From positions 224,001 to 288,000 of the forward strand of contig CAWDYC010000005.1 in NCBI GenBank assembly GCA_963806535.1: a DNA stretch of 64,000 bases, in the 5' to 3' direction. Shown piece after piece: positions 1 to 64,000 of this stretch (its first letter is position 1; every line of letters begins with the position of its first letter). The position numbers were made by a program, and so were the translations under genes. The notes beneath the pieces were generated by a model. It saw only the letters and a list, made by a program, of their open reading frames with translations, did not search any database and was not told the origin of the DNA. The DNA is from Candidatus Bathyarchaeota archaeon. Its GTDB lineage: Archaea > Thermoproteota > Bathyarchaeia > Bathyarchaeales > Bathycorpusculaceae.

Positions 1-103
1 CAGGCGAAGCCTCTGCAAGTTTGTTCAGCTCTATTTGAACTGGGCAATTGACGTCTTTGCAAAATTCTCGTCGTTTATATTCTACGTATCCATCAGGTGT
101 CAT
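1..103 (-). CDS. partial small Cys-containing hypothetical protein (runs off window edge)
   Basis: Manual translation MTPDGYVEYKRREFCKDVNCPVQIELNKLAEASP..., ATG at 103; not in ORF track. Confidence 0.6.
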   Translation of the reverse strand, partial: MTPDGYVEYKRREFCKDVNCPVQIELNKLAEASP

Positions 104-197
104 TTTAATCGCCGCTTACTTTATGTTTTAGCTTAATAAGCATTTTTTAGACAAAGCACCATGTGCTTTTAAGGAGCTTTTTCAATCTGTTGCTTGT

Positions 198-827
198 ATG
201 CCCAAGCTGTATCTACTAGGCGGAGAAAACGTCTTCAGAAGAAGTTCAATGGAAGTAAATGAGCAAGCTTTCAAAGATGCAGGAGAACCTCTCGCTATTC
301 TTGTTTTTTCTTGGGCACGAGCATCATTCGACAACTCTTATAAAAAAAGAAAAACGACAGTTGATTACTTTAGAAACCTAGGTGCTAACACAATTACCTT
401 TGCAGACTACTCCGATTCAAACAAAACGCTTAACGAAAAAATGGCTAATTCAAACTTGATCTATTTAACGGGTGGGCAAACATCAGTTCTTATTGAACGA
501 TTAAGAAAGATGGATGTTGACCGCCTAATACATAATTATAGCGGAACCATCGTGGGACGAAGTGCAGGAGCATTAGCGCTTTGTCGAAAATGTATAATTA
601 CTTGTCGCAGCAATTCGAAATCCAAAATTATCAATGGTCTTGGTTTGGCAGACCTAACTCTTAAAGTCCACTATAAACCCGAAAAAGACTTAGTGCTTGA
701 ACAGTTATCAAAGCAAGGAAAAATTTACGCCGTACCTATGGGTTCAGCGCTTATTTACAAAGATGGCGTTTGCTCGTCCATTGGAGACATGTATCTATTT
801 GAAAATGGAAAAAAGGTCAGGTTATAG
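198..827 (+). CDS. peptidase E / S51-family (type 1 glutamine amidotransferase-like) protein
   Basis: LIYLTGGQT, GRSAGA nucleophile elbow, GLGL..VHY motifs. Confidence 0.8.
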   Translation: MPKLYLLGGENVFRRSSMEVNEQAFKDAGEPLAILVFSWARASFDNSYKKRKTTVDYFRNLGANTITFADYSDSNKTLNEKMANSNLIYLTGGQTSVLIERLRKMDVDRLIHNYSGTIVGRSAGALALCRKCIITCRSNSKSKIINGLGLADLTLKVHYKPEKDLVLEQLSKQGKIYAVPMGSALIYKDGVCSSIGDMYLFENGKKVRL

Positions 828-835
828 CCTTTCGC

Positions 836-1108
836 TCAATTTTTCTTTGAATAAGCCGCCAAAACAACTGTTACTAGAGCAAGAACCAAGAGTATCGCAC
901 CAAAGATAAAAAGTGGAATCTTAAATGCTGGCTCCGAATGCAAAACCGTTGTTTGAGGAGTATAAAATAATCCACCCAAGTAAGCAGCCAAGAAAATACC
1001 GACAAACACAGCGCCTACCCCTTCAATAACAAACAAGAATTTAGTCAGTTTATTATCGTTCATCATAGACAAGAACGCCTCTGTTACATTAATAATAAAT
1101 AAGTTCAA
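836..1108 (-). CDS. small two-TM membrane protein
   Basis: Two hydrophobic segments and basic C-terminus; real start probably MMNDNK. Confidence 0.6.
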   Translation of the reverse strand: MNLFIINVTEAFLSMMNDNKLTKFLFVIEGVGAVFVGIFLAAYLGGLFYTPQTTVLHSEPAFKIPLFIFGAILLVLALVTVVLAAYSKKN

Positions 1109-1200
1109 TATTTAAGCTAAATAGTTAGATGAGCCTGCTACCACAAGTATAATATATCTACATAGAGAATTTATTATCAATTGATTCACGGAAGATTTTT

Positions 1201-2184
1201 ATGGCGCCGCAAAAAGTTACTCCGTTAAAAGTAGGCTTGCTCATAGTTGCATTTGCATATTTCTTATTTAACGCACACAGCCTATTCAATCTAAATTGGG
1301 TCGGTGAATGGAACCGCTTTACTAACATCTCTGCATCAGCTAGATTTGACGTTTACATAACAGACGTTTCAGCTTTTGCAGGTATAGTTCCTCGGTTTAT
1401 CGCTGGCATAATCGCCATAAGCTCAGTCATATACTATATGGTGAAGGGAACGCCTTCAATAAACAGAATTTTCAACATTTTGAAAGCCATTTTAGTTTTA
1501 GAAGCAATCTACTGGTTTGGATTAGTTACGACGGCGGCGGTGGAAATTCGCAGCTTAATACAGGGTCCGCTTCAGCCGTCAATAATCAATGCGCTAGCCT
1601 CCGTGATGTCTGGAGCCCTTCCTAACTTGGTTGAGTCAGTAGTGCTCCCCATCGTTCTATTAATTTTAGCTTTCAAGCTGAACCCAAACAAACCCTCTTC
1701 CGCTATAAAATGGGCGTTAATATCTGGGACACTTTTAGTTTTCGTGTTTTGGCTAACAAACATGAGTATCTGGATTGAGATGATTCAGGTATATGGAACA
1801 AGCGCCCTCACCAACTACACTGTGAATACGGTCAGTTTCATCTTGACAGTTTTTGGGTTGCTAGCGCTGGCGCTTTCTCTAGCAGGGTTCACCATAGCTT
1901 CTGTCAGAAAAAAAATGCAGCCCACGCTAAACCTCAGGATTGCAGGGGCAATTATTACAGCGTTTGGACTGTATTTTCTCTGGGAATATTTATCATGGAT
2001 CTTCTTTGGCGGTGACTACCTCTGGAGCGACTGGTACGCATGGTTCCTAGGGCATAACTTAGACTTATGGCTACTTTCACTTCCAATGCTTGGCCTACCA
2101 TTGCTTTTCACAAATAAGAGATCTCCAAGAAAATCTTCCTTCATGACTCGTAAGCTTAATCAAACATGCTTCGATAAAGTTTAA
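1201..2184 (+). CDS. polytopic membrane protein, unknown function
   Basis: 327 aa with about 8 hydrophobic helices. Confidence 0.7.
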   Translation: MAPQKVTPLKVGLLIVAFAYFLFNAHSLFNLNWVGEWNRFTNISASARFDVYITDVSAFAGIVPRFIAGIIAISSVIYYMVKGTPSINRIFNILKAILVLEAIYWFGLVTTAAVEIRSLIQGPLQPSIINALASVMSGALPNLVESVVLPIVLLILAFKLNPNKPSSAIKWALISGTLLVFVFWLTNMSIWIEMIQVYGTSALTNYTVNTVSFILTVFGLLALALSLAGFTIASVRKKMQPTLNLRIAGAIITAFGLYFLWEYLSWIFFGGDYLWSDWYAWFLGHNLDLWLLSLPMLGLPLLFTNKRSPRKSSFMTRKLNQTCFDKV

Positions 2185-2220
2185 GAGTTTCTTCAAACTA
2201 TTTTTGATTGGTTATTTTCA

Positions 2221-2999
2221 TTGCAAAAAATCTTGTTTTTAGCCTTAATGATTTTAGGTATACTGCTTCTTTGGATCTTTTAGCGTTGCTTTTGGTGAAA
2301 TGATGTCTTCACACAGTTGGAGTGGCAAACGGCGATGTTTTTCGCTACAGCTATACCTGCTACTTTAATTCAAATGACCCCCACGCCGTTCCTCCAACTG
2401 CATTTTCCTGGATAAACCAGACAAATTATTTCATGATTAATGTCACTGGAGTTTCTGATTCATCAGTTAATTTTAACACGATGTTGCTTGGATTGAATGG
2501 TTCAAGCAGTTTTGGCGTCTGCAGCATGAATGTTGGGACTGGAATGGCTTCAATTTCTGGATATGCAGGTCCTACTGATGCGAGCAACTTCTACTTCATG
2601 GCACGTAATGTTGGAATGATGGGAAGGATGTTTCCGTCATCCCTTACTGAGTCCAACTATAAACGGTACCCTTATGATGAATTATGGTGGCAGTCCCGAT
2701 TGACCAATTATCTAACCACAAGCACAAATCAAAACGGTGTTACGGTTAATTCTGATTATTATTTTGACCAAGCCACAGGCATGATGGTACAATGGCGTCA
2801 AGAAGCTATTCAGACCAGCGGAAATTTTCAAACTAACAGTACTCAGATGATGAAAATATCATCATCTTCGGTTTGGGTTATACCTGAGTTTCCAACTTCT
2901 TTAATAATTCTATCTTTCATTGCTATTACAACTGTCTCAGCGTTAATTGTGTCAGCCAGAGCCAAATTCAAAAAGGCTTACCCCTTTAAGGTGTTTTGA
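2221..2999 (+). CDS. secreted surface protein with PEF-CTERM-like sorting signal (frameshifted)
   Basis: C-terminal VIPEFP + TM helix + basic tail; signal-peptide-like segment upstream of 2322 in another frame; many N-x-S/T sequons. Confidence 0.65.
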
Positions 3000-3000
3000 C

Positions 3001-3340
3001 TTGAATGAGAAAAAAAGTAAAACCGAAAATAGTCATGATGAATGTGTTAGGGCTGTTGCCGATGAATTAAAACGTGATAATTGGACAGTTAAAGCGGATT
3101 TGGAGGGTTACGAGAAGCCAACCGAAATAGGCAAGGGATACCTTCCAGATATTAAAGCAGAAAAGAAAGGCTGTTTAACACGTATTTGTGAAGTGGCAAC
3201 CCCTGAAATGTTTGAAGGCAACAAGGCAACGGTACATTGAGTTTAAGAATTACTGCGATGAATATGACTTTCACTTTTACGTTGTGGATAAGGATGGTAA
3301 GCGTAAGCAGATTGATCCTGAAACATTTGGAAAGAAATAA
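3001..3340 (+). CDS. small hypothetical protein, possible PD-(D/E)XK-like fold (one frameshift near 3228)
   Basis: TTG start, PDIKAEKKGCLTRICEVAT, continuing in shifted frame RYIEFKNYCDEYDFHFYVVDKDGKRKQIDPETFGKK*. Confidence 0.55.
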
Positions 3341-3486
3341 TAAGAAAATAGAATATGCTTTTGAATTTTCTCTTACATGAAAAAGCTGAAGCCTTTTTCC
3401 TGCTTCTGACCATTTTTGTAGCGATTACATCTTTACTATTGACAACTTTTAAAAGCACAAAAACGACAAAACAATGTGACCCAACA

Positions 3487-4158
3487 ATGAAGAAATCTAT
3501 CTTCCTTGTAATCGCTTTAATCACACTCATGGCGCCAACATTATTTGCTTCAGCTTCAGCTGAAGGCACGGTTCGCGTAAAAGAAGGTGACTGGATAAAA
3601 TATCAGGTAACAGAAACAGGCAATCCAACTTCCGACTACAACATAACTTGGGCAAGAATGGATATAACTGGCGTTCAAGGAGAAACCATAAACATCAATG
3701 TTGTAACGGCATATGCAAACGGAACCATTTATCCGGAAAATGGGATAACCCTCAACTTAGCGACTGGCGCCATAGGAGACGGCTTCTTTATACCTACAAA
3801 TCTGAATCCAGGCGATAAATACAACAGTGAATACGAAGGCAACATAACAATAACCGGTGTTGAGCAACTCGAAGCTGGAGGCGCCGAACGGACCGTTCTT
3901 TCAGGCGTTGCAAACCAGACCACTTATTATTGGGATAAGCAAACAGGCATTATGGTTGCTGCTACGTCAAACTTTAATGGATTTTCGTTGTTTACAAGAA
4001 CAAGTGAAACCAACCTATGGCAACCACAAATTCTAGGCTTAGATTCAACCGTATTTTATGTGCTAATAATCGCTATTAGTAATCATTTTAGTCGCTGTAA
4101 CAGCAATTTCGGGTTGGCGACTAAAGTTATATTCGAAAAACAAAACAAAAATGAATAG
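3487..4158 (+). CDS. secreted/membrane-anchored protein (C-terminal TM probably frameshifted)
   Basis: Signal peptide MKKSIFLVIAL; VKEGDWIKY and YYWDKQTGIMV resemble the 2221-2999 protein (VANGDVFRY, YYFDQATGMMV). Confidence 0.7.
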   Translation: MKKSIFLVIALITLMAPTLFASASAEGTVRVKEGDWIKYQVTETGNPTSDYNITWARMDITGVQGETININVVTAYANGTIYPENGITLNLATGAIGDGFFIPTNLNPGDKYNSEYEGNITITGVEQLEAGGAERTVLSGVANQTTYYWDKQTGIMVAATSNFNGFSLFTRTSETNLWQPQILGLDSTVFYVLIIAISNHFSRCNSNFGLATKVIFEKQNKNE

Positions 4159-4239
4159 CTTCAAGTAGGCAATTTAGCGAGCAAAAAGATGCTTTGATAT
4201 TATGCCAAAGCTTATAGGCAGCCTACTAGATAGCCAAGA

Positions 4240-5591
4240 ATGAACGAAAATTGTTTAAACCAAAAAGAAAAATTTTTGGTGCTTCGATAATCTTTTGTTT
4301 GCTTGTTGCAGCACTATTTCTGCTTATTCTTTGCTGTTTCTCAGCTTATGCTGCTGCTTCTTCTACTCAACCGGTATCTGACAAGCGGAAACATCGTTGT
4401 CATAGCCGATTTTAATGTTCAGGTAGATCCTGGTTCAGTTGCTTTCATGTCCCGTGTTGTATCAACTGCACAGAGCCAAAATGCAGCCGCCATAGTTATA
4501 GAAATGAATACGCCTGGCGGAAGCCTCAATGATATGCTCTCCATAATATCCTCTATTACAGCAGCAAATCAATCGAGCATTCCAATCTACACATTTATTG
4601 TGCCAAACGGCTTAGGTGCTTCTGCTGGCAGCTACATAGCCATGGCGACAAACAGAATTCTTATGGCTCCCGGTTCAATAATTGGTCCAAGCACACCATA
4701 CATAATCGGTGGCACAGCGTCTGGAGCAAAATCACACCCAAGCTGCCATGCTTAGTTTGCTAACAAGTCTTGCTGAGAATTGGGGACGCAACACTACTGC
4801 AGTTTATGGTATGGTTCAATCTAATCAAGCATTTACAGCCAATCAGGCAGTAGCTATCCACGTCGCAGACGGCTCAGCAAATTCACTATCTGATGCACTT
4901 AACCAACTGGGCTTATCAGGAAATCCTCAGGTGACATTTAAGTGAAGACTTATACGAGCAAATAATTAGCGCTTTGAGCAATGCTACTTTGGACGGCATT
5001 CTTTTTCTCGTAGGAGTTATCGCAATTGTGCTGGATATTTATCACCCAACAATAGTGCTCACAATCCTAGGTGTTATCGCTATTGTTGCCGGCTTGGTTG
5101 GAGCAGAAATAATTGGCGCCTCTCTGCTTGGCATCGTCATATTGGTTATAGCGGCGGCGTTGATTGTCGCGGAGTTAAAGCTTGGACATGGGTTTGCACT
5201 TATGGCGGGGGTAGTGCTTGGTGCTTTTGGCATTTATTATCTTTCGTTAGGACTGCAGTATTCACCGTCGCCGATTACTGAGCTTGTGGAAATTGAACTT
5301 GGTTTACTGGTGGTTTTTGGAGTAATTATTGGCTTATACATCAGATGGGTGATTGGACCAATTAGGCGACGCTCTAAACTTACAGGTCCCGAAGCAATGA
5401 TTGGCAAAGTAGGAGTAGCAATTACTGATCTTAACCCTAAAGGAGAAGTCAGAGTAGAAGGGGAAATCTGGAGGGCTGAATCGTTATCTGGAGACATAGC
5501 GAAAGGCGAGCAAGTGAGCGTTAAGGCTTTGAAGGGTTTGGTTGTTATGGTTGAAAAAGTTCAAACAATCAAACGATTCATCTATGAATAA
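4240..5591 (+). CDS. nfeD: NfeD-family membrane-bound ClpP-class serine protease (split by frameshifts)
   Basis: EMNTPGG and ASAGSYI protease motifs (4303-4755), middle fragment 4709-4945, TM region plus C-terminal OB domain LNPKGEVRVEGEIWRAES; start approximate. Confidence 0.85.
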
Positions 5592-5781
5592 CCAGCACTA
5601 ACAGAACAAAATGTGATGTGCTTTGGCGTTGTTTTTTGAAAATGTTAATAAATCTAAAAATCGGCTTTTATTTATGGGCAAGCAAATAATATTTCTGGAG
5701 AAACGCGTGTAACGGTTTCGACTTCAAACTCTATAAGAACTACTAATTTCTTGGAGAAAGAAGATAGAACAAACAAAATAC

Positions 5782-6756
5782 TTGATTTTTGTTATCGTTG
5801 CGATTGGTGTGCTTATTCGGGTTATTTCAATTCCTTTATTCGCAAATGCACCTTACAATCCAGTGGATGTCTACTATGTAGATAATCAAGCTGCAAAACT
5901 AATTCTGGATTTTCAAAATCCGTATTCTCAAAATCTTATTGCCCACGGATATGCACTAAATATGTTTGCTTATCTTCCTATGGTGCCAATATATTATGCT
6001 CCTTTTTACCTTTTAGGAGACATTCGACTTGGCAGCATCTTTGCAGATATTCTCATAATGTTTTCACTGTATTTTATTGCCAAATCCATCAATCGTGGAG
6101 CAGCATTTTTCGCACCGTTAGCGTATGCTATTCTTCCTTTTTCTATCTGGTTAACAAGCGTCGCCTCAACAAATATCATGATTGGAACATCTTTTCTAGC
6201 TGTTTCTACAGCGGCATTACTTAGGAAAAAACATTTAGCAGCAGCAATATTCCTCGGTTTGGCACTGGCAACAAATCAATTAGTTTTTCTCGCACTTCCA
6301 CTGTTTTTTATCTATTTTTGGAGAGAACGTAAAATCTTGTATTTTTTGGGTTCTTTACTAGTTACTGCTGGAATAGTTCTTCCATTTTTGTTGCAAGACA
6401 CTTTTCGCTTCATATATGATGTTATCTTGTTTCAATTTCAGAGACCACTTCAAATCAACGGAATTTTTAGCCTTTACAGCCTGATCAATACCACTACAGG
6501 GCTATCATTAACATCTTGGATTAGAGTGGCGCTGTTTTTTGCTGCAACTTTGATTGCGGTAATATGTCTTAGACGAAAAACACTTTTACTAGTTCCATTA
6601 ATTGGGACGTTGCTGTTTTTAGGGGCTTTCATTCTTCCTGTGAATGGTTTCTGGAACTACTTCTTACCTGGAGCTACTTTCCTTATCGCTGGAATACCTT
6701 ATGTTATTGACGAAATAACCATTAAAATAGAAAGGTCAACTCAACCGCAGGGTTAA
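5782..6756 (+). CDS. GT-C fold membrane glycosyltransferase (GT87-like)
   Basis: D..YV, NPY, FAYLP motifs followed by many TM helices. Confidence 0.6.
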   Translation: MIFVIVAIGVLIRVISIPLFANAPYNPVDVYYVDNQAAKLILDFQNPYSQNLIAHGYALNMFAYLPMVPIYYAPFYLLGDIRLGSIFADILIMFSLYFIAKSINRGAAFFAPLAYAILPFSIWLTSVASTNIMIGTSFLAVSTAALLRKKHLAAAIFLGLALATNQLVFLALPLFFIYFWRERKILYFLGSLLVTAGIVLPFLLQDTFRFIYDVILFQFQRPLQINGIFSLYSLINTTTGLSLTSWIRVALFFAATLIAVICLRRKTLLLVPLIGTLLFLGAFILPVNGFWNYFLPGATFLIAGIPYVIDEITIKIERSTQPQG

Positions 6757-6817
6757 TAATGAATGACACACATATTTTATTTTAATCACTTCTAGAGTTT
6801 CAGAAGGCTACATTGTA

Positions 6818-8269
6818 TTGTCTGTTTCCTACAAAATTGACACTGAAGTTCCTCCCAGCTACTTCGAAAAACTATTTGACTTCATTTACAAGCAATATTT
6901 GGTTTCGCAGAAGCAACGGTTCACAAGCATCTCCCAAGAAATAACACCGAATAGTAACCGCTTATCCTATGATGTCCTTGATGCTCAGGGAAAACGAATC
7001 TTGCAAGTGAAAATAGCGGGAACTGATTCTGTAAACGTGACCATAACACCTCTTGATTCGCAGGTGCCCGATTCTGTTATAGCTGAAGCCAGACAGGATG
7101 TTGTTATTGCTACTCAGATGTTTGAGGAAAAAGCCCGTAATGTAACATGGTACTTTGCTTGGCAAGAAGGAGAAAAAATTGTTCCTGAAAAGGTGAGGCT
7201 TCACGAAAAAAGTTTTCAACGTATCTTTCTGGAAACTCAAGTTCTTCTCTCATTCGTATTTATAGTAATGGGTTTGGGTTTATTCTTCGTTGTTACCACT
7301 CTTTACCCCCAGTATTTCTGGACTGTTCCAATAATCTTAATCGCCTCTCAATCTGTTTTCGTTTTTTACTCCGACAAAATAATTGCTCGTTCAGGCGACT
7401 GGACAATTACCAAAGACAACCCTTCAATACATTTCTTGGAGTATAAGCCGCCAATTGGCTCACTGGGCACGTTGGATGATTACAAACAAATCCCCCCCGA
7501 GCAACTGGTAGCAATCAAAAACGAAGTCTACGAAGAAATAAAAGCTAAACACGGCGAAATCGATTGCACTGAAGCCGAAGGCGTCTTCTCCAAATACAAC
7601 GTTTCTTGTCGGCAAGGCAGCTTGTCAGCCAAAAAAATCAACGTATACGAACTGGTAAAGAAGGTCGCTGACCGCTTCGGCTACAAAGTGCCTAAAATCG
7701 TTGTTTCCAACACGATGGTTCCTAACGCCGCTGCGTCAGGTCCCTCTCCCAGCCGAGGCATAGTTCTCATAACTACAGGCTTGCTTGTGCAACTCGACGA
7801 ACCTGAGGTTGAAAGTGTTTTAGGACACGAATTCGGTCACCTCAAAGGCAGAGACCCGCTCATCCTCTTTGGTCTTTTAAGCGCTGAATTCATATTTCGA
7901 TTCTACGTTTTGCTTGCCTTATTCCCTGCAATATTTCTGTCTTTACTGTTCTTTGTCTACTTCTTTGCAGTTATGACCCTGATTTTCTTCATTGCTAAAT
8001 TCTTCGAAGCTCGCGCTGACCTTACCTCAGGCATTATTATTGGGCATCCAAAAATCTTGGCGAACTCTTTAGAAAAAATCGGTTTCCGCCGCCTGTTATT
8101 CGAACGTACACCAAGTTTCCGTTTTCAAGAATGGCTTGGACTAGACAGTCACCCTCCTATTTACTGGCGGGTAGAACGTCTGCGAAAACTGCCTGAACCC
8201 GTACAAGTCAAGCATCCACTTATCCAATCCATTAAAGAAGTGCTCAGTGGATTCCGCTCAACCCTCTGA
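6818..8269 (+). CDS. htpX: M48 (HtpX-like) zinc metalloprotease with N-terminal extension
   Basis: PNAAA, HEFGH, EARAD and SHPP..WRV motifs. Confidence 0.85.
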
Positions 8270-8302
8270 GTCAACGGTTGCAATGTTTGATTCCGAAAAT
8301 AC

Positions 8303-8378
8303 TGGTAGCCCGGGAGAGATTCGAACTCTCGTCGGAGGGTCCAAAGCCCTCTATGCTTGACCACTACACCACCGGGCT
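8303..8378 (-). tRNA. tRNA-Gln (anticodon TTG), CCA encoded
   Basis: Reverse complement AGCCCGGTGGTGTAGTGGTCAAGCATAGAGGGCTTTGGACCCTCCGACGAGAGTTCGAATCTCTCCCGGGCTACCA folds into a cloverleaf with no intron. Confidence 0.95.
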
Positions 8379-8724
8379 TCGACAGTTTTTTTTTGACTTG
8401 ATGCTAAATCTAAGGACAATTTTTTTCCTAATAAGCGTTCTTACAGCCAACATAATAATATCCATCTTAAAAACGAATGGCGAGCTTATTCAATCAATTT
8501 ATTTCTTCAAAATTGAGCATTTTAGGAATTATCATTAATAATAAAGAAAGATGCGATTGCAACGTCTCAATATGCCCCAATTTAGAATTTCTCGTGAGAT
8601 TCTTTTTGTGATTCTAATAATAGGTTTGCCCGCGCTTAAGCAATTTCTTATGTTTTTTCCCATTAGTCCATTTTGCTTGTAGTAGATAAATCGAATGTAT
8701 TGTGTGCAATAACTTTATTAAGAC

Positions 8725-8740
8725 CACAAACCTTAAATAA
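8725..8740 (+). promoter_or_regulatory. putative BRE/TATA promoter of tfb
   Basis: cacaaacCTTAAATAa about 100 nt upstream of the TTG start. Confidence 0.5.
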
Positions 8741-8842
8741 TAGTGACGTTCATCTGCTAAGAATGCGCGGGCCGAATGTACTATTTCTAGCCCAATATGG
8801 ACATGGTGACGGTTCTACGCATGTTGAAACGGAGAGAAAAAA

Positions 8843-9781
8843 TTGAGCAAAAAAGAAGTTAAAACACAGGCACGCTTATCCGATAAATGCGCAGAATGCG
8901 GAAGCCAAAATTTAGTTCACGATTATGACACAGGAGAAACTGTATGCGGCGACTGTGGTTTGGTTTTATATGAGCAAATGATGGATAAAGGGCCAGAATG
9001 GCGTGCGTTTACTCAAGAAGAGAAAGCGTCGAGAAGCCGAGTTGGTGTTCCAACATCTTATTCAGTTCACGATAAAGGGTTATCTACGGCCATTAGCCAA
9101 GTTGACCGGGATGCGTTTGGAAGAAAACTACCCCTATCCACACGACTGCAGATGTGGCGTCTTAGGAAATGGCAAATACGCAGTAGAGTTCACTCATCAA
9201 TTGACCGCAATTTGGCTCAAGCTATGGCGGAACTTGACCGTCTTTCAGACAAAGTCTACATTCCTCCGCCAATCAAAGAGAAAGCCGCAGTCGTTTACCG
9301 TAAAGCCTTAGACAAGGGCCTAGTTCGGGGAAGATCAATCGCTGCAATCGCTGCTGCTGCGCTTTATGCTGCTTGCCGCGGAAGCGGAACACCTCGCACC
9401 TTACGGGAAATAGCTGAAGCCAGTCTCGTTGACAAGAAAGACGTTGCAAGATGTTATAGGCTACTGCTACGTGAGCTTGATGTTCATATGCCAATAGCTG
9501 ATCCGTTGACTTACGTATCAAAAATTGCAGAGAAAACCGGGATTTCAGGGAAAACTCAAGGTGCCGCCATCCAAATTCTCAGGGATGCAAGACGCAAACG
9601 TGCTGCCGCAGGAAAAGACCCTATGGGATTAGCCGCTGCAGCCCTCTACATTGCTTGTTTGCAAAATGGCGAGAAAAAAACACAGAAAGACATCGCAGAA
9701 GCTGCAGGCGTAACAGAAGTAACAGTGCGCAATCGCTACAAAACACTTAAAAAACAACTAAATCTTGAATTGCCTGATTAA
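8843..9781 (+). CDS. tfb: transcription initiation factor IIB
   Basis: N-terminal Zn ribbon, GPEWRAF, two cyclin repeats, TEVTVRNRY. Confidence 0.98.
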   Translation: MSKKEVKTQARLSDKCAECGSQNLVHDYDTGETVCGDCGLVLYEQMMDKGPEWRAFTQEEKASRSRVGVPTSYSVHDKGLSTAISQVDRDAFGRKLPLSTRLQMWRLRKWQIRSRVHSSIDRNLAQAMAELDRLSDKVYIPPPIKEKAAVVYRKALDKGLVRGRSIAAIAAAALYAACRGSGTPRTLREIAEASLVDKKDVARCYRLLLRELDVHMPIADPLTYVSKIAEKTGISGKTQGAAIQILRDARRKRAAAGKDPMGLAAAALYIACLQNGEKKTQKDIAEAAGVTEVTVRNRYKTLKKQLNLELPD

Positions 9782-10011
9782 GGCATCTCTTCTTTAGAAG
9801 TATTATTTTCTTCTTTTTCTTTTTCAAGCTCCATAACAACAATACCAATGTAGTGGCAATCCTCACAATAATATTGTTTAGGAGTTAACCAAATAGCTAA
9901 ACTGGTTGTTAGCCGAATCTTTGGGCTACAACATCTTGGACAAAAAATCTGTGTTGGTTTTTGATGTTTTGCTGCTTTGAATACTTCCCGTATGTCATCT
10001 ATTTTCTTCAT
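9778..10011 (-). CDS. small Zn-ribbon protein
   Basis: CPRC...YYCEDCHY; convergent with tfb, sharing TTAA. Confidence 0.7.
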   Translation of the reverse strand: MKKIDDIREVFKAAKHQKPTQIFCPRCCSPKIRLTTSLAIWLTPKQYYCEDCHYIGIVVMELEKEKEENNTSKEEMP

Positions 10012-10042
10012 GACGTATGCATCTCTATTTTTTGACTGCGGC

Positions 10043-10360
10043 TTATTGAACTTCGATGTTTTCTGTCGGATAACCCAATTTAATTAAGAAATCACGAACT
10101 CTGTCCCGATGATCTCCCTGCAACATAATTTGTCCGTTCTTGCTTGTTCCACCGCAAGCGCAATATGTCTTCAGTTTTTGTGCAATGCTTGCTAAATCGA
10201 TGTTTTTATCTTCCATGCCATCAATTACGGTGCTTGGTCTACCGAATTTTCGTGTTTCAAGTCTAACGCGTATACGCTGTTGCTCTTTCTCTATTTCTCC
10301 ACAAACGCATAAGTCCTTAGGAAGCCCACATGTTGAACAAACTTCAGCCATGACACTCAA
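10043..10360 (-). CDS. sui1: translation initiation factor aIF1/SUI1
   Basis: CGLPKDLCVC, CACGGTSK, IMLQGDHR. Confidence 0.95.
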   Translation of the reverse strand: MSVMAEVCSTCGLPKDLCVCGEIEKEQQRIRVRLETRKFGRPSTVIDGMEDKNIDLASIAQKLKTYCACGGTSKNGQIMLQGDHRDRVRDFLIKLGYPTENIEVQ

Positions 10361-10561
10361 CAGTCAATTATCATCTGAAATATATAAGAGTTTCAAATCC
10401 AAAATGGATTCATTCAATCGAATAAGATGTTCCTTAGACTGCGTAAATTGAATGCTATAGCTTTCACACTCCCTTTGGAAGTTGCTTTCTCTTTCCATTT
10501 GAGACCGTAATTATTTTATTGCTAAAGAAACCACATAGGATTCACAATAAAGCTTTAGAAG

Positions 10562-11176
10562 TTGAAGATTATGGAGAAAATTGACTTTAAAAAAGAATTA
10601 AAGAATCTCTACAATCCATCCGCCAAAGAAGTAGGCACTGTTAATGTTCCTGCAATGAATTTTCTATTGGTAAACGGCGAAGGTGCACCAACATCACCGC
10701 AATATGGCGAAGCTATTGGGGCGTTATTTAGTGTTGCTTATACGCTCAAATTTATGGTTAAGAAAAGTATTGGAATTGATTTTTCGGTTATGCCGCTCGA
10801 AGGATTGTGGTGGGTTGATGACATGACAAAGTTCAGTTCAGAACGAAAAGATGAATGGAAGTGGACAGCCATGATTATGCAGCCAAAATACGTTATTGAT
10901 AACGATGTTAAATTGGCGATTGAACAAGTAAAAAAGAAAAAGAGTCTGTCTGCATTGCCCAAAGTTCGATTCGAAAATTTCACTGAAGGGCCCGCTGCAC
11001 AAATAATGTATTTTGGACCTTTTTCGGCTGAAGGACCAACAATAACAAAAATACATGGCTACATCAAAAACAGTGGACACGAATTAACCGGCAAACACCA
11101 TGAAATCTACCTTAACAACCCTGCCACAACAGCGCCAGAAAAACTAAAAACCATCATAAGACAACCCATGAAGTAA
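10562..11176 (+). CDS. GyrI-like small-molecule-binding domain protein
   Basis: VMPLEGLWW, WKWTAMIMQP, HHEIYL, KLKTIIRQP. Confidence 0.85.
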   Translation: MKIMEKIDFKKELKNLYNPSAKEVGTVNVPAMNFLLVNGEGAPTSPQYGEAIGALFSVAYTLKFMVKKSIGIDFSVMPLEGLWWVDDMTKFSSERKDEWKWTAMIMQPKYVIDNDVKLAIEQVKKKKSLSALPKVRFENFTEGPAAQIMYFGPFSAEGPTITKIHGYIKNSGHELTGKHHEIYLNNPATTAPEKLKTIIRQPMK

Positions 11177-11215
11177 CCAGGGCCAGTTTGGTTATACCCT
11201 GCCGCTTCCTTCTCG

Positions 11216-11725
11216 TTAAAAGTTCGTTTGAGCTATTAGCCTTGATAATTCCGCGATTTGTTCTCTAAACTTTTCTCTCATTTTGGTGAAACGCATGGCT
11301 GCTGAGGGATGAATTATTTGAACATATTTGATGCCTTCTAGCCGCGGGGTTTCTTTTGCTGATGCACCAAGGAGTACAATTATTTTTGGTTTGATGATGC
11401 TGATTTGGGTGTTCAAGTATGGTAAGCATGCAACTACCTCATCAGGGTATGGTTTTCGATTTTCTGGAGAAACATGCTTTACTATATTAGTGATGAAGAC
11501 ATCTTCACGATTTATGCCGTATTCAGCGAGGGTTTTGGTCAGATATTTTCCTGCTCTTCCAACAAAAGGCCTGCCTGTTTCGTCCTCATCGGCTCCTGGA
11601 TTCTGCCCTATTAGCATAACTTTAGCATTTAATGGTCCTTCTCCGGGTACACCATGCTTTGCTCCTTGCCAGAGCCTGCATTTCTTGCAACTATAAACTT
11701 GGAAATTTATATCTTCAATCGCCAA
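11216..11725 (-). CDS. udg: uracil-DNA glycosylase family 4
   Basis: CxxCxL Fe-S cysteines, GQNPGADED..GRPFVG, HPSA. Confidence 0.9.
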   Translation of the reverse strand: MAIEDINFQVYSCKKCRLWQGAKHGVPGEGPLNAKVMLIGQNPGADEDETGRPFVGRAGKYLTKTLAEYGINREDVFITNIVKHVSPENRKPYPDEVVACLPYLNTQISIIKPKIIVLLGASAKETPRLEGIKYVQIIHPSAAMRFTKMREKFREQIAELSRLIAQTNF

Positions 11726-11860
11726 ACCAATCGCCTTGTTGTTGGGTATTGACAGTCACACAACCTTAAAAAAATGGCTCCGTTATTCTTAATATCAAGT
11801 TCAGGCTCCCTTCTTTAGGAGCCAAATAAAAGAATTCTGAGAAGCTGTGAAGGTTGAAAA

Positions 11861-12163
11861 ATGACAGAGGAAGAGTCCGTATCTGAATCGCTTATCACAA
11901 GTGCTATACGTGTGCTTTCAAAAGTTATTTTTGTTTTTGAACCACTGGCCCCAGCAGCAATAACTGTTGTAGTGAATCAGCAGCTCCACCGATTCAAAGA
12001 ATCAGGTGCGATTGGCAACTACAAAACAAAAACCAAACGCCTCGGGAAATTCCATTACCGCATTCAAATTGATTTAGACTTAACAGGCATACAAGCGATT
12101 CATCTTCTCGGTAACTTATTCCCCAAACAATTAAGCCGATTTAGGAGGTGGTTCCATGACTGA
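11861..12163 (+). CDS. hypothetical protein
   Basis: 100-aa ORF with upstream aggttga, overlapping the next small ORF. Confidence 0.6.
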   Translation: MTEEESVSESLITSAIRVLSKVIFVFEPLAPAAITVVVNQQLHRFKESGAIGNYKTKTKRLGKFHYRIQIDLDLTGIQAIHLLGNLFPKQLSRFRRWFHD

Positions 12164-12308
12164 AATGCCCGAAAAGAAAGGAAAATTGAAAATTACCGTT
12201 GAATTTGAAGTAAACGAGGAACTGATGGCGTTAGCTAAAGAGTCTATGTCCAAGATGTCAATGAAGTTGCCTGAAATGATGAGAGGACACACAGAAAAGA
12301 AAGAATAA
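12156..12308 (+). CDS. 50-aa Met-rich small protein (not in ORF track)
   Basis: Strong SD AGGAGGTG at 12143-12150; MTEMPEKKGKLKITVEFEVNEELMALAKESMSKMSMKLPEMMRGHTEKKE*. Confidence 0.7.
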   Translation: MTEMPEKKGKLKITVEFEVNEELMALAKESMSKMSMKLPEMMRGHTEKKE

Positions 12309-12401
12309 ACAATGACAATCTGAATACCTCTCAAATTTTTCCATTTTTTTAGACTTTTGATGTTTAAGAAACATTTTAAAACATTCTCAACTTTGTATTA
12401 A

Positions 12402-12707
12402 TTGATAATTATGAAATTTTTAATTATACAGAAAGTAAAACGCGAAGTACCAATTGAAAAATGGGCAAAACTGCTTCCTCTACAGTTCAAATATTTTGAT
12501 AATTTGGAAAAGGAAAAAGTGATCGAAGTAAATTACCATTTGATTGGGCACCAAGGCACAATGATTGTAGTTAATGTTGAGTCAGACGAGAAACTCTCAA
12601 AAATAATTGGTCAAGATCCATTGTTTTTTGAATGTGAACGCGAAATCTATCCACTAACAACTCGGCAAACGCATGAGAAACAAATAAGAGAATTGCTAAA
12701 GCCTTAG
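12402..12707 (+). CDS. muconolactone delta-isomerase-like / dimeric alpha-beta barrel protein
   Basis: MKFLII.., IVVNVES.EKL...I..DPL..REIYPL pattern. Confidence 0.55.
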   Translation: MIIMKFLIIQKVKREVPIEKWAKLLPLQFKYFDNLEKEKVIEVNYHLIGHQGTMIVVNVESDEKLSKIIGQDPLFFECEREIYPLTTRQTHEKQIRELLKP

Positions 12708-12725
12708 GCAAAATCGGTTTTCTGT

Positions 12726-13280
12726 ATGACTTGTCACGGTGGGTTTGCCCTCGACGAGGCAACAAGACGCTCATGGTATGATCCAGAGGATATTTTGCAT
12801 GACTTGCGCCCAGGTATGGTGTTTGCTGATGTAGGCTGTGGAGACGGTTTTTTCACAATTTTAGCTGCAAGAAAAGTTGGCGAACACGGCAAAGTTTACG
12901 CTATGGATGTAGATGCATCAGCTATCAGGAAACTTAACTCCAAAGTCGAAGTTGAAGGTTTGAAAAACATTACTGCCAAAGTTGGGATGGGTGAGGAAAC
13001 TGTTTTCTGCAGTAAATGTGTCGATTTTGTTTTTTATAGCATGGTGCTTCATGACTTTGCTGATCCAGTGAAGGTATTGAAAAATGCTAAGCAAATGATG
13101 AAGGCTGATGGGCGGTTGATTGATTTGGATTGGAAGAAAAAAGAAATGACTTTTGGTCCGCCATTTAGAATTCGGTTTAGCGGAGAGCACGCATCAGCTT
13201 TGATTAGACATGCAGGCTTTCAAATTGACAGCATCAAGTCCGCAGGAAAATACCATTATGTTGTAACTGGAAAACTTTAG
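12726..13280 (+). CDS. class I SAM-dependent methyltransferase
   Basis: ADVGCGDG motif I, VYAMD, VLHDF. Confidence 0.9.
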   Translation: MTCHGGFALDEATRRSWYDPEDILHDLRPGMVFADVGCGDGFFTILAARKVGEHGKVYAMDVDASAIRKLNSKVEVEGLKNITAKVGMGEETVFCSKCVDFVFYSMVLHDFADPVKVLKNAKQMMKADGRLIDLDWKKKEMTFGPPFRIRFSGEHASALIRHAGFQIDSIKSAGKYHYVVTGKL

Positions 13281-13298
13281 CCAAAGAAAAGATTATGT

Positions 13299-13898
13299 TT
13301 ACTCTGTGTTGGCATAGAATTCTAGTAAGTCGCGTTTGAATTGTTCAGGCTCATCCTTGTAAGCCGAGTGTCCTGCTCCATTGTACACTAAAAGTTTGGC
13401 ATTAGGTAATTTGTGCGATAAGGTTCGCATTTCTTCCCCCGAAATAACATTATCTTGCGAACCCCAAATTATCTTAACTGGAAAATTAAATTTCACATAA
13501 GACTGCAACAAATCATCTGTCAAAGCTCTACCTGGCGCAATCAAAAGCAACCCCTTAACAGGAAACTTTGCTGCATACATCAATGCAATGTGTCCTCCAA
13601 TACTTGCGCCGACAAGAACTGGCACTGTTGAACCAAACAGGCTCTTAATCGCTTCAGTTGCAAACACAACATTAGTTTCGGGGTTTCGGCTTTTAGGTTG
13701 ACATTTACTTCTTAAACCATACGGCATGTCCAAGGCTAAAAACGGCACATGCTTCTCAATTAACAATTCAGTTACTCCAATATGCTCCCAAATATCTAAG
13801 GTGTAAGACAATCCATGCAGAAAAACAATTGGGGTACCCGGCGCGTCGGAGTACAGAGCCTGACATTTGTGTTCAGCAACAGTTAATGTTTTTTCCAT
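13299..13898 (-). CDS. alpha/beta hydrolase
   Basis: FLHG, GASIGG, WGSQD, AGH catalytic triad motifs. Confidence 0.9.
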   Translation of the reverse strand: MEKTLTVAEHKCQALYSDAPGTPIVFLHGLSYTLDIWEHIGVTELLIEKHVPFLALDMPYGLRSKCQPKSRNPETNVVFATEAIKSLFGSTVPVLVGASIGGHIALMYAAKFPVKGLLLIAPGRALTDDLLQSYVKFNFPVKIIWGSQDNVISGEEMRTLSHKLPNAKLLVYNGAGHSAYKDEPEQFKRDLLEFYANTE

Positions 13899-13997
13899 AG
13901 ATTCTACTTAGTTTTCGTTTCTTATAACATTTGACCGCCCCTCGCCGAGATGCGAAAAGAATAATAGCTGTCAAAAGTTTCTTTCATCGGTGAATTC

Positions 13998-14474
13998 TTG
14001 TCTATTAAAGTTGGCAATAAAGCGCCAGATTTTACGCTTCCTTCACAAATGGGCGACAACGTAACTCTATCTGAATACTTCGGTAAGAAAAATATTGTTT
14101 TGTACTTTTATCCTATGGATGAGTCGCCTGGCTGCACTAAAGAAGCGTGCACATTCAGGGATAGCTACGAGGAATTAACAAGTTTAGACGCTGAAGTTCT
14201 CGGGGTTAGCGCTCAAAGTATAGCTTCGCACAAATCTTTTGCAAGCCATTATGGACTGCCGTTTTTACTTTTAAGCGATGAAGATAACAAAGTTCGCAAA
14301 CTTTACGGCGTACATTCAACAATGGGCATCATTCCAGGGAGAGTCACTTATATCATTGATAAAAAGGGCATCGTCAGGAATGTCTTCTCTTCTCAATCCC
14401 AAGCCCCCCGCCACGTTGAGGAAGCCAAAAAAACACTTCTGGACCTTCAAAAAGAACAGACGCCAACAACGTAG
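13998..14474 (+). CDS. bcp: peroxiredoxin (Bcp/PrxQ)
   Basis: YFYPMDESPGCTKEAC, RVTYIID. Confidence 0.93.
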   Translation: MSIKVGNKAPDFTLPSQMGDNVTLSEYFGKKNIVLYFYPMDESPGCTKEACTFRDSYEELTSLDAEVLGVSAQSIASHKSFASHYGLPFLLLSDEDNKVRKLYGVHSTMGIIPGRVTYIIDKKGIVRNVFSSQSQAPRHVEEAKKTLLDLQKEQTPTT

Positions 14475-14490
14475 ACTGGGGAAAAAAAGA

Positions 14491-15726
14491 TTGCTGAATC
14501 TCTATAACTCGTTAAGCCAAAAAATTGAGCCGTTCCAACCCTCCTTAAACATGCAAGTTAAAATGTACACTTGTGGCCCATCGACTTATCTGCAACCTCA
14601 CATTGGCAATTACCGAACCTTTCTGTTTGAAGACATACTCCAGCGTTATATGGAGTACTTGGGGTACAAAGTAACAAGGCTCATCACTTTAACTGATGTA
14701 GAAGACAAAGCAATAGCTCAAGCAAAAAAAGAAAACATAACGATTGAGCAATTAACTGCAAATAACGAAGCATTCTTTTTCAAAGACTTCAAGCTTCTGA
14801 GAATCAAAACACCAGATTATTCTATAAGGGCTTCTTCATCCGTAGATCAAGCAGCAAAATTAATCAGTCAACTTTTAGAGAAAGATTACGCTTACCGATA
14901 CCAGTACGAAGGAGCGGAAAACGTCTATTTCGACCCATTAAAATTCAATGGATTCGGAAAACTTTCGCATTTGGATATGACTAAATGGCCTAAAAAGAAA
15001 AGGCGCTTTCATAAAGATACTTACCCTGGAACACCTTGGAACAAGGGCGATTTTATTATCTGGGATGGTTGCAAGCAAGGAAATGTTTGCTACGAAACGT
15101 CGATAGGTAGTGGCCGGCCAGCTTGGAATATTCAAGATGCAGCAATCGTAACTAAGCATTTGGGCTTCTCAATTGATGTCGCTTGTGGCGGAATTGACAA
15201 TCTGGTTAGGCATCATGATTATGTCCTTGCGATTGTTGAAGCCGTTTCAGAAAAACAGTTCTCAAAGTATTGGCTTCACGGTGGGCATCTTTTTGTTAAT
15301 GGAAAAAAAATGTCCAAAAGCACAGGTAACGTCTATTACCCCAATGATCTTATAGTCAAAGGATTTAGTGGAGAACATTTGCGTTTCTTTCTAATTTATG
15401 GACCTTACAGGGAAAAACTAAACTTTACTATGGAAAAACTGGCTGAAACAAGTCGAAAGCTCGATTCTTTAAAAAACATGATCAAAGATTTGCAAGAGCA
15501 AGAATCGCATCGTTCTCACCCAAAAATGGATGTACTTATAAGCAGAATTGTTTCAGACTTTGAACACGCAATGAACAATAATTTATCCGTAAAATCAGCT
15601 TTCGACAAACTATACGAAACTATCTTTGACTTACATAAAAACCTTGAATCCTTAAGCAAAGCAGATGTAAAAAACATAATGGATGGTTTACACAATATTG
15701 ATTCTGTGCTTCAATGTATTTTTTAG
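14491..15726 (+). CDS. divergent cysteinyl-tRNA synthetase-like class I ligase
   Basis: MYTCGPS, HIGN, TDVEDK, KMSKS; Zn-site residues altered and C-terminal anticodon domain absent; likely TTG start at 14491. Confidence 0.85.
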   Translation: MLNLYNSLSQKIEPFQPSLNMQVKMYTCGPSTYLQPHIGNYRTFLFEDILQRYMEYLGYKVTRLITLTDVEDKAIAQAKKENITIEQLTANNEAFFFKDFKLLRIKTPDYSIRASSSVDQAAKLISQLLEKDYAYRYQYEGAENVYFDPLKFNGFGKLSHLDMTKWPKKKRRFHKDTYPGTPWNKGDFIIWDGCKQGNVCYETSIGSGRPAWNIQDAAIVTKHLGFSIDVACGGIDNLVRHHDYVLAIVEAVSEKQFSKYWLHGGHLFVNGKKMSKSTGNVYYPNDLIVKGFSGEHLRFFLIYGPYREKLNFTMEKLAETSRKLDSLKNMIKDLQEQESHRSHPKMDVLISRIVSDFEHAMNNNLSVKSAFDKLYETIFDLHKNLESLSKADVKNIMDGLHNIDSVLQCIF

Positions 15727-15738
15727 GCGCTCATTTGC

Positions 15739-15975
15739 TTAAACTAAGTCGCCTACAAATTTTACTTTCTCAAGATTTTCTTCTCTATGAGGCGCCATCT
15801 CTAACTCTTCAGTTAAATCTTTCCCAGCCTCATGCATACCCAAATGGTCTCCATCAAGCCAAAAACTACTTTCGGAAACATCATAAACTTTGCCTTTATA
15901 GGCTAAGTAGGCTGGTTTACCATTTTTTCCGTTATTTGCTTTAAGTTCTTGCATAGTTATTTTTCTTTCAGTCAA
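15739..15975 (-). CDS. cytochrome b5-like heme/steroid-binding domain protein
   Basis: AYKGKVYDVS, HxAGKDLT, APH. Confidence 0.9.
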   Translation of the reverse strand: MTERKITMQELKANNGKNGKPAYLAYKGKVYDVSESSFWLDGDHLGMHEAGKDLTEELEMAPHREENLEKVKFVGDLV

Positions 15976-16065
15976 AAAAATCCTTCCGTTAGTTAAACTT
16001 AGAGACCTGTGTTTTAAATAATTTACGCCTTCGAAGAATAAGTTCGGGGTATTTGATTTTAAGTC

Positions 16066-16383
16066 TTAAAAGTGGGTAACGGCACCTGTTTTATGAACTA
16101 TAGCATTAAAAATTAGATTTAAAGTGTTGAAGTTCGATTGGTTTGAATTGTTCTGGCCGAAGTTTACATGAAAGAATACAAGAAAAATTATAGCGCCGAT
16201 AATTACCGCAGAGATTACAACAGCAGCTATGACGATGCCGACTAAAAAAAGCGGGTCATTTCTAGCAGGTTTCATTGTTGCCGCAGGAACTGGAGGCACA
16301 GAAGTGACAACCGGAGTTCCGCATTTATGGCAGAACCGCGCGTTTTCTTCAAGTTTAGTTCCACAACTTCGACAGTAAGGCAA
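16066..16383 (-). CDS. zinc-ribbon domain membrane protein
   Basis: YCRSCG...FCHKCG plus one TM helix. Confidence 0.8.
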   Translation of the reverse strand: MPYCRSCGTKLEENARFCHKCGTPVVTSVPPVPAATMKPARNDPLFLVGIVIAAVVISAVIIGAIIFLVFFHVNFGQNNSNQSNFNTLNLIFNAIVHKTGAVTHF

Positions 16384-16442
16384 CTCTAAAACCTCAAGGT
16401 ATGGATATTGCGATTAACAAAATTTAAGCCTTCCCAAAAAAT

Positions 16443-17060
16443 TTACTCATTCCATTCAGGTTCAGGACGTTTGAAATCCCTATTTACACCAATCAAATAT
16501 CCAAGGATCCCACCTATCGCCGGAGCAACAACAAGTAATGCAAAAGCAAAATACAATCCATCTCCAAAAAAGAATCCGGGAGAATTAAAGAAGAGTCTGG
16601 AAAAAATTGTGAAAAATGCGCTGAGGAAGAAAAAAGCAGAGAATCCCCCAGCAGCTCCAGCAAGAGTATACGTAATTTTGCGGTTTTGGTAGGCTTGTTT
16701 GCTGTGAAATTTTTCATCAATTTTTTCTTTGTAATCTGCGGCTTTTATTTCGGGGTAAGCTATCATTTCGGTTACTGCGTCAAGTCCCCTTTCGGTAAGT
16801 ACGTATTGTTCGCCTGTCTTTTTTTCGACTCCTTGCTCATTTAACAAATATTCGTCTTCTGTTTTTGAAACTAAATCGCCCAGAACCTTCAATTGGTTGA
16901 GAACTAGCTGCTGGTCATCGACTTTGAGCTCTTTCATCAAAGTGTCAAGGCTCAAGCCATTGTGCTCCCCAAGTTTTAGCAATATTTTTTGTCGGAAAGG
17001 ATCGCTTAAGAGTTTATTCAACTCAGCAAGCTTGTCATCGCTCATGCTAACTTGATACAT
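16443..17060 (-). CDS. winged-HTH protein with two C-terminal TM helices
   Basis: LSDPFRQKILLKL...YVLTERG ArsR-like wHTH, then two hydrophobic helices. Confidence 0.7.
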   Translation of the reverse strand: MYQVSMSDDKLAELNKLLSDPFRQKILLKLGEHNGLSLDTLMKELKVDDQQLVLNQLKVLGDLVSKTEDEYLLNEQGVEKKTGEQYVLTERGLDAVTEMIAYPEIKAADYKEKIDEKFHSKQAYQNRKITYTLAGAAGGFSAFFFLSAFFTIFSRLFFNSPGFFFGDGLYFAFALLVVAPAIGGILGYLIGVNRDFKRPEPEWNE

Positions 17061-17154
17061 ATCACTTAAGATTTTAGCTTTTCCCGAAGGTAATGCGTAT
17101 GCTAAAAACGAGCCTTAGCAATTTTAAATAAGGACGAAACAGAACGGTTTGTAG

Positions 17155-18864
17155 ATGATTCCTTTGCCTGAAAAAGTTTTAGTCACATCCGCTTGGCCAT
17201 ACATTAACGTCACACCGCACCTTGGCAACCTTGTCGGCTCTGTCCTATCTGCCGATGTCACAGCAAGATATTACAGGCTAAAAGGCGACGAGACATTGAT
17301 GGTTAGCGGTTCAGACACGCATGGTACACCCATCGAGGTGGAAGCGATTAAGCAAGGTATTTCGCCTAAAGAATTAACGGATCGCAACCATGCCAGAGTA
17401 GCTGAGCTTTTTCGCCGATGGGGCGCTTCCTTTGATAATTACACAAGCACCGAAAGTCCCATTCACAAAGAGTTTGTACAAAAAACCCTGTTGGAAATCG
17501 AGAAGAACGGCTACATTTTCGACAAGGAAACCCAGATGCTCTACTGCGAGCATGACCAACGCTTCTTACCAGACCGTTTTGTAGAGGGTAAATGTCCATA
17601 TTGTGGTTGCGAAAAAGCGCGCGGCGATCAATGCGACCTGTGCGGCAGGCTACTTGAACCAACAGCGCTGGTTGAGCCATACTGCGTAATATGCAAAAAT
17701 AAGCCCACAATTAAAACTACCCGACATTGGTACATTGACCTCTCAAAACTATCAGAACCGTTAACAGAATACCTAAAAAATAACCAGCAGTTACCGGTCA
17801 ACGTCAAAAACTTCAGCCTGAACTGGATTAAAGAAGGCTTAAAACCACGAGCAGTCACCCGTGACGTTGAATGGGGAATTCCTGCACCTTTCAAAGGGGC
17901 AGAGGGCAAAACCATCTACGTTTGGGTTGACGCCGTCTTAGGTTACATTTCAGCAACGATAGAGCAATCGGAACGAATGGGGCAACCCGAGTTGTGGCGT
18001 GAATTCTGGTTTAACAAGCAAGCCAAAACTCTATATTTCGTGGGCAAAGACAACATTCCCTTTCACACAATAATTCTCCCAGCGTTGCTGTTGGCTTCAA
18101 GGCAAGGCTATAATTTGCCGTGGAATGTTTCAGCAACCGAATTTCTACAGTTTAAAGGGCAAAAAGCTTCCAAAAGTCAACGTGTCGGCATCTGGATAGA
18201 CGAAGCATTAGAAATGTTCCCCGTTGATTACTGGCGCTTTTTCCTAATAGCTACAAGACCGGAAAGCAAAGACACCAACTTCACATGGAGTGCCTTCATA
18301 GATAAAATAAACGCTGACCTCAACGACACCTTCGGCAATTTCATCCACCGCACTCTGTCATTCATAAACAGCAAATTTGATGGACAAATTCCAGCACCAA
18401 CCAAACTTGAAAAAGACGATGAGGCAATACTGCAAGCGGTGAAAGAAAAGGTTAACCAAGCTGCTAAAGAAATCGAAGATTCATGGCTGCAATCCGCCGC
18501 CAACACACTTATCGGTATAAGCCGAATCGGCAACCAATACCTCAATGACAAAGAGCCATGGAACCTAATGAAAACCGACAAAGAAAAAGCTGGAACCATC
18601 TTCTACGTTACAGCGCAAGTTGTGAAAGCCATCGCGGTTGTATCAGCACCTTTTATCCCAGACACTGCTGAGCAGCTTTGGCAAACACTCAGCCTCCAGG
18701 GAAGTGCAGCTAAAACTAATTGGAACGAAGCCTTAGTTCCTCTTGAAGCTGGACATAAAATAGCCAATCCAAAACCACTATTTCACAAAATTGACTCTGA
18801 CGAAGCAAAACTGGAAGACCAGTTAGCTCAAATTAGGGCTAAACTTGGAAGCCAGCCGAAATAG
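17155..18864 (+). CDS. metG: methionyl-tRNA synthetase
   Basis: TSAWPYIN, HLGN, Zn knuckles, GKDNIPFH, KASKS. Confidence 0.97.
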   Translation: MIPLPEKVLVTSAWPYINVTPHLGNLVGSVLSADVTARYYRLKGDETLMVSGSDTHGTPIEVEAIKQGISPKELTDRNHARVAELFRRWGASFDNYTSTESPIHKEFVQKTLLEIEKNGYIFDKETQMLYCEHDQRFLPDRFVEGKCPYCGCEKARGDQCDLCGRLLEPTALVEPYCVICKNKPTIKTTRHWYIDLSKLSEPLTEYLKNNQQLPVNVKNFSLNWIKEGLKPRAVTRDVEWGIPAPFKGAEGKTIYVWVDAVLGYISATIEQSERMGQPELWREFWFNKQAKTLYFVGKDNIPFHTIILPALLLASRQGYNLPWNVSATEFLQFKGQKASKSQRVGIWIDEALEMFPVDYWRFFLIATRPESKDTNFTWSAFIDKINADLNDTFGNFIHRTLSFINSKFDGQIPAPTKLEKDDEAILQAVKEKVNQAAKEIEDSWLQSAANTLIGISRIGNQYLNDKEPWNLMKTDKEKAGTIFYVTAQVVKAIAVVSAPFIPDTAEQLWQTLSLQGSAAKTNWNEALVPLEAGHKIANPKPLFHKIDSDEAKLEDQLAQIRAKLGSQPK

Positions 18865-18879
18865 AAAAGGGGTCGATTA

Positions 18880-19530
18880 ATGCGAATTATCGCTGATCTT
18901 CACGTACACACAACGTACTCAAAAGATTCTTTGATTACGCCAAAAGACCTTGTTTACTATGCCAAAAAACGAGGTTTGAATGCAGTAGCTGTCACAGACC
19001 ATAATCAGTTAGATGGCGCCTACAAAATAGCTAAAGAAACAGATTTCTTGATTATTCCAGGCATGGAAATCTCCAGCGCTGACGGACATATCGTTGCACT
19101 CAACGTTCATGAACTCATCCCACGAGGCTTAAGCGCTCCCGAAACAGTCAAGCGAATTCATAAAGCAGGCGGAGTGGCAATTGCCTGTCACCCCTACGTA
19201 TACTTCAAAGGATGCCTAAAAGAAAACGTCTGCAGCACCTTTGACGCTGTGGAAGTTATAAATTCTCGAGCTTTCCCCTTCAAACGTAGCGTAAAGAAAG
19301 CGGAGGAAACTGCTAAGAAGCTTGGGCTTGTGCGGGTGGCGGGCACTGACTCGCATTATGGTCCACAAATAGGTTATGCTTACACAATTATTGAGGCACC
19401 AGAGCCAAGTGTTGAAGCTATCGCCAAAGCCATAGTTGAGGGCAATTGCCAGCCTTTCGGAAAAGCTGTGCCCGTTACTTTAAATGTTCTGCTAGAGATC
19501 CATAGAGTCATAAGGATGATTAAAAAGTAG
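18880..19530 (+). CDS. PHP-domain metal-dependent phosphoesterase
   Basis: DLHVHT, VTDHN, CHP, GTDSH. Confidence 0.9.
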   Translation: MRIIADLHVHTTYSKDSLITPKDLVYYAKKRGLNAVAVTDHNQLDGAYKIAKETDFLIIPGMEISSADGHIVALNVHELIPRGLSAPETVKRIHKAGGVAIACHPYVYFKGCLKENVCSTFDAVEVINSRAFPFKRSVKKAEETAKKLGLVRVAGTDSHYGPQIGYAYTIIEAPEPSVEAIAKAIVEGNCQPFGKAVPVTLNVLLEIHRVIRMIKK

Positions 19531-19550
19531 GCTATAAATAAAAAGCGTAA

Positions 19551-21032
19551 TTATGGCTTTGTCGTTTTGAACCTTATGTTTTGCAGTTGGCATATTTTCT
19601 TAATTGTGTTTCGACCTTGTGCAGCGCATCCTGGTAATCCAGCTGCGCCCCCAACGAGGTAGAAACTCTTGAGCCCAGGCAAATTTTTTGGTTGTGACCT
19701 TATGAAAGATAAAGTTCCAAACAACCCCCAATTCACCTCAAATTGTGGTCCTACTCCAGTATATCGTTCTGTAGTCATGGGAGTTGCGACATCTGTTACT
19801 TCTACTTGCTCCTGTATTCCTGGAAAACGCTTTTCCAATGCTTTCAAAACTGTTGCCGCTATCTTTTGCTTTTCCGCTGCGTAGCGCTCGGGGTTTGTGT
19901 GCAGTTCCTTCCAATAGTTGTAGCTGGTCTTGATGAGTACTTTGAGGACTGACTTGCCAGCAGGTGCGAGGGTCTGGTCGTAGCCGAAGAGTTCTAAATC
20001 CAATTTTGTGCGCTGTTCATTAGCTATGTTTATTGGTTCTTTCAAGAAAAGTACTAGCGCCCTTGGTTCCCTTGACAAGTCTCTTGATAATCCAAAAGAT
20101 ACGTGAACGCCCATTTCAATTTCATCCTTCGGCTTGGCGTATTGAGCCTTAATCTTATCGTCAAGATATTTTCCTTCAGTTAGATTGAAAACTGTGGAGT
20201 AGCCAAAGGCATCGGAAATTATGACATCAGCGCGGTGTTCATTGCCGTTTGTGAGTTTCACACCGACTGCTTGGTTATTTTCAACAAGAATCTTCTCCAC
20301 TTGAGAGGTGTAATTTACAACTCCGTTTAGCCTACGGTACCGTTGCTCAATCGCGCGTGAAAACTCCAGCGAGCCTCCTTCAGGTGAGCCATAGTTGTGG
20401 GAATAGCAGTTGCCTATCATGTTAAGGTGAACAAAAAATGGGGTGTCTACCCAATCATATTGAATGGTAGGAAATGTTTTTCGCATGTAAGGATTCTTAA
20501 ACTTCAATGCAAACTTTGCCATCGGTATTTGCCACTTCATTAGTCCCATCATTTTTAAGAATCGTTTGGCAAAGCCAGTGCTTGTTAAAAGTGGCGTGTC
20601 AAGAAAATCCATGTTCACGAATGTTTTGCAGGATTTAATATAATTGTTGATTGTATCTTTGTCTTCGGGTGCAAGTTCCAGCATGTGCTGTTGTAACCGC
20701 TCAAGGTCGATGTATACCATGAATCGTTTGCCAGCTTCATCTTCTACCTGACACATATCTTCTGGAAAAATTATTTTGCGAGTTGGCAAAGCCCCAAGTT
20801 CTTCCCACATATTATAAAGTAATGCTCCCGGTTTGCAGCCTGCCAAGTGGTGGATGCAACCGTCGAAGGTGAATCCCTCTCTTTTCCACGCTGTGCATTG
20901 TCCGCCCGGGAGATTGTGCATTTCAAAAATTTGAGTATCCAAACCATTCATTTGGGCATAACAGCCCGCTGATAATCCTCCGATTCCAGCACCAATAATA
21001 ATCGCGCTTTTGCTAGACAAGAAATACCACAA
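19551..21032 (-). CDS. phytoene dehydrogenase-like FAD oxidoreductase
   Basis: IIGAGIGGL, PGG..T.W..EGF.FD, DVATP.T..RY. Confidence 0.85.
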   Translation of the reverse strand: MWYFLSSKSAIIIGAGIGGLSAGCYAQMNGLDTQIFEMHNLPGGQCTAWKREGFTFDGCIHHLAGCKPGALLYNMWEELGALPTRKIIFPEDMCQVEDEAGKRFMVYIDLERLQQHMLELAPEDKDTINNYIKSCKTFVNMDFLDTPLLTSTGFAKRFLKMMGLMKWQIPMAKFALKFKNPYMRKTFPTIQYDWVDTPFFVHLNMIGNCYSHNYGSPEGGSLEFSRAIEQRYRRLNGVVNYTSQVEKILVENNQAVGVKLTNGNEHRADVIISDAFGYSTVFNLTEGKYLDDKIKAQYAKPKDEIEMGVHVSFGLSRDLSREPRALVLFLKEPINIANEQRTKLDLELFGYDQTLAPAGKSVLKVLIKTSYNYWKELHTNPERYAAEKQKIAATVLKALEKRFPGIQEQVEVTDVATPMTTERYTGVGPQFEVNWGLFGTLSFIRSQPKNLPGLKSFYLVGGAAGLPGCAAQGRNTIKKICQLQNIRFKTTKP

Positions 21033-21081
21033 TACGTCTATCGAAAACTTATCAAGTTAACTTTTTCGGTCTCTTTCTGAA

Positions 21082-21771
21082 TTAATTTTTTCTTGCTTTG
21101 CACAAAATAGAAATCCCAAACCAATAATTCACTTTGGACTCTGCTAACAACCATTTTTCAAGAAGTCTTGAAAGCAGTTTTATGTTTGAAACTTTTTCAT
21201 GCGGGTAATCTTTTTTGGAAATTTTAATCGACACGGTAATTGGAAGTGCTAGCAGATTCCAGTGTCTTAATTTTTCGATTCTGAAACCAGAATCTTGCAG
21301 CTTAGATTCAAGTTCTATATTGGAATACCGCCGTTTATGGCCTAAAGCGGCGTCGTGTTTACTAAATAATGATTGATATGCAGGTACATTCACCACAATG
21401 CAGCCGTTAGGTTCCAGCATTTCACGGATTTTCCTCATAGCTAATTTGTCATCTTCAATGTGTTCTAGGACGTCGCCAAGGATTACGCAATCAAATTTTT
21501 CTTGGGTTTGCCATGTATTTATGTCGGCAACAAATCCGTTAATTCCTTTCTTTTTTGCAATCTCAATTGCTTTACTGTCATTGTCAATTACCGTTACATT
21601 GTAGCCCTTCGTTAGCAAGGTTTTGGATAGAAGACCAGACCCGCATCCAACATCTAAGACTTTTTTGCCTTCGACTAGCTTCAAAATTAGTTTTACCTTG
21701 ACTTTGCTCCAAAAATCTGATTCTTCAAAACGCTCTAAGTCTTCTGCGTGACTATGTAGGTTTTCACCCAT
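21082..21771 (-). CDS. class I SAM-dependent methyltransferase (glycan-associated type)
   Basis: LDVGCGSG, DVLEHIEDD, VPA..LFS.HD...GH.RRY. Confidence 0.88.
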   Translation of the reverse strand: MGENLHSHAEDLERFEESDFWSKVKVKLILKLVEGKKVLDVGCGSGLLSKTLLTKGYNVTVIDNDSKAIEIAKKKGINGFVADINTWQTQEKFDCVILGDVLEHIEDDKLAMRKIREMLEPNGCIVVNVPAYQSLFSKHDAALGHKRRYSNIELESKLQDSGFRIEKLRHWNLLALPITVSIKISKKDYPHEKVSNIKLLSRLLEKWLLAESKVNYWFGISILCKARKN

Positions 21772-22442
21772 AATCTGAGTACCCCCCTGCCCATCTTTAA
21801 TGTATCTTGAAAAAGGCTAAGCTTTGAATCGGGCTTGTAACTCCAAGTTACAGGTATCTCTCTTATTTCGTACCCTGCTCTCTTACATCTGAACAAAAGT
21901 TCTGCATCAAATTCAAAGCCATTACTTTCCACGCTGGATAGAACTTTTTCTAAAACTTCTTTTTTGAACGCCTTACAGCCGCATTGAGTATCCTTCACAT
22001 TAAGATTGAATAAAGCATTGAATATTCTTGAAAAGGCTTTACCAGCGAAAACTCTTGCAAGCGGAGGATAAACCAAGATTTTTGTATCCTTGAGTTCTCT
22101 TGAAGCAACCGCAACATCAACTTGCCTAACATAAGTGGCAACTTTTTCAACGTCTGACACTGGCACAGGCAAGTCTGAATCAAGAAGCATCACAATTTGT
22201 CCATGAGCTTGTGTTACACCTTTCTTGAAAGCCCCTCCTTTACCCAGCCTTTTGCTTGATGTTAAAAGCTTGATGATTGCCGAGTTTTTGGAGAATTCTG
22301 TGACAATATCGTCTGTTTTATCGTTGCTTTCTGATACAACTAAAATTTCGCAGGAACCATCAAACCGCGCAACCAAGCTCTCCAACGTGCTCTTGATTCT
22401 TTTTTCCTCGTTGTACGCTGGTATTACGATTGATAACTTCAT
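21735..22442 (-). CDS. GT2 polyprenyl-phosphate glycosyltransferase (Dol-P-Glc/Man synthase-like)
   Basis: SIVIPAYNE, GKGGA, DSD, DTQCGCKAF, FDAE. Confidence 0.9.
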   Translation of the reverse strand: MKLSIVIPAYNEEKRIKSTLESLVARFDGSCEILVVSESNDKTDDIVTEFSKNSAIIKLLTSSKRLGKGGAFKKGVTQAHGQIVMLLDSDLPVPVSDVEKVATYVRQVDVAVASRELKDTKILVYPPLARVFAGKAFSRIFNALFNLNVKDTQCGCKAFKKEVLEKVLSSVESNGFEFDAELLFRCKRAGYEIREIPVTWSYKPDSKLSLFQDTLKMGRGVLRLWVKTYIVTQKT

Positions 22443-22831
22443 TTAGCGTTTGCCATCCATCCAGAGCATATTTTTGGGTGAGCTTATTTCATAACATTTT
22501 AAGCTGCTACCATATGTCTCTTTGGGTAAAAACGGCTATAGCCAAGAAATTGCCTTGTTGGCGAAGTAGAATCTTAATAGGTTTCATTTGACTTCAGCTC
22601 ATTGCTTTTGCGGTAAAAATTATTGAATTTTAACAAACGCTTTTTTATTATGACTGAATTAATGCTTGTCTAAGAGGAGAGAGGCTCAACATAAAACAAT
22701 CAAGCGCATTCCCCGATGCAACGCAGCCGTTAGCTGACGCCTCCGCAGCGTCGCGGCTAAAGCTTGCGGCTAAAACGCATAAGTGGCGGCTGGCTTTCCT
22801 TGTTTTCATTGTAGTTTACGTTGTTTTTCTT

Positions 22832-24349
22832 TTGTGGAATTTAGGGTGTATGTCGCTTCAATGGGACGAAATGCCTCACCTGTACGGCGGCTTGCTGTTA
22901 ACCCGGGGACAAACAAATCTCTACATGACAACTTATGGCTATTACCCGCCACTGTTCGACTTGATAACAACTGGGTACCTGGAAATTTTCGGCATGACCT
23001 CCATAGCAGGCAGGCTCGTTTCAGTTACATTTGCAGTGCTCGCCGTCTGGGTAGTGTTCGAACTTTCAAACAAAATGTATGGACCCAAAAACGCCTTGTT
23101 AGCAAGTATTTTGCTCGGTACAATGCCCGGGTTCTTTTGGGTTTCAAGAGTAACTATGCTAGAAACAATACTCATTTTCTTTTTCACATTAGTGATGTTT
23201 TTCTTTTATTCCTGGATAACCAATAACAGTTACAAAGCGCTTTTTTTCACTGGCTTAACTTTAGGCATAGGAATTCTTGCAAAATATGAGATTTTAATTG
23301 CAGCCTTAGCAATGTTAACAACTGTTTTGTTGCTTTTGCGCAAACGTCTAAAGATTAGCCTAGCAAAGGTTATCGTAATTGTTGTAATTGCTGTTTTGGT
23401 TGCGGCTCCATGGTTTCTAATGGTTTATCAACTTAACGGTATGACAAAGTTTCAAACTGTCGGTTATGTGATGCAAAGCGGTGCTGAAAATCGACTGGAA
23501 TACAGCAACCGATTTTTTGCGCCTGTTTTCTACTTAATTGAAATAACCTGGCCCTACAACTACGCCCCGGTTCATCCAGTCTCGTTGCCAATCGTCATTT
23601 TAGGCTTGTGCGGCTTAGGGCTTTTTGCTTATCGCCGCAAAAAAGAGGACCTTTTCCTGCTAACTTGGTTCATAGTAGTTTACCTTTTCTTCACCGCGAT
23701 TCCAAACAAGCAGTGGAGATATGTAGACCCGTTCTTTCCCATCTTGGCGATTTCAGCCGCTAGCTTCATCTTTTTCCTCTACGGTAGAGTTCGCGCATGG
23801 AAACCTCGACTAATTGGTGCCAGTGATGTTAGAGCTAAGAAACTTGCTTCAGTCATTTTCATTGTAGTTATTGCTTCTACGATTGCTTATGCTAGTTATG
23901 ATTCCTACCTTATGACTGGAAGAGACCAAATCCACATTCCTATCGATGAAGCAACAAACTATTTGGCTCATCACCTTGACCAAAATCAATCAGCGGTGTT
24001 GGTTTGCGCTTCCAACCTTTTGGATCAAGATATGTTTAGGTTTTATTTGCCTGCAAACATGTCAAAAGACCAGGTTTGGCAGTACCCTGAGCTAGCAGTT
24101 GATGCTTTCACTCCTAACTTTAACATAACAGAATTCGTCCTTCTTTGCCAGCAACATAATGTAAAATACATTATACTTTTTGACTATGGACCTCACACGT
24201 TGTTTTTCAACTCTACTATGGATTACCAGCAGGTTCAGACTTTGATTTACAATACTGGACGATTTGATGTTCCTACAGATCGCCCATTCTTCGGGGATTT
24301 TGCTAACAACAAAGGATACAGACTCTTTCTCGTTCGCTTCCTAGGTTAA
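22832..24349 (+). CDS. ArnT/PMT-like (GT83/GT39) membrane glycosyltransferase
   Basis: WDE, YPPLF, RLVS, RY..P motifs; frame stays open upstream of 22832. Confidence 0.85.
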   Translation: MWNLGCMSLQWDEMPHLYGGLLLTRGQTNLYMTTYGYYPPLFDLITTGYLEIFGMTSIAGRLVSVTFAVLAVWVVFELSNKMYGPKNALLASILLGTMPGFFWVSRVTMLETILIFFFTLVMFFFYSWITNNSYKALFFTGLTLGIGILAKYEILIAALAMLTTVLLLLRKRLKISLAKVIVIVVIAVLVAAPWFLMVYQLNGMTKFQTVGYVMQSGAENRLEYSNRFFAPVFYLIEITWPYNYAPVHPVSLPIVILGLCGLGLFAYRRKKEDLFLLTWFIVVYLFFTAIPNKQWRYVDPFFPILAISAASFIFFLYGRVRAWKPRLIGASDVRAKKLASVIFIVVIASTIAYASYDSYLMTGRDQIHIPIDEATNYLAHHLDQNQSAVLVCASNLLDQDMFRFYLPANMSKDQVWQYPELAVDAFTPNFNITEFVLLCQQHNVKYIILFDYGPHTLFFNSTMDYQQVQTLIYNTGRFDVPTDRPFFGDFANNKGYRLFLVRFLG

Positions 24350-24354
24350 AGAGG

Positions 24355-24801
24355 CTAAATTAAGTCTAAAACTTCAAAACTGCTTTCTTTATTTTTTGCC
24401 CTTTTAGCAGTAGAACCAGTCAACTCCAAAATGACGACTTCGCCTATTAGCCAAATATTAACTCCCATTCGCACGCAACCTGTAACTGCTGTCTCATTTC
24501 TTCCAAAACTTGCATGCATGTGAAGTTTTGGTTTGCCTTGTTCGTTGGCGAATATGGTTCCTACACCGCAGGCTTCATGTACACCCTTCAAAAGAGTTAC
24601 CATAGGGTCAATAGTGCATCCTTTTCCCTCTTTTGGTCCAACAACAACTTTGCTTTTGTCTTCTGCGCCGCCTAAAAAGAAGCATAGCGCGCTGGAAACC
24701 TTTTTTTCAGCTGCAAATTTCTCGACAACTTCATCGAGACGCTCGTCTTGGTGAAGTCTGAGTATGAAGATTCTTCCGAGTTTTGCTTCAGTAAAGTCCA
24801 A
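24355..24801 (-). CDS. PPC/DUF296 domain protein
   Basis: ILRL...E, GTI, P.LHMHASFG. Confidence 0.88.
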   Translation of the reverse strand: MDFTEAKLGRIFILRLHQDERLDEVVEKFAAEKKVSSALCFFLGGAEDKSKVVVGPKEGKGCTIDPMVTLLKGVHEACGVGTIFANEQGKPKLHMHASFGRNETAVTGCVRMGVNIWLIGEVVILELTGSTAKRAKNKESSFEVLDLI

Positions 24802-24869
24802 TTTTTAATCCTTCTTTTGATTGAAAATTGGCTATTAGTATTAAAGTTTCCCTTTTTATTTTATTTCGG

Positions 24870-26255
24870 TTAACGTTTTTCTGTCTCAATCGAACGTTTT
24901 GCTGGTTTAGATAATGAATTAAAAACACTCTGGAGTTTGCGTCTGCTTAACCATAGAAATCCAGAGAGCAAAACTGCGAATCCCAAATATTGAAGGTTCA
25001 TTAGAAAGCTGTTTTGACTGATTGGTGCATGATTGAAAAGGGAGTAGCCAACGGCTTGATCCATTGTCACTCTGAAAAGCAAATAGTCCGATGTGGACAG
25101 TTGATGAGCCGAAATCATATTGGCAAAAATGGTTGCCGCTAACAGAAGGATTCCAACAATAACTATGGTGAAGATCAGTTTTCTGTTAAGTTTAGTTTTT
25201 ACTAAGCTCATTCGTGAAATACTTTTACTTACTATTGACGCTGCGATCAAGCAGAAGAAAGGCAACGCTAAATAATCATATTTGATGGCGTTGTTGTAGG
25301 GTGCTTTAAGATTTAGCCCCACTCCTAAAATCATATCAAGGATTAAAATAGGGAGAATCGTTGCCAAACAAATAAGGTCGAATCGAAATGTCTTTGGTAA
25401 TTCTTTTCTGAATGTAACAAGCAAAAGCAACGAAAACGCTGTTGCAACTACAAAGAAGGCACCTAAACCATAATTCCATAGAAAAACCCCGACGAACGAG
25501 TATGACAATTTAACTCCAGTATAATTAAGATCACTGAAATCACTGTGCTGAAACATGTAGAACAAGTTTTTTCCTAAAATTACTTGATACCAGAACAAAG
25601 AAGACAATAGTGCAGGTAACAAGAAAGCTGTTACTTGGTTGAGAAACAGCTTGACCTCTTTTGGTTTTGAGTAAAAAAGAAAGAGGAATAGTGGGATAAG
25701 CATAAAGGCAGCAAAATACTTTGTCAGCAACGCTGCTGCAAATAGAATACCCGAAATCAAAGAAAGCTTAACTGACCCTCTTCGGACAGCTAAGACTCCA
25801 GCGTATAAACAAAGAAGGCTAAAGAATAAGCATTGTGCGTCTATCAAAAAGCTTCTTGATAGCACGAGTTCCCATGGGCTTAATGCAAAAAGTGCAGCCG
25901 CCACGAGCCCTGTAGGTTTACTGTATAATTCTTTACCGATTTTATAGATAATAACCGTGCTTCCGAGCCCAAGTAGTGTTACAAGAATTGTGCCGTTATA
26001 AACCGATGCGCCTACGCCTTTGAAAAATAATCCTTCGATGTAGAAGCCCAATGGAGGCTGATTAATTATATTACCGATACTATTAACATAAGGCATTCCC
26101 CATTTCAAAACGCCTTTTGCAGCTGCAAATTCCCAGTCAGTATCCCCATTTTGAAAAGGCCCTATTGAAAGCGAAATAAACGTAATTCCGATTAGGATGC
26201 TTAAAAGCGGGTAATTTTCGCTTAGTAGTTTTTTAACGTCATCCTTGACAAACAT
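24870..26255 (-). CDS. ArnT/PMT-like membrane glycosyltransferase
   Basis: QPPLGFY, AAALFALSPWE, LTKY motifs and many TM helices. Confidence 0.8.
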   Translation of the reverse strand: MFVKDDVKKLLSENYPLLSILIGITFISLSIGPFQNGDTDWEFAAAKGVLKWGMPYVNSIGNIINQPPLGFYIEGLFFKGVGASVYNGTILVTLLGLGSTVIIYKIGKELYSKPTGLVAAALFALSPWELVLSRSFLIDAQCLFFSLLCLYAGVLAVRRGSVKLSLISGILFAAALLTKYFAAFMLIPLFLFLFYSKPKEVKLFLNQVTAFLLPALLSSLFWYQVILGKNLFYMFQHSDFSDLNYTGVKLSYSFVGVFLWNYGLGAFFVVATAFSLLLLVTFRKELPKTFRFDLICLATILPILILDMILGVGLNLKAPYNNAIKYDYLALPFFCLIAASIVSKSISRMSLVKTKLNRKLIFTIVIVGILLLAATIFANMISAHQLSTSDYLLFRVTMDQAVGYSLFNHAPISQNSFLMNLQYLGFAVLLSGFLWLSRRKLQSVFNSLSKPAKRSIETEKR

Positions 26256-26422
26256 AAATACTCATTTTAGCGGAACCATTTATCTTCAAAGGGTTTCTTG
26301 TTATCATCTTTGAATACACTTTGAGTATAAAACTTTCCATTTAGCCTTTTATTTCTAATGATGCCCTCTAGTGCAGTTTAAAAAAATGTTGAGTCGGAAA
26401 AAAAACCGTTAACAACAGTTGA

Positions 26423-26572
26423 TTATATTCTGTTTATGTAGAGAATCTTTTTTGCATCTTCTTTTCGTTTTTGCTTAGGCACATTTAATGAGCTGTCACT
26501 TGTTGTGATAACTGCGTTGTCTGCAGTTATCTGACAGTTTGAAGAGTGCCTTGCTTGTTTTTTCTGAGCCAT
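26423..26572 (-). CDS. small basic hypothetical protein
   Basis: MAQKKQARHS...KKILYINRI, 49 aa; no homology evidence. Confidence 0.35.
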   Translation of the reverse strand: MAQKKQARHSSNCQITADNAVITTSDSSLNVPKQKRKEDAKKILYINRI

Positions 26573-26811
26573 GTTTTTCAACTTCTTGAAGAGTCCAGTG
26601 AGTATCACTATAGGCTTATAAATCTTATCCCGATTTTAAACGCCACTTTTTGAATCAATTAGTTTATTTCTAGACAAAAATATGAGCGGCAATTGATTGC
26701 GTTTAAACAGCATTTTTTAGTTAAACTTAATCCTAAAAGCGTTAATGCTGAACAATTGAAGTCTAATTTAAAGTCAAAAAACTAGGAAAAAAGTCTTAAC
26801 AATATCGAACG

Positions 26812-27405
26812 TCAGTAATTAAAACGCTGATTTTTCCAAACGTCGGCATTGTCATTGTATCCGCGTCGTTCCCAGAAACCCAGCTCTTTGTTGCGGGTAA
26901 ACCGTAAATGCACCACCCACAACGCGCTTTTATATGCATACTTGCTCGGAACTATCAGGCGCACCGGAAATCCTAAACCTTCTTCCAAAACTTCATCATT
27001 AAGCTTGTAAGCTAAAAGCACATCGTCGCCGTAAAGTTCTTCTCGAAAAAGCGAAGTGGTATACGAGTCGGCGCATTCAAAAGTTACAGCTTTCGCAACT
27101 TCTTTGGGTTTAACGAGCTTTTCGATTTCACGAATGTGAATGCCCTCCCATTTGCAATCTAAAACGCTCCATCCTTCGACGCAATGAAAATCGCTTGTTG
27201 AAACGGTTTTTGGCAGTTTCATGAAGTCATTCCAGCTTAGCTTGATTGGGTTTTCTACTTCGCCTTCAATTGTTAGCGAGTAGGTTTCGAGTTTGAGTTG
27301 CGGGTTTGTTGACTTTATGCCTGGGTGATCAATACCCCAACGTAAAATGCGATTTGTTGCTTCTTGATTAGGTGGCAACTTCTTTTTCTTAGGTTCAGAG
27401 GACAA
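26812..27405 (-). CDS. sulfite oxidase-like molybdopterin oxidoreductase (YedY/YuiH-like)
   Basis: DFHCVEGWS, GFPVRLIVP..YAYKS..W, GFWE.RGY. Confidence 0.9.
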   Translation of the reverse strand: MSSEPKKKKLPPNQEATNRILRWGIDHPGIKSTNPQLKLETYSLTIEGEVENPIKLSWNDFMKLPKTVSTSDFHCVEGWSVLDCKWEGIHIREIEKLVKPKEVAKAVTFECADSYTTSLFREELYGDDVLLAYKLNDEVLEEGLGFPVRLIVPSKYAYKSALWVVHLRFTRNKELGFWERRGYNDNADVWKNQRFNY

Positions 27406-27458
27406 AAGAATTACCTAGAAAAGTATTGTTTAGCATAAACAAAAAGTTTGCTTAGAAT

Positions 27459-28562
27459 TTAACTTGTTTGGAAAAAGCTTGTTAATCGCTTCTGCTGCGG
27501 CTCTTCTTTAACAAAACTGCCGATTCTAACTCCCGCCCGCCTGATTGGGAGTTCCGAATCTGCAAGATATTTTTCGAAAAGTTCCTGTGCTCCTTTGTAG
27601 ATAGTTTCTTTGTCTTTTGCCGGTTTATCCAAAGTCTTCGATCGGCTCTTGCCCGAAAGATCAGTCATAACTGCACTTATTCCAACAAGGCGAAAACTCA
27701 TGTTTTTTGAGGTAAATTCATTACAAATATCCTCAATTTGCTCGTGAATCTTTGCCATAATTACCGAAATGTCGCGAGTGTCTTCTTTTAGGGTGCCCAT
27801 TCGCCCTATAGATCCAGCTTCGCCTGTTTCTTGTACGGGCTCGTTGTCGATACCTCTTGCGGCGTCATGGAAATATAGTCCGAGACTTTTTCCAAAAACT
27901 GCAACAAGTTTCTGAACATCAACTTTCTCCAAGTCGCCAATGGTTTTTATGCCCATGGAATCCATTTTTGCACTTATCTTTTTGCCAACTCCCAAAAGGC
28001 GATCAACGGTCAACGGCGACATAAAGCATCCGACTTCATCCGGAGTAATAATGGTTAAGCCGTCGGGTTTTTGGCTGTCACACGCAATTTTAGAAACAAG
28101 TTTGTTCGGTCCGACACCTATTGTGAAAGATATGCCCACCTGCTTTTTGACTTCAGTTTTAATTTCTTGAGCATAATCTTTTGCCCTCTCAAAGCTGCAT
28201 TGAACTTGCTCTGTAACATCCAAGTAAGCCTCATCAATACTGACTTGCTCCATATTGGTTGCATAGTTGCTAAAAATCTGCATTATGCGTTCGCTTATTT
28301 CTTCATAATATTCATGGTCAACTGGCAAGAAAACGGCATCAGTTCCTTCCAATTTTCGGATTGCTAGGAACAGGGGCATTCCTGATTTAACGCCACATTT
28401 TCTGGCAATATAGTTGCTCGTACTTACTGCTCCGCTTATCTCAGTGCGTCCTGAGTAGACGCCTACAACAACAGGCTTATCCTTCAGAGCTGGGTTGCGT
28501 AGCTCTTCACATTGGGCAAAGAAATAATCAAAATCTGCCAGCATAACAACGCGGTTCTGCAT
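27459..28562 (-). CDS. dinB: Y-family DNA polymerase IV
   Basis: DFDYFFAQ, SNYIAR..GV.SGMP, SIDEAYLD, KPDG; ATG at 28562. Confidence 0.95.
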   Translation of the reverse strand: MQNRVVMLADFDYFFAQCEELRNPALKDKPVVVGVYSGRTEISGAVSTSNYIARKCGVKSGMPLFLAIRKLEGTDAVFLPVDHEYYEEISERIMQIFSNYATNMEQVSIDEAYLDVTEQVQCSFERAKDYAQEIKTEVKKQVGISFTIGVGPNKLVSKIACDSQKPDGLTIITPDEVGCFMSPLTVDRLLGVGKKISAKMDSMGIKTIGDLEKVDVQKLVAVFGKSLGLYFHDAARGIDNEPVQETGEAGSIGRMGTLKEDTRDISVIMAKIHEQIEDICNEFTSKNMSFRLVGISAVMTDLSGKSRSKTLDKPAKDKETIYKGAQELFEKYLADSELPIRRAGVRIGSFVKEEPQQKRLTSFFQTS

Positions 28563-29434
28563 TACGTTGCGCTTCCTTTGCTTTTTGGCATTAGCCAAGA
28601 CCCATCACAGACTGCTGTGTTTAACTGATCTAAACCCTCTCGGCAAACACCAAACTTCATCCCTTTAGCCTCTGCCAAATCTCGAATATCCTTAAGAAGC
28701 TTATATCTTAGGTCTTTTGGTAAAAGAGTGCTGCCGCCGATTTTTTCGCCTTGCTGAAAATAAAGCGGTTTAAGCTTCTCCGCTATCTTTGGCATGGCTT
28801 GGTTAAGTCGCATCCAATTGTCCGCTTTTGCCTTATAAGTTGAGCAGGTAACGTGTTTAACACCTATGCTTGCTAGCTCTATGATGAGTTTTTGCGGTTG
28901 GTCATTTACTAATGGTATAATCGGATCTATTCTGACGGAGACGGGTATGCCTGCTTTGATTAAGTCTTGGGCCGCTCTAAGCCGTAGAGACGGTGGAGGT
29001 GCCCACGGTTCAATCAGTTTCGCCACGTTATCGTCGTCAGTGGTTATGGTTAACGCGACCGTTGAAGGAATTTTTGTTAGTAGGTCGTCGTCTCTGGTTA
29101 CGATGTTGCTTTTGGTGATGATTTGGATTTTGCAGTTGCTTTCAGTTAGAATTTCAAGGCAACGCCTTGTTAAGCCAGTGGACGCTTCTACACGTGGATA
29201 TGGGTCAGATGAATTAGCTATTGAAATTGTTTCGCCTTTGAGTTTTGCTGCTTCCCGCTTCAAAGTTGCAAGCAGGTCTTTTTTTGGTCTGCAATCGCTG
29301 AAACTTGGAATGTAGCTGGAGGCGTAACAGTAGATGCATTGGTGGTCGCATCCAGTGTAAGGGTTAAACGTAAGCTTCGGTGGGCAAGTGCAGAGGCCAG
29401 AACGCCAAGGGTCAAAATTTGTAATTAACGGCAC
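28562..29434 (-). CDS. SPL/SplB-like radical SAM protein
   Basis: NPYTGCDHQCIYCYA, SSDPYP, ITKS, RIDPIIP. Confidence 0.88.
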   Translation of the reverse strand: MPLITNFDPWRSGLCTCPPKLTFNPYTGCDHQCIYCYASSYIPSFSDCRPKKDLLATLKREAAKLKGETISIANSSDPYPRVEASTGLTRRCLEILTESNCKIQIITKSNIVTRDDDLLTKIPSTVALTITTDDDNVAKLIEPWAPPPSLRLRAAQDLIKAGIPVSVRIDPIIPLVNDQPQKLIIELASIGVKHVTCSTYKAKADNWMRLNQAMPKIAEKLKPLYFQQGEKIGGSTLLPKDLRYKLLKDIRDLAEAKGMKFGVCREGLDQLNTAVCDGSWLMPKSKGSAT

Positions 29435-29569
29435 CTAACTTCACTTACTCAATAATGATTTGACGGCAAACAAAAACTATTCGCAAAAATTTGCACAAAA
29501 TGTAATCAATTTTACTTGAGAACATCCTCTCATAAAAATGAAGAAAATGTTATGAAGATTTTGATTCTT

Positions 29570-30475
29570 TTAAGGTGGTATTACGCCCATTCTTGAGAGT
29601 TCTTCTTTGAGGCTGTCTCTGATATTTTTGAGGGTTTGCCGTTTTTGGACATAGTCGTCGCCGCGATATTTTGTCTGCTTTGAAGTCGCGGTCTAACTGG
29701 TCAAGCTCCATCATAATTTCGGTGATTCTTGCTTTAAGCTGGTCGACATAGGAAACGGCTTTTTCTCTAACTATAACTTCTGAAGGTGCAAGAGACGTTT
29801 TTATTACGCCATCTTCTATGCGCAAGAATTCTGTTAGATGCACGAGCTACGCTTGGGTCATGAGTAACCATAATTATGGTTTTACCAAGTTCTTGATTTA
29901 CTTTTGTACAGGTACTCCACAATCATTCTTGCGTTGTGCGTATCCAATTCGCCAGTTGGCTCATCTGCCAGCAGAACCGGAGCGTCATTTGCCAAGTGCA
30001 GCCGCTATAGCTATTCTTTGCTGTTCACCACCACTTAATTCTTCAGGCTTATGGTCAGCACGTGTTTGTAGAGCCAACGATTTCAAGCAGCTCTTGTAGT
30101 TCGTTGCTTTCTTTTGCCGCGTGAGATTCCGGATGCAACCATTGAGAACTCTATGTTTTCCTTTGCTGTTAAGGTGGGAATAAGGTTTAGGTTTTGGAAG
30201 ATGTGCCCAACCATTTTTCTTCTGTAATCGACAAGTTGCCTAACTGATAGATCTGTGACGGTTTTTTCGCCAACTTGAACGGTGCCTGCGGTGGCTTTGT
30301 CTAGACCGCCGATAATGTTTAGAAGGGTTGTTTTGCCGCTTCCACTTGGACCTATGATTGAAATTAACTCTCCTGATGAGATGTCAAGGTTTAACCCGCG
30401 TAGGGCTTGCACTTCAATTTTGCCTGTGTGATGTACTTTAACTAGGTCTCTTACTTTTACGTTTAATCCACTCAT
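29570..30475 (-). CDS. ABC transporter ATP-binding protein, LolD/MacB type, with C-terminal helical extension (frameshifted)
   Basis: GPSGSGKT; ELSGGEQQR and VTHD in shifted frames. Confidence 0.85.
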
Positions 30476-33391
30476 TTCATTCTCACCATTTTTTCAAGTT
30501 TAGTGACATATTGGCTGGACATTACTAGGATTGCCCAATTACAGAGGTAGCGTATATCATAACGATGTAGGTGACTATGCTTTCGATGGCGCTTGGTGGA
30601 TATATAAACCGTTGAACTATAAGCTGTGATGCGGCACCACCTGTTGAAATTATTGTGCCATAATCGATTATTAATCCAACAGCAATACCCAAGTATCACT
30701 GAGAATGTTATTATGGCGATGTTTTCGTTCAGGAAGCATCCAGACTATTTGCCTATATGATAATCCTCTGACACTCATGAGAGTAGCTTCACGGCTTCTT
30801 TCACGTAGACTAACAACCGCAACCAGCGCTGTTCCTACAGTTGCAAAAAGGACAGCGAAGATAACGCCCAAGCTTTGAACGTCAAGAACTTGCAAGGTAT
30901 AGAATGTATTTTGATTGCCACTTGGACTGCTGGTATAAACTATCTGATTACCATTGGAACTAACCATTACGCTGCCCTGATTCTGAATGTTAGAGCTAAT
31001 CGTTGCTTGCCATTGCTCATTAAACGATTCAACGCCTAAAATATCAAGGTTTAAACCTCTAATCTGCTCAGCAACTGCTGTTCCATTCACGCCTGGGTTC
31101 AATCTGAGCAGAATTTGAACATCAAAGCTTTCCAGTTTGTAAGCGTCACTTCCAACAGTCATGTTGAAGAGGTTTCTGGGCACATATGACCATGTTGGGA
31201 TAGTATACGATGATCCTCCGAAAGCTCCTTGAGGCGTAGATGGTGCTGGACCAAACAAGCCTACAATTGTTAGTTTTCGTGCTCCTGACGGAAAGTCTAT
31301 GCCGATTGTGTCGCCTACCTTAAGGTTAAGCTGATGAGCTACTCTGCGTTCCAGAATTATTGTCATGTTGTTTGATTTCATGGCGTTGAAGGCTTGTTGC
31401 ATGCTAGTTCCTGTAGAACCAGTCGTCTTCATGATAGGCAGTTGCAAGCCAAGAGTCAGGGTCAACAGTCCTAATTGTTGTGTCAGCGTAATTTTGAACT
31501 AGTTGGCACTGCATGGTTGAGTTCCTTATTCCTGAAACATTGCCCAAAATGTCCGATAATATTGCAGGGGCCAGTGATGAATTTAAAACGCTCACAGATA
31601 TGTCAGCGCCCACACCATAAGTAGGGTCAGACTGTACTTGTCTAACAAGATAATCTTGTTGACTAACCAGTTGCCCAGTTACTTGAACACTGTAACCAAC
31701 TATCAACGCTATAAGGAACGCAACAGCTGCTGCACGGCCAGCGTTGCGTCTCACGTTTTTTGCCGCCAAAGCGCCTAAATCACCAAGTACGCTTGAAATT
31801 TTGGAGCTTGCTCTTTGGAAAAGTTGAGAGTTTTTTATTAGAAGTTGTGTGATGCCCCAAAAGAACAGAAGAGGACCAATATATGTTAGGGCTAGGTCAA
31901 TTAGAGTAACTGGTATAACCAGGAATGATAGGAAATATGTTCCTCCAGAGGAGTAAGTCGCGTTGGAAAGTAGCGTTGGAATGTTTAGACCCAAAAGGTA
32001 AGTCACAATTTTGTAGCTTCCAAGAATGACAAGCTACCCAGGGCAGTATCCGATGAGGGCTGGATATTTTCAGGCAAGTAATCCCTCAACGCATCAACAG
32101 TTGGCAATTTAGACGCTTTTCTTGCTGAGAAAAATACTGATGTAAGCCCAAGAGCTGCACCGAAAATAACTGTGAAAATCATTGTGTACGGACTAATTAG
32201 CTGTGGGTTAAAGAGTGTATTCAAGTTGAATCCGCCAGTGAATACTTGGTTTAAGATTAAACCGCCAATTACTCCAGCCGCTCCACCGATAATCCCAATG
32301 GTTAACGCTTCCCCAAGAAACATTCGCTGTATTTGTCCGCTTGAAAGACCTTTAGTGGACAGCAACCCGATTTCTCGTCTTCTCATGTTAAATGAAACAT
32401 CAGAGACTGTGTAGCCAAGATACCACGCGACAAAGAAAACTGGGATTGAAACCAAAATGAAACTCGTTAATGGGCTTTGAAAACTGTATTGAAATGATGT
32501 TAATGCGTTGGCAAGGTTGTTTTGAAGCATTCCGTTAACTTGGAAGTTGGCTAGGACCTTGTTGTTTATGTCATTGGCTATTGCGTTTACACTGTTAGCC
32601 GAGGCTTGAGTGTTCCATGGGCTCAGAAGTTTGCTGTGATCTAAATTAATTAGAAAAGTTGTTGAAACTGTTCTGTTGGGCATTGTGTCCCAGTATTTTT
32701 GTATGGTGTTTTCCCAGCTGACAATCATAAAGTCTGACTGGTAACCATAAGCTGTCTTAGAACCTGCTGGGTTAAAAATGGGAATAGGAGCGTAAAAGCC
32801 ACTAGAGCCAGTAACTAACTGGTAGCCTTTGTCAGTTAGTTGGACAAAACCTGTAACGGTTAAGTTAACCCAAACAGTGGTTATGTTATCATATTTGGGT
32901 GTTGGAAACTGGAATCCTGTTGTGATGTTATCGCCAATAGTGATGTTTTCGGTTACAGGGGAATCTTTTGCCTTCATTATCCAAGTTTCATTTTCCCCGA
33001 TTCCGTCTGCTGGCTTATTCAACCATTCATTGTTGAGGCTTGAGGAGTTCGGGAAGCTGTATACTTGTAAATAAAATGGGTTCGTATAGTTATCGCTTGA
33101 AGTGTACTGTGACGCCGTGCTTAGTCTTGAAAGGGTATCTACACTTTTAACTCCGTTAATACTGGTGATGTTATGTAGAGCTTGAGCCATGTCTGTTTCG
33201 TTCAGGTTTACGCTGAATTGCATGTCCGAATTTAGGCCTTTGAGTTGTTGCTCAAGAGACTGGTTAGCCGCAAGGTTAACCTTCATGTTTATTGCGGCGA
33301 AAAAGGTTGCTGCAAGTGCTATAGCGATGAGAAGTGCTGCGAAGAGTTTCCAGTTGCGGAAGACATGTTTTAGCGGGTACATTAGAGCCAT
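30472..33391 (-). CDS. large FtsX/MacB-type ABC permease (split by several frameshifts)
   Basis: RRREIGLL..KG and ERSRE..LM.VRG permease motifs across fragments 32003-33391, 31404-32006, 30671-31465. Confidence 0.85.
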
Positions 33392-33532
33392 TTGTCATCG
33401 TCTCTTCATTTGGGCACGGTTTGCTTTTAAATCTACTTGTTAGAACACCAAACAAGCCCATGATTAATGGAGATTTGATTCACCGCTAATGGTTAGAAAG
33501 CATTAAATTCCCAGTGCTTTTACTATTAGCCC

Positions 33533-34937
33533 ATGAAAAGTTTTCTCGGCTACTTTAAAGAAGGAAACATGAGTTTATTCACTGATTTTTACGAGTTAAC
33601 CATGTGTGCTAGCTATTTTGATAACAAGAACTTTGAGCCTGCTACATTTGACTTGTTTATTAGGCGGCTGCCCGAAAACCGTTCCTACTTCCTTTTCGCA
33701 GGGCTCGAAGAAACCCTTCAATATCTGGAAACAGTAAAATTCACTGAGGAGCAGCTCGGTTATCTTAAAAAACTGGGTTTTAAATGGGATTTTCTTGATT
33801 ATTTACGCTGCTTTAGATTTACAGGTGAGGTTTGGGCTGTTCCAGAAGGCACGGTCGCTTTTCCAAATGAACCACTAATTCGTGTGACTGCGTCGATAAT
33901 TGAAGCCCAACTGGTTGAAACTTTCCTGCTTAATACGGTTAATCTTCAAACTATGATTGCCACCAAAGCTTCCCGGGTAGTTCACGCCGCAAAAGGCAAA
34001 TCAGTAATAGAATTTGGCTTAAGAAGAGAACCTGGCATAGATGCAGGAATGAAGGTTGCTAGAAGCAGCTACATAGCAGGATGCCAAGGTACTAGCAACG
34101 TACTTGCAGGACAAACTTATAACATTCCAGTTTTCGGGACCATGGCGCATTCATTTGTTATGTCTTACACAAAAGAAATTGATGCGTTTCGAGCTTTCTC
34201 CAAAACCTTCCCTAACAAATCCACCCTTCTAATTGATACATATAATGACATTTCAGGCGCAGAAAAAGCAGCAGTTATAGCTAAGGAGCTTGAAGCTAAA
34301 GGTTTTAGGCTTGGCGGCGTTCGCTTGGACAGCGGCGATTTGGCGGAGGATAGCAAAAAAGTTCGGAAAATTCTTGACGATCAAAATTTGGATTATGTGA
34401 AGATTTTTGCCAGTGGCGATTTGGATGAATTCAAAGTAAAGGAACTTCTTGCCAATGGCGCAAAAATTGATTCTTTTGGTGTTGGAACAAAAATGGGTAC
34501 TTCCGCAGATAGACCATATTTGGATGTTATTTACAAACTCTGCGAAACCATTGCTGAGAATGGAGGTTCTTTGCCAATTATGAAGTTAAGCAAAGACAAA
34601 ATCACTTTGCCAGGCAGAAAACAAGTTTATCGCTTAAAAAATAAAATCGGCGAATATGAAAAGGACATTATATGCTCTGGCCGATGAAAAAGTGCACGGT
34701 GAGCCTTTGCTTATCAAAGTCATGGAAAATGGCAAAATAATCTATAAACTTCCGTCACTTGAGGAAATTCGAGCAATCACTGAGAAAAACTTGGCTAAAC
34801 TTCCAGACGGCTACAAAGCGCTGACCGATGCACCAATTTATCCAGTGGAAATTAGCAAAAAACTACAGAATCTAATAAAAACATTGAAGCGTCAATTAAC
34901 AGAAAATGAAATTAATAGCACCAACGCAAAAACTTAA
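33533..34937 (+). CDS. pncB: nicotinate phosphoribosyltransferase (frameshift near 34670)
   Basis: TDFYELTM, EFGLRR, GTMAHS, LIDTY, VRLDSGD, FGVGT. Confidence 0.93.
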
Positions 34938-35055
34938 GCCATCAATCGAAAAATCAGCATCGCTTCATTACTCTCGATTTTTCATGGCAAATATGGCAAA
35001 CCCTTAATAGTCTTTTCAGAAAAGGTTAGATGCTATCCAAAAGGGAGAAGACAAC

Positions 35056-36261
35056 TTGCAAAATCGTCCAGCCATAGTTGCTGTTGGCAGAACCAAGTTT
35101 GGAGAACATTACGGCAAAGAACCAGAAAAGCTGATTGAGGAAGCATGGCTTGGGGCTTCTAAAGAATGTAACATGGAGCGCAAAGACCTAGAAGCTTGTT
35201 ACATGTCAGATTGCTTTCTTCCCATTACTAACAAACTGGGTTTAGAGGAAGGATTCCTCTCAGAACTTACTCAACTTCATGTGCCTATGGAGGTAACTCG
35301 TTCTTTTAGCGCTGCATTGTTAACCGCTTGTCATGCAATTCAGGCTGGAGTTTACAATACTGTCCTAGTGGGTGGTATAGAAAAAATGACAGATCGCTGG
35401 GACAAAATACGCGATGATCTAATGCTTCTGGATGATCCATGGAGCTATTTTGCCGGAGGAACTCCAGAATCAAATCATGAACTCATGCTTAGAGCCTACA
35501 TAAAAAAGCACCACATTAATGGCGAAAAACTTGACAAACTTAATATTGCCTTAGCACAGGTTTCGGTTAAAAATCACGCGAACGCAATCAAAAACAAGTA
35601 TGCCCAATATCATAGAAAGATTACTATTGACCAGGTGTTACATGCAAGGAAAATAGCGCATAAACCTTTAGGACTTTATGATTTTGCCCCAATTTCAGAT
35701 GGCGCTTCTGCTTTAATTCTTACAAGCGAAACTGTTGCTAAAAAACTAAATGATCATCCAGTTTACGTTCTAGGCTGTACTTCAGCAACTGACTACTTGA
35801 ATTATCCTGCAAGAGAAGACCTCTCTCACTTTGTTGCGGCAGAATTAGCTATGAAGAGTGCTTCCAAAATCGCTAAAACAGCCTTGTCTGAAATGCAGGT
35901 TATCGAGGTATATGACCAGTCCACAATGATGGAGCTTGTTTCTCTTGAAGACTTAGGATTCTGCGCACCAGGCACGGCTTGGAAAAGCATACACGAAGGC
36001 TGTCAAAATGATCGCAACTGCTATGAAGTAGATGGCAGACAACTTTTCGTTAATACTAATGGAGGGTTAAAAGCTGATGGAAACCCATTAGGCGCTACCG
36101 GAGGAGCACAAATCTTCGAAATTTACCGTCAGCTGAGAGGAGAAGCTGGCGAGCGCCAAGTGAAGATTACTGGTTCACAGAAAAACGGCTGTGTTTTAGA
36201 ATACGAAGGCTTTGGAACTAAAGCATACGTTACTGTTCTAGGAGATAAGAAGCTTGAGTAG
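35056..36261 (+). CDS. archaeal thiolase-family protein lacking canonical catalytic residues
   Basis: GRTKFGE, VGGIEKM, PISDGASA, NTNGGLKA.G.PLGATG; CASG, HDCF and GHP motifs altered. Confidence 0.85.
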   Translation: MQNRPAIVAVGRTKFGEHYGKEPEKLIEEAWLGASKECNMERKDLEACYMSDCFLPITNKLGLEEGFLSELTQLHVPMEVTRSFSAALLTACHAIQAGVYNTVLVGGIEKMTDRWDKIRDDLMLLDDPWSYFAGGTPESNHELMLRAYIKKHHINGEKLDKLNIALAQVSVKNHANAIKNKYAQYHRKITIDQVLHARKIAHKPLGLYDFAPISDGASALILTSETVAKKLNDHPVYVLGCTSATDYLNYPAREDLSHFVAAELAMKSASKIAKTALSEMQVIEVYDQSTMMELVSLEDLGFCAPGTAWKSIHEGCQNDRNCYEVDGRQLFVNTNGGLKADGNPLGATGGAQIFEIYRQLRGEAGERQVKITGSQKNGCVLEYEGFGTKAYVTVLGDKKLE

Positions 36262-37761
36262 TGAACCTATAGAGAGACGAGTTTCTTATTTAGGCGACAG
36301 ATTAAAAGCAAGCCGCTGCCAAAGCTGCGGAAAAGAATACTTTGAAATAAGAGATTACTGCACCAACTGCGGCAGAAAAAGCTACGGAAAAATGGACAGC
36401 ATCGACCTATTTTATGACAAAGGCAAACTTGAATTATGTACCTACATTAACGAACCCACAAACAAATTCATGAAATTGTCAAGCTTCATTTATGGAATCG
36501 TTTCTTTTCATGATGGCAAAATCCGTGTTCCAGCAAGATTAACCGACCAATTGATATGCAATGGCGCCGATGTCGATTTTTCAAGCCTTGAGGGCAGAGA
36601 CGTGGTTCCCCGCTTTAGAAGGCGCTATTCAGTCGGTAAAAGTGACGTAATTCCAACTATATCTTTGGCTTTCACTTTAGCCGATGAATACTACCCACAT
36701 CAAGATTACAACATAATTACACCAACCAAAGAATATGAGCTTCCTGGGGTCGTAGGTTATGGCGTCTACACTTCAAAATTCAGAATTAAAGAAAGTGGAT
36801 TGGAACGCGCGGTTCCCTTTATCGATGAAGACGCGGTAACAGCCGCTGTAGAAGCTGGAAAGTTAGCATTGATTCACTCAGGAGTTGACAGCACACTAAT
36901 TGGTAAGGTTTATGTTGGCTCCGAATCTAACCCATATGCTGTTAAACCAATCTCATCGAAAGTCGCCCAGGTTCTGAAGCTTGGAGAAGAAGACGGCGAC
37001 ATACAAGGTGTTGATGCAGTAGACACCCAGTTTGCATGCAAAGCTGCTGCAAGCATGTTCAAAGACGCCTCAGCTCTTGTTAATTATCCAAAGTCAGGAG
37101 TAAAATATGCTATGGTTATCGGCGCAGATAACTCTCAAGCTGCCCCAGAGGCTGTCCAGGCGGCGAATTGGATACATTTGTTGGGTATGGCGGCGCTGCA
37201 TATATTTTTGGTAAACAGGATGTTATTGCTGAAGTTGAAAGCTGGTACTCATGTACTTCTGATACAACAGATTTTTGGCGCAGAGACGGCGAGCTTTTCC
37301 CCATGCATGGTGGCCGATTCACTGGTGACCCAGCCTACTTCAAACACGTTCGCAAGTCAACTAGTAAAATTATGGAACGTTCTAACCTCAAGCCAACTGA
37401 CATAAACTATTTCGTAGCGCATCAGCCAAACCCAACATTTCCAGTTAAAATTGCAAAAGAGCTTGGTTTTAAAGATGAGCAATATCTGCCCTCAATGCAA
37501 ATTAACAAAATTGGCAACACTTATTCAGGTTGTTCACTTACGGGTTTAGCAGCAGTACTAGATATTGCAAAGCCTAACGATCGAATCTTGGTTGCAAGTT
37601 ACGGTTCGGGCGCTGGAAGCGATGCATATTTACTCAGAACTACGAGCCAACTTATTGACAAGCGAAAGCGACAGAAAGTCACGGTCAAATTCCAAACCGA
37701 AAACCCATTTACAGAATACGTGGATTATAATACCTATCGTCGGCTTAAACTTGGCATGTAA
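36254..37761 (+). CDS. DUF35 (Zn-ribbon/OB) :: HMG-CoA synthase fusion (frameshift near 37148)
   Basis: N-terminal CxxC..CxxC plus OB region; GSES.PYAVKP, FACKA, HQPN, IGNTYSG, SYGSGAGSD. Confidence 0.88.
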
Positions 37762-37811
37762 CCAATACTTATAAATCCCAGCGAATCCCAGATAGCCACG
37801 GAGTCGAGAGA

Positions 37812-39095
37812 TTGATTCTTGAGGACATTGCAAAAGTAATTTATTCACCTGTAACCGCATTCAAAAAGGTAATTGAAAATCCAAAGTATTTGGGTGCCCT
37901 AATTATTCTGCTTCTTTTCATAGGCTTACAAATGGGGTATGCCTATACACAGTTCTCAAAAACGTACACTGAAAGCACATCACCTGCGATCGGTCATCTG
38001 TCAGACTATATCAACGCAACAGCCGCATTGTCCACTGAGCCCAATTCAACGTTGTGGAGAGCAAGTACTGGCGTTGCCTTAATCAACAATTTTACTGATT
38101 ACATCAATTATAGCGTTTACGTCCCAGCTATTCTGGGAAACTATAGCCTATATGGAAACAGCAGTCTTGAAATTGATGCTAACAACACAAACACCATTTC
38201 AGCTGCTTTAAGCAACGCTTTCAACGTCAGCTGTGCAGCTGGTGGCTTTGAAAATTTATCAATGACGATAAAACAAGTTCAGCCTCTTAATACCATTGGC
38301 GCAAGTATAACTCTTTACTCAGTTAATGATTCAAACTATTACACTTATGATTTAACTAATCTTTTGTCGAAACCCCAAAATATTAACCAATGGAACAACC
38401 TAACAATTCCGGTTGGTCCTTCCGCGCAAGGCTGGAGTGTTGGCGGAGCTCCTTCTTGGGGTAACATTACAGCATTAAAGTTGGACTTCAATTCATCTAG
38501 CCCAAATGTCGTTATCCGCATTGGTACTTTGTTCTTCAATGGGGAATATCAAACTTTCATTCAAACCTATGGTCCCACAGCTCTGCTATCTTTCTTAGAG
38601 GCTTTCTCTCTACAATTTGTTTTTAGCTGGTTACTATTAACAGGGCTAATTTACCTCTTCTTCAAAGGGCTAAAAGGCACCGTCACTTGGAAACCACTTT
38701 TCGTTGCAATAGCTTTTGCTTTGTTTGTGATGGTTATTCGATCTGTAATTAACATCGTTGCAGCCTTTACACTGCCAGCAGTCTACTATCCATTTGATGT
38801 CTCACTTGGTGTCACATCTAACCCGTATGGCGCAATATACGTCCCCATACAAGCAGCAGCAACCTATACAGCACAGTCCCAAGCCGTTCTCAACAATATT
38901 GTGGCAATGACATCAGGTTTTAACTTTGTCGTTGAAGCAATGTTCTTGGTATCTTACGTTTGGTTAGGCGCTCTATGCACAATAATTGTCGGCACACTTC
39001 AACCAGAGTTTTCAATGATAAAACGAATTTTGATTTCAGCCGTTAGCATCGCAGTTATGTGGTTTGTCTTAGTGCTGTTCGTGGGTTTTGTTTAG
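37812..39095 (+). CDS. YIP1-like membrane protein with large extracellular loop
   Basis: VIYSPVTAFKKV N-terminus, glycosylation-sequon-rich loop, C-terminal TM helices. Confidence 0.6.
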   Translation: MILEDIAKVIYSPVTAFKKVIENPKYLGALIILLLFIGLQMGYAYTQFSKTYTESTSPAIGHLSDYINATAALSTEPNSTLWRASTGVALINNFTDYINYSVYVPAILGNYSLYGNSSLEIDANNTNTISAALSNAFNVSCAAGGFENLSMTIKQVQPLNTIGASITLYSVNDSNYYTYDLTNLLSKPQNINQWNNLTIPVGPSAQGWSVGGAPSWGNITALKLDFNSSSPNVVIRIGTLFFNGEYQTFIQTYGPTALLSFLEAFSLQFVFSWLLLTGLIYLFFKGLKGTVTWKPLFVAIAFALFVMVIRSVINIVAAFTLPAVYYPFDVSLGVTSNPYGAIYVPIQAAATYTAQSQAVLNNIVAMTSGFNFVVEAMFLVSYVWLGALCTIIVGTLQPEFSMIKRILISAVSIAVMWFVLVLFVGFV

Positions 39096-39204
39096 ACCCC
39101 ACTCGTCTTTTTTTATTTCTGTTTGAAGCTAGTTAGCAAGATTTATATGATTGAAGGTGTCACTTTTGCAAGTGAAAACCCAGAGAGGGAAAAATCAAAT
39201 TTAG

Positions 39205-39513
39205 GTGATAAGTGTGAGTGTAACACCAATTAAAGATTTGCAGAACGGAATGAAACGGGTTAGTGTTGAAGCGAAAGTTGTCGAAAAAGGCGACCCTCGC
39301 GAAGTCAAATCACGTTTTAAAGAAGAAACTTACCGAATTGTTGATGCTGTGGTTGCAGATGAATCAGGTAGCATAAAATTGACTTTGTGGAATGAACAAA
39401 TTGACCAAGTCAACGTCGGCGACAACGTTAAAATTGACAACGGATACATAACCAGCTTTAAAGGCGAACTTCAGCTTAATGTTGGCAAATTTGGAAAGTT
39501 AGCCGTTGGCTAA
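39205..39513 (+). CDS. ssb: single OB-fold ssDNA-binding protein (crenarchaeal SSB-like)
   Basis: IKDL, VADESGSIKLTLW, NGY...FKGELQLNVG. Confidence 0.88.
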   Translation: MISVSVTPIKDLQNGMKRVSVEAKVVEKGDPREVKSRFKEETYRIVDAVVADESGSIKLTLWNEQIDQVNVGDNVKIDNGYITSFKGELQLNVGKFGKLAVG

Positions 39514-39754
39514 AACGCGAGTTAGGAAATTCTTTTCTTCATTTGTGAGGCAAACCATTGTGACTTTGCCTATGGGAATTTTTGATCTTTATTATTAGTT
39601 TCTTCCTTTCTTCTCGGAATGCCTTTTCATCTTTTATGACACGTGTCATATTAGCTACCCAGTTAAGCGGACATGTGAACCATAGCTATAAGCAATTTTT
39701 TCTTTTTTTTTCGAAAACAGAAATGTTTTATTTGAGACCTCATTTGTTTAGTTC

Positions 39755-40399
39755 ATGGTTTTAAAAAGAGAACTAGCTTTCTTTGCTCTTGTTATCATAT
39801 TTGGATTAGCTATTTCTCTTTTTGTCTTCATCAGCGCCGGAAAAGATATTTCCCCTTTGACATTGACTATTCGGTTGCTAGCACTTAACGGCTATCTCGC
39901 TTTAAGCATCGCTGCAATAATGACCCCCTTTTTAAAGGAAGTTACACTTTTTTTCAAAAAATCCTTCACCAAAGTACACCATTACTTCGCAGCTGTCGGA
40001 CTATTACTCATTACTTTGCATCCAATTGTTGTTTTTGCTCAAACTTTGGACGCGACGGTTTTTCTGCCAAATTTTGAGTCATTTTACCTTTTCTTTTTTT
40101 TCGGCGGTATCGTAGCTCTTCTTCTTATTTATGTTGCATTTGGAACGGTGCTTCTTCGCAGGAAAATTCCTTCTCACTGGCGTCCTTTCCACATGCTTAT
40201 GTACTTAGCGTTGTTTATCGGAGTTGTCCATGCTAATCTGCGAGGCACCAATTTTCAAAGCGTTTCGATTCAAATAATTTATGATTCACTCTTTGCAGCT
40301 GCAATGGCCGCTTTCGTCTTGAAACGCTTTCAGTTTTACCGAATAAGAAAGAGGGTCAACTATCAAAAGTTAATGCTTAAAAGCAACAATAAAGCCTGA
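39755..40399 (+). CDS. ferric reductase-like transmembrane (MsrQ-like) protein
   Basis: VHH, LHP, WR.FH...Y, VVH putative heme histidines in TM helices. Confidence 0.75.
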   Translation: MVLKRELAFFALVIIFGLAISLFVFISAGKDISPLTLTIRLLALNGYLALSIAAIMTPFLKEVTLFFKKSFTKVHHYFAAVGLLLITLHPIVVFAQTLDATVFLPNFESFYLFFFFGGIVALLLIYVAFGTVLLRRKIPSHWRPFHMLMYLALFIGVVHANLRGTNFQSVSIQIIYDSLFAAAMAAFVLKRFQFYRIRKRVNYQKLMLKSNNKA

Positions 40400-40476
40400 A
40401 ATTCTTGGCTTTTTAGAATAAACTTATTAATCCTACTAGTTGGAAGTCATTTCTTGCTGGTTTGTGAAAGAGAACA

Positions 40477-42456
40477 ATGCAGTTTGAACTTATCGCTCCA
40501 TATCAGGCCTCGCCAGGTCAGATTGTAGCAGTTGAAAAGTTAGTGAAAAACTTCGCTACAAAAGAAAAACAAACCCTTCTTGGAATCACTGGCAGCGGCA
40601 AAACCTTTGTTATGGCAAACTTAATTAACAAACTCCAAAAACCAACTCTTGTCCTTGCACATAACAAGATTTTGGCTGCTCAGCTTTACGGTGAATTAAA
40701 AGAGCTTTTTCCCCATAATAGAGTTGAATACTTTATTTCTTTTTATGATTATTATCAGCCTGAATCATATTTACCAGCTCAGGATATGTACATTGAAAAA
40801 GATTCTTCTGTGAATGAGCAAATAGAAAAAATGCGGATGCACGCAGTATCCAGCGTCGTGAGCCGAAACGACACCATAATAGTTGCCAGTATAAGCTGCA
40901 TTTACAGTCTTGGAAACCCAGATGACTTCAAAGCCATGGCAATTGAATTGAATATTGGAAAGCAAACTACAAGGCAACAACTCATCCATGCCCTCGTAGA
41001 TATGCAGTACGAACGCAACGACATGGTCCTTGAACCTGGCAGGTTCCGTGTTCGGGGCGATGTTTTGGATATTATTCCATCTTACGAGAATGATATTGTA
41101 AGAATTGAGCTTGCCGGAAACGAAATTAGCAAAATCAAAGAAGTAAATTCTATTTCAGGTGATGTTAAAGGATCCCTCGATAAAGTAACGCTTTATCCTG
41201 CACGACAGTACGTAGTTCCAGAAGAGAAACATGCGCTTGCCCTTGAAGCAATAAAGCAAGAACTTGAAGCCAGATTACCTGATCTTCCACCACTTGAAGC
41301 ACAACGACTCAAACAAAGAACGAATTATGATTTAGAAATGATTCGTGAAGTTGGTTTCTGTTCCGGAATGGAAAATTACAGCAGGCACTTTGACGGACGC
41401 CGACCCGGGGAACCACCCTTTACTTTGATTGATTATTTTCCCAAAGATTATCTTTTTATTATTGATGAGAGTCACCAAACAATTCCTCAATCAAGAGCGA
41501 TGTACAACGGTGACTATTCCAGAAAAAAGAACCTCGTAGACTTTGGTTTCAGACTTCCAAGTGCCTTAGACAACAGACCTTTGAAGTTTGAGGAATTTGA
41601 GCGGAAAATGGGCAAAGTACTCTTTGTTTCTGCAACTCCAGCCGAATATGAATTGGAAAAGAGCGGTCAACCTGTCGAATTGATCACTCGGCCTACTGGT
41701 CTTTTGGATCCTGAGGTTGAGGTTCAACCAATCTCTGGGCAAATGCAGCATTTAATGGCTGAAGCCAAAAAAACAATTGAGCATGGAGATCGTGTTCTAA
41801 TCACGACCTTAACAAAACGTATGGCTGAAGATTTGACAGATTACCTTGTAAAGGAAGGCTTTCGCGTCAGATATATGCATTCAGAAATTGAAAGCCTAGA
41901 CCGCATTGAACTAGTGCGGCAACTGCGAGTCGGCGAATTTGACATATTAGTCGGTATTAATCTGTTGCGTGAAGGCTTAGACATCCCTGAGGTTGCAACC
42001 ATCTTCATATTAGACGCTGACAAGGAAGGTTTTCTGCGCGACGAGCGAAGCCTTATCCAAACTATTGGCCGAGCCGCAAGAAACGTAAACGGCAGAGTAA
42101 TTCTTTACGCCGATGTGGAAACATCGTCCATTAAGCGAGCTATGGAAATTACTCGCTACAGACGTTCGTTCCAGAAACGTTTCAACGAAATTCATCATAT
42201 CACGCCAACCACGATAGTTAAAGGTGTGTCTTTGAAAGAAGGCACAATTAAGGGCATAAAACATCTTGCAAAAACAGACATTAAACGCCAGTTGATTGAG
42301 TTGGATGCACAGATGAGGGAAGCAGCAGAGCGATTAAACTTTGAGCGGGCAATTGAACTCAGAGATACAATAGCAGAGTTGAATAGGGCTTTAGCGAATA
42401 AGATAGAAAATGATGATTATACCCAGAAATTGAGAGTTTTGAAGCAAAAAGGTTGA
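40477..42456 (+). CDS. uvrB: excinuclease ABC subunit B
   Basis: GITGSGKT, YDYYQPE, DESH, GRAARN, C-terminal UVR domain. Confidence 0.97.
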   Translation: MQFELIAPYQASPGQIVAVEKLVKNFATKEKQTLLGITGSGKTFVMANLINKLQKPTLVLAHNKILAAQLYGELKELFPHNRVEYFISFYDYYQPESYLPAQDMYIEKDSSVNEQIEKMRMHAVSSVVSRNDTIIVASISCIYSLGNPDDFKAMAIELNIGKQTTRQQLIHALVDMQYERNDMVLEPGRFRVRGDVLDIIPSYENDIVRIELAGNEISKIKEVNSISGDVKGSLDKVTLYPARQYVVPEEKHALALEAIKQELEARLPDLPPLEAQRLKQRTNYDLEMIREVGFCSGMENYSRHFDGRRPGEPPFTLIDYFPKDYLFIIDESHQTIPQSRAMYNGDYSRKKNLVDFGFRLPSALDNRPLKFEEFERKMGKVLFVSATPAEYELEKSGQPVELITRPTGLLDPEVEVQPISGQMQHLMAEAKKTIEHGDRVLITTLTKRMAEDLTDYLVKEGFRVRYMHSEIESLDRIELVRQLRVGEFDILVGINLLREGLDIPEVATIFILDADKEGFLRDERSLIQTIGRAARNVNGRVILYADVETSSIKRAMEITRYRRSFQKRFNEIHHITPTTIVKGVSLKEGTIKGIKHLAKTDIKRQLIELDAQMREAAERLNFERAIELRDTIAELNRALANKIENDDYTQKLRVLKQKG

Positions 42457-42513
42457 AAAGTCTCAAACTTAAAGAAGATAATTTACGAGCGGAGAAGGAA
42501 ACTGGTTTACATT

Positions 42514-45411
42514 ATGAGAGATAATATTTCAATTAAGGGAGCAAGGGAGCATAACCTCAAAAATATTGATGTTGAGTTGCCCAGAAACAAGTTTATAGTA
42601 ATTACTGGGCTTTCAGGCTCAGGAAAATCAACCCTTGCTTTTGACACCATTTATGCTGAAGGGCAACGGCGTTATGTTGAAAGTCTTTCTGCATATGCAC
42701 GACAGTTTCTCGGTTTAATGGACAAGCCCGATGTTGATTCAATTGACGGGTTATCACCAGCAATTAGTATTGAACAAAAAAGCACCAGCAAAAATCCCCG
42801 CTCAACCGTTGGAACAGTCACAGAAATATACGATTACCTCAGATTGCTCTTTGCACGTATAGGTACACATCACTGCCCCAAATGTGGCAGTTCCATTCAT
42901 CCTCAAAGTCCAGAAAACATTACCAGCTTAATAATGGTTGAAAAAGGAAAAACCCTCACTTTTCTCGCACCAATAATTCGTGGCATAAAAGGAACGCACG
43001 AACAGATTTTTGAAGACCTTAAAAAACAGGGCTACACCAAAATCAGGGTAGACCAGAAAATTTACGAGTCAGATTCTATCAAAGAAGAAGTTAAGCTTGT
43101 GCGTTATGAGAAACATTGGATTGAAGCGGTCATTGACACTGTATGCATTATTGATGATGAGCGTTCCCGCATTTCTGAAGCTGTCGAGCAAGCACTTAAA
43201 GTCGGCAAAGGAACCATGATAGTCATAGATGCTTCAAAAGCTTACACTGAAAAGAAGGAGCTTGAACGCTTCGAGGATGAAACCATGTTTAGTACTTTTG
43301 GAGCCTGTCCAAACCATCCCGAAATAGTTTTTGAAAGTCTCGAGCCGCGTATGTTTTCATTTAATTCGCCTTTTGGCGCTTGCCCAACCTGCCATGGCTT
43401 AGGCGAAATAACAGAAATCTCTGAAGACAAGGTTATTCCAGACAAAAACCTCTCCATTATGGATGGTGCATTAGCCGTTTACGGAAGTATGGACCTCAGC
43501 TGGCGGGCACAGCAGCTTGCAATGGTTGGCAAAAAACATGGTTTTGACATTTTTACTCCAATCAAAGATTTTACGGAACAACAAAAGCATGTGCTATTGT
43601 ATGGAGATCGGGAGCCTGTTAATGGTCAATGGTCCAACGGTGCAACTATGTGGATGCGTGACGGTTGGGAAGGCGTAATCCCACAAACAATGAGGCTTTA
43701 TCGGCAAACGGAGAGTCAATGGCGAAAAGAAGATATTGAAAACTATATGACGTCTAAGCCTTGCAATGTTTGCAACGGAAAAAAATTGCAGCCAGTTGTG
43801 CTTGCCGTAAAGATTTTGGATAAAAGCATTATTGATGCGACTGACTTGTCAATTGAGGAAGCAGTAAACTTCTTCTGTAATTTGCCTGCGCAACTTAACG
43901 AGAAAGAATTAGCAATTGCCAAACAAGTGCTTAAAGAAGTTAACGAGCGGCTTGGCTTTCTTAAAAATGTTGGTTTAGGTTATCTTTCGCTTTCTCGTGC
44001 GGCAAAAACGCTTTCCGGCGGTGAAGCTCAAAGAATCCGTTTAGCTACGCAAATTGGCAGCAACCTGATGGGTGTCCTTTACATTCTTGATGAACCAAGC
44101 ATCGGCTTACACCAAAGAGATAACACTAAACTGATAAGTACACTTCATCGCTTACGTGATCTGGGCAATACACTAATTGTTGTAGAGCATGATGAAGAAA
44201 CCATACGTAACGCCGACTATATCGTTGACATGGGACCAGGCGCAGGAGTTCACGGCGGACACATCGTTGCAGAAGGACCACCCGACGAAATAATGTTGAA
44301 CAAAAGAAGCCTCACAGGCAAATACCTTTCCGGCGAATTAAAAATTGAAGTCCCCGAAACAAGACGCAAACCAATTGGCTACATCACCGTAAAAGGGGCA
44401 CAGGAAAATAACCTGAAAAATCTTAACTTGCAACTACCACTCGGCGTCTTATGCGGAGTTACAGGTGTATCTGGCTCAGGCAAAAGCACATTGATGAACT
44501 TGACAGTTATTCCTGCATTGCACCAAAAGTTTGGCGAAGAAGCTGATAAAATCGGGAAACACGAATCAATCGACGTTCCCGAACTTGTTAGAAACGTTAT
44601 AGTTATCGATCAAGATCCCATTGGACGTACTCCCAGAAGCAACCCTGCAACCTACACTAAGCTTTTCGATGAGATAAGACGAATTTTTGCTTCAACCAAA
44701 GAAGCCAAAGCACGAGGCTACAAAGAAGGACGATTTAGCTTTAATGTGAAAGGCGGCAGATGCGAAACCTGCCAAGGCGACGGCGTTCTGCGAATTGAAA
44801 TGAACTTCCTTCCTGATGTGTATGTCCAATGTAGCGAATGCAAGGGCAAACGTTACAATAAAGAAACTCTCAGTATTCTTTTCAAAGGCAAAAACATTGC
44901 TGAAGTCCTCGACATGACGGTTGAAGAAGCGGCAAAGTTTTTCGAGAACACGCCTCGGATTTCACGCAAATTATCAACGCTATTGGACGTTGGGTTAGGC
45001 TACATTAAGCTGGGGCAGAGCTCCACTACCTTATCAGGTGGAGAAAGCCAACGTATCAAAATTACCCGTGAACTCAGCAAAAACAAGAAGGGCCACGTTG
45101 TTTACATGCTTGACGAACCAACCACTGGTCTACATTTTGATGACACTAAACGATTGATTAGAGTCCTGAATCGGCTGGTTGACAACGGCAACACCGTCTA
45201 CATAATCGAGCACAACTTAGACGTCATTAAAAGCTGTGACTATCTTGTTGATTTGGGTCCTGAAGGCGGTGCTGCAGGAGGCGAGTTGCTAGCTCAAGGA
45301 ACACCTGAAGAAGTTACACAAAATGACGCTTCTTACACTGGCACGTTTTTAAAGAAAATACTTAATCACTCTCCAGAAGAAACTATTTTGGCAGTGAAGC
45401 AGACTGCATGA
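42514..45411 (+). CDS. uvrA: excinuclease ABC subunit A
   Basis: GAREHNLKN, two ABC ATPase modules, Zn fingers. Confidence 0.98.
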
Positions 45412-47025
45412 TCAAAATAACGGGTCCTCAAGACTTTAAGAGTCAAGATATTCCGACCAATCCCGGCGTCTACTTGTACAAAGATGAAGCGGGCGAAATC
45501 CTTTACGTTGGCAAAGCTAAAAGCCTTCGTCCACGAGTCAAAAGCTATTTTGCGAATACTGATCAGCCAGCGAAAACAAGGCAGCTTGTGCTGCACATTA
45601 GAAATATAGATTGGATTGTTGTTAACAACGAAGTTGAAGCACTTCTTTTAGAAAACAAATTGGTCAAGCAGCATACGCCAAAATATAATATTGATCTTAA
45701 AGACGCTAAAACGTTCGCTTATATCTCTCTGACGAGAGAGCCCTATCCTCGAATTCTTACTAGTCGCAAAGTCTCGCGTAAGCTCGAATCGTTTGGGCCA
45801 TACACTGAAGGCTTCATACGACAGGATCTTCAACGTTTGGTAGTGCGAGTCTTCAAGCTGCGCACATGCAAAACCATGCATAAACGTGCCTGCCTTAACT
45901 TTCACATTCATACTTGCACAGCTCCATGCATCGGCAGCGTCACGCTTGAACAATATACTGAGCAGGTGAAGCGGGCACGTTCTCTTTTAAATGGCAACTA
46001 CCAACAAATTATCGAGGAACTTAATTCTCAAATGCATAATGCCTCTTCACAGGGGAAATATGAAGAAGCTCTTGATCTTCGCAACCAAATTGCATCTATC
46101 AGGCTTCTGAACCAACATCAAATCGTTGACAACTGAAAGACGTTTTGACCAAGATATCATGGCCTTTAAGCAGGTGGGCGAGAAAATGTTGGCTGTTCAG
46201 ATGGGTGTGCGAAAAGGTGTATTGCGTGGAAAAACCCAATTTGCCGTCGATTTACAGCCTCAAGTTGAACAAGAATTTCTCAAAGCTTATTATGCAACGA
46301 ATCAAATACCCCGTGAAATACTTCTAAACAAACCTTGCTGGCAGGAAGCTGAAGAGAAAAAAGCTCTTGAAGAGTTTCTCTCCACAAAGCGAAATGGGCC
46401 TGTTTCATTGACGATTCCTAGACGAGCTGATAAATTGGCGCTTGTGCAGTTGGCTGAGAAAAACTTGGAATCCACTTTAGAAGTTGACAGTGCCCTTGTG
46501 GATTTACAATCAGCGCTACAGCTTCCGGTGTTGCCTCGCGTGATAGAGTCTTTTGACATTTCCAATTTGGGTCAGGAACATGTGGTTTCTGGCATGGTCA
46601 CCTTCAGAGATGCGAAGCCTGACAAGAAAAACTATCGTAAATTTAAAATCAAAACTTTTGCGGGGCAAGATGACTTTGCCTCGATGAATGAGGTTGTTTC
46701 GCGAAGGTACAAGCGTTTAGTTGAAGAGAAAAGCCCACTGCCCGATTTAGTGATGATTGATGGTGGTCCAGGGCAGGTGAGCGCTGCAAAGTCAGCACTT
46801 AATAGTCTGGGATTGAAAATTCCGCTGATCGGTTTAGCTAAGGAGCATGAAGAAATTTATTTGCCCGATGATCCTGTACCAAAAAGCTTTGACAAGAACA
46901 GTCGAATGATGTTACTGCTGAGGAAAATCCGCGATGCGACCCATGACTTTTCGCTGAGTTACAACCGTAAGAGAAGGCAGATGAAAATCCGCGAAGAATT
47001 TGTCAAAACACAAAAACCTGATTAA
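45408..47025 (+). CDS. uvrC: excinuclease ABC subunit C (frameshift near 46133; no HhH tail)
   Basis: GIY-YIG PGVY...YVGKAK, UVR domain, FDISN, IDGG. Confidence 0.93.
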
Positions 47026-47100
47026 ATAAATCATTGCAAACTTCTGATGAAATCATGGGGGAATTTAACCGAGCCCGAAATGTAGCCATTTTTTTCTTTG

Positions 47101-47190
47101 GTTTATTGACTTTTCTTGACGATTTTTGACGAATTATGACGCGTAGTGACGGGTAGTGACTTTTGGTGACGCGTAGTGACTTATAGTGAC
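47101..47190. repeat. nine tandem 10-bp units each ending TGAC (last five GTGAC)
   Basis: gtttattgac ttttcttgac gatttttgac gaattatgac gcgtagtgac gggtagtgac ttttggtgac gcgtagtgac ttatagtgac. Confidence 0.9.
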
Positions 47191-47580
47191 GCAGCCCGCA
47201 TAGAAATCACAATCTGAACCAAAAAAGCAACTGGGTACAAACTGGAAAGATTTTGCGTGGAAAATACCATCTAACCTTATCTCTCGATGAAAATTATAAT
47301 TTATAAATGTCAAAAAATGTCTCAACCTGCAAACGCAGCAGCCCCAACCAAGAAAGCAATATAAAACACAAAGAACTTCCTTTTTCTTCCAGATTCTTCC
47401 AGATTTTTCCATTTTCCTACATTTAAAGACGCAACCTGCAAACAAAACAAAGCCTAAATCAAAAAAGCAATTTAAATCAGACTTATCACGATATGGGGGT
47501 ATTCCAGCAATCAAAACCAAAACTGTTTGTTCCTATATAGAAACTAAATTGTTCATTTAATAAGTTCAATATTCAATTTA

Positions 47581-48423
47581 GTGGCTGAGAAAACTTTGCT
47601 AGACATGTTATCACTGCTCTTAATTTCTATCGCTGTTGGATTATTAGGTTCCCTAACTGGTCTAGGCGGTGCAAGCATCCTAACTCCCATACTGGTTTTG
47701 CTCGGCATCCCAGTTAAAGAGGCAGTGGCATGCGGTATGGTTGCCATAATCGCTACATCGAGTGGTTCAGCATCATCCTTTGTCAAAGAAAAAATCGCAA
47801 ACATCAAACTGGCTATGTACCTTGAAATGTTCACAATAATCGGCGCCATTGCAGGGGCAACAATAACGGTGATAATTGCACCAATTTTCCTCTATTTCCT
47901 CTTCGCTGCTTTTCTACTAACTTCTTTTTTCAAAGTCAGAAGCTCATTTAAACCGTACACGCCTCCGGAAAAACAAGACAGAATTTCACGGTGGCTAGGC
48001 CTTGAAGGAAGCTATTATGATGAATCAACAAAACAAATAATCAAGTACAGATGCACAAACTCGCTATTGGGCGGCTTAGGCATGTTTGTGGCTGGACTTG
48101 CCGCGGGTATGTTGGGGATAGGCGCAGGAGCATTCAAAGTCATCGTACACGAGAAAGTTCTCAAAATGCCTGCCAAAGTGTCAAGCGCTACAAGCACCTT
48201 CATTATAGGCATGACTGCATTGGCAGGTGTAAGCGTTTATCTTTTTTCTGGCCTTCTAAATGTGACTTTGATGGCGCCAATGGCGGTAGGTGTAACAATC
48301 GGGGCAGTGGCTGGCGGAAGAGTGTTAAATAAAATACGTGACAGAAACCTCAGAATATTGTTCCTCATAGTTGTTACTTTGCTAATTATTCAGATGCTCT
48401 TCAAAGGAGTAAGCGCCCTATGA
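47581..48423 (+). CDS. sulfite exporter TauE/SafE family protein
   Basis: GSLTGLGGA..P, ATSSGS, GMLGIGAG. Confidence 0.9.
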   Translation: MAEKTLLDMLSLLLISIAVGLLGSLTGLGGASILTPILVLLGIPVKEAVACGMVAIIATSSGSASSFVKEKIANIKLAMYLEMFTIIGAIAGATITVIIAPIFLYFLFAAFLLTSFFKVRSSFKPYTPPEKQDRISRWLGLEGSYYDESTKQIIKYRCTNSLLGGLGMFVAGLAAGMLGIGAGAFKVIVHEKVLKMPAKVSSATSTFIIGMTALAGVSVYLFSGLLNVTLMAPMAVGVTIGAVAGGRVLNKIRDRNLRILFLIVVTLLIIQMLFKGVSAL

Positions 48424-48812
48424 CTGCACCGGTTTTAGGTAGCGGCGAATCAAAATTGGAAACAATCATAAGCTACGTACTAATAATCGGCGTTGTAGTC
48501 AGCGTAGCATTCGAAGTCGTTGGCATAGCGCTCTTCTACGGAACATATGGCAATCTGCAGATTTCACAAGACAAAAGCGTGTTTATTAGTGGACAAAACT
48601 TTTTTGCCTTCATAATTGACCAGATTCGACACTTGTTCGGTTCCCAAAACGCTCTGTCGTTCATAATAATAGGGTTGATTATCCTGATTTTAACGCCTTA
48701 CATTCGGGCAATAACTTCCGCCCTTTATTTCGCCTGGGAAAAACACTACAAATACGTTTTGATAACGCTTTTTGTACTCATCGTGTTGACTGCAAGTTTG
48801 GCTCTGCATTAA
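48420..48812 (+). CDS. DUF1634-like membrane protein
   Basis: IS.VL..GV, GL..LILTP..R; ATGA overlap with the TauE gene, its usual partner. Confidence 0.8.
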   Translation: MTAPVLGSGESKLETIISYVLIIGVVVSVAFEVVGIALFYGTYGNLQISQDKSVFISGQNFFAFIIDQIRHLFGSQNALSFIIIGLIILILTPYIRAITSALYFAWEKHYKYVLITLFVLIVLTASLALH

Positions 48813-48829
48813 CCGAGGAGGCATTTCGT

Positions 48830-49410
48830 TTATTCTTTTACTAATTTGTAACCTATTTTCGTTCCTAATCCATATTCAAAAGCTAAGTTAATTATCAACA
48901 TTCCCATGGCTTCCAGATATCGTGCTGCCTTCAACGGTCCACAATCAACTGGGATCAAAACCAATGTCTCGAGTTAATTGAGCTACAATCTGTTTAGCTT
49001 TCAAATCATCGCCCGCAATGAATGCAGAAATTTGTTCCTTGCCAACTTTGCCGGTGCTCTGATTTCTTGCAAAGACGGTGTTAAACGCTTTAACCACGTG
49101 GGCTTTAGGCAGTTTTTTCTGTGTCTCTTCAGCCGAAGAGGTGGTGCAACTTATTGCCTAAATTCCCATTTGCCCCAACTGCGTTAATAACATCAATTAC
49201 TATTTTTCCGTCTGCGTACGGTCTTATTTCTTCGATTGCATCGTTTGCATTTTCGTGTGGTACAGCAAGAATTATTACTTCACCCCATTTTGCTGCATCA
49301 GCAACTGGTTCTGCAGGGTCTCGGTGACCAAACTTTGTTTCATGTTTGCCGGTTAAGCCGTTGAATAATGCTGTGCCGACGTTGCCTTTTCCTATGATTG
49401 CAATTTTCAT
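48830..49410 (-). CDS. NADP oxidoreductase, F420-dependent family (frameshifted)
   Basis: MKIAIIGKGNVG, VIILAVP; VVKAFNTVFA, AGDD, D.GPL.AARYLE in shifted frames. Confidence 0.85.
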
Positions 49411-49623
49411 AATTTAGCCTCAATTAATCAGCGTTATCTGGGTTCATTAGAAGTTGTGACTGCATAATGCCTACAACAAACCTTTCTATTAGAAACACGG
49501 GGGTGCAATCAGCTTTGCTGCTAAACGCATTGCATACGTCGCAATAAAGAAGTTCAAACTTCACAGCTTGAAAGGAATTATGTTTATTATAAATAAATTA
49601 TGAAATTAGGCATAATACATTGA

Positions 49624-50064
49624 TTAGGTTGCGTGAAGCCAACCACGTCGGCTTTTCTTTGATTGAATAGGTGCCAACTTATTCGGAGCTTCTCGCAAAG
49701 GTCGATTGCTTCTTTGCGGCTTCTGAGTGTTGATGTGGGTTTTTACGAACTGATTCCAGCCTCCCACATTGACATTTGGTTGAATAAAACGGTCTGGTTG
49801 CTCAATCAAGTGCTTTTCCAAAATTTCCTTAAAGTTTAATACTTTAAAATCTCTTGTCGCAGTAATGACTGTGCCTCTTTCAACATTCAAGATTTCGTAA
49901 TCTTTTTCTGAAACTCCTTCAGCTCTCACTTTATCGTTAAAGCGTTCGTTCCATAAAAGCTTCCATTGAACCTTAAGCGTTTCAACTAATTCTTTCTGTG
50001 CTTTAATTTTGTTTTCAGGTGAGCTGTTGCCAAGGATTTTGCGTGGTTCGTTAGTAACTTGCAA
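49624..50064 (-). CDS. hypothetical protein
   Basis: 146-aa ORF with basic C-terminus ending RRGWLHAT. Confidence 0.65.
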   Translation of the reverse strand: MQVTNEPRKILGNSSPENKIKAQKELVETLKVQWKLLWNERFNDKVRAEGVSEKDYEILNVERGTVITATRDFKVLNFKEILEKHLIEQPDRFIQPNVNVGGWNQFVKTHINTQKPQRSNRPLREAPNKLAPIQSKKSRRGWLHAT

Positions 50065-50731
50065 CTCTTTTCACGTCTCTTGACTCACCATGTTTGTTTC
50101 TGGTATTTAACAATTATTCTATAAAACACATATGTTTTTCCATAACTATATGAAAATAAGTTTCGTTATCTTAAAAGTTCAAAAATATATTCAATTTTTC
50201 TAAAAATGTGAGAAAAAGATAATTTAGTTGAGTTTTACTAATCTCATAAAGAGATCAATTGTACGGGTAAACCTGTCATAAGCTTCTTTTTGTTGAAGTA
50301 AAATCTACCCACTTTTCCGATTTGAGTTCTAGTTTTTGTCTACTAAGGAAATAATGGAAGCACTTTGGGATGGCTTAGTTAGCATGAAATCTGAAAGGTG
50401 TCTAATCTTGTGTCACAGACTTAGCACCTAAAAAAGATGTTATTTCAGTTACACAATCTTGGTAACTCGAAAGTTAAACCTATAGTTGCAAAATTTATTA
50501 GTTGTGGACTCAATAGCGGAAAAAGACTTCACAAGCTTCCAGCATTATTAACCCCGCCTTCCGCTTCATCGTACCTCGATTTTCTCATCGTCCAAGCCAA
50601 TAGAAAAATCAGCGAAACTTATTTGCATTTAGCTTCTAGATTTGAAAACACAACATCAAATTCAAAGCTTGATTAAACCGTTATTTTTAAAAAATGAGGT
50701 TTCAATAAAGAAAAGATTGGAGAGCTCTATC

Positions 50732-50956
50732 TTAGTAGGGCTCTTTTTTACCGGTCATGTATGCCCAAGCGCCGACTATTGCAATTGTTATGACTGCACC
50801 GGCAAAGCCTGAGATCAAGAAGCTTGTCATTCCACCGAGCAACGGCAGAACGGAGACCATCCACGGGATAAAGTAGACTGCTGTGAGTTGTGCTATGATG
50901 CCTGCTACGAAGCCTAAAAGAGCTATTAAACCAAATACTTTCAACCTGCTATTCAT
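50732..50956 (-). CDS. small two-TM membrane protein divergent from the cdv operon
   Basis: SD AGGTGA, two Gly/Ala-rich hydrophobic helices. Confidence 0.75.
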   Translation of the reverse strand: MNSRLKVFGLIALLGFVAGIIAQLTAVYFIPWMVSVLPLLGGMTSFLISGFAGAVITIAIVGAWAYMTGKKEPY

Positions 50957-51182
50957 TCACTTCACCTTTTTGGTTTTAGATTGCTCCGCGTTTCTTTTTA
51001 GTCTTAGATACAAATTTCTGTCTAAACAGATTAGCGCTCGCATCATGTTTAACTATAAAAGTTAAAGCACAATGGACATTTTTTGATGCGTGTATAGCCC
51101 TACGTATATACGTGCATATTTTGATCATATTAACAATGTATAAGATTGTTTTTTGCATCTTGACATTCAAGAGGTAATCAAA

Positions 51183-51842
51183 TTGTCAGAAAGATTTGCA
51201 AAAAAGTGGGAAAGTAAACGGGAAGATGAGCCATTCCAAAACCGCATTAAAGACGCAGTAAAACCACCAGGACCACTAAAACCACGACTTGACTTTGCTG
51301 TTAGACGCATTGAGCTTCAAGTACAGAAGCTTGACCAAGCAACAGACAGATTCGGCCAAAGAGACAAAGCAATCTTCGCACGCATAGTCGATGCATATGC
51401 AAAACATGACAGCGCACGCGCAAATGTTTTCGCCAACGAACTTGCTGAAGTAAGAAAAATGTCAAAGTTAATAATGAATGCCAAACTTGCATTAGAACAA
51501 ATTACTTTAAGATTACGAACAGTTTCAGAACTAGGCGACGTAGTTTCAACCTTAGGTCCAGCCGTCGGTGTTCTACGTTCAGTCAGATCAGGCTTAGTTA
51601 GCGTGTTTCCAGAAGCAGAAAGTGAACTAGGCGAAATCGGCAACATGCTCAGCGGAATAATGATTGAAGCAGGCCAAGGCAGCGGAATGACATTGAACTT
51701 TGACTCAGTAAACGAGGATGCATCAAAGATTCTTGCAGAAGCAGCAACAGTTGCAGAGCAAAAGATCAAAGACAAATTCCCAGATCTGCCCCCAGGAATG
51801 CCGGCAGCCCCACAATCAGAAAAATCAACACAAAGTTTCTAA
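51183..51842 (+). CDS. ESCRT-III/Snf7 protein (CdvB1/B2-like, no wH domain)
   Basis: RA..FANELAEVRK, LEQITLRL.T, VFPEA, C-terminal FPDLPP; TTG start after GAGGT. Confidence 0.9.
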   Translation: MSERFAKKWESKREDEPFQNRIKDAVKPPGPLKPRLDFAVRRIELQVQKLDQATDRFGQRDKAIFARIVDAYAKHDSARANVFANELAEVRKMSKLIMNAKLALEQITLRLRTVSELGDVVSTLGPAVGVLRSVRSGLVSVFPEAESELGEIGNMLSGIMIEAGQGSGMTLNFDSVNEDASKILAEAATVAEQKIKDKFPDLPPGMPAAPQSEKSTQSF

Positions 51843-51863
51843 AATAGGAGGATAAAACACAAA

Positions 51864-52592
51864 ATGTCTAACTCCAATCTTTTTCTTTATATTGGTAAAC
51901 CAATAAAGAACGAATATGGACGAATAATTGGTAAAGTTGCTTCTTTCGCATTAACTCCCGATGGGAAATTTGACGCTGTATATATGGAATTTGGTGATGG
52001 CCAATTCACAAAACAGCCCATGGAAAACTTACGATTTAATGGTTCTGAAGTCACATTTGTAACAAAAATTAAATCTCAAGCAGGCACGCTTTGTGACCAT
52101 ATCCCATTAATTTGGCGCAAAGACGAAGCCCTCAAAGACTTGCTTGACAAGAAAAAAATTGCTCCAGAAGTTTTCCAGGATCTTCACCAAAGCTTCGGAA
52201 CTGTCTTAGTACAGCTCAAAAAGGACGCTCAAGTAATCATAGATGAATCCGCAGTAGAAATTGAACGCTGCCGAGAAGAAATAACCTCGCTGAGCTATGC
52301 CATTGCTAACTTGGAAATTGAACATGAAATTGGAAAAGTCGATGAAGAAACCTACAAATCTGCTTTCGCATTGCTTCAAGAAACTCTCAAACGTGCATCT
52401 TCAGAAAAAACAGATTATGAATTGACCAAAAGCAAACTCGCAAGTGTACTGCTCGGCGATCAATCACAGAATACATTGAAATCCACAAAAACCTATGCAG
52501 AACACGTCAATAACAACAATGATGCAGCATCTAAACTTCCAGAACCCCCCGTTGTTGTCTACGTGAAAGAAATTGGGAAAGCAGGCATCTAA
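51864..52592 (+). CDS. cdvA: cell division protein CdvA
   Basis: PRC barrel IGKPIKNEYGRIIG, helical EIG.VDEETY region, C-terminal PVVVYV. Confidence 0.9.
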   Translation: MSNSNLFLYIGKPIKNEYGRIIGKVASFALTPDGKFDAVYMEFGDGQFTKQPMENLRFNGSEVTFVTKIKSQAGTLCDHIPLIWRKDEALKDLLDKKKIAPEVFQDLHQSFGTVLVQLKKDAQVIIDESAVEIERCREEITSLSYAIANLEIEHEIGKVDEETYKSAFALLQETLKRASSEKTDYELTKSKLASVLLGDQSQNTLKSTKTYAEHVNNNNDAASKLPEPPVVVYVKEIGKAGI

Positions 52593-53528
52593 TCGGACCG
52601 AAGAGCGGAATCATACACTGTGGAGGGATAAGGTATCAAAGTATTAAGTAACCCCACCCCCCCACCTATCCGTGAAGTTGCCAACAAATCTATTATGACT
52701 CTTAAAATTCAACAAAACAAATTAGAACAGGCAAGTTATCGTTTAAAAGAAAGAGACCGCATACTTTTTGAAACTTGCATGGGCGCATTAAAAAAGAATA
52801 ACCGTGAAAAAGCGGCGATGTGCGCCACTGAACTTGCAGAAGTTCGAAAACTTGTAAAATTTCTCTACAACGTCCAATTAGCAATTGAACGCGTAGTTCT
52901 TCGTTTAGAAACAATAAAGGAACTTGGTGACATAGTCGCTGACTTGAAGCCCGCGTTGAAGTTGCTTCAGGGCGTTTCACAAGAGCTATTTCAGGTGTTG
53001 CCTGATGTTAGCTCAGAACTAAATAATGTTAACGCAACAATCCAAGAGACTCTTCACGCAACAAAGATTACAGCCGATGAAGAAATAATTCCAGTCGGCA
53101 AGAAAACTGAAGGCGGCGAAGAAATCCTCAAAGAAGTCACATGTTTCATGCAGCAAAAACTGACTGAAACTCTTCCAGAGCCACCTCTGGGGACGCCTGT
53201 GAAGGAGAAAACACCTATCAAAGAGCTTGTTGCTTTAACTGCTACTTCTTCACAAATGATTGGGCATAAAACCACAGAGGAAACTGGGTTTGATCCATCA
53301 AACGCTGTTTTCTCATACAAGAAGTCTGAGATTAAGGAGTTCTCACTAAAGGTTCAGAAGCCATGTTTAGAAGATGTGCTTTTGGAATATGTCCGTAAAA
53401 CTAACGGTGAAATCGATTTAAGTCGTTGTTCAACTGAACTTCAAACTTCTAATGAAGAAATTGAGCGTGCCCTGGAGAGCTTGGGAACTAAGGGTAGAAT
53501 AAAAATTGAGTTAAAGTCACCTGAATAA
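52573..53528 (+). CDS. cdvB: ESCRT-III CdvB with C-terminal winged-helix-like domain (probable N-terminal frameshift near 52640)
   Basis: ELAEVRK, IERVVLRLET, LPEPP MIM2-like motif, LLEYVRKTNGEIDL tail; ORF track starts at 52695, upstream TTG at 52573 inferred. Confidence 0.88.
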
Positions 53529-53555
53529 GAGAAAGGAGAAGTAGGAGAGAAAAAA

Positions 53556-54741
53556 ATGAGCGCGTCAAATGAACTAGAAAAAGCAGCGACAGCTTATGCC
53601 CTAGATGCTGTACGCTTAGATAAACAAGGGCAAAAAGGCAGAGCCATAACCCTCTATCAAAAAGCAATTGAAAGCTTACTGCAACTTGTGCAGCTTTACC
53701 CTGAATACGGCTTGAACAAAGTTTACGTTCAAAGAGCCATCGCTTACCAAGAAAGAATCAAAGCTTTGCAAGGAGCAGTTTCTTCTACATGAAATGAATG
53801 AAGCTGCCAATAACGATAATGAAGGTGGTGGAGGAGCAACTATGGATGGTAACGGCGGAAACGGAAATGGAAAAAACGAAGAACTCGTAGTTACGGAAAA
53901 ACCTAATATTAGCTGGGGTGAAGTTGTCGGTTTAGATACCGCTAAAAAAGCAGTGAAAGAAGCCATTGTTTACCCAGTGCAAAGACCAGACTTGTTCCCA
54001 CTGGGTTGGCCACGAGGCATACTGCTGTTTGGTCCACCTGGTTGCGGCAAAACTTTGTTGGCGGCGGCGGTTGCAACAGAAATCGACGCTAACTTCTACT
54101 CTATCGATGCAGCATCAATCATGTCTAAGTGGCTAGGTGAAGCTGAGCAGAATGTTTCAAAATTATTTGGCACAGCTCGCAAATCAGCAATCGAAGGCAA
54201 ACCAGCCATCGTATTCGTTGACGAATTAGACTCGTTGATGGGAGCACACAATAACGAAGTCGGCGGAGAAATACGTGTCCGAAACCAATTCCTAAAAGAA
54301 ATGGATGGCATAGTTGACAAAGGCAAAAACCTTCACGTTTACGTTATCGGTGCAACAAACAAACCCTGGGACCTTGACTGGGCATTCATTAGACGTTTCC
54401 AAAAAAGAATTCTTGTTCCATTGGCAGATCACGCCACCAGACTAAGCATGCTTAAACTCTACTCAAGCACTCTAGCCATAGATACAGATGTAGATCTGCA
54501 TGAGTTAGCTCGGCTTGCTGAAGGCTTCTCAGGAAGCGACATACGGGACGTTTGCCAATCAGCACAGCTTAAACTTATCGGAGAATTCTTTGAATCAGGC
54601 AAAGCAATGGACAAAGAAGCAAAACCACGACTTTTGACTATGGCTGACTTCAGACAAATCCTTGAAGAACGTAAACCAAGCGTCTCCTTAGATATGCTGT
54701 CAGCATACAGTAGGTGGTTCGAGGCTTTCAAAGCCTTATAA
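53556..54741 (+). CDS. cdvC: Vps4-like AAA+ ATPase CdvC (frameshift near 53788)
   Basis: MIT domain 53556-53792; GPPGCGKT, SKWLGEAE, FVDE, ATNKPWDLD..RRF. Confidence 0.93.
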
Positions 54742-54771
54742 TCATGGAGGGCAAAAAACAAAACCAGAAAC

Positions 54772-54887
54772 GATGGGTTGGGTGGAAAGGTTTGGAGAAC
54801 AATTAATTTTTAGCACGCTCTCCCTTCTCCCCCTCAAACTATCTCCAAACCCCACAACCCAAAACCAACCCATCTTTTCCCTTTTTT
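54772..54887 (+). terminator. long hairpin plus T-tract after cdvC
   Basis: gatgggttgg/ccaacccatc and ggtttggaga/tctccaaacc nested inverted repeats, then ttttcccttttt. Confidence 0.5.
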
Positions 54888-55405
54888 AGTGGAACAAAAC
54901 GCATAATACTCTGTTTATTTTTACTCAAAAAGTTTAATCATTTGATATGATCATTGAGCTTATATTATAGCCCAAAAGCCGCCAAAGGTAGAAAACAGCT
55001 TTTTTTATGAAAACAGATCTCGGTGAACGATTTTAAACGTTATTTTGCCTCATGTGAGAAATGTAACTTCTTTTTTCTAAATACCTTTTGATAAGGTGTC
55101 TTTAGAATATTAAAGGCTTCGAGAATATTCGGAAACATCGATAGAAGAAAATCCTATAAATTCCTTCATTTTCAATTATAAACTTGAAAATTTCATTGCT
55201 ACCTCTTCATCACTGTTCCCTAAAACGTAGAACTGTGATAGCGAGTTGGCTTCTACCTTCTAATAACCCTTGTTTTTTTATTTCCTAAATTTCCTTAAAC
55301 AGCGAAGTCTAAAAAAATAATCAAAAAACCCTTTATCACTGGATTCGGGTACAAGTTAAAAACGGGAAACAAACCCCTTAAAAGGAAAACGTTGGTTGGG
55401 TCAAC

Positions 55406-55487
55406 ATTTGGCAGGACACTGAGGCTACTTAGCCCAACAAAATAGATCTTGCGTGTCTGAACCAAAACGTGCTTTGATCCGCCAAAT
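55406..55487 (+). ncRNA. candidate small structured RNA
   Basis: Terminal stem ATTTGGC(A)GGA/TCCGCCAAAT, TATA-like cttaaaag about 22 nt upstream, T-tract downstream. Confidence 0.35.
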
Positions 55488-55527
55488 TTAATTCCCTTTT
55501 TTTGTTCTTGCTTTTTTTCCGAATCGT

Positions 55528-56007
55528 TTATGGAGTGCTTTTCATTTCTTCTCTGAAGGTTTCTTCAAGCATTTTCTTGTTTATTCCTATTTCTTCTGCC
55601 AAGCGTTTAACTTGTTTTACGTAGGTTCGGAATAGGCTTTGGAGGATTTCGGCTTTTTCTTGTTCCGATAGCTCTTTTTCTTCAGCCATCAAAAGTGCAA
55701 ACCATTTGCCTAGGTTTGTTAGCTGGTAGGTTTTTACCCAGATGATTCTTCCTTCTTTCTCATCTTTTTCCATGCTTTCGTTTAGTACGCCGAGTTTGGT
55801 TAGGGTTTTTAGGTTTTCGATGATTGTCTTGTTTGAGTAGTTTAGTTGTTTCACAAGTTCTTTTTGGTAGATGTTTTTTGATATGCCTTGTTTGAGTGAG
55901 AATCTTAAGAGGTCTACGCCTGCTTTTGAACCGAAGATGGCGCTGAGAATCTTATCTTTTTTCTCGGTAGGAAGAAATACTACATAAGGATGTAACTTTT
56001 CAATCAT
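55528..56007 (-). CDS. winged-HTH transcriptional regulator-like protein
   Basis: YQKELVKQLNYSNKTIIENLKTL..LGVL, YQLTNLG; likely start MIEKLHP. Confidence 0.8.
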   Translation of the reverse strand: MIEKLHPYVVFLPTEKKDKILSAIFGSKAGVDLLRFSLKQGISKNIYQKELVKQLNYSNKTIIENLKTLTKLGVLNESMEKDEKEGRIIWVKTYQLTNLGKWFALLMAEEKELSEQEKAEILQSLFRTYVKQVKRLAEEIGINKKMLEETFREEMKSTP

Positions 56008-56259
56008 GATATTCCTTTTCTTAGAAGATAAGAATAACTTTTTACATTTAAGAATTATTCTTTTCTTCAACTGTGAATTGTTGAGAAAAACGATTTTGCT
56101 AGTTAAGATGGATGCTTATTTAGCGGTTGCTCCAATACCATAGCTTTTTTCTATTAAAATGGTTGGAATTTGGATTTTCAATTGAGGCTTGATTTTGAAA
56201 AACTGTTTTATACTACGAAGATGCTTTGTAAGAAATTATACGGATGAGGGCGAGGATTC

Positions 56260-57223
56260 ATGAGAAAAAGAGTATTATATCTTTTAATTGCAGTAATTGT
56301 TGTTTCTTTAACATTTTCTTCAGTTCCACGCAATACTTTGGCCAGCCTGAAGACATCAAAGTAACAAATTATTCTTATTATGTTGGCCCTTCCGGTATTC
56401 TTGAGGTTACAGGTGAGATTCAAAACGTCGGTGTAAACACTATTGACTCCGTAATCTTGCGGGGTTCCATAATTGATGAAAATGGAGCTTGACATAAGTG
56501 ATTCTGGCACTCAGGCTTGGGTTGCCTATATTGTTCCACAACAGAAAGCACCCTTTATCATGGAGTTTGCTCCGCCACAAGATGATAACGTTTGGGAACC
56601 GGGAGACGTTGCAAATATTCAATTAAGTGTGACTCAAGCGAATGCAACAAGCAAGTATCAATATCCAGATCTAAAAATCACAAGTAGCACACCATCAATC
56701 GGAACCAGTGGCGATTATAACGGCGCTTACGGCGTTAGTGGCGAAATTAAAAATACAGGGAGCCAAACAGCGACAAACCTCACGGTAGTTGCAGAATTTT
56801 TCAACTCTACAGGTTCAGTGGTTGGGGTAGGATACACAACTTACCTAACTCCTACTGACCTAGCTCCATCTGGAACAACTTCTTTCCAAGTTTATGCACT
56901 TGATTTAAACCAGTCGAAGTACCTTCATACCTGAAAATCGCAAGCTATTCACTTCTTGTTCAGACCCAACTGCCAATTCTTCAAGGATCAGCACCTATGG
57001 TTACTCCTTATCAAGGTAATGGCTCACCAGTTGCAAGCAATGACTCGACAACAGGTAATTCATCGTCTCCCAAATCTTTGAATCTGATGCTTATCGTGGC
57101 AGTAACAGTGTGTTGTTGTTTTGGCATTCGTTGTAGCTATTGTAGTTCTTAAAGAGACGTAAGCCTCAGGAATCAAAAATAGTTGTTGTTCCGAGAAAAA
57201 CAGGTTCAAGACGCGAAAGGTAA
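56260..57223 (+). CDS. secreted FxLYD-like domain membrane-anchored protein (several frameshifts)
   Basis: Signal peptide MRKRVLYLL, repeated V.GEI.N.G and AEFFN..G.VVG motifs, C-terminal TM. Confidence 0.7.
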
Positions 57224-57303
57224 ACGTTTCACCGCTCCACTCACAAGCTGTAGTCAAATGATATGTGCATTGTTTAAATATTTCTTTAGAGCACTGGTTG
57301 TTT

Positions 57304-58161
57304 ATGAGCTTTAGACCTCAAACTGGTTCACGAAGAAGTGCCGCTAGGCAATTCTCAAAGTCAGCACATGACAAGAAAGCGAAGGAAAAAAAGCAGCGTT
57401 CTGGCGGTAAATACGTTGAAGAGCAGGCTGAGATTTCAGCAAAAGAAGTTGTAGAAAAAACCCTCGGTACCCTAAGTAGGCTTGGTAATCAAATTTTTGC
57501 GCTTTCACCATTTAGTCAATACTTTGATGATTGGCTTGTTTCTCTAAAACAGGTTATTTCAGAATTCGAATCCAATCCAGCTATACAAGTTGATGAGCAA
57601 TTTATGAAGGAGCGTTCACAGATTTTTCTAGATGTCGAAGGCGCTCTTGCAGAAAAAAGACTCCAAGAAAACAACCTCTCAGATGAAGCAAAAGAGTTAG
57701 CTGATACTAACCACCTCATAGTGGAAACCGATAAGGAATATGCTGAAAAAACAAGAGAACGTAGCTTCAAACGAAACGCTGACGTTCAACGTTTAAGCAC
57801 TAAAATCCGCGAATTAGAAGAAAACTTTGCCACTCAGCAAGAAATTAAAATCAGCTTTTACAAGCTAAACGCACGTCGAAAAGCTGCACAACAACTTGCC
57901 CAAACACAACAAGAGCTAAAATCTACAAAAAACGAATTGCAGGTAACGCTTGAGAACTTCACTGCTGAACAGGAAAAAATGCATGATAACTACGAAAAAA
58001 GAAAACAAGAGCTAACCGAAAAATCCGATAGCTTACATAAAGAACTTGAAAAACTTGAAACCGACACATCTACAGAGCCAAGACAAGAAGCAACAAATGC
58101 TTTGGCAAACGCCATAAATGCTCTTATCCAAAGAACTCCTACGTCGCCTAAGCAAGCCTAA
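57304..58161 (+). CDS. long coiled-coil hypothetical protein
   Basis: Basic N-terminus MSFRPQTG, E/K/Q-rich heptad pattern. Confidence 0.75.
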   Translation: MSFRPQTGSRRSAARQFSKSAHDKKAKEKKQRSGGKYVEEQAEISAKEVVEKTLGTLSRLGNQIFALSPFSQYFDDWLVSLKQVISEFESNPAIQVDEQFMKERSQIFLDVEGALAEKRLQENNLSDEAKELADTNHLIVETDKEYAEKTRERSFKRNADVQRLSTKIRELEENFATQQEIKISFYKLNARRKAAQQLAQTQQELKSTKNELQVTLENFTAEQEKMHDNYEKRKQELTEKSDSLHKELEKLETDTSTEPRQEATNALANAINALIQRTPTSPKQA

Positions 58162-58192
58162 CAAAGACATTTGTAGCAGTAGCTAATGGTCG

Positions 58193-58405
58193 CTAACTAA
58201 TTTTAAGTTGGTTTGCGTTTGGCTGTTCTGACCCCATTAAAACTTTAAGAGATTTAACTTCTTCTCGTAGGGCAATAATCTCATTTTCTAATGCAGTAGC
58301 CTTTGCATCAGCCATTTTTTTAAGTCCTTCAATTTCAAGAATAAGATTTTTCTTTTCTGCTTCTAAATTTTTTATTTTTTCGATTGTCTTTTGAAGGCTA
58401 CTCAT
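58193..58405 (-). CDS. small coiled-coil protein
   Basis: 70 aa with continuous leucine heptads. Confidence 0.7.
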   Translation of the reverse strand: MSSLQKTIEKIKNLEAEKKNLILEIEGLKKMADAKATALENEIIALREEVKSLKVLMGSEQPNANQLKIS

Positions 58406-58617
58406 TTTCTCTATGCCCCTTTGCAGGTATTATTCTTCTTTTTACACTTAAGACTTTTGCAACACATTTGTCAAAATTTTACTTTTTGATTGCTGCTTAC
58501 TCGTTAGTTGTTCAAGACAGCGCTGATGTGTACATCGGCTATTTACGATGCAGTTTTATATTGGAATCTGCAACTTAACCTTGTTATATAGCGTCCATAT
58601 TGTTGGATTGTGTCTCG

Positions 58618-59968
58618 ATGAGAAAGACTATATTTAAGAAGTTAGAAGCTCAGGGGCTAATTGCAAATTACAATCGTTTAAGAAAGAATTTGCCGCCTAA
58701 ACTTCCTGACCACGTATTTATTTGGGATGAAACTTTCAGGGAAGGCATCAAGGCGCCGACAGTTTACTTAACTTACGTTGAGCAGGTTAGGCTGGCAAAG
58801 TTCATGGATGAAGCTGGCGTCGCCATAATTAACGTTGGTTTTCCAGCTATTTCTGAAGACGAAAAACGCAACGTCAAACGTATCATTAATGAAAGTTTCA
58901 GTCAATGCAAAACTCACAGCATCAGCTGAAGCAACCAAAAACAGCGTAAACGCCTGTTTAGAATGCGGCGTCAAAGAAATAACAATTGAATCACCCATAA
59001 ACGGTTTAAATCTTCAATACAAACTAAAAATAACAAAAGAACAAGCGTTACAAAAAATAGTTGAAAACATCGACTACGCAAAAAAACATGGAGCAACTGT
59101 CAATTTCGTTCTTATGGACGGCACAAGAACTCCGCTGGAAGACATACTTGAAGTTTTTGAAGCCGCAGCCAAAGCTGGAGCGATCCGACTGGCAATAGCT
59201 GACTCCGTTGGGTTCATGAGACCACTATCAATGCGTTACTTAATGTCACATATTCGTGATGGCTTACCAGATGCTATAAGAAAGAAAGTGCCGCTTTCAA
59301 TCCATTGTCATAATGATTTCGGCTTGGGATCAGCAAACACATTAGCCGCCATGGAAGAAGGTGTTCAATACCTGCATACATGCATTGCTGGCTTTGGTGA
59401 ACGCGCAGGAATAGCTCCCTTCGAAGAGGTTGTAACAGCAGCAGAATTGCTCTATAATATCGATACTGGAATAGATTTGGGAAAAATCTACCGTCTTGCT
59501 CAATCAGCTGAAAAAGCTTTTGCTCTGCCAATTCAATTCCATAAACCTATCATCGGCGAAAACATTTTCACTCATGAAGTTGAAGAAGACGTTGAGGAAA
59601 TGATGGCTCAACCCTTGGTTTTTGAGCCCTTCCCACCTGAAATCGTAGGCAGGGAAACAATGATTTTCATAGGCAGAAACACAGGTCAGACGCTTATTCA
59701 GAAGCTTCTGGAGAAAGCTGGAATCAGGGCTTCACCAAGACAAATGGATGAACTTTTCAGGCGCATTAAAGGTCCACAAGAAAGCTTAGACAAAGGCGAG
59801 GCTCAAATGACCTACTACCAAGTTAAAAAACTCATGAAAGACCTGCTGAAAGGTTACACTATGGAGGAGTTCTGGCGCTTAGTTGAGCAAGTAACAAGAC
59901 AAAAACCTAAACTGCCCACACCCAGCAAAAAACAGCCTCTTCAAACAGCTGATAAATTGATAATTTAA
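58618..59968 (+). CDS. divergent homocitrate/isopropylmalate synthase-like (DRE-TIM) protein (frameshift near 58905)
   Basis: DETFREG, IADSVG, HCHNDFG, GFGERAG. Confidence 0.8.
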
Positions 59969-60993
59969 CAGCAGTTAAATTGCTGTTTTATTTTCTCTAA
60001 TTCTTCTTTGTTTGGTTTTTTTGGGTAATTGTAGATGGGTCCACTTGGTTTTTCATTGTAAAAGGGGCGGTTGCAGTCTTTGCAGCCAGAAGTGAGAAAA
60101 GGCTCTGCAGATTCAATTATCGGTTTTAACTCTTGATTTGTTAATCCAAACCCAGTTATTTTGCCCTCATTCATCAAATTGCATAGCCATCAAATGTTGC
60201 CAAACCTTTAACAATTAAGTACCTCGCAAGCTGCACTCGCCGATACGATTCCAAGCTCGGCGGAGAACTGTTTTCCAAAGCTGTGCCGCGGATTGGAGTA
60301 AAAGCAAAAAGAGCTGGCAAAACGCTCATGTCAACACATTTTTGAATAATCTGCACTGCTTCTTTCTCTGTTTCACCTAACCCCACAATAATATGCGTGC
60401 TTACGTTTCCTTTTCCAAAAACTCTAAGGCTTCACTTAACATGCTGAACTGGTTTTCCCAACTGTAGGAGCCGCCTGCATCTTTGCCCTTAACTTTTTTG
60501 AATAAGGCTTCGGTTGCTGCATCCAACGCTATTCCTAACCTATCAACGCCTGCTTTTGCCAAAAGCTGAATGTTTTCTTTTGTTAAATGGCTGGCAAGAA
60601 ACCGAAACTGGAACGGTAGCTTGCTTTTTTATTTCCTTTACGAGCGCTTCAAGATGAGACAAAAACTTGTGGGTAATTTAGGGCTTGGATGCAGACCCGC
60701 TTAATTTTCCAATTCTCTGCACATGTCGCCAATTGCTTTTACCACATTGATGGTTGGAAAAGTTGGCCATGAAACTCTCGACAGCAATTCCGTGCTGCTT
60801 TTGCTTTCTCTGGCTTGAGGGCAGAAACCGCAGTTAGCCGTGCACTTGCCCTCTTTGTAAGTCATAAGGTATGCTGTTGTAGGCTCAGCATCTAACTTGC
60901 CGTTTAGTCAGTCCAAGAACTATAGCGGTACCTAATGAAACTCGAATCTGCTCTGGTAAATCCGTTTTATTTTAAGACTTTGTTTTCTGGCAA
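59965..60993 (-). CDS. radical SAM protein, LipS2-like archaeal lipoyl synthase subunit (several frameshifts)
   Basis: Manual translation: IRVSLGTA, PTTAYLM, CTANCGFCPQA, LSRVSWP, HIIVGLGETE, TSGCKDCNRP. Confidence 0.75.
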
Positions 60994-61040
60994 GCTCAGC
61001 ACCGAAATTAATGGAATAATAAGAAAATTGACTGAGTATA

Positions 61041-61560
61041 TTAGTTTAATTTGGAATCCCGTTTTCTTGCCAAGCTTATGATGCGACTTCCAAGCGAGAC
61101 TAAGAAAAATCCTACAAAAGCATATTGTACAAAACTGTAGGTTGCTTGAATGGGAAAAACAAGCGTTAAAACTATGCCTATGTACAACGCGCTTCCAATG
61201 TACTTGCCTATAGGATCATAGATTTTTTTGGCAAATGAGCTTGTCACCATAAATTGAACAAATGAAGCGGCTATGAGAAGCGGAAGCCAAATCGGGTAAA
61301 ATCCGTATGCTGTAAAAAGTGCAAATATGCCGATTACAAGGATAAAGTCTGTTGTTGCATCATAGTATGCGCCAAACCTCGATGTTGCCCCCAATTTCCT
61401 AGCTGAGTAGCCGTCAAAAAAGTCTGTGCAAGCTGAAAAAGCAAGCAGGATTAAGCATGGGACTATATTTGTTGGGTTGTAGAGGTAAACGAAAAGCGGT
61501 AGAACTGCGATTCTTAATGAACTTATGATAGTGGGAATCAGAATTATTTTCTTGCAAATG
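61041..61560 (-). CDS. CDP-alcohol phosphatidyltransferase
   Basis: In-frame upstream of the called ORF: IPTIISSLRI...TDFFDGYSARKLGATSRFGAYYDATTD signature; start uncertain. Confidence 0.85.
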
Positions 61561-61648
61561 TTTGCACTGAAATTTTGTTTGTTGTGATTATTGCAGATTT
61601 GAGATTAAATGGCTACCTATTAATTCCGAACTTTTCAGAAGTAAAGTT

Positions 61649-63027
61649 TTAGCGCATTGCTTCAAATGTAAAGTCAGTTAACCGCTCAAAAGGTTTGCCC
61701 AACAACCCATAACCCATTTTCCCAAGATATCGTCTGCCATAAAACTGCGCATGCGCTTTACCAATTGCAAACTTCAACTTTCCTTCACTAAACCCTGAAG
61801 CATAAAGCAACTTATGCCTAATCAAACGGTAGTTCTTCGGTTCCTCCCAATCCTCTAAAGCAACTCCTTTGTCCTTAACCCGTTCATAAAGAGGCGTTCC
61901 AGGAATCGGGTAAGGCAAAGTAAACGATAAATAATCAAGGGGCAAACCCGAAGCAAAACGCACAGTATCCAAAACTGTTTTGTCACTTTCACCTGGGTAA
62001 CCGACAATAAAGAAAGCTCCTGTTTTTAATCCAGCCGCTTTAGCTGCGTAAACTGCGCTTTTAGCCTGTGTCGTGGTGATATGTTTGTTCATCAGGTGTA
62101 AAACTGAGTCGTTGCCTGATTCAATTCCGAAGAAAACTCTCAAGACAACCCGCACGTTTCATTCCTTCTGCAACTTCTTTATCCATCGTATCCACGCGTG
62201 AAAGGCATTCCCAGCTAATATCGACTTTGCGGCGGACAAGTTCGTTGCATACATTCAGTACGTGTTTGCGGTTTAATGTGAAAGCAATCATCGGCAAACC
62301 AAACTCGATCATAACCCAAATCCGCAATCTGTTCCACTTCGTCGACGATGTTGTTGACGGAGCGGCTTCTAATTTCAGTGCCGAAAATTGGTCTGCTGCA
62401 AAAATCGCATGAAAATGGACAGCCCCTCGAAGTAATCATGGAGGAAGTGGAATAGCCAAACCGATCATGATAATATTTTTTGTATGCTTCATTATCAAAT
62501 AATTCTCGTGACGGAAAAGCTAAGCTATCCAAATCCTCGATAAACCCTCTTGGGTCAGTGTGAACTATGCGTTCTCCATCTCTGAAGACAATACCTTTTA
62601 CACTTGCAAACCCAACGCCCTGTGAAACGCAGTCAGCAATTTCAACCATGGTTTCTTCGCCCTCGCCTACAGCAACCACATCAAAAACGCCTAGAAAGCT
62701 TTCAGGCGACCAAGACGGCAAAGGACCACCAACCACAAACAAACCAGAATTCACCCCGCACTCTTTCTTAATGGCGGCTGCAAGCTCTAACGTTGTTTTC
62801 TTCATCGAAAACATTGAGTAAAAACCAACAATTTGCGGTTTAGCTCGTTTTACCCGTTCAACAGCTTCGCAAAAGCTTGTAAAAGTGCAATCAACTAAAT
62901 CTACTTCGGCTCCATGTTTTTTGAGAGCAGCGGCAATGTAGCCTAAGCCTAAGGGTGGAAAACGAAAAATTGAATTATCATTAGCAGGATGAAAATATGG
63001 GTAAACCAAGGCTACTTTAATTGCCAT
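61649..63027 (-). CDS. B12-binding radical SAM protein (frameshifts near 62280 and 62140)
   Basis: PPLGLGYIAA, VGGP, TSRGCPFSCDFC, FADD, GIESG, PIPGTPLY. Confidence 0.9.
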
Positions 63028-63248
63028 TTCAGTTTTAAACCACCAAAATGAATATACAAAATTTTAAGTCAACAGGTCTTATGAAAATAGTCGTTTTATC
63101 CTTTAAAAACATTACAGTTAGAAAGCGCGAAATCGATTTTGCAATCTAAAGTGCAGGTGTTTGCGTTGGCAAAACTTATTATTGCACTTGAATTTTTACA
63201 TTCGGTTGAAAGCAAAATGCTTATGTCCTAAGTTCCCAGGCTGGTTGG

Positions 63249-63899
63249 ATGGCGAAATTAATAGATTTAGGATTCTTAAAGGGAGCAATTGCAGAAACCG
63301 TAGTTTCCACTTACGACGCTCATGGAAAACCGAATGCTGCTCCAATGGGTGTAGTCATGGAGGATGAACAACACATCTCCCTTAACCTTTTCAATTCATC
63401 AACAACCTTCAAAAACATTAAAGAAAACAGGTGTGCGGTTCTAAGTTTAACTAGCAACATTGAGGTTTTCTATAGAACTGCTTTCAAAGAAGCAAATCCC
63501 GATGGTGAATTGCCAAAAGAATGGTTTAAAAAGGCAAGCGTCGTAAACGCGCCAAGACTATGTTTGGCTGATGCATCCATTGAGGTTTCGATCAAGGAAC
63601 TTTTTCCCACTGATACAGGAAAAACCATAGCAGTCTTCAGAGTAAACTTGATCCAGGCGAAGCGAAAACTCCCTCAAGTTTATAACCGAGCTATGTCTCA
63701 GACGCTTGAAGCCATCATACATGCAACTCGTGTAAAGGCATTGATAAACGACGTAAATGAACAGAAGTGTGTTAACAAACTTTTAGAGATGATTTCCGAC
63801 TGCAGTGATGTAGTAAAGAGGGTAGCTCCAAACTCTTCTTACTCACTTATTATGGCTGATATGCTGAAAAGAATGGACTTGTGGCAGGAGAAAAAATGA
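63249..63899 (+). CDS. DUF447 family protein
   Basis: ETVVST..PNAAPMG, NRA...LEA.IHATR. Confidence 0.85.
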   Translation: MAKLIDLGFLKGAIAETVVSTYDAHGKPNAAPMGVVMEDEQHISLNLFNSSTTFKNIKENRCAVLSLTSNIEVFYRTAFKEANPDGELPKEWFKKASVVNAPRLCLADASIEVSIKELFPTDTGKTIAVFRVNLIQAKRKLPQVYNRAMSQTLEAIIHATRVKALINDVNEQKCVNKLLEMISDCSDVVKRVAPNSSYSLIMADMLKRMDLWQEKK

Positions 63900-64000
63900 G
63901 AGTACTGCTAATAACAGGTCTGATGGCAAAAAAGGACGTAGAACGTTACGCTAAAGAAAGCAATGTAGAAACCGAAGTCTTGGCTTTGAAAACGCCCGTC
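63896..64000 (+). CDS. dihydropteroate synthase-like protein, N-terminus only (runs off window)
   Basis: MRVLLITGLMA...VLALKTPV; ATGA overlap with the DUF447 gene. Confidence 0.6.
   Translation, partial: MRVLLITGLMAKKDVERYAKESNVETEVLALKTPV

Follow-up and report, generated by a model that had tools for sequence, protein, structure and literature searches.

The window analysed here, the whole stretch of 64,000 nucleotides, carries a gene of the cysteinyl-tRNA synthetase (CysRS) family immediately behind a peroxiredoxin gene, bcp. The features of the locus are given below; residues of the paralog were mapped on E. coli CysRS (1LI5), with the numbering counted from the HMMER alignment, and family counts refer to a set of 84 members (lengths 401-447 aa, median 411).

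13960-13967, forward strand: putative archaeal promoter, TATA-like box AATAATAG, preceded by GCGAAAAG (sequence reading)
13998-14474, forward strand: bcp, 158 aa, stop TAG; AhpC/TSA-family peroxiredoxin with a PGCTKEAC motif
14475-14490, forward strand: 16-nt spacer between bcp and the CysRS-like gene, ACTGGGGAAAAAAAGA
14491-15726, forward strand: CysRS-family paralog, 411 aa; TTG start at 14491, TAG stop at 15724-15726
14572-14574, forward strand: Cys28, equivalent to E. coli C28, a retained metal ligand (C in 84/84 members)
14599-14610, forward strand: HIGN (HIGH signature), residues 37-40 (H37, G39 and N40 in 84/84 members)
14971-15069, forward strand: family-specific CP1 motif LDMTKWPKKKRRFHKDTYPGTPWNKGDFIIWDG, replacing the canonical x[AST]GARV...DFxLWK
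15112-15138, forward strand: GRPAWNIQD, residues 208-216, canonical GRPGWHIEC (motif reading, HMMER alignment)
15175-15225, forward strand: DVACGGIDNLVRHHDYV (DVACGG...RHHDYV, residues 229-245), canonical DIHxGGxDLxFPHHENE (motif reading, alignment)
15307-15321, forward strand: KMSKS loop, residues 273-277 (K273 in 79/84, M274 in 84/84 and K276 in 84/84 members)
15430-15723, forward strand: retained helical-bundle domain, residues 314-411, ending ...IDSVLQCIF (helices 314-407 in the AF2 model)

The layout described by an earlier sequence-only reading, with the paralog 16 bp behind bcp, was reproduced (gap at 14475-14490). The bcp product matches the Pfam families PF00578 (132.7 bits) and PF08534 (84.7 bits), and the TTG start of the paralog is supported by homologues beginning MLNLYNSL.... 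The TATA-like box AATAATAG lies 31-38 nt ahead of the bcp start and is the putative promoter of a bcp-paralog transcript; no comparable promoter element fits in the 16-nt gap ahead of the paralog, as read from the letters.

The paralog matches the Pfam family PF01406 with 251.2 bits, and its AF2 model (pLDDT 95.1, pTM 0.94) has the CysRS structure 8qhp as best PDB match (TM 0.90). Against the cysS profile TIGR00435 its score of 306.9 bits, from a match to positions 1-401 of 466, is below the cut-off of 340, and the C-terminal anticodon-reading domain is absent. The canonical cysS of the source genome runs ~65 residues past ...IDEVLGVIG, where the paralog stops; tblastn located these missing residues neither downstream nor elsewhere in the source genome except within the canonical cysS, and a split gene was rejected, there being no separate C-terminal domain. 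The earlier statement that the protein has no anticodon domain is correct for the small C-terminal extension, which is gone (the end reads DSVLQCIF), but not for the helical bundle, a homologue of the class Ia anticodon-binding domain, which is retained. According to the available part of the AARS Online paper (PMC11580382), the class Ia helical bundle serves as the anticodon-binding domain (ABD-CRIMVLG). Domain fusions were likewise rejected, all 8 longer homologues being at most 36% identical and canonical-type PALP-CysRS fusions.

The gene is regarded as a paralog because the source genome carries a separate full-length cysS of 475 aa, which scores 505.4 bits over profile positions 1-465, above the cut-off; the paralog scores 306.5 bits in this genome search and is ~37% identical to that cysS. 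SepRS was not found in the source genome. The search for another Cys-tRNA route, proposed earlier as a check, thus returned a canonical cysS, and the view that the paralog is not the main Cys-tRNA route in the source genome is supported. Another route (cysS or SepRS) is present in 9 of the 10 other host genomes tested; in G044, a host genome whose completeness is not established, neither canonical cysS nor SepRS was found. The case of G044 favours the explanation that the protein still charges tRNACys as a second, back-up synthetase; its Cys-His-Asp metal site would then withstand oxidants, or a shortage of zinc in sulfidic habitats, and it would be expressed together with stress genes. This explanation is considered quite improbable, and the score below the curated cysS cut-off speaks against it. 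Zur-regulated CysRS paralogs have been published and offer it a precedent, but the Zur-linked paralogs keep their Zn ligands, as far as the accessible part of the report extends (PMC2770081).

Both class I signatures are present in the paralog, HIGN at residues 37-40 and KMSKS at residues 273-277, as the sequence-only reading had stated, and the source genome's canonical cysS likewise reads HIGN. Within GRPAWNIQD, W205 of the E. coli enzyme is kept as W212, while H206 has become N213, E208 Q215 and C209 D216. In the DVACGGIDNLVRHHDYV segment D236 (= E. coli D229) and H241 (= H234) are kept, and P233 is changed to R240, N237 to Y244 and E238 to V245. The four Zn ligands of E. coli CysRS are reportedly C28, C209, H234 and E238; with Asp in place of C209 and Val in place of E238, two of the four are therefore replaced, and the canonical four-ligand Zn site is reduced to C28 and H234. 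The substitutions earlier read as GRPAWNIQD, DVACGG and RHHDYV, with two Zn-site residues replaced, are in this way all borne out.

These changes are characteristic of a family. N213, Q215, D216 and Y244 are fixed in 84/84 members and R240 in 83/84, and C28, W212, H241 and T68 are kept in all 84. Among 105 full-length CysRS (86 selected by the motif GRPGWHxEC and 19 further rows), H206, E208 and E238 are invariant (105/105), and all three are replaced in 84/84 family members; at position 245, Glu in every one of the 105, no family member has Glu or Asp (RHHDY[NTV]). Tyr at the N237 column occurs in 0/105 full-length CysRS. Since the substitutions are fixed in 84/84 family members and absent from 105/105 CysRS at H206, E208 and E238, they are not due to chance. 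Remodelling of the metal site under selection is supported. Replacement of these three invariant residues by other fixed residues also argues against a back-up synthetase. The C209 column reads Cys in 100/105 and Asp in 5/105 full-length CysRS, and Asp in 84/84 family members; the five Asp-bearing enzymes keep H206, E208 and E238, and therefore Asp is tolerated there, which is a point in favour of the back-up synthetase. In view of the same 5/105 sequences, the non-Cys substrate suggested earlier is possible but not indicated.

In the phylogeny against CysRS, which had been recommended as a check, the family forms a separate clade (SH-aLRT 100), apart from 55 canonical and short CysRS rows, with the window protein inside it. 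The family signature consists of GRP[AS]WN[IV]QD, CGGIDNxxRHHDY, WP[KR]-rich...DTYPGxxWNxGDF and a length of ~410 aa ending ...VLQxxF, and the window protein carries all of these. Carriers make up 36 of the 301 sampled Bathyarchaeia genomes (7 of 109 genera) and 18 of the 24 genomes of the source genus; such patchiness within a genus is unfavourable to a back-up synthetase. Other hosts include methanogens such as Methanocella and Methanomethylovorans, sulfate reducers, syntrophs, Nitrospirota and Spirochaetes, and the family tree intermingles archaeal and bacterial branches. The gene product belongs to a separate family that descends from cysteinyl-tRNA synthetase, is accessory and has spread horizontally. 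At least the best 80 of 598 confirmed pattern matches in species-representative genomes are family members. Plasmid or phage copies were rejected, all matches being at most 33% identical and canonical cysS. Databases name the family 'cysteine--tRNA ligase' or 'class I tRNA ligase family protein', and no published function or description of it was found in the literature searched, which largely excludes subscription journals.

Compared over three genome pairs, the paralog has a dN/dS of 0.079-0.085 and the canonical gene one of 0.046-0.070, and the paralog is under purifying selection. A relic left by cysS duplication, catalytically dead or with a regulatory role only, would agree with the patchy distribution, with the copy of G022, split by a stop in a genome whose MetRS is intact, and with that of G199, which has one TGA. 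Such a relic is nevertheless a very improbable explanation, given the dN/dS of ~0.08, the invariance of the ATP, alpha-amine and metal residues across archaea and bacteria, the confident AF2 model and the conservation of the new motif in 84 members.

The gene neighbourhood was also examined. Immediately upstream of the paralog there is a bcp gene in 16 of the 18 loci of close Bathyarchaeia relatives, where the two genes are separated by 9 nt or share 4 nt (L059, L060, L037), and in 0 of the 58 distant loci, of which 52 were analysable (in 6 the target is not a single ORF). The suggestion that the placement behind bcp hints at a redox or thiol role is thus sustained among the close relatives but not beyond them; the apparent bcp-paralog operon fits a thiol or redox product, through a link that is lineage-specific. 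Conserved pathway genes beside the family gene were not found in the 52 analysable distant loci, and a conserved operon partner was rejected, the recurrent neighbours being lineage-bound: CNNM/CorC at -1 in 9 loci, MatE at -1 in 8, HPF and CSD in 10, a hydrolase-OsmC fusion in 8 and a DinB polymerase at +1 in 5. Another 20 neighbours were scanned, of which 6 have no Pfam match and the remaining 14 no family in common. Stress-type neighbours in separate lineages (bcp, OsmC fusion, hemerythrin, hibernation factor, DinB) would suit a back-up synthetase expressed with stress genes. The alpha/beta hydrolase of the window and the bacterial hydrolase-OsmC fusion have only a generic fold in common. 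For a riboswitch or T-box upstream of the gene, 10 loci in which that gap is long were scanned (134 kb altogether), with 0 Rfam matches. As for a link to mercury methylation (hgcAB), the only CdhD-type matches of the source genome are located in the acetyl-CoA synthase cluster.

In the CP1 region, conservation among the 84 members is 90% or more at W166, P167, R172, F173, D176, T177, Y178, G180, W183, N184 and G186, and the segment aligned with 'MSGA' is replaced by P-K-K-K-R, with Pro in 84/84. In the accessible part of the CysRS* report (PMC5389517), the 'MSGA' motif is described as reading the first acceptor base pair and as changed in CysRS*. The net charge of residues 160-186 is +5.3 against -1.3 in canonical CysRS; for CP1 the family has +5.9 against -1.4, and for the helical bundle -0.3 against -3.9; CP1 is also the least confident stretch of the AF2 model (pLDDT 76-87). 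The family has 12 new conserved basic positions across CP1, the SC fold and the helical bundle, and of the 17 canonical conserved basic positions 11 are kept at 90% or more and 3 more partly, including the Arg of GARV. The near-invariant LWK lysine is lost (K/R in 102/105 canonical sequences and in 2/84 family members). The basic residues gained and kept are as expected if a polyanion such as RNA is still bound, and the gain makes an RNA acceptor possible. Replacement of the acceptor-stem motif and of the LWK lysine, together with the loss of the anticodon-reading domain, weighs against a back-up synthetase.

EpmA/PoxA, a truncated aaRS paralog derived from LysRS-II, modifies EF-P, a tRNA-shaped protein, and GluQRS, derived from GluRS, modifies a tRNA nucleoside. 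By analogy, the family may aminoacylate an RNA or protein without anticodon reading, the acceptor being the acceptor stem of a tRNA (as for CysRS*), a modified nucleoside (as for GluQRS) or a tRNA-shaped protein (as for EpmA/PoxA), with the Lys/Arg-rich CP1 motif and the other gained basic residues holding the polyanionic partner. This explanation is possible, though somewhat unlikely. It would account for the exchange of the first-base-pair motif for P-K-K-K-R (the role of the motif being taken from the available portion of PMC5389517), for the charge shift of CP1 and bundle with 12 basic positions new and 11/17 kept, for the retained helical bundle and SC fold and for the want of conserved metabolic neighbours, and GluQRS (YadB) is a truncated-aaRS precedent (PMC9437257). 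CysRS* of Desulfobacterales, a second cysS copy without the anticodon-binding domain, is reported to serve a dedicated tRNACys; it is coupled to selB*/selC*, with a selC*-type tRNACys(UCA), and has PTVS at the CP1 motif, as stated in the accessible sections of that report (Mukai et al. 2017, PMC5389517). The step taken in the sequence-only reading from a missing anticodon domain to a non-tRNA acceptor is therefore not compelled. It is weakened further by the gain of conserved basic residues and by ~410-aa CysRS with a canonical Zn site and no C-terminal domain, annotated as the CysRS of DPANN archaea, which at the same time lend support to a back-up synthetase.

Other results are less favourable to an RNA or protein acceptor, among them the lost LWK lysine and the pocket changes common to the family and the tRNA-independent MshC. 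The sole tRNA in the window is a tRNA-Gln, 6 kb from the paralog, and in 12 bacterial loci no tRNA adjoins the family gene save an unrelated tRNA-Met. The source genome has a single tRNACys(GCA), with no UCA tRNA and no suppressor or Sec tRNA. It also has an odd 75-nt tRNA(GCU), which shows no co-occurrence with the paralog across 25 relatives. With the window, the 12 bacterial loci and the co-occurrence of the odd tRNA(GCU) all negative, a dedicated tRNA was rejected. The hosts resemble Sec-rich lineages, yet SepSecS (TIGR03531) was found in 0/26 genomes (the genus and G040) and no tRNASec was detected, and a selenocysteine link was rejected for the source lineage. The lack of a nearby tRNA, the single tRNACys, the odd tRNA that does not co-occur, the absence of any Rfam family in 10 loci and of a selB/SepSecS link in 26 genomes all count against an RNA or protein acceptor. 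Its more specific form, a new aaRS-derived transferase of anaerobes that places Cys or a related thiol amino acid on an RNA 3' end, a modified nucleoside or a tRNA-shaped protein, is judged unlikely; the basic CP1 motif would then be the acceptor clamp, and the modification would be a GluQRS- or EpmA-type one not yet known.

The reading preferred here, held tentatively and as somewhat short of probable, is that the paralog is an accessory ligase which adenylates its substrate and has a metal site of three ligands, as in MshC; it would transfer Cys, or something closely similar, to an acceptor that is not tRNACys recognised by its anticodon. Since HIGN and KMSKS are kept, as are Asp236, which binds the ribose, and Gly29, Ser31 and Thr68, which contact the alpha-amine, ATP binding and adenylation are predicted, and there is good confidence that the paralog would still bind ATP and make an aminoacyl-adenylate. 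The adenylating ligase proposed by the sequence-only reading agrees with this apparently intact machinery. With moderate confidence, the amino-acid side chain would still be held on the metal by Cys28, His241 and Asp216, with Trp212 packing on the three-ligand metal as part of an MshC-like site; a side chain so placed points to cysteine or a close thiol analogue as the substrate. Low confidence attaches to the transfer, in which the activated amino acid would pass to some other nucleophile and not to a tRNACys recognised by its anticodon. The CP1 motif (WPKKKRRF-KDTYPG-RWN-GDF) and the Arg240/Tyr244 pair would bind this acceptor, most likely a small molecule or lipid head group that bears an amine and is probably phosphorylated or otherwise anionic; the logic would be that of MshC without the protein being MshC. 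Several observations run counter to the ligase reading. The parallel with MshC in the Tyr and the lost Glu comes from a single MshC sequence and may be fortuitous; bcp does not accompany the gene beyond close relatives, and conserved pathway neighbours are wanting; the basic positions gained and kept would suit a bound polyanion such as RNA; and G044 showed no other route, the bundle is a class Ia anticodon-binding homologue and CysRS* offers a precedent.

To our knowledge only a handful of aaRS paralogs have been shown to act outside translation, namely MshC, GluQRS, EpmA, the aa:carrier-protein ligases and CysRS*, and each opened new biochemistry. The present family is large and occurs in both archaea and bacteria, and within them only in anaerobes from sediments, peat and digesters. 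Its name 'cysteine--tRNA ligase' is probably wrong and can mislead Cys-tRNA reconstructions in SepRS-dependent methanogens. We know of no established redox buffers for Bathyarchaeia, syntrophs and many methanogens, a gap that a low-molecular-weight thiol product would fill; an RNA or protein acceptor would mean a new modification. The question is directly testable, since there is a cultured carrier, Desulfoferrobacter suflitae DRH4.

Among known systems, GluQRS and EpmA/PoxA share with the family the reuse of a catalytic core without anticodon domain as a transferase, by analogy only, as they belong to other aaRS families with no sequence relationship beyond class. The short CysRS of DPANN archaea (~405-417 aa, e.g. 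Micrarchaeia MEM3399896.1) have the same end point (...VLG..F) and no C-terminal domain, and branch near the family in the tree, across the midpoint root; they differ in that GRPGWHIEC and PHHENE are intact, and NCBI lists them as cysteine--tRNA ligase. CysRS*, as portrayed in the accessible part of PMC5389517, is likewise a second cysS copy without anticodon-binding domain and with a changed CP1 motif, but the family has P-K-K-K-R, with PTVS in 0/84 members, and no selB or tRNA neighbour was found that would match the selB*/tRNA coupling.

The likeness to MshC extends to a length of ~410 aa without C-terminal domain, to the kept KMSKS, to the fold (TM 0.82-0.84 to 3c8z and 8hfm), to a three-protein-ligand metal site, as proposed for the family, and to the loss of the Glu ligand with Tyr at the N237 column (RHHDYV against PHHEYS in the one MshC sequence compared, that of M. 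smegmatis). The Zn ligands of MshC are C43, C231, H256 and the substrate thiol, according to the available part of PMC9736012. The family differs in its Cys28/Asp216/His241 triad in place of the Cys, Cys, His of MshC, which keeps GRPGWHVEC (His, Glu and the second Cys) and, at the LWK column, a residue that is still basic; the CP1 regions do not align, and anaerobic archaea and bacteria take the place of Actinomycetota as hosts. The paralog scores 174.8 bits against TIGR03447 (MshC), far from the cut-off of 485.1 bits, and is, as judged by this profile, not an MshC orthologue. The resemblance to MshC drawn by the sequence-only reading therefore survives in the lost Glu and the Tyr (PHHEYS, RHHDY[NTV]) but not at the level of the profile. 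With canonical CysRS the family shares the fold (TM 0.90 to 8qhp), HIGN, KMSKS, the equivalents of C28, W205, H234, T68 and D229 and the helical bundle; it differs in its basic CP1 in place of the acceptor-stem motif, in the absent C-terminal domain, in the fixed C209D, H206N, E208Q, P233R and N237Y with E238 lost, and in being accessory, beside a normal cysS or SepRS.

The CysRS-like protein of the window is a CysRS homologue in profile searches (PF01406, 251.2 bits; NCBIfam cysS, 306.9 bits), its cysS score being below the curated 340 and the match ending at profile position 401 of 466. The gene and its surroundings are as follows:

8843-9781: TFIIB, the window being archaeal
13998-14474, plus strand: bcp, AhpC/TSA peroxiredoxin of Bcp type, 158 aa (PF00578, 132.7 bits), stop codon TAG
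14491-15726, plus strand: CysRS paralog, 411 codons, TTG start, 16 nt after the bcp TAG
15739-15975, minus strand: 78-aa cytochrome b5-like heme-binding protein (PF00173, 41.7 bits), converging on the paralog 3' end
16066-16383, minus strand: zinc-ribbon membrane protein, also converging on that end
17155-18864, plus strand: 569-aa methionyl-tRNA synthetase (MetRS), 1.4 kb 3' of the paralog, identified by translation and collinearity

The TTG at 14491 was preferred over the upstream ATG of the mechanical ORF and is confirmed by the homologues, which begin MLNLYNSL. The cytochrome b5-like and zinc-ribbon genes are kept beside the paralog in close relatives (clusters c4 and c7), and the proximity of MetRS is conserved in the genus together with the whole region. 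The AlphaFold model of the paralog, built from a 140-row alignment, is confident (pLDDT 95.1, pTM 0.94) and superposes on CysRS structures 8qhp (TM 0.90) and 1li5 (0.84), the mycothiol cysteine ligase MshC (3c8z) fitting somewhat less well (0.82).

HMMER alignment to E. coli CysRS bore out the intact HIGN and KMSKS motifs and the rewired Zn site (Cys209 to Asp, Glu238 to Val) noticed in the sequence-only reading; Cys28, Trp205, His234, Thr68 and Asp229 are also retained, and further substitutions are His206 to Asn, Glu208 to Gln, Pro233 to Arg and Asn237 to Tyr. The chain ends at IDSVLQCIF, where the canonical CysRS of the host reads IDEVLGVIG and continues for about 65 residues, and no missing C-terminal domain is encoded downstream or elsewhere in the 2.95-Mb assembly. 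The supposed lack of an anticodon domain holds for the small C-terminal extension but not for the helical bundle, a homologue of the class Ia anticodon-binding domain, which is retained.

A full-length cysS (505.4 bits, profile 1-465) lies on another contig of the host assembly (completeness 91.75%), so that the window gene is an accessory paralog and not the only Cys-tRNA route of its genome. The host has one tRNACys(GCA); SepRS and any Sec or suppressor tRNA were not found in it. Ten other carrier genomes were checked for further routes: canonical cysS is present in three bacterial carriers, cysS with SepRS in two archaeal ones and SepRS without canonical cysS in four archaeal ones, and neither was found in one Methanomicrobiales bin of unknown completeness. 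A second route hence accompanies the paralog in nine of these ten and in the host. The archaeal genome G050 (locus L066) holds SepRS and three CysRS-type genes, namely a full-length cysS (496.7 bits), a short gene of canonical type (401 bits, over the cut-off, profile 1-401) and the rewired paralog. Canonical CysRS also occurs fused to a cysteine-synthase-type PALP domain (PF00291) in 768-779-aa proteins of DPANN archaea (Nanoarchaeota, Woesearchaeota; P0131, P0276-P0281).

Canonical-type matches (30-38% identity) were found in 40 of 41 related genomes. Within the genus, 18 of its 24 genomes gave a family-type match (52-87%), as did one of 16 taken from the order's other families. Evenly sampled across the class Bathyarchaeia at completeness of at least 80%, 36 of 301 genomes are carriers, and these fall in 7 of 109 genera. 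Two, perhaps three, copies seem defective: the paralog is split in G022, where MetRS is intact, and carries one TGA in G199, and G021 is a poor assembly with MetRS also in pieces. Against three congeners the paralog has a dN/dS of 0.079-0.085, compared with 0.046-0.070 for the canonical gene, dS being near saturation in the more distant pairs; that the gene is a dead relic seems very improbable.

When each prokaryotic species, represented by one genome, was scanned with the patterns GRP[AS]WN[IV]QD and D[VI]xCGGIDN, at least 599 stretches matched, 598 of which were confirmed by tblastn. The best 80 of these 598 were inspected, each being at least 43% identical to the window protein. Among these 80, archaeal hosts are Bathyarchaeia, Methanocellales, Methanomicrobiales and Methanomethylovorans; bacterial hosts are Syntrophobacteraceae (including the isolate Desulfoferrobacter suflitae DRH4), Desulfobacterales, Desulfohalobiaceae, Nitrospirota/Thermodesulfovibrionales, Spirochaetota and one Acidobacteriota genome. 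Placed in a tree together with 55 canonical and short CysRS, all family members fall into a single clade (SH-aLRT 100), and the paralog did not arise by recent copying of the host's cysS; the interleaving of archaeal and bacterial lineages within the family indicates gene transfer among anaerobes. The contigs of L056 ('Methanocella sp. MAG113') and L082 ('Nanoarchaeia archaeon') are probably mis-binned, since they share gene order and neighbour clusters with the window's Bathyarchaeia genus and their paralogs nest inside its clade. No fusion partner, plasmid copy or phage copy of the family was found.

Conservation was assessed in 84 family sequences (78 intact loci of the inspected 80, five metagenomic representatives and the window protein; L062, with stops, and the truncated L082 were left out) and in 105 full-length CysRS (104 sequences of 440-520 aa and the host's own). 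In window protein numbering, Cys28, Thr68, Trp212, Asn213, Gln215, Asp216, His241, Asp243 and Tyr244 are invariant in the family and Arg240 is present in 83 members; position 245 is Asn (45), Thr (26), Ile (5), Ser (5) or Val (3), never Glu or Asp. The full-length enzymes have His206, Glu208 and Glu238 in all 105, Pro233 in 100 and Asn237 in 87 (never Tyr), with Cys (100) or Asp (5) in the Cys209 column. Asp appears acceptable as a ligand there, since the five retain all other site residues. These five (P0178, P0246, P0249, P0254, P0258) read GRPGWHIEDT; two of them, P0178 and P0258, have in addition HHECEI or HHDCEI, which would fit a Cys ligand displaced by one helix turn.

The likeness to MshC proposed earlier survives at the level of the pocket but not of orthology (174.8 bits against a cut-off of 485.1). 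In the one MshC sequence aligned (M. smegmatis), GRPGWHVEC is unchanged, whereas the paralog reads GRPAWNIQD; PHHEYS shares with the family the lost Glu ligand and the Tyr in the Asn237 column. PMC9736012 describes the MshC Zn as held by C43, C231, H256 and the substrate thiol, with T46, T83 and the G44 carbonyl binding the alpha-amine; the paralog equivalents of the amine contacts (Ser31, Thr68, Gly29) are all conserved. With the ligand loss shared and these contacts kept, the family site is best described as a putative MshC-like three-ligand metal centre, Asp replacing the second Cys, around which Asn213, Gln215, Arg240 and Tyr244 are new fixed polar residues. Cysteine, or a close thiol analogue, most likely remains the substrate, because Cys28, His241 and Trp212 do not vary, nor do the alpha-amine contacts, and Asp occurs at the second ligand position in full-length CysRS.

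The CP1 region is also remodelled. Canonical CysRS reads x-[AST]-G-A-R-V...D-F-x-L-W-K and the family L-D-M-S-[KR]-W-P-K-K-K-R-R-F-[HKR]-[KR]-D-T-Y-P-G-x-R-W-N-x-G-D-F-I-L-W-H-G, with at least 90% conservation at eleven positions and a segment net charge of +5.3 versus -1.3; this motif is the lowest-confidence stretch of the model (pLDDT 76-87). Canonical CysRS has 17 conserved basic positions, of which the family retains 11 at 90% or more and three partly and has lost three, including the LWK lysine; 12 new ones are gained in CP1, the SC fold and the helical bundle. That the enzyme serves an RNA or a protein with no reading of an anticodon is a rather unlikely alternative. It would gain weight from the basic residues added along the tRNA-binding face, from retention of the bundle and of most canonical basic positions, from the lack of neighbouring pathway genes and from the single carrier lacking another Cys-tRNA route.

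The suggested link to bcp stands within close relatives, where bcp immediately precedes the paralog in 16 of 18 loci (not in G008 and G040), in some with 9-nt spacing or a 4-nt overlap, but not in distant loci (0 of 58). A TATA-like AATAATAG lies 31-38 nt upstream of the bcp start and inspection found no comparable element before the paralog, which makes a bcp-paralog operon likely in the window; since the whole region is collinear in close relatives, the adjacency represents one evolutionary event. Neighbours of distant loci are lineage-bound (CNNM/CorC transporter, MatE, hibernation factor with cold-shock domain, hydrolase-OsmC fusion, DinB polymerase) and otherwise mutually unrelated. The stress-type identity of several is suggestive but weak, and a stress- or metal-adapted tRNACys synthetase is judged improbable. 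No tRNA or Rfam element linked to the paralog was found in the window and sampled loci. Elsewhere in the host, contig C4 (66291-66365, minus strand; L128:2002-2075) carries a 74-75-nt tRNA (Rfam tRNA, 55.2 bits) that has A1-U72, G73 and a GCU anticodon but lacks the long variable arm expected in tRNASer; C11 encodes a normal tRNASer(GCU) of 87 nt. By blastn the C4 tRNA is not conserved in 25 relatives, and no link to the paralog was found.

The ligase for a non-tRNA acceptor proposed from the sequence is retained as the leading, though tentative, reading, favoured by the MshC-like pocket, the loss of both the anticodon-reading domain and the LWK lysine, the replacement of the acceptor-stem motif, an accessory gene distribution that is patchy and horizontally spread, co-occurrence with a normal Cys-tRNA route, and the likely peroxiredoxin operon of the window lineage; the gained basic residues count against it, as they fit an RNA acceptor. 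Its acceptor would probably be anionic or phosphorylated. Databases (NCBI, JGI) name family members 'class I tRNA ligase family protein' or 'cysteinyl-tRNA synthetase', and no description of the family was found in the accessible portions of published full texts on CysRS paralogs. [quoted passage not shown] (PMC5389517). Set beside these systems and MshC, the family is not a new kind of system but an aaRS paralog whose predicted function lies outside standard tRNA charging.

Follow-up and report, generated by a model that had tools for sequence, protein, structure and literature searches.

Contig C5 of a Bathyarchaeota genome assembly (G000) encodes, side by side, a thiolase-fold protein and a protein in which a DUF35 scaffold domain is joined to the N-terminus of HMG-CoA synthase (HMGCS)—the enzyme at the start of archaeal membrane-lipid synthesis. 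Both genes lie on the forward strand of the 64,000-nucleotide stretch of DNA that was analysed (the window), and their features are as follows.

35056..36261, + strand: thiolase-fold partner gene, 401 aa, catalytic residues lost (match to PDB 6ESQ_A, E = 2e-51)
36254..37761, + strand: DUF35–HMGCS fused gene; start TTG at 36254, stop TAA at 37759-37761, read across the frameshift
36254..36673, + strand: DUF35 domain (aa 1-140), a rubredoxin-like Zn ribbon and then an OB fold (PF12172, 6ESQ_E, hhalign)
36317..36370, + strand: Zn-ribbon cysteines read from the sequence, CQSC (aa 22-25, nt 36317-36328) and CTNC (aa 36-39, nt 36359-36370)
36674..36730, + strand: linker from the OB fold to HMGCS, conserved in the alignment (...PTISLAFTLADEYYPHQ...)
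36731..37761, + strand: HMGCS domain, residues ~160-502 (6ESQ_I match; NF003274 for the ortholog P0003)
36254..37146, + strand: frame A, with DUF35, the linker and the first ~140 HMGCS residues (codons 1-297 and a damaged Pro codon)
37147..37761, + strand: frame B, the C-terminal part of HMGCS with the His and Asn of the tetrad (codons 299-502)
36923..36925, + strand: catalytic Glu codon (GSES), invariant in 36 of 36 sequences
37037..37039, + strand: catalytic Cys codon (FACK), invariant in 36 of 36
37143..37146, + strand: C-run CCCC, one base short relative to relatives; the sole defect of the gene
37420..37422, + strand: catalytic His codon (HQPN), invariant in 36 of 36
37516..37518, + strand: Asn codon of GNTYSG, the fourth tetrad residue, invariant in 36 of 36

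Domains of the fused protein

DUF35 and HMGCS form one 502-aa chain, the frame of which is broken solely at the C-run; near position 36720, where the two domains meet, the window sequence has neither a stop nor a restart. For the fused gene, dN/dS is 0.041 (25 of 66 pairs usable), and the linker has a dN/dS of about 0.10.

The N-terminal domain scores 30.3 bits on PF12172 (zf-ChsH2; cut-off 23.2) at aa 16-42. This was the only DUF35 family found in the Pfam search, which returned no OB-fold family, PF01796 included, at E ≤ 0.01. The same part matches chain E (DUF35) of 6ESQ at aa 17-133 (phmmer, E = 4e-8), a structure that we take to be the thiolase/DUF35/HMGCS complex of Methanothermococcus (M. 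thermolithotrophicus). Profile–profile comparison of the fused domain with 10 stand-alone DUF35 proteins gave a probability of 99.75% (hhalign; E = 2.6e-27, 134 columns). C22, C25 and C36 are invariant in all 16 fused N-terminal domains, and the Zn ribbon has three cysteines instead of four in some distant fused forms (L016-L020).

The remainder of the chain matches 6ESQ chain I at E = 9e-73; the matches of both parts are well beyond chance. Its Glu–Cys–His–Asn tetrad (a set of residues named in PMC12960953) is invariant in all 36 aligned HMGCS proteins, both fused and unfused, and the window has the codon for each of the four residues. The HMGCS pieces of the broken window copy matched only ACP_syn_III_C in Pfam; P0003, an ortholog that is 94% identical over the 299-aa query, stands in for this copy in the NCBIfam tests. 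P0003 reaches 361.1 bits on NF003274 (cut-off 244; residues 166-497) and 313.7 bits on TIGR00748, which is below the cut-off of 353.35. Judged by the NF003274 score of the ortholog and by the tetrad, the protein is a member of the archaeal HMGCS family.

An AlphaFold2 model of the ortholog from genome G013 (pLDDT 85.9, pTM 0.90) has strands across residues 46-119, the region of the OB fold. A low-confidence stretch at residues 128-135 lies near the end of DUF35, just ahead of the linker; mean pLDDT is 59 in the 131-140 block and at least 92 in later blocks. The top Foldseek match of the model was 6esq_I (TM 0.89, normalised to the target), on which the HMGCS part superposes at 2.1 Å. Searched whole, the model returned HMGCS-type chains only, and the N-terminal domain is assigned to DUF35 on the sequence and profile matches. 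The original prediction of a Zn-ribbon/OB DUF35 in frame with an HMGCS that keeps its Glu, Cys and His is borne out by PF12172, by the hhalign comparison and by the tetrad.

A one-base break in the reading frame

The frameshift reported for this ORF is real in the sequence as given: the window has CCCC at 37143-37146, whereas G013, G009 and G010 have CCCCC and the other relatives have one more base in the same place. Across the break between frames A and B, relatives read ...SQAAPRGCPGGELD..., and the extra C is also found in relatives' contigs from two public sequencing runs. Compared with the intact ortholog of G013, frame A is 95.6% identical in aa (dN/dS 0.050) and frame B 94.6% (dN/dS 0.037), and frame B has no second stop. 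At least four isolated 1-nt indels within about 30 kb set the window apart from both G013 and G003 (at 18864, 34672, 37143 and 46133), and each of the four sits at an ORF break. No second HMGCS was found in genome G000, in which HMG-CoA reductase is present.

The missing C is most likely an assembly error, because it is a 1-nt loss from a homopolymer, the window has at least four isolated indels of this kind over about 30 kb, G000 has no other HMGCS and dN/dS after the break is 0.037. Were the frameshift real, the HMGCS would be a recent pseudogene or would be made as two polypeptides, the C-terminal piece restarting at TTG 37168. The deletion does stand in the assembly as given, a TTG-started ORF (37168..37761) is present, and among public sequencing runs the best share of words was at most 0.08 and came from relatives rather than the strain of the window, with no RNA run listed. 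Even so, we consider a real frameshift unlikely. It would leave G000 with HMG-CoA reductase and no HMGCS, and it would split a thiolase-superfamily fold between its Cys and His halves; the downstream part is conserved without a second defect, isolated 1-nt indels likewise interrupt three more genes over about 30 kb, and all relatives, as well as the contigs of the two runs, have the extra C. Programmed frameshifting was ruled out, as the relatives are all in frame and the window differs by plain homopolymer length. Annotators may call the frameshifted copy a pseudogene, which would give the wrong impression of a genome without HMG-CoA synthase.

Spread of the fusion and loss of thiolase motifs

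The fusion is no peculiarity of one genome but the ordinary form throughout the order, and it is found beyond the order too. An uninterrupted fused frame of at least 501 aa occurs in 26 of the 30 relatives searched, and full-length fused matches turned up in 26 of 120 genomes from elsewhere in the class and 34 of 200 from elsewhere in the phylum. Among the database matches listed, 117 of 119 proteins are 501-511 aa in length. The fused form makes up about 9 clusters at 50% identity and extends down to 34% identity; its labels are Bathyarchaeota or Bathyarchaeia and, for one public protein, Lokiarchaeota. The DUF35–HMGCS junction is continuous in all 21 fused loci inspected. Gene order is thiolase then fusion at each of these 21 loci, and HMGCS, thiolase, DUF35 at all nine unfused loci. 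In an HMGCS tree (quick method, unrooted), a single branch (SH-aLRT 99) has the unfused proteins together on the same side. The full-text literature that we searched yielded no description of an N-terminal DUF35–HMGCS fusion.

All three parts of the Methanothermococcus complex have matches here, with the same HMGCS tetrad and with adjacent, coupled genes. The differences are that there are two polypeptides rather than three, HMGCS carrying DUF35 as its N-terminal domain; that the order is thiolase then DUF35–HMGCS rather than HMGCS, thiolase, DUF35; and that the thiolase is without its Cys, His, Cys and His. The premise that the three parts are separate polypeptides holds for the methanogen complex but not for all bacteria: an HMGCS with a C-terminal DUF35 in Streptomyces albus DSM 41398 is mentioned in PMC11522927, which credits it to Vögeli 2018. 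We also found HMGCS-then-DUF35 proteins of 469-499 aa, such as P0177, which is labelled Chloroflexota. These bacterial proteins share the covalent scaffold–HMGCS fusion but have the opposite domain order, and the N-terminal form is archaeal by its labels.

The upstream thiolase-like ORF (stop TAG at 36259-36261) overlaps the fused ORF by 8 bp, as predicted, so that the two are translationally coupled, and its protein is indeed degenerate. Relative to 6ESQ_A, the nucleophilic Cys is replaced by Thr ('TRSFSA'), HDCF reads YDQS and GH reads GN, so that all four catalytic residues are absent. The protein scores 285 bits on NCBIfam NF004720, below the cut-off of 420. The motifs are lost at 15 of 15 loci, comprising 14 of the same order and one in G065 (one gene is partial), yet the median dN/dS of the gene is 0.058 (35 of 78 pairs usable), which points to purifying selection in this order even with the Cys, His, Cys and His gone. 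Instead of being inactive, the conserved dead thiolase might have acquired some new activity.

Fusion and dead thiolase occur together at the 14 loci of the order; in other families, they are not one package. An intact-motif thiolase is present at five fused loci from other families and a Cys-less thiolase in four of nine unfused operons; fusion and thiolase decay are thus separable events. Thiolases adjoining fused genes form one group in the thiolase tree (SH-aLRT 99; quick method, unrooted). Branches in the trees are long for the dead thiolase clade (1.02), L020 and L021, and the order of events is not readable from them.

Complexes of this ancestry have been repurposed before. PhlABC (Pseudomonas protegens) and MucABC (Streptococcus) are described as Friedel–Crafts acyltransferases, in which catalysis falls to the thiolase-like subunit, with CxS and GH, the HMGCS-like subunit having lost the tetrad (PMC12960953). 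They share the three-part ancestry of the present module, and PhlA-like chains were the next best matches (9skh_A, E = 1.4e-37; 5m3k_A, E = 8.5e-36). In the steroid aldolases ChsH2(DUF35)-Ltp2 and Shy(DUF35)-Sal, a partner-fused DUF35 recruits a thiolase fold without the nucleophilic Cys, in which HDCF reads YDHF or YDCY (PMC12329534). As here, DUF35 is fused to a neighbouring pathway enzyme and the thiolase-fold protein is Cys-less, with YDQS in the place of HDCF; that enzyme is a hydratase in the aldolases and HMGCS in our case. The fused HMGCS of the order also has indels of its own (an 18-residue deletion and the insertions 'GEEDGDIQ' and 'PRGC').

These parallels would fit a module that is not the entry to the mevalonate pathway, but that acylates or condenses another substrate in the manner of PhlABC and MucABC, or in which the Cys-less thiolase is an Ltp2/Sal-like retro-aldolase served by the fused DUF35. 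We regard this as very improbable. The catalytic residues are distributed in reverse, with the tetrad intact on the HMGCS side and neither CxS nor GH in the degenerate thiolase-like protein, which sets the module apart from the acyltransferases. The catalytic Tyr that the aldolases keep in YDHF or YDCY is not conserved: at the Tyr position of YDQS, three of ten genus orthologs have Asn and G065 has Cys, and an aldolase-like role for the dead thiolase was rejected as unsupported. The genome has no other HMGCS to accompany its HMG-CoA reductase, the tetrad is invariant and the ortholog exceeds the NCBI HMGCS equivalog cut-off. Condensation of another substrate, one of two options in the original prediction, thereby finds no support.

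A candidate source of acetoacetyl-CoA

With the scaffold fused to the synthase and the thiolase dead in this order, the route by which Bathyarchaeia bring acetoacetyl-CoA to the synthase becomes a question. A thiolase without catalytic residues makes the coupled two-step reaction impossible within this pair. In the channelling type, the thiolase has Cys, HDCF and GH; here these read Thr, YDQS and GN, and we do not class the module as channelling, its parts notwithstanding. The other option of the original prediction, supply from elsewhere, now has a candidate source.

G000:C4:328308-329878: intact thiolase and stand-alone DUF35 pair; the thiolase (C4:328308-329483) has SACASS, HDCF and GH, with a 131-aa DUF35 directly after it

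Of 60 other genomes from the order, 45 have orthologs of the C4 thiolase at 64% identity or more, and all 11 orthologs inspected keep the Cys, HDCF and GH and have DUF35 after them. In the thiolase tree, C4-type thiolases and those from unfused operons fall together (SH-aLRT 99; quick method, unrooted). In G138 and G049, a bacterial-type thiolase is present in place of the C4 type. A protein query and two thiolase Pfam families found only the dead thiolase in G107 (95% complete) and G027 (97%), two near-complete draft genomes of the order, so that an active thiolase elsewhere did not turn up in every genome searched. The C4 pair, with its intact motifs, is the likely source of acetoacetyl-CoA. 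In layout, it resembles Saci_1121/1120, a ketothiolase/DUF35 pair belonging to the fatty-acid synthase complex in Sulfolobus (bioRxiv 10.1101/2024.07.05.601840), in that an intact thiolase directly precedes DUF35; in the tree, the C4 thiolase falls among those from canonical HMGCS operons.

We put at roughly 70% the probability of the joint reading: that the fused protein is the normal HMGCS of the lineage with DUF35 tethered, that its upstream partner is non-catalytic, that the C4 pair supplies acetoacetyl-CoA and that the frameshift is an assembly error. The DUF35 scaffold would be held at the N-terminus of HMGCS by a conserved linker of about 40 residues, and the protein would condense acetyl-CoA with acetoacetyl-CoA to give HMG-CoA for the mevalonate pathway. 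By analogy with the solved complex, and given that the genes are coupled at 21 of 21 loci, the tethered DUF35 may dock the thiolase-fold protein encoded just upstream. As that partner has lost its Cys, His, Cys and His in this order, it is most likely a non-catalytic subunit, for example one that supports the solubility or activity of HMGCS or completes a shared CoA site. Acetoacetyl-CoA from the C4 pair would leave the two steps uncoupled, no longer inside one active-site pair.

Alternatively, the C4 pair could enter one particle with the dead thiolase and the fused HMGCS, for example through mixed thiolase dimers, giving a four-gene complex that keeps channelling. The known complex serves to couple a thiolase reaction that is endergonic (PMC11522927, PMC12329534); C4-type thiolases are the closest relatives of canonical HMGCS operon thiolases, and most of the genomes searched in the order have the pair. 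Such a complex is nevertheless distinctly unlikely: the two loci are unlinked (contigs C4 and C5), stand-alone thiolase/DUF35 pairs also work in other pathways, for instance when Sulfolobus makes fatty acids (bioRxiv 10.1101/2024.07.05.601840), and in some members of the order the thiolase is of the bacterial type or none was found.

Returning to uncoupled supply by the C4 pair, the fused module (thiolase then DUF35–HMGCS) may stand in an ancient sister relationship to the canonical operon (HMGCS, thiolase, DUF35), and the lineage would have retained the HMGCS of the former and the working thiolase of the latter. A bolder reading, which we hold to be less likely than not, is that the two sister modules degraded reciprocally, leaving the synthase in the fused module alone and thiolase chemistry in the canonical pair alone, and that the dead thiolase became an obligatory non-catalytic subunit for CoA binding or folding of the fused HMGCS. 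Bathyarchaeia are among the most abundant sediment archaea. If reciprocal degradation is true, a large group of sediment archaea begins lipid synthesis without the channelling that is thought to make the pathway thermodynamically feasible; if the four-gene complex is true instead, channelling is restored in an undescribed four-protein particle.

There is also a consequence for annotation. Fused proteins are named plainly 'HMG-CoA synthase' in databases, which hides the scaffold domain, and the dead partner falls below the NCBIfam thiolase cut-off.

Domain structure and active site of the fused gene

The original prediction described a DUF35 scaffold (zinc ribbon plus OB fold) joined in frame to the N terminus of HMG-CoA synthase (HMGCS), as well as an 8-bp overlap with the preceding thiolase-like gene, and alluded to a frameshift; all three were recovered when we read the open reading frames (ORFs).

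Features of the fused locus (window coordinates)
35056..36261, + strand: thiolase-like ORF, 401 amino acids (ORF reading)
36254, + strand: TTG start of the fused ORF, 8 bases ahead of the stop of the thiolase-like ORF
37761, + strand: stop of the fused gene, end of the HMGCS part (ORF reading)

The frame opening at 36254 encodes a CxxC...CxxC zinc ribbon (Pfam zf-ChsH2, PF12172; 30.3 bits, cut-off 23.2) and continues, with zero stops, into thiolase-superfamily sequence containing GSES and FACK. We looked both for an N-terminal domain of another kind than DUF35 and for a stop with a restart where the two domains join, and found neither. Past '...ADNSQAAP' this frame becomes nonsense and coding resumes one base back ('RGCPGGELDTFVGYGG...HQPN...GNTYSG...').

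Structure and family matches were obtained with an intact public homologue (P0003, 94% identical) as the query. Its residues 17–133 match the DUF35 chain (6ESQ_E, E = 4e-8) and residues 183–496 the HMGCS chain (6ESQ_I, E = 9e-73) of the solved Methanothermococcus thiolase/DUF35/HMGCS complex, and it scores 361 bits on the NCBIfam HMGCS equivalog NF003274 (cut-off 244). Profile–profile alignment of 16 fused N-terminal domains against 10 DUF35 proteins that stand alone covered 134 columns (99.75% probability, E = 2.6e-27). The AlphaFold2 model of the orthologue from a close relative (G013; 36-row alignment) has a mean pLDDT of 85.9 and a pTM of 0.90, is weak only at residues 1–12 and 128–135, and has 6esq_I as its top structural match (target-normalized TM 0.89, r.m.s.d. 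2.1 Å). The HMGCS tetrad of Glu, Cys, His and Asn is invariant in all 36 aligned sequences, fused and unfused.

Relative to unfused HMGCS, the fused proteins of the window's order have a gap of around 18 residues following the first strand-turn (RIKESGL--ERAVP) and carry two insertions, 'GEEDGDIQ' ahead of the catalytic Cys region and 'PRGC' exactly where the window's frameshift falls. A 427-amino-acid membrane protein (37812-39095; weak Yip1-domain match, E = 0.0011, below cut-off) lies 3' of the fused gene, as it does in 7 of 9 same-genus loci inspected.

The break in the reading frame

Alignment with intact 502-amino-acid homologues shows that the two window frames meet exactly at Pro298. 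The C-run at 37143-37146 reads CCCC in the window versus CCCCC in its nearest relatives, and more distant relatives have one base more in the same place; the extra C is present in both contigs from relatives that bridge the break site (X1 record 7 and X4 record 23). Aligning the window with the syntenic regions of relatives G013 and G003 (around 30 kb) revealed at least four isolated 1-nt indels in the window relative to both, each falling exactly where two same-strand ORFs break.

Single-nucleotide indels in the window relative to G013 and G003
Near 18864: insertion absent from both, between ORFs 17155..18864 and 18880..19530
Near 34672: single extra base in the nicotinate phosphoribosyltransferase gene (33533-34937), ORFs 33533..34687 and 34656..34937
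37143: indel in the fused gene, one C fewer than the relatives
Near 46133: insertion absent from both, between ORFs 45408..46136 and 46126..47025

This number of breaks over such a distance suggests an unpolished long-read-type assembly, and the split near 34672 is probably another assembly indel. The 204 codons past the break in the fused gene retain 94.6% protein identity to G013, with a dN/dS of 0.037 and no second defect, and the gene is the sole HMGCS that tblastn found in the genome, which also encodes HMG-CoA reductase. The break may, less probably, be a very recent genuine mutation in the window's strain, for which a search of public sequencing runs found none (best share of words, 0.08). 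We favour an assembly indel error as the probable cause because the homopolymer C shortfall, the other indels of the window and the state of the gene together point that way.

Distribution and descent of the fusion

A 299-amino-acid query returned 1,677 public protein matches at E ≤ 0.001. Among the best 119 non-self matches, 117 are 501–511 amino acids long, every named protein is a 'hydroxymethylglutaryl-CoA synthase' and most of the organism labels that are given read Bathyarchaeia or Bathyarchaeota. The frame is uninterrupted over at least 501 amino acids in 26 of the 30 closest-relative genomes. Full-length fused matches occur in 26 of 120 other genomes of the class (19 from the window's order and 7 from other families, at 44–61% identity), most of the remainder having an unfused HMGCS of around 350 amino acids, and in 34 of 200 other genomes of the phylum, 18 of them outside the class. 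About nine further clusters of 50%-identity representatives match across the entire fused length (lowest identity 34%), and one N-terminal-fusion cluster includes a protein labelled Lokiarchaeota; several representatives have the opposite order, HMGCS then DUF35, and one C-terminal fusion is labelled Chloroflexota. Values of dN/dS are 0.041 for the fused gene as a whole (from the 25 pairs, out of 66, whose dS is < 3), 0.043 for the DUF35 domain and 0.10 for its linker to HMGCS. From the survey counts and low dN/dS, we conclude that the fusion is old, widespread and strongly held by purifying selection. The fused gene of this window is ordinary for its lineage.

Quick maximum-likelihood trees were unrooted and had long branches; the partial thiolases of loci L011 and L019 were excluded. 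One branch of the HMGCS-domain tree (SH-aLRT 99) has every unfused sequence on the same side, so the fusion may have a single origin.

Several other Bathyarchaeia families have 510–560-amino-acid open frames that match only HMGCS residues ~184–410, at around 35% identity (for example, G124:C1:324874-325782 and G094:C17:13907-14830); these represent a larger HMGCS-like protein.

The thiolase partner and a candidate source of acetoacetyl-CoA

Gene order and thiolase motifs were read in 30 loci. The thiolase precedes DUF35–HMGCS in all 21 fused loci, and the canonical HMGCS, thiolase, DUF35 order is found in all 9 unfused loci. In 15 of 15 loci, 14 from the window's order and one from G065 (one gene partial), the thiolase adjoining the fusion has Thr in place of the nucleophilic Cys, YDQS or NDQS in place of HDCF, and GN in place of GH. 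At 5 fused loci of other families all motifs are kept (one gene partial). At one further fused locus the thiolase lacks the nucleophilic Cys and the HDCF Cys only. Cys-less thiolases also occur in 4 of the 9 unfused operons, and 3 of these 4 lack the GH histidine as well.

Cys-less thiolases of canonical unfused operons in other Bathyarchaeia families (locus, genome, motif)
L027, G075: AASASG
L028, G047: AGQASG
L029, G035: AGDASG
L030, G053: AGSASG

Intact thiolases beside fusions, and decayed ones in unfused operons, therefore make fusion and decay separable events; decay arose more than once. Thiolases adjoining fused genes form one group (SH-aLRT 99), within which the dead-thiolase clade sits on a long branch. 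The dead thiolase has a dN/dS of 0.058 (35 of 78 pairs usable). What the sequences show is a single-chain DUF35–HMGCS whose active site is complete and, coupled to it, a conserved thiolase-fold protein that lacks the catalytic residues.

The module has its component parts in common with the Methanothermococcus complex, and differs from it in its covalent N-terminal scaffold, permuted gene order and dead thiolase. In that complex, according to passages of PMC11522927, PMC12329534 and PMC12960953, DUF35 bridges thiolase and HMGCS, which have a common CoA site, and HMGCS alone is inactive. By analogy, the tethered DUF35 would dock the dead thiolase as a structural subunit, and acetoacetyl-CoA would reach HMGCS from a second thiolase/DUF35 pair, either freely or inside a larger particle. 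A C-terminal DUF35 fusion is already published for Streptomyces albus (Vögeli 2018, as cited in PMC11522927); for an archaeal N-terminal fusion we found no paper in the full-text literature searched.

An intact thiolase/DUF35 pair is present elsewhere in the genome, which has exactly two thiolase-family genes.

Second thiolase locus (contig C4 of the window's genome)
C4:328308-329483: archaeal-type thiolase with SACASS, HDCF and GH all present
C4:328308-329878 (2309-3876 of locus L035): the pair, with a 131-amino-acid stand-alone DUF35 directly after the thiolase

On NCBIfam NF004720 (cut-off 420) the second thiolase passes with 489 bits, and the dead thiolase scores 285. C4-type thiolases cluster with their counterparts from canonical operons (SH-aLRT 99) and apart from the dead thiolase. 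Of 60 other genomes sampled across the order, 45 have orthologues with at least 64% identity, and all 11 orthologues inspected keep the three motifs and the DUF35 neighbour. The C4 pair may supply the acetoacetyl-CoA. Four high-quality genomes without a C4-type orthologue were followed up: a thiolase search of G107 (95% complete) and G027 (97%) found the dead one only, and G138 and G049 have a bacterial-type thiolase instead (Thiolase_N, E about 1e-82; G138:C32:9112-9999 and G049:C3:80533-81426).
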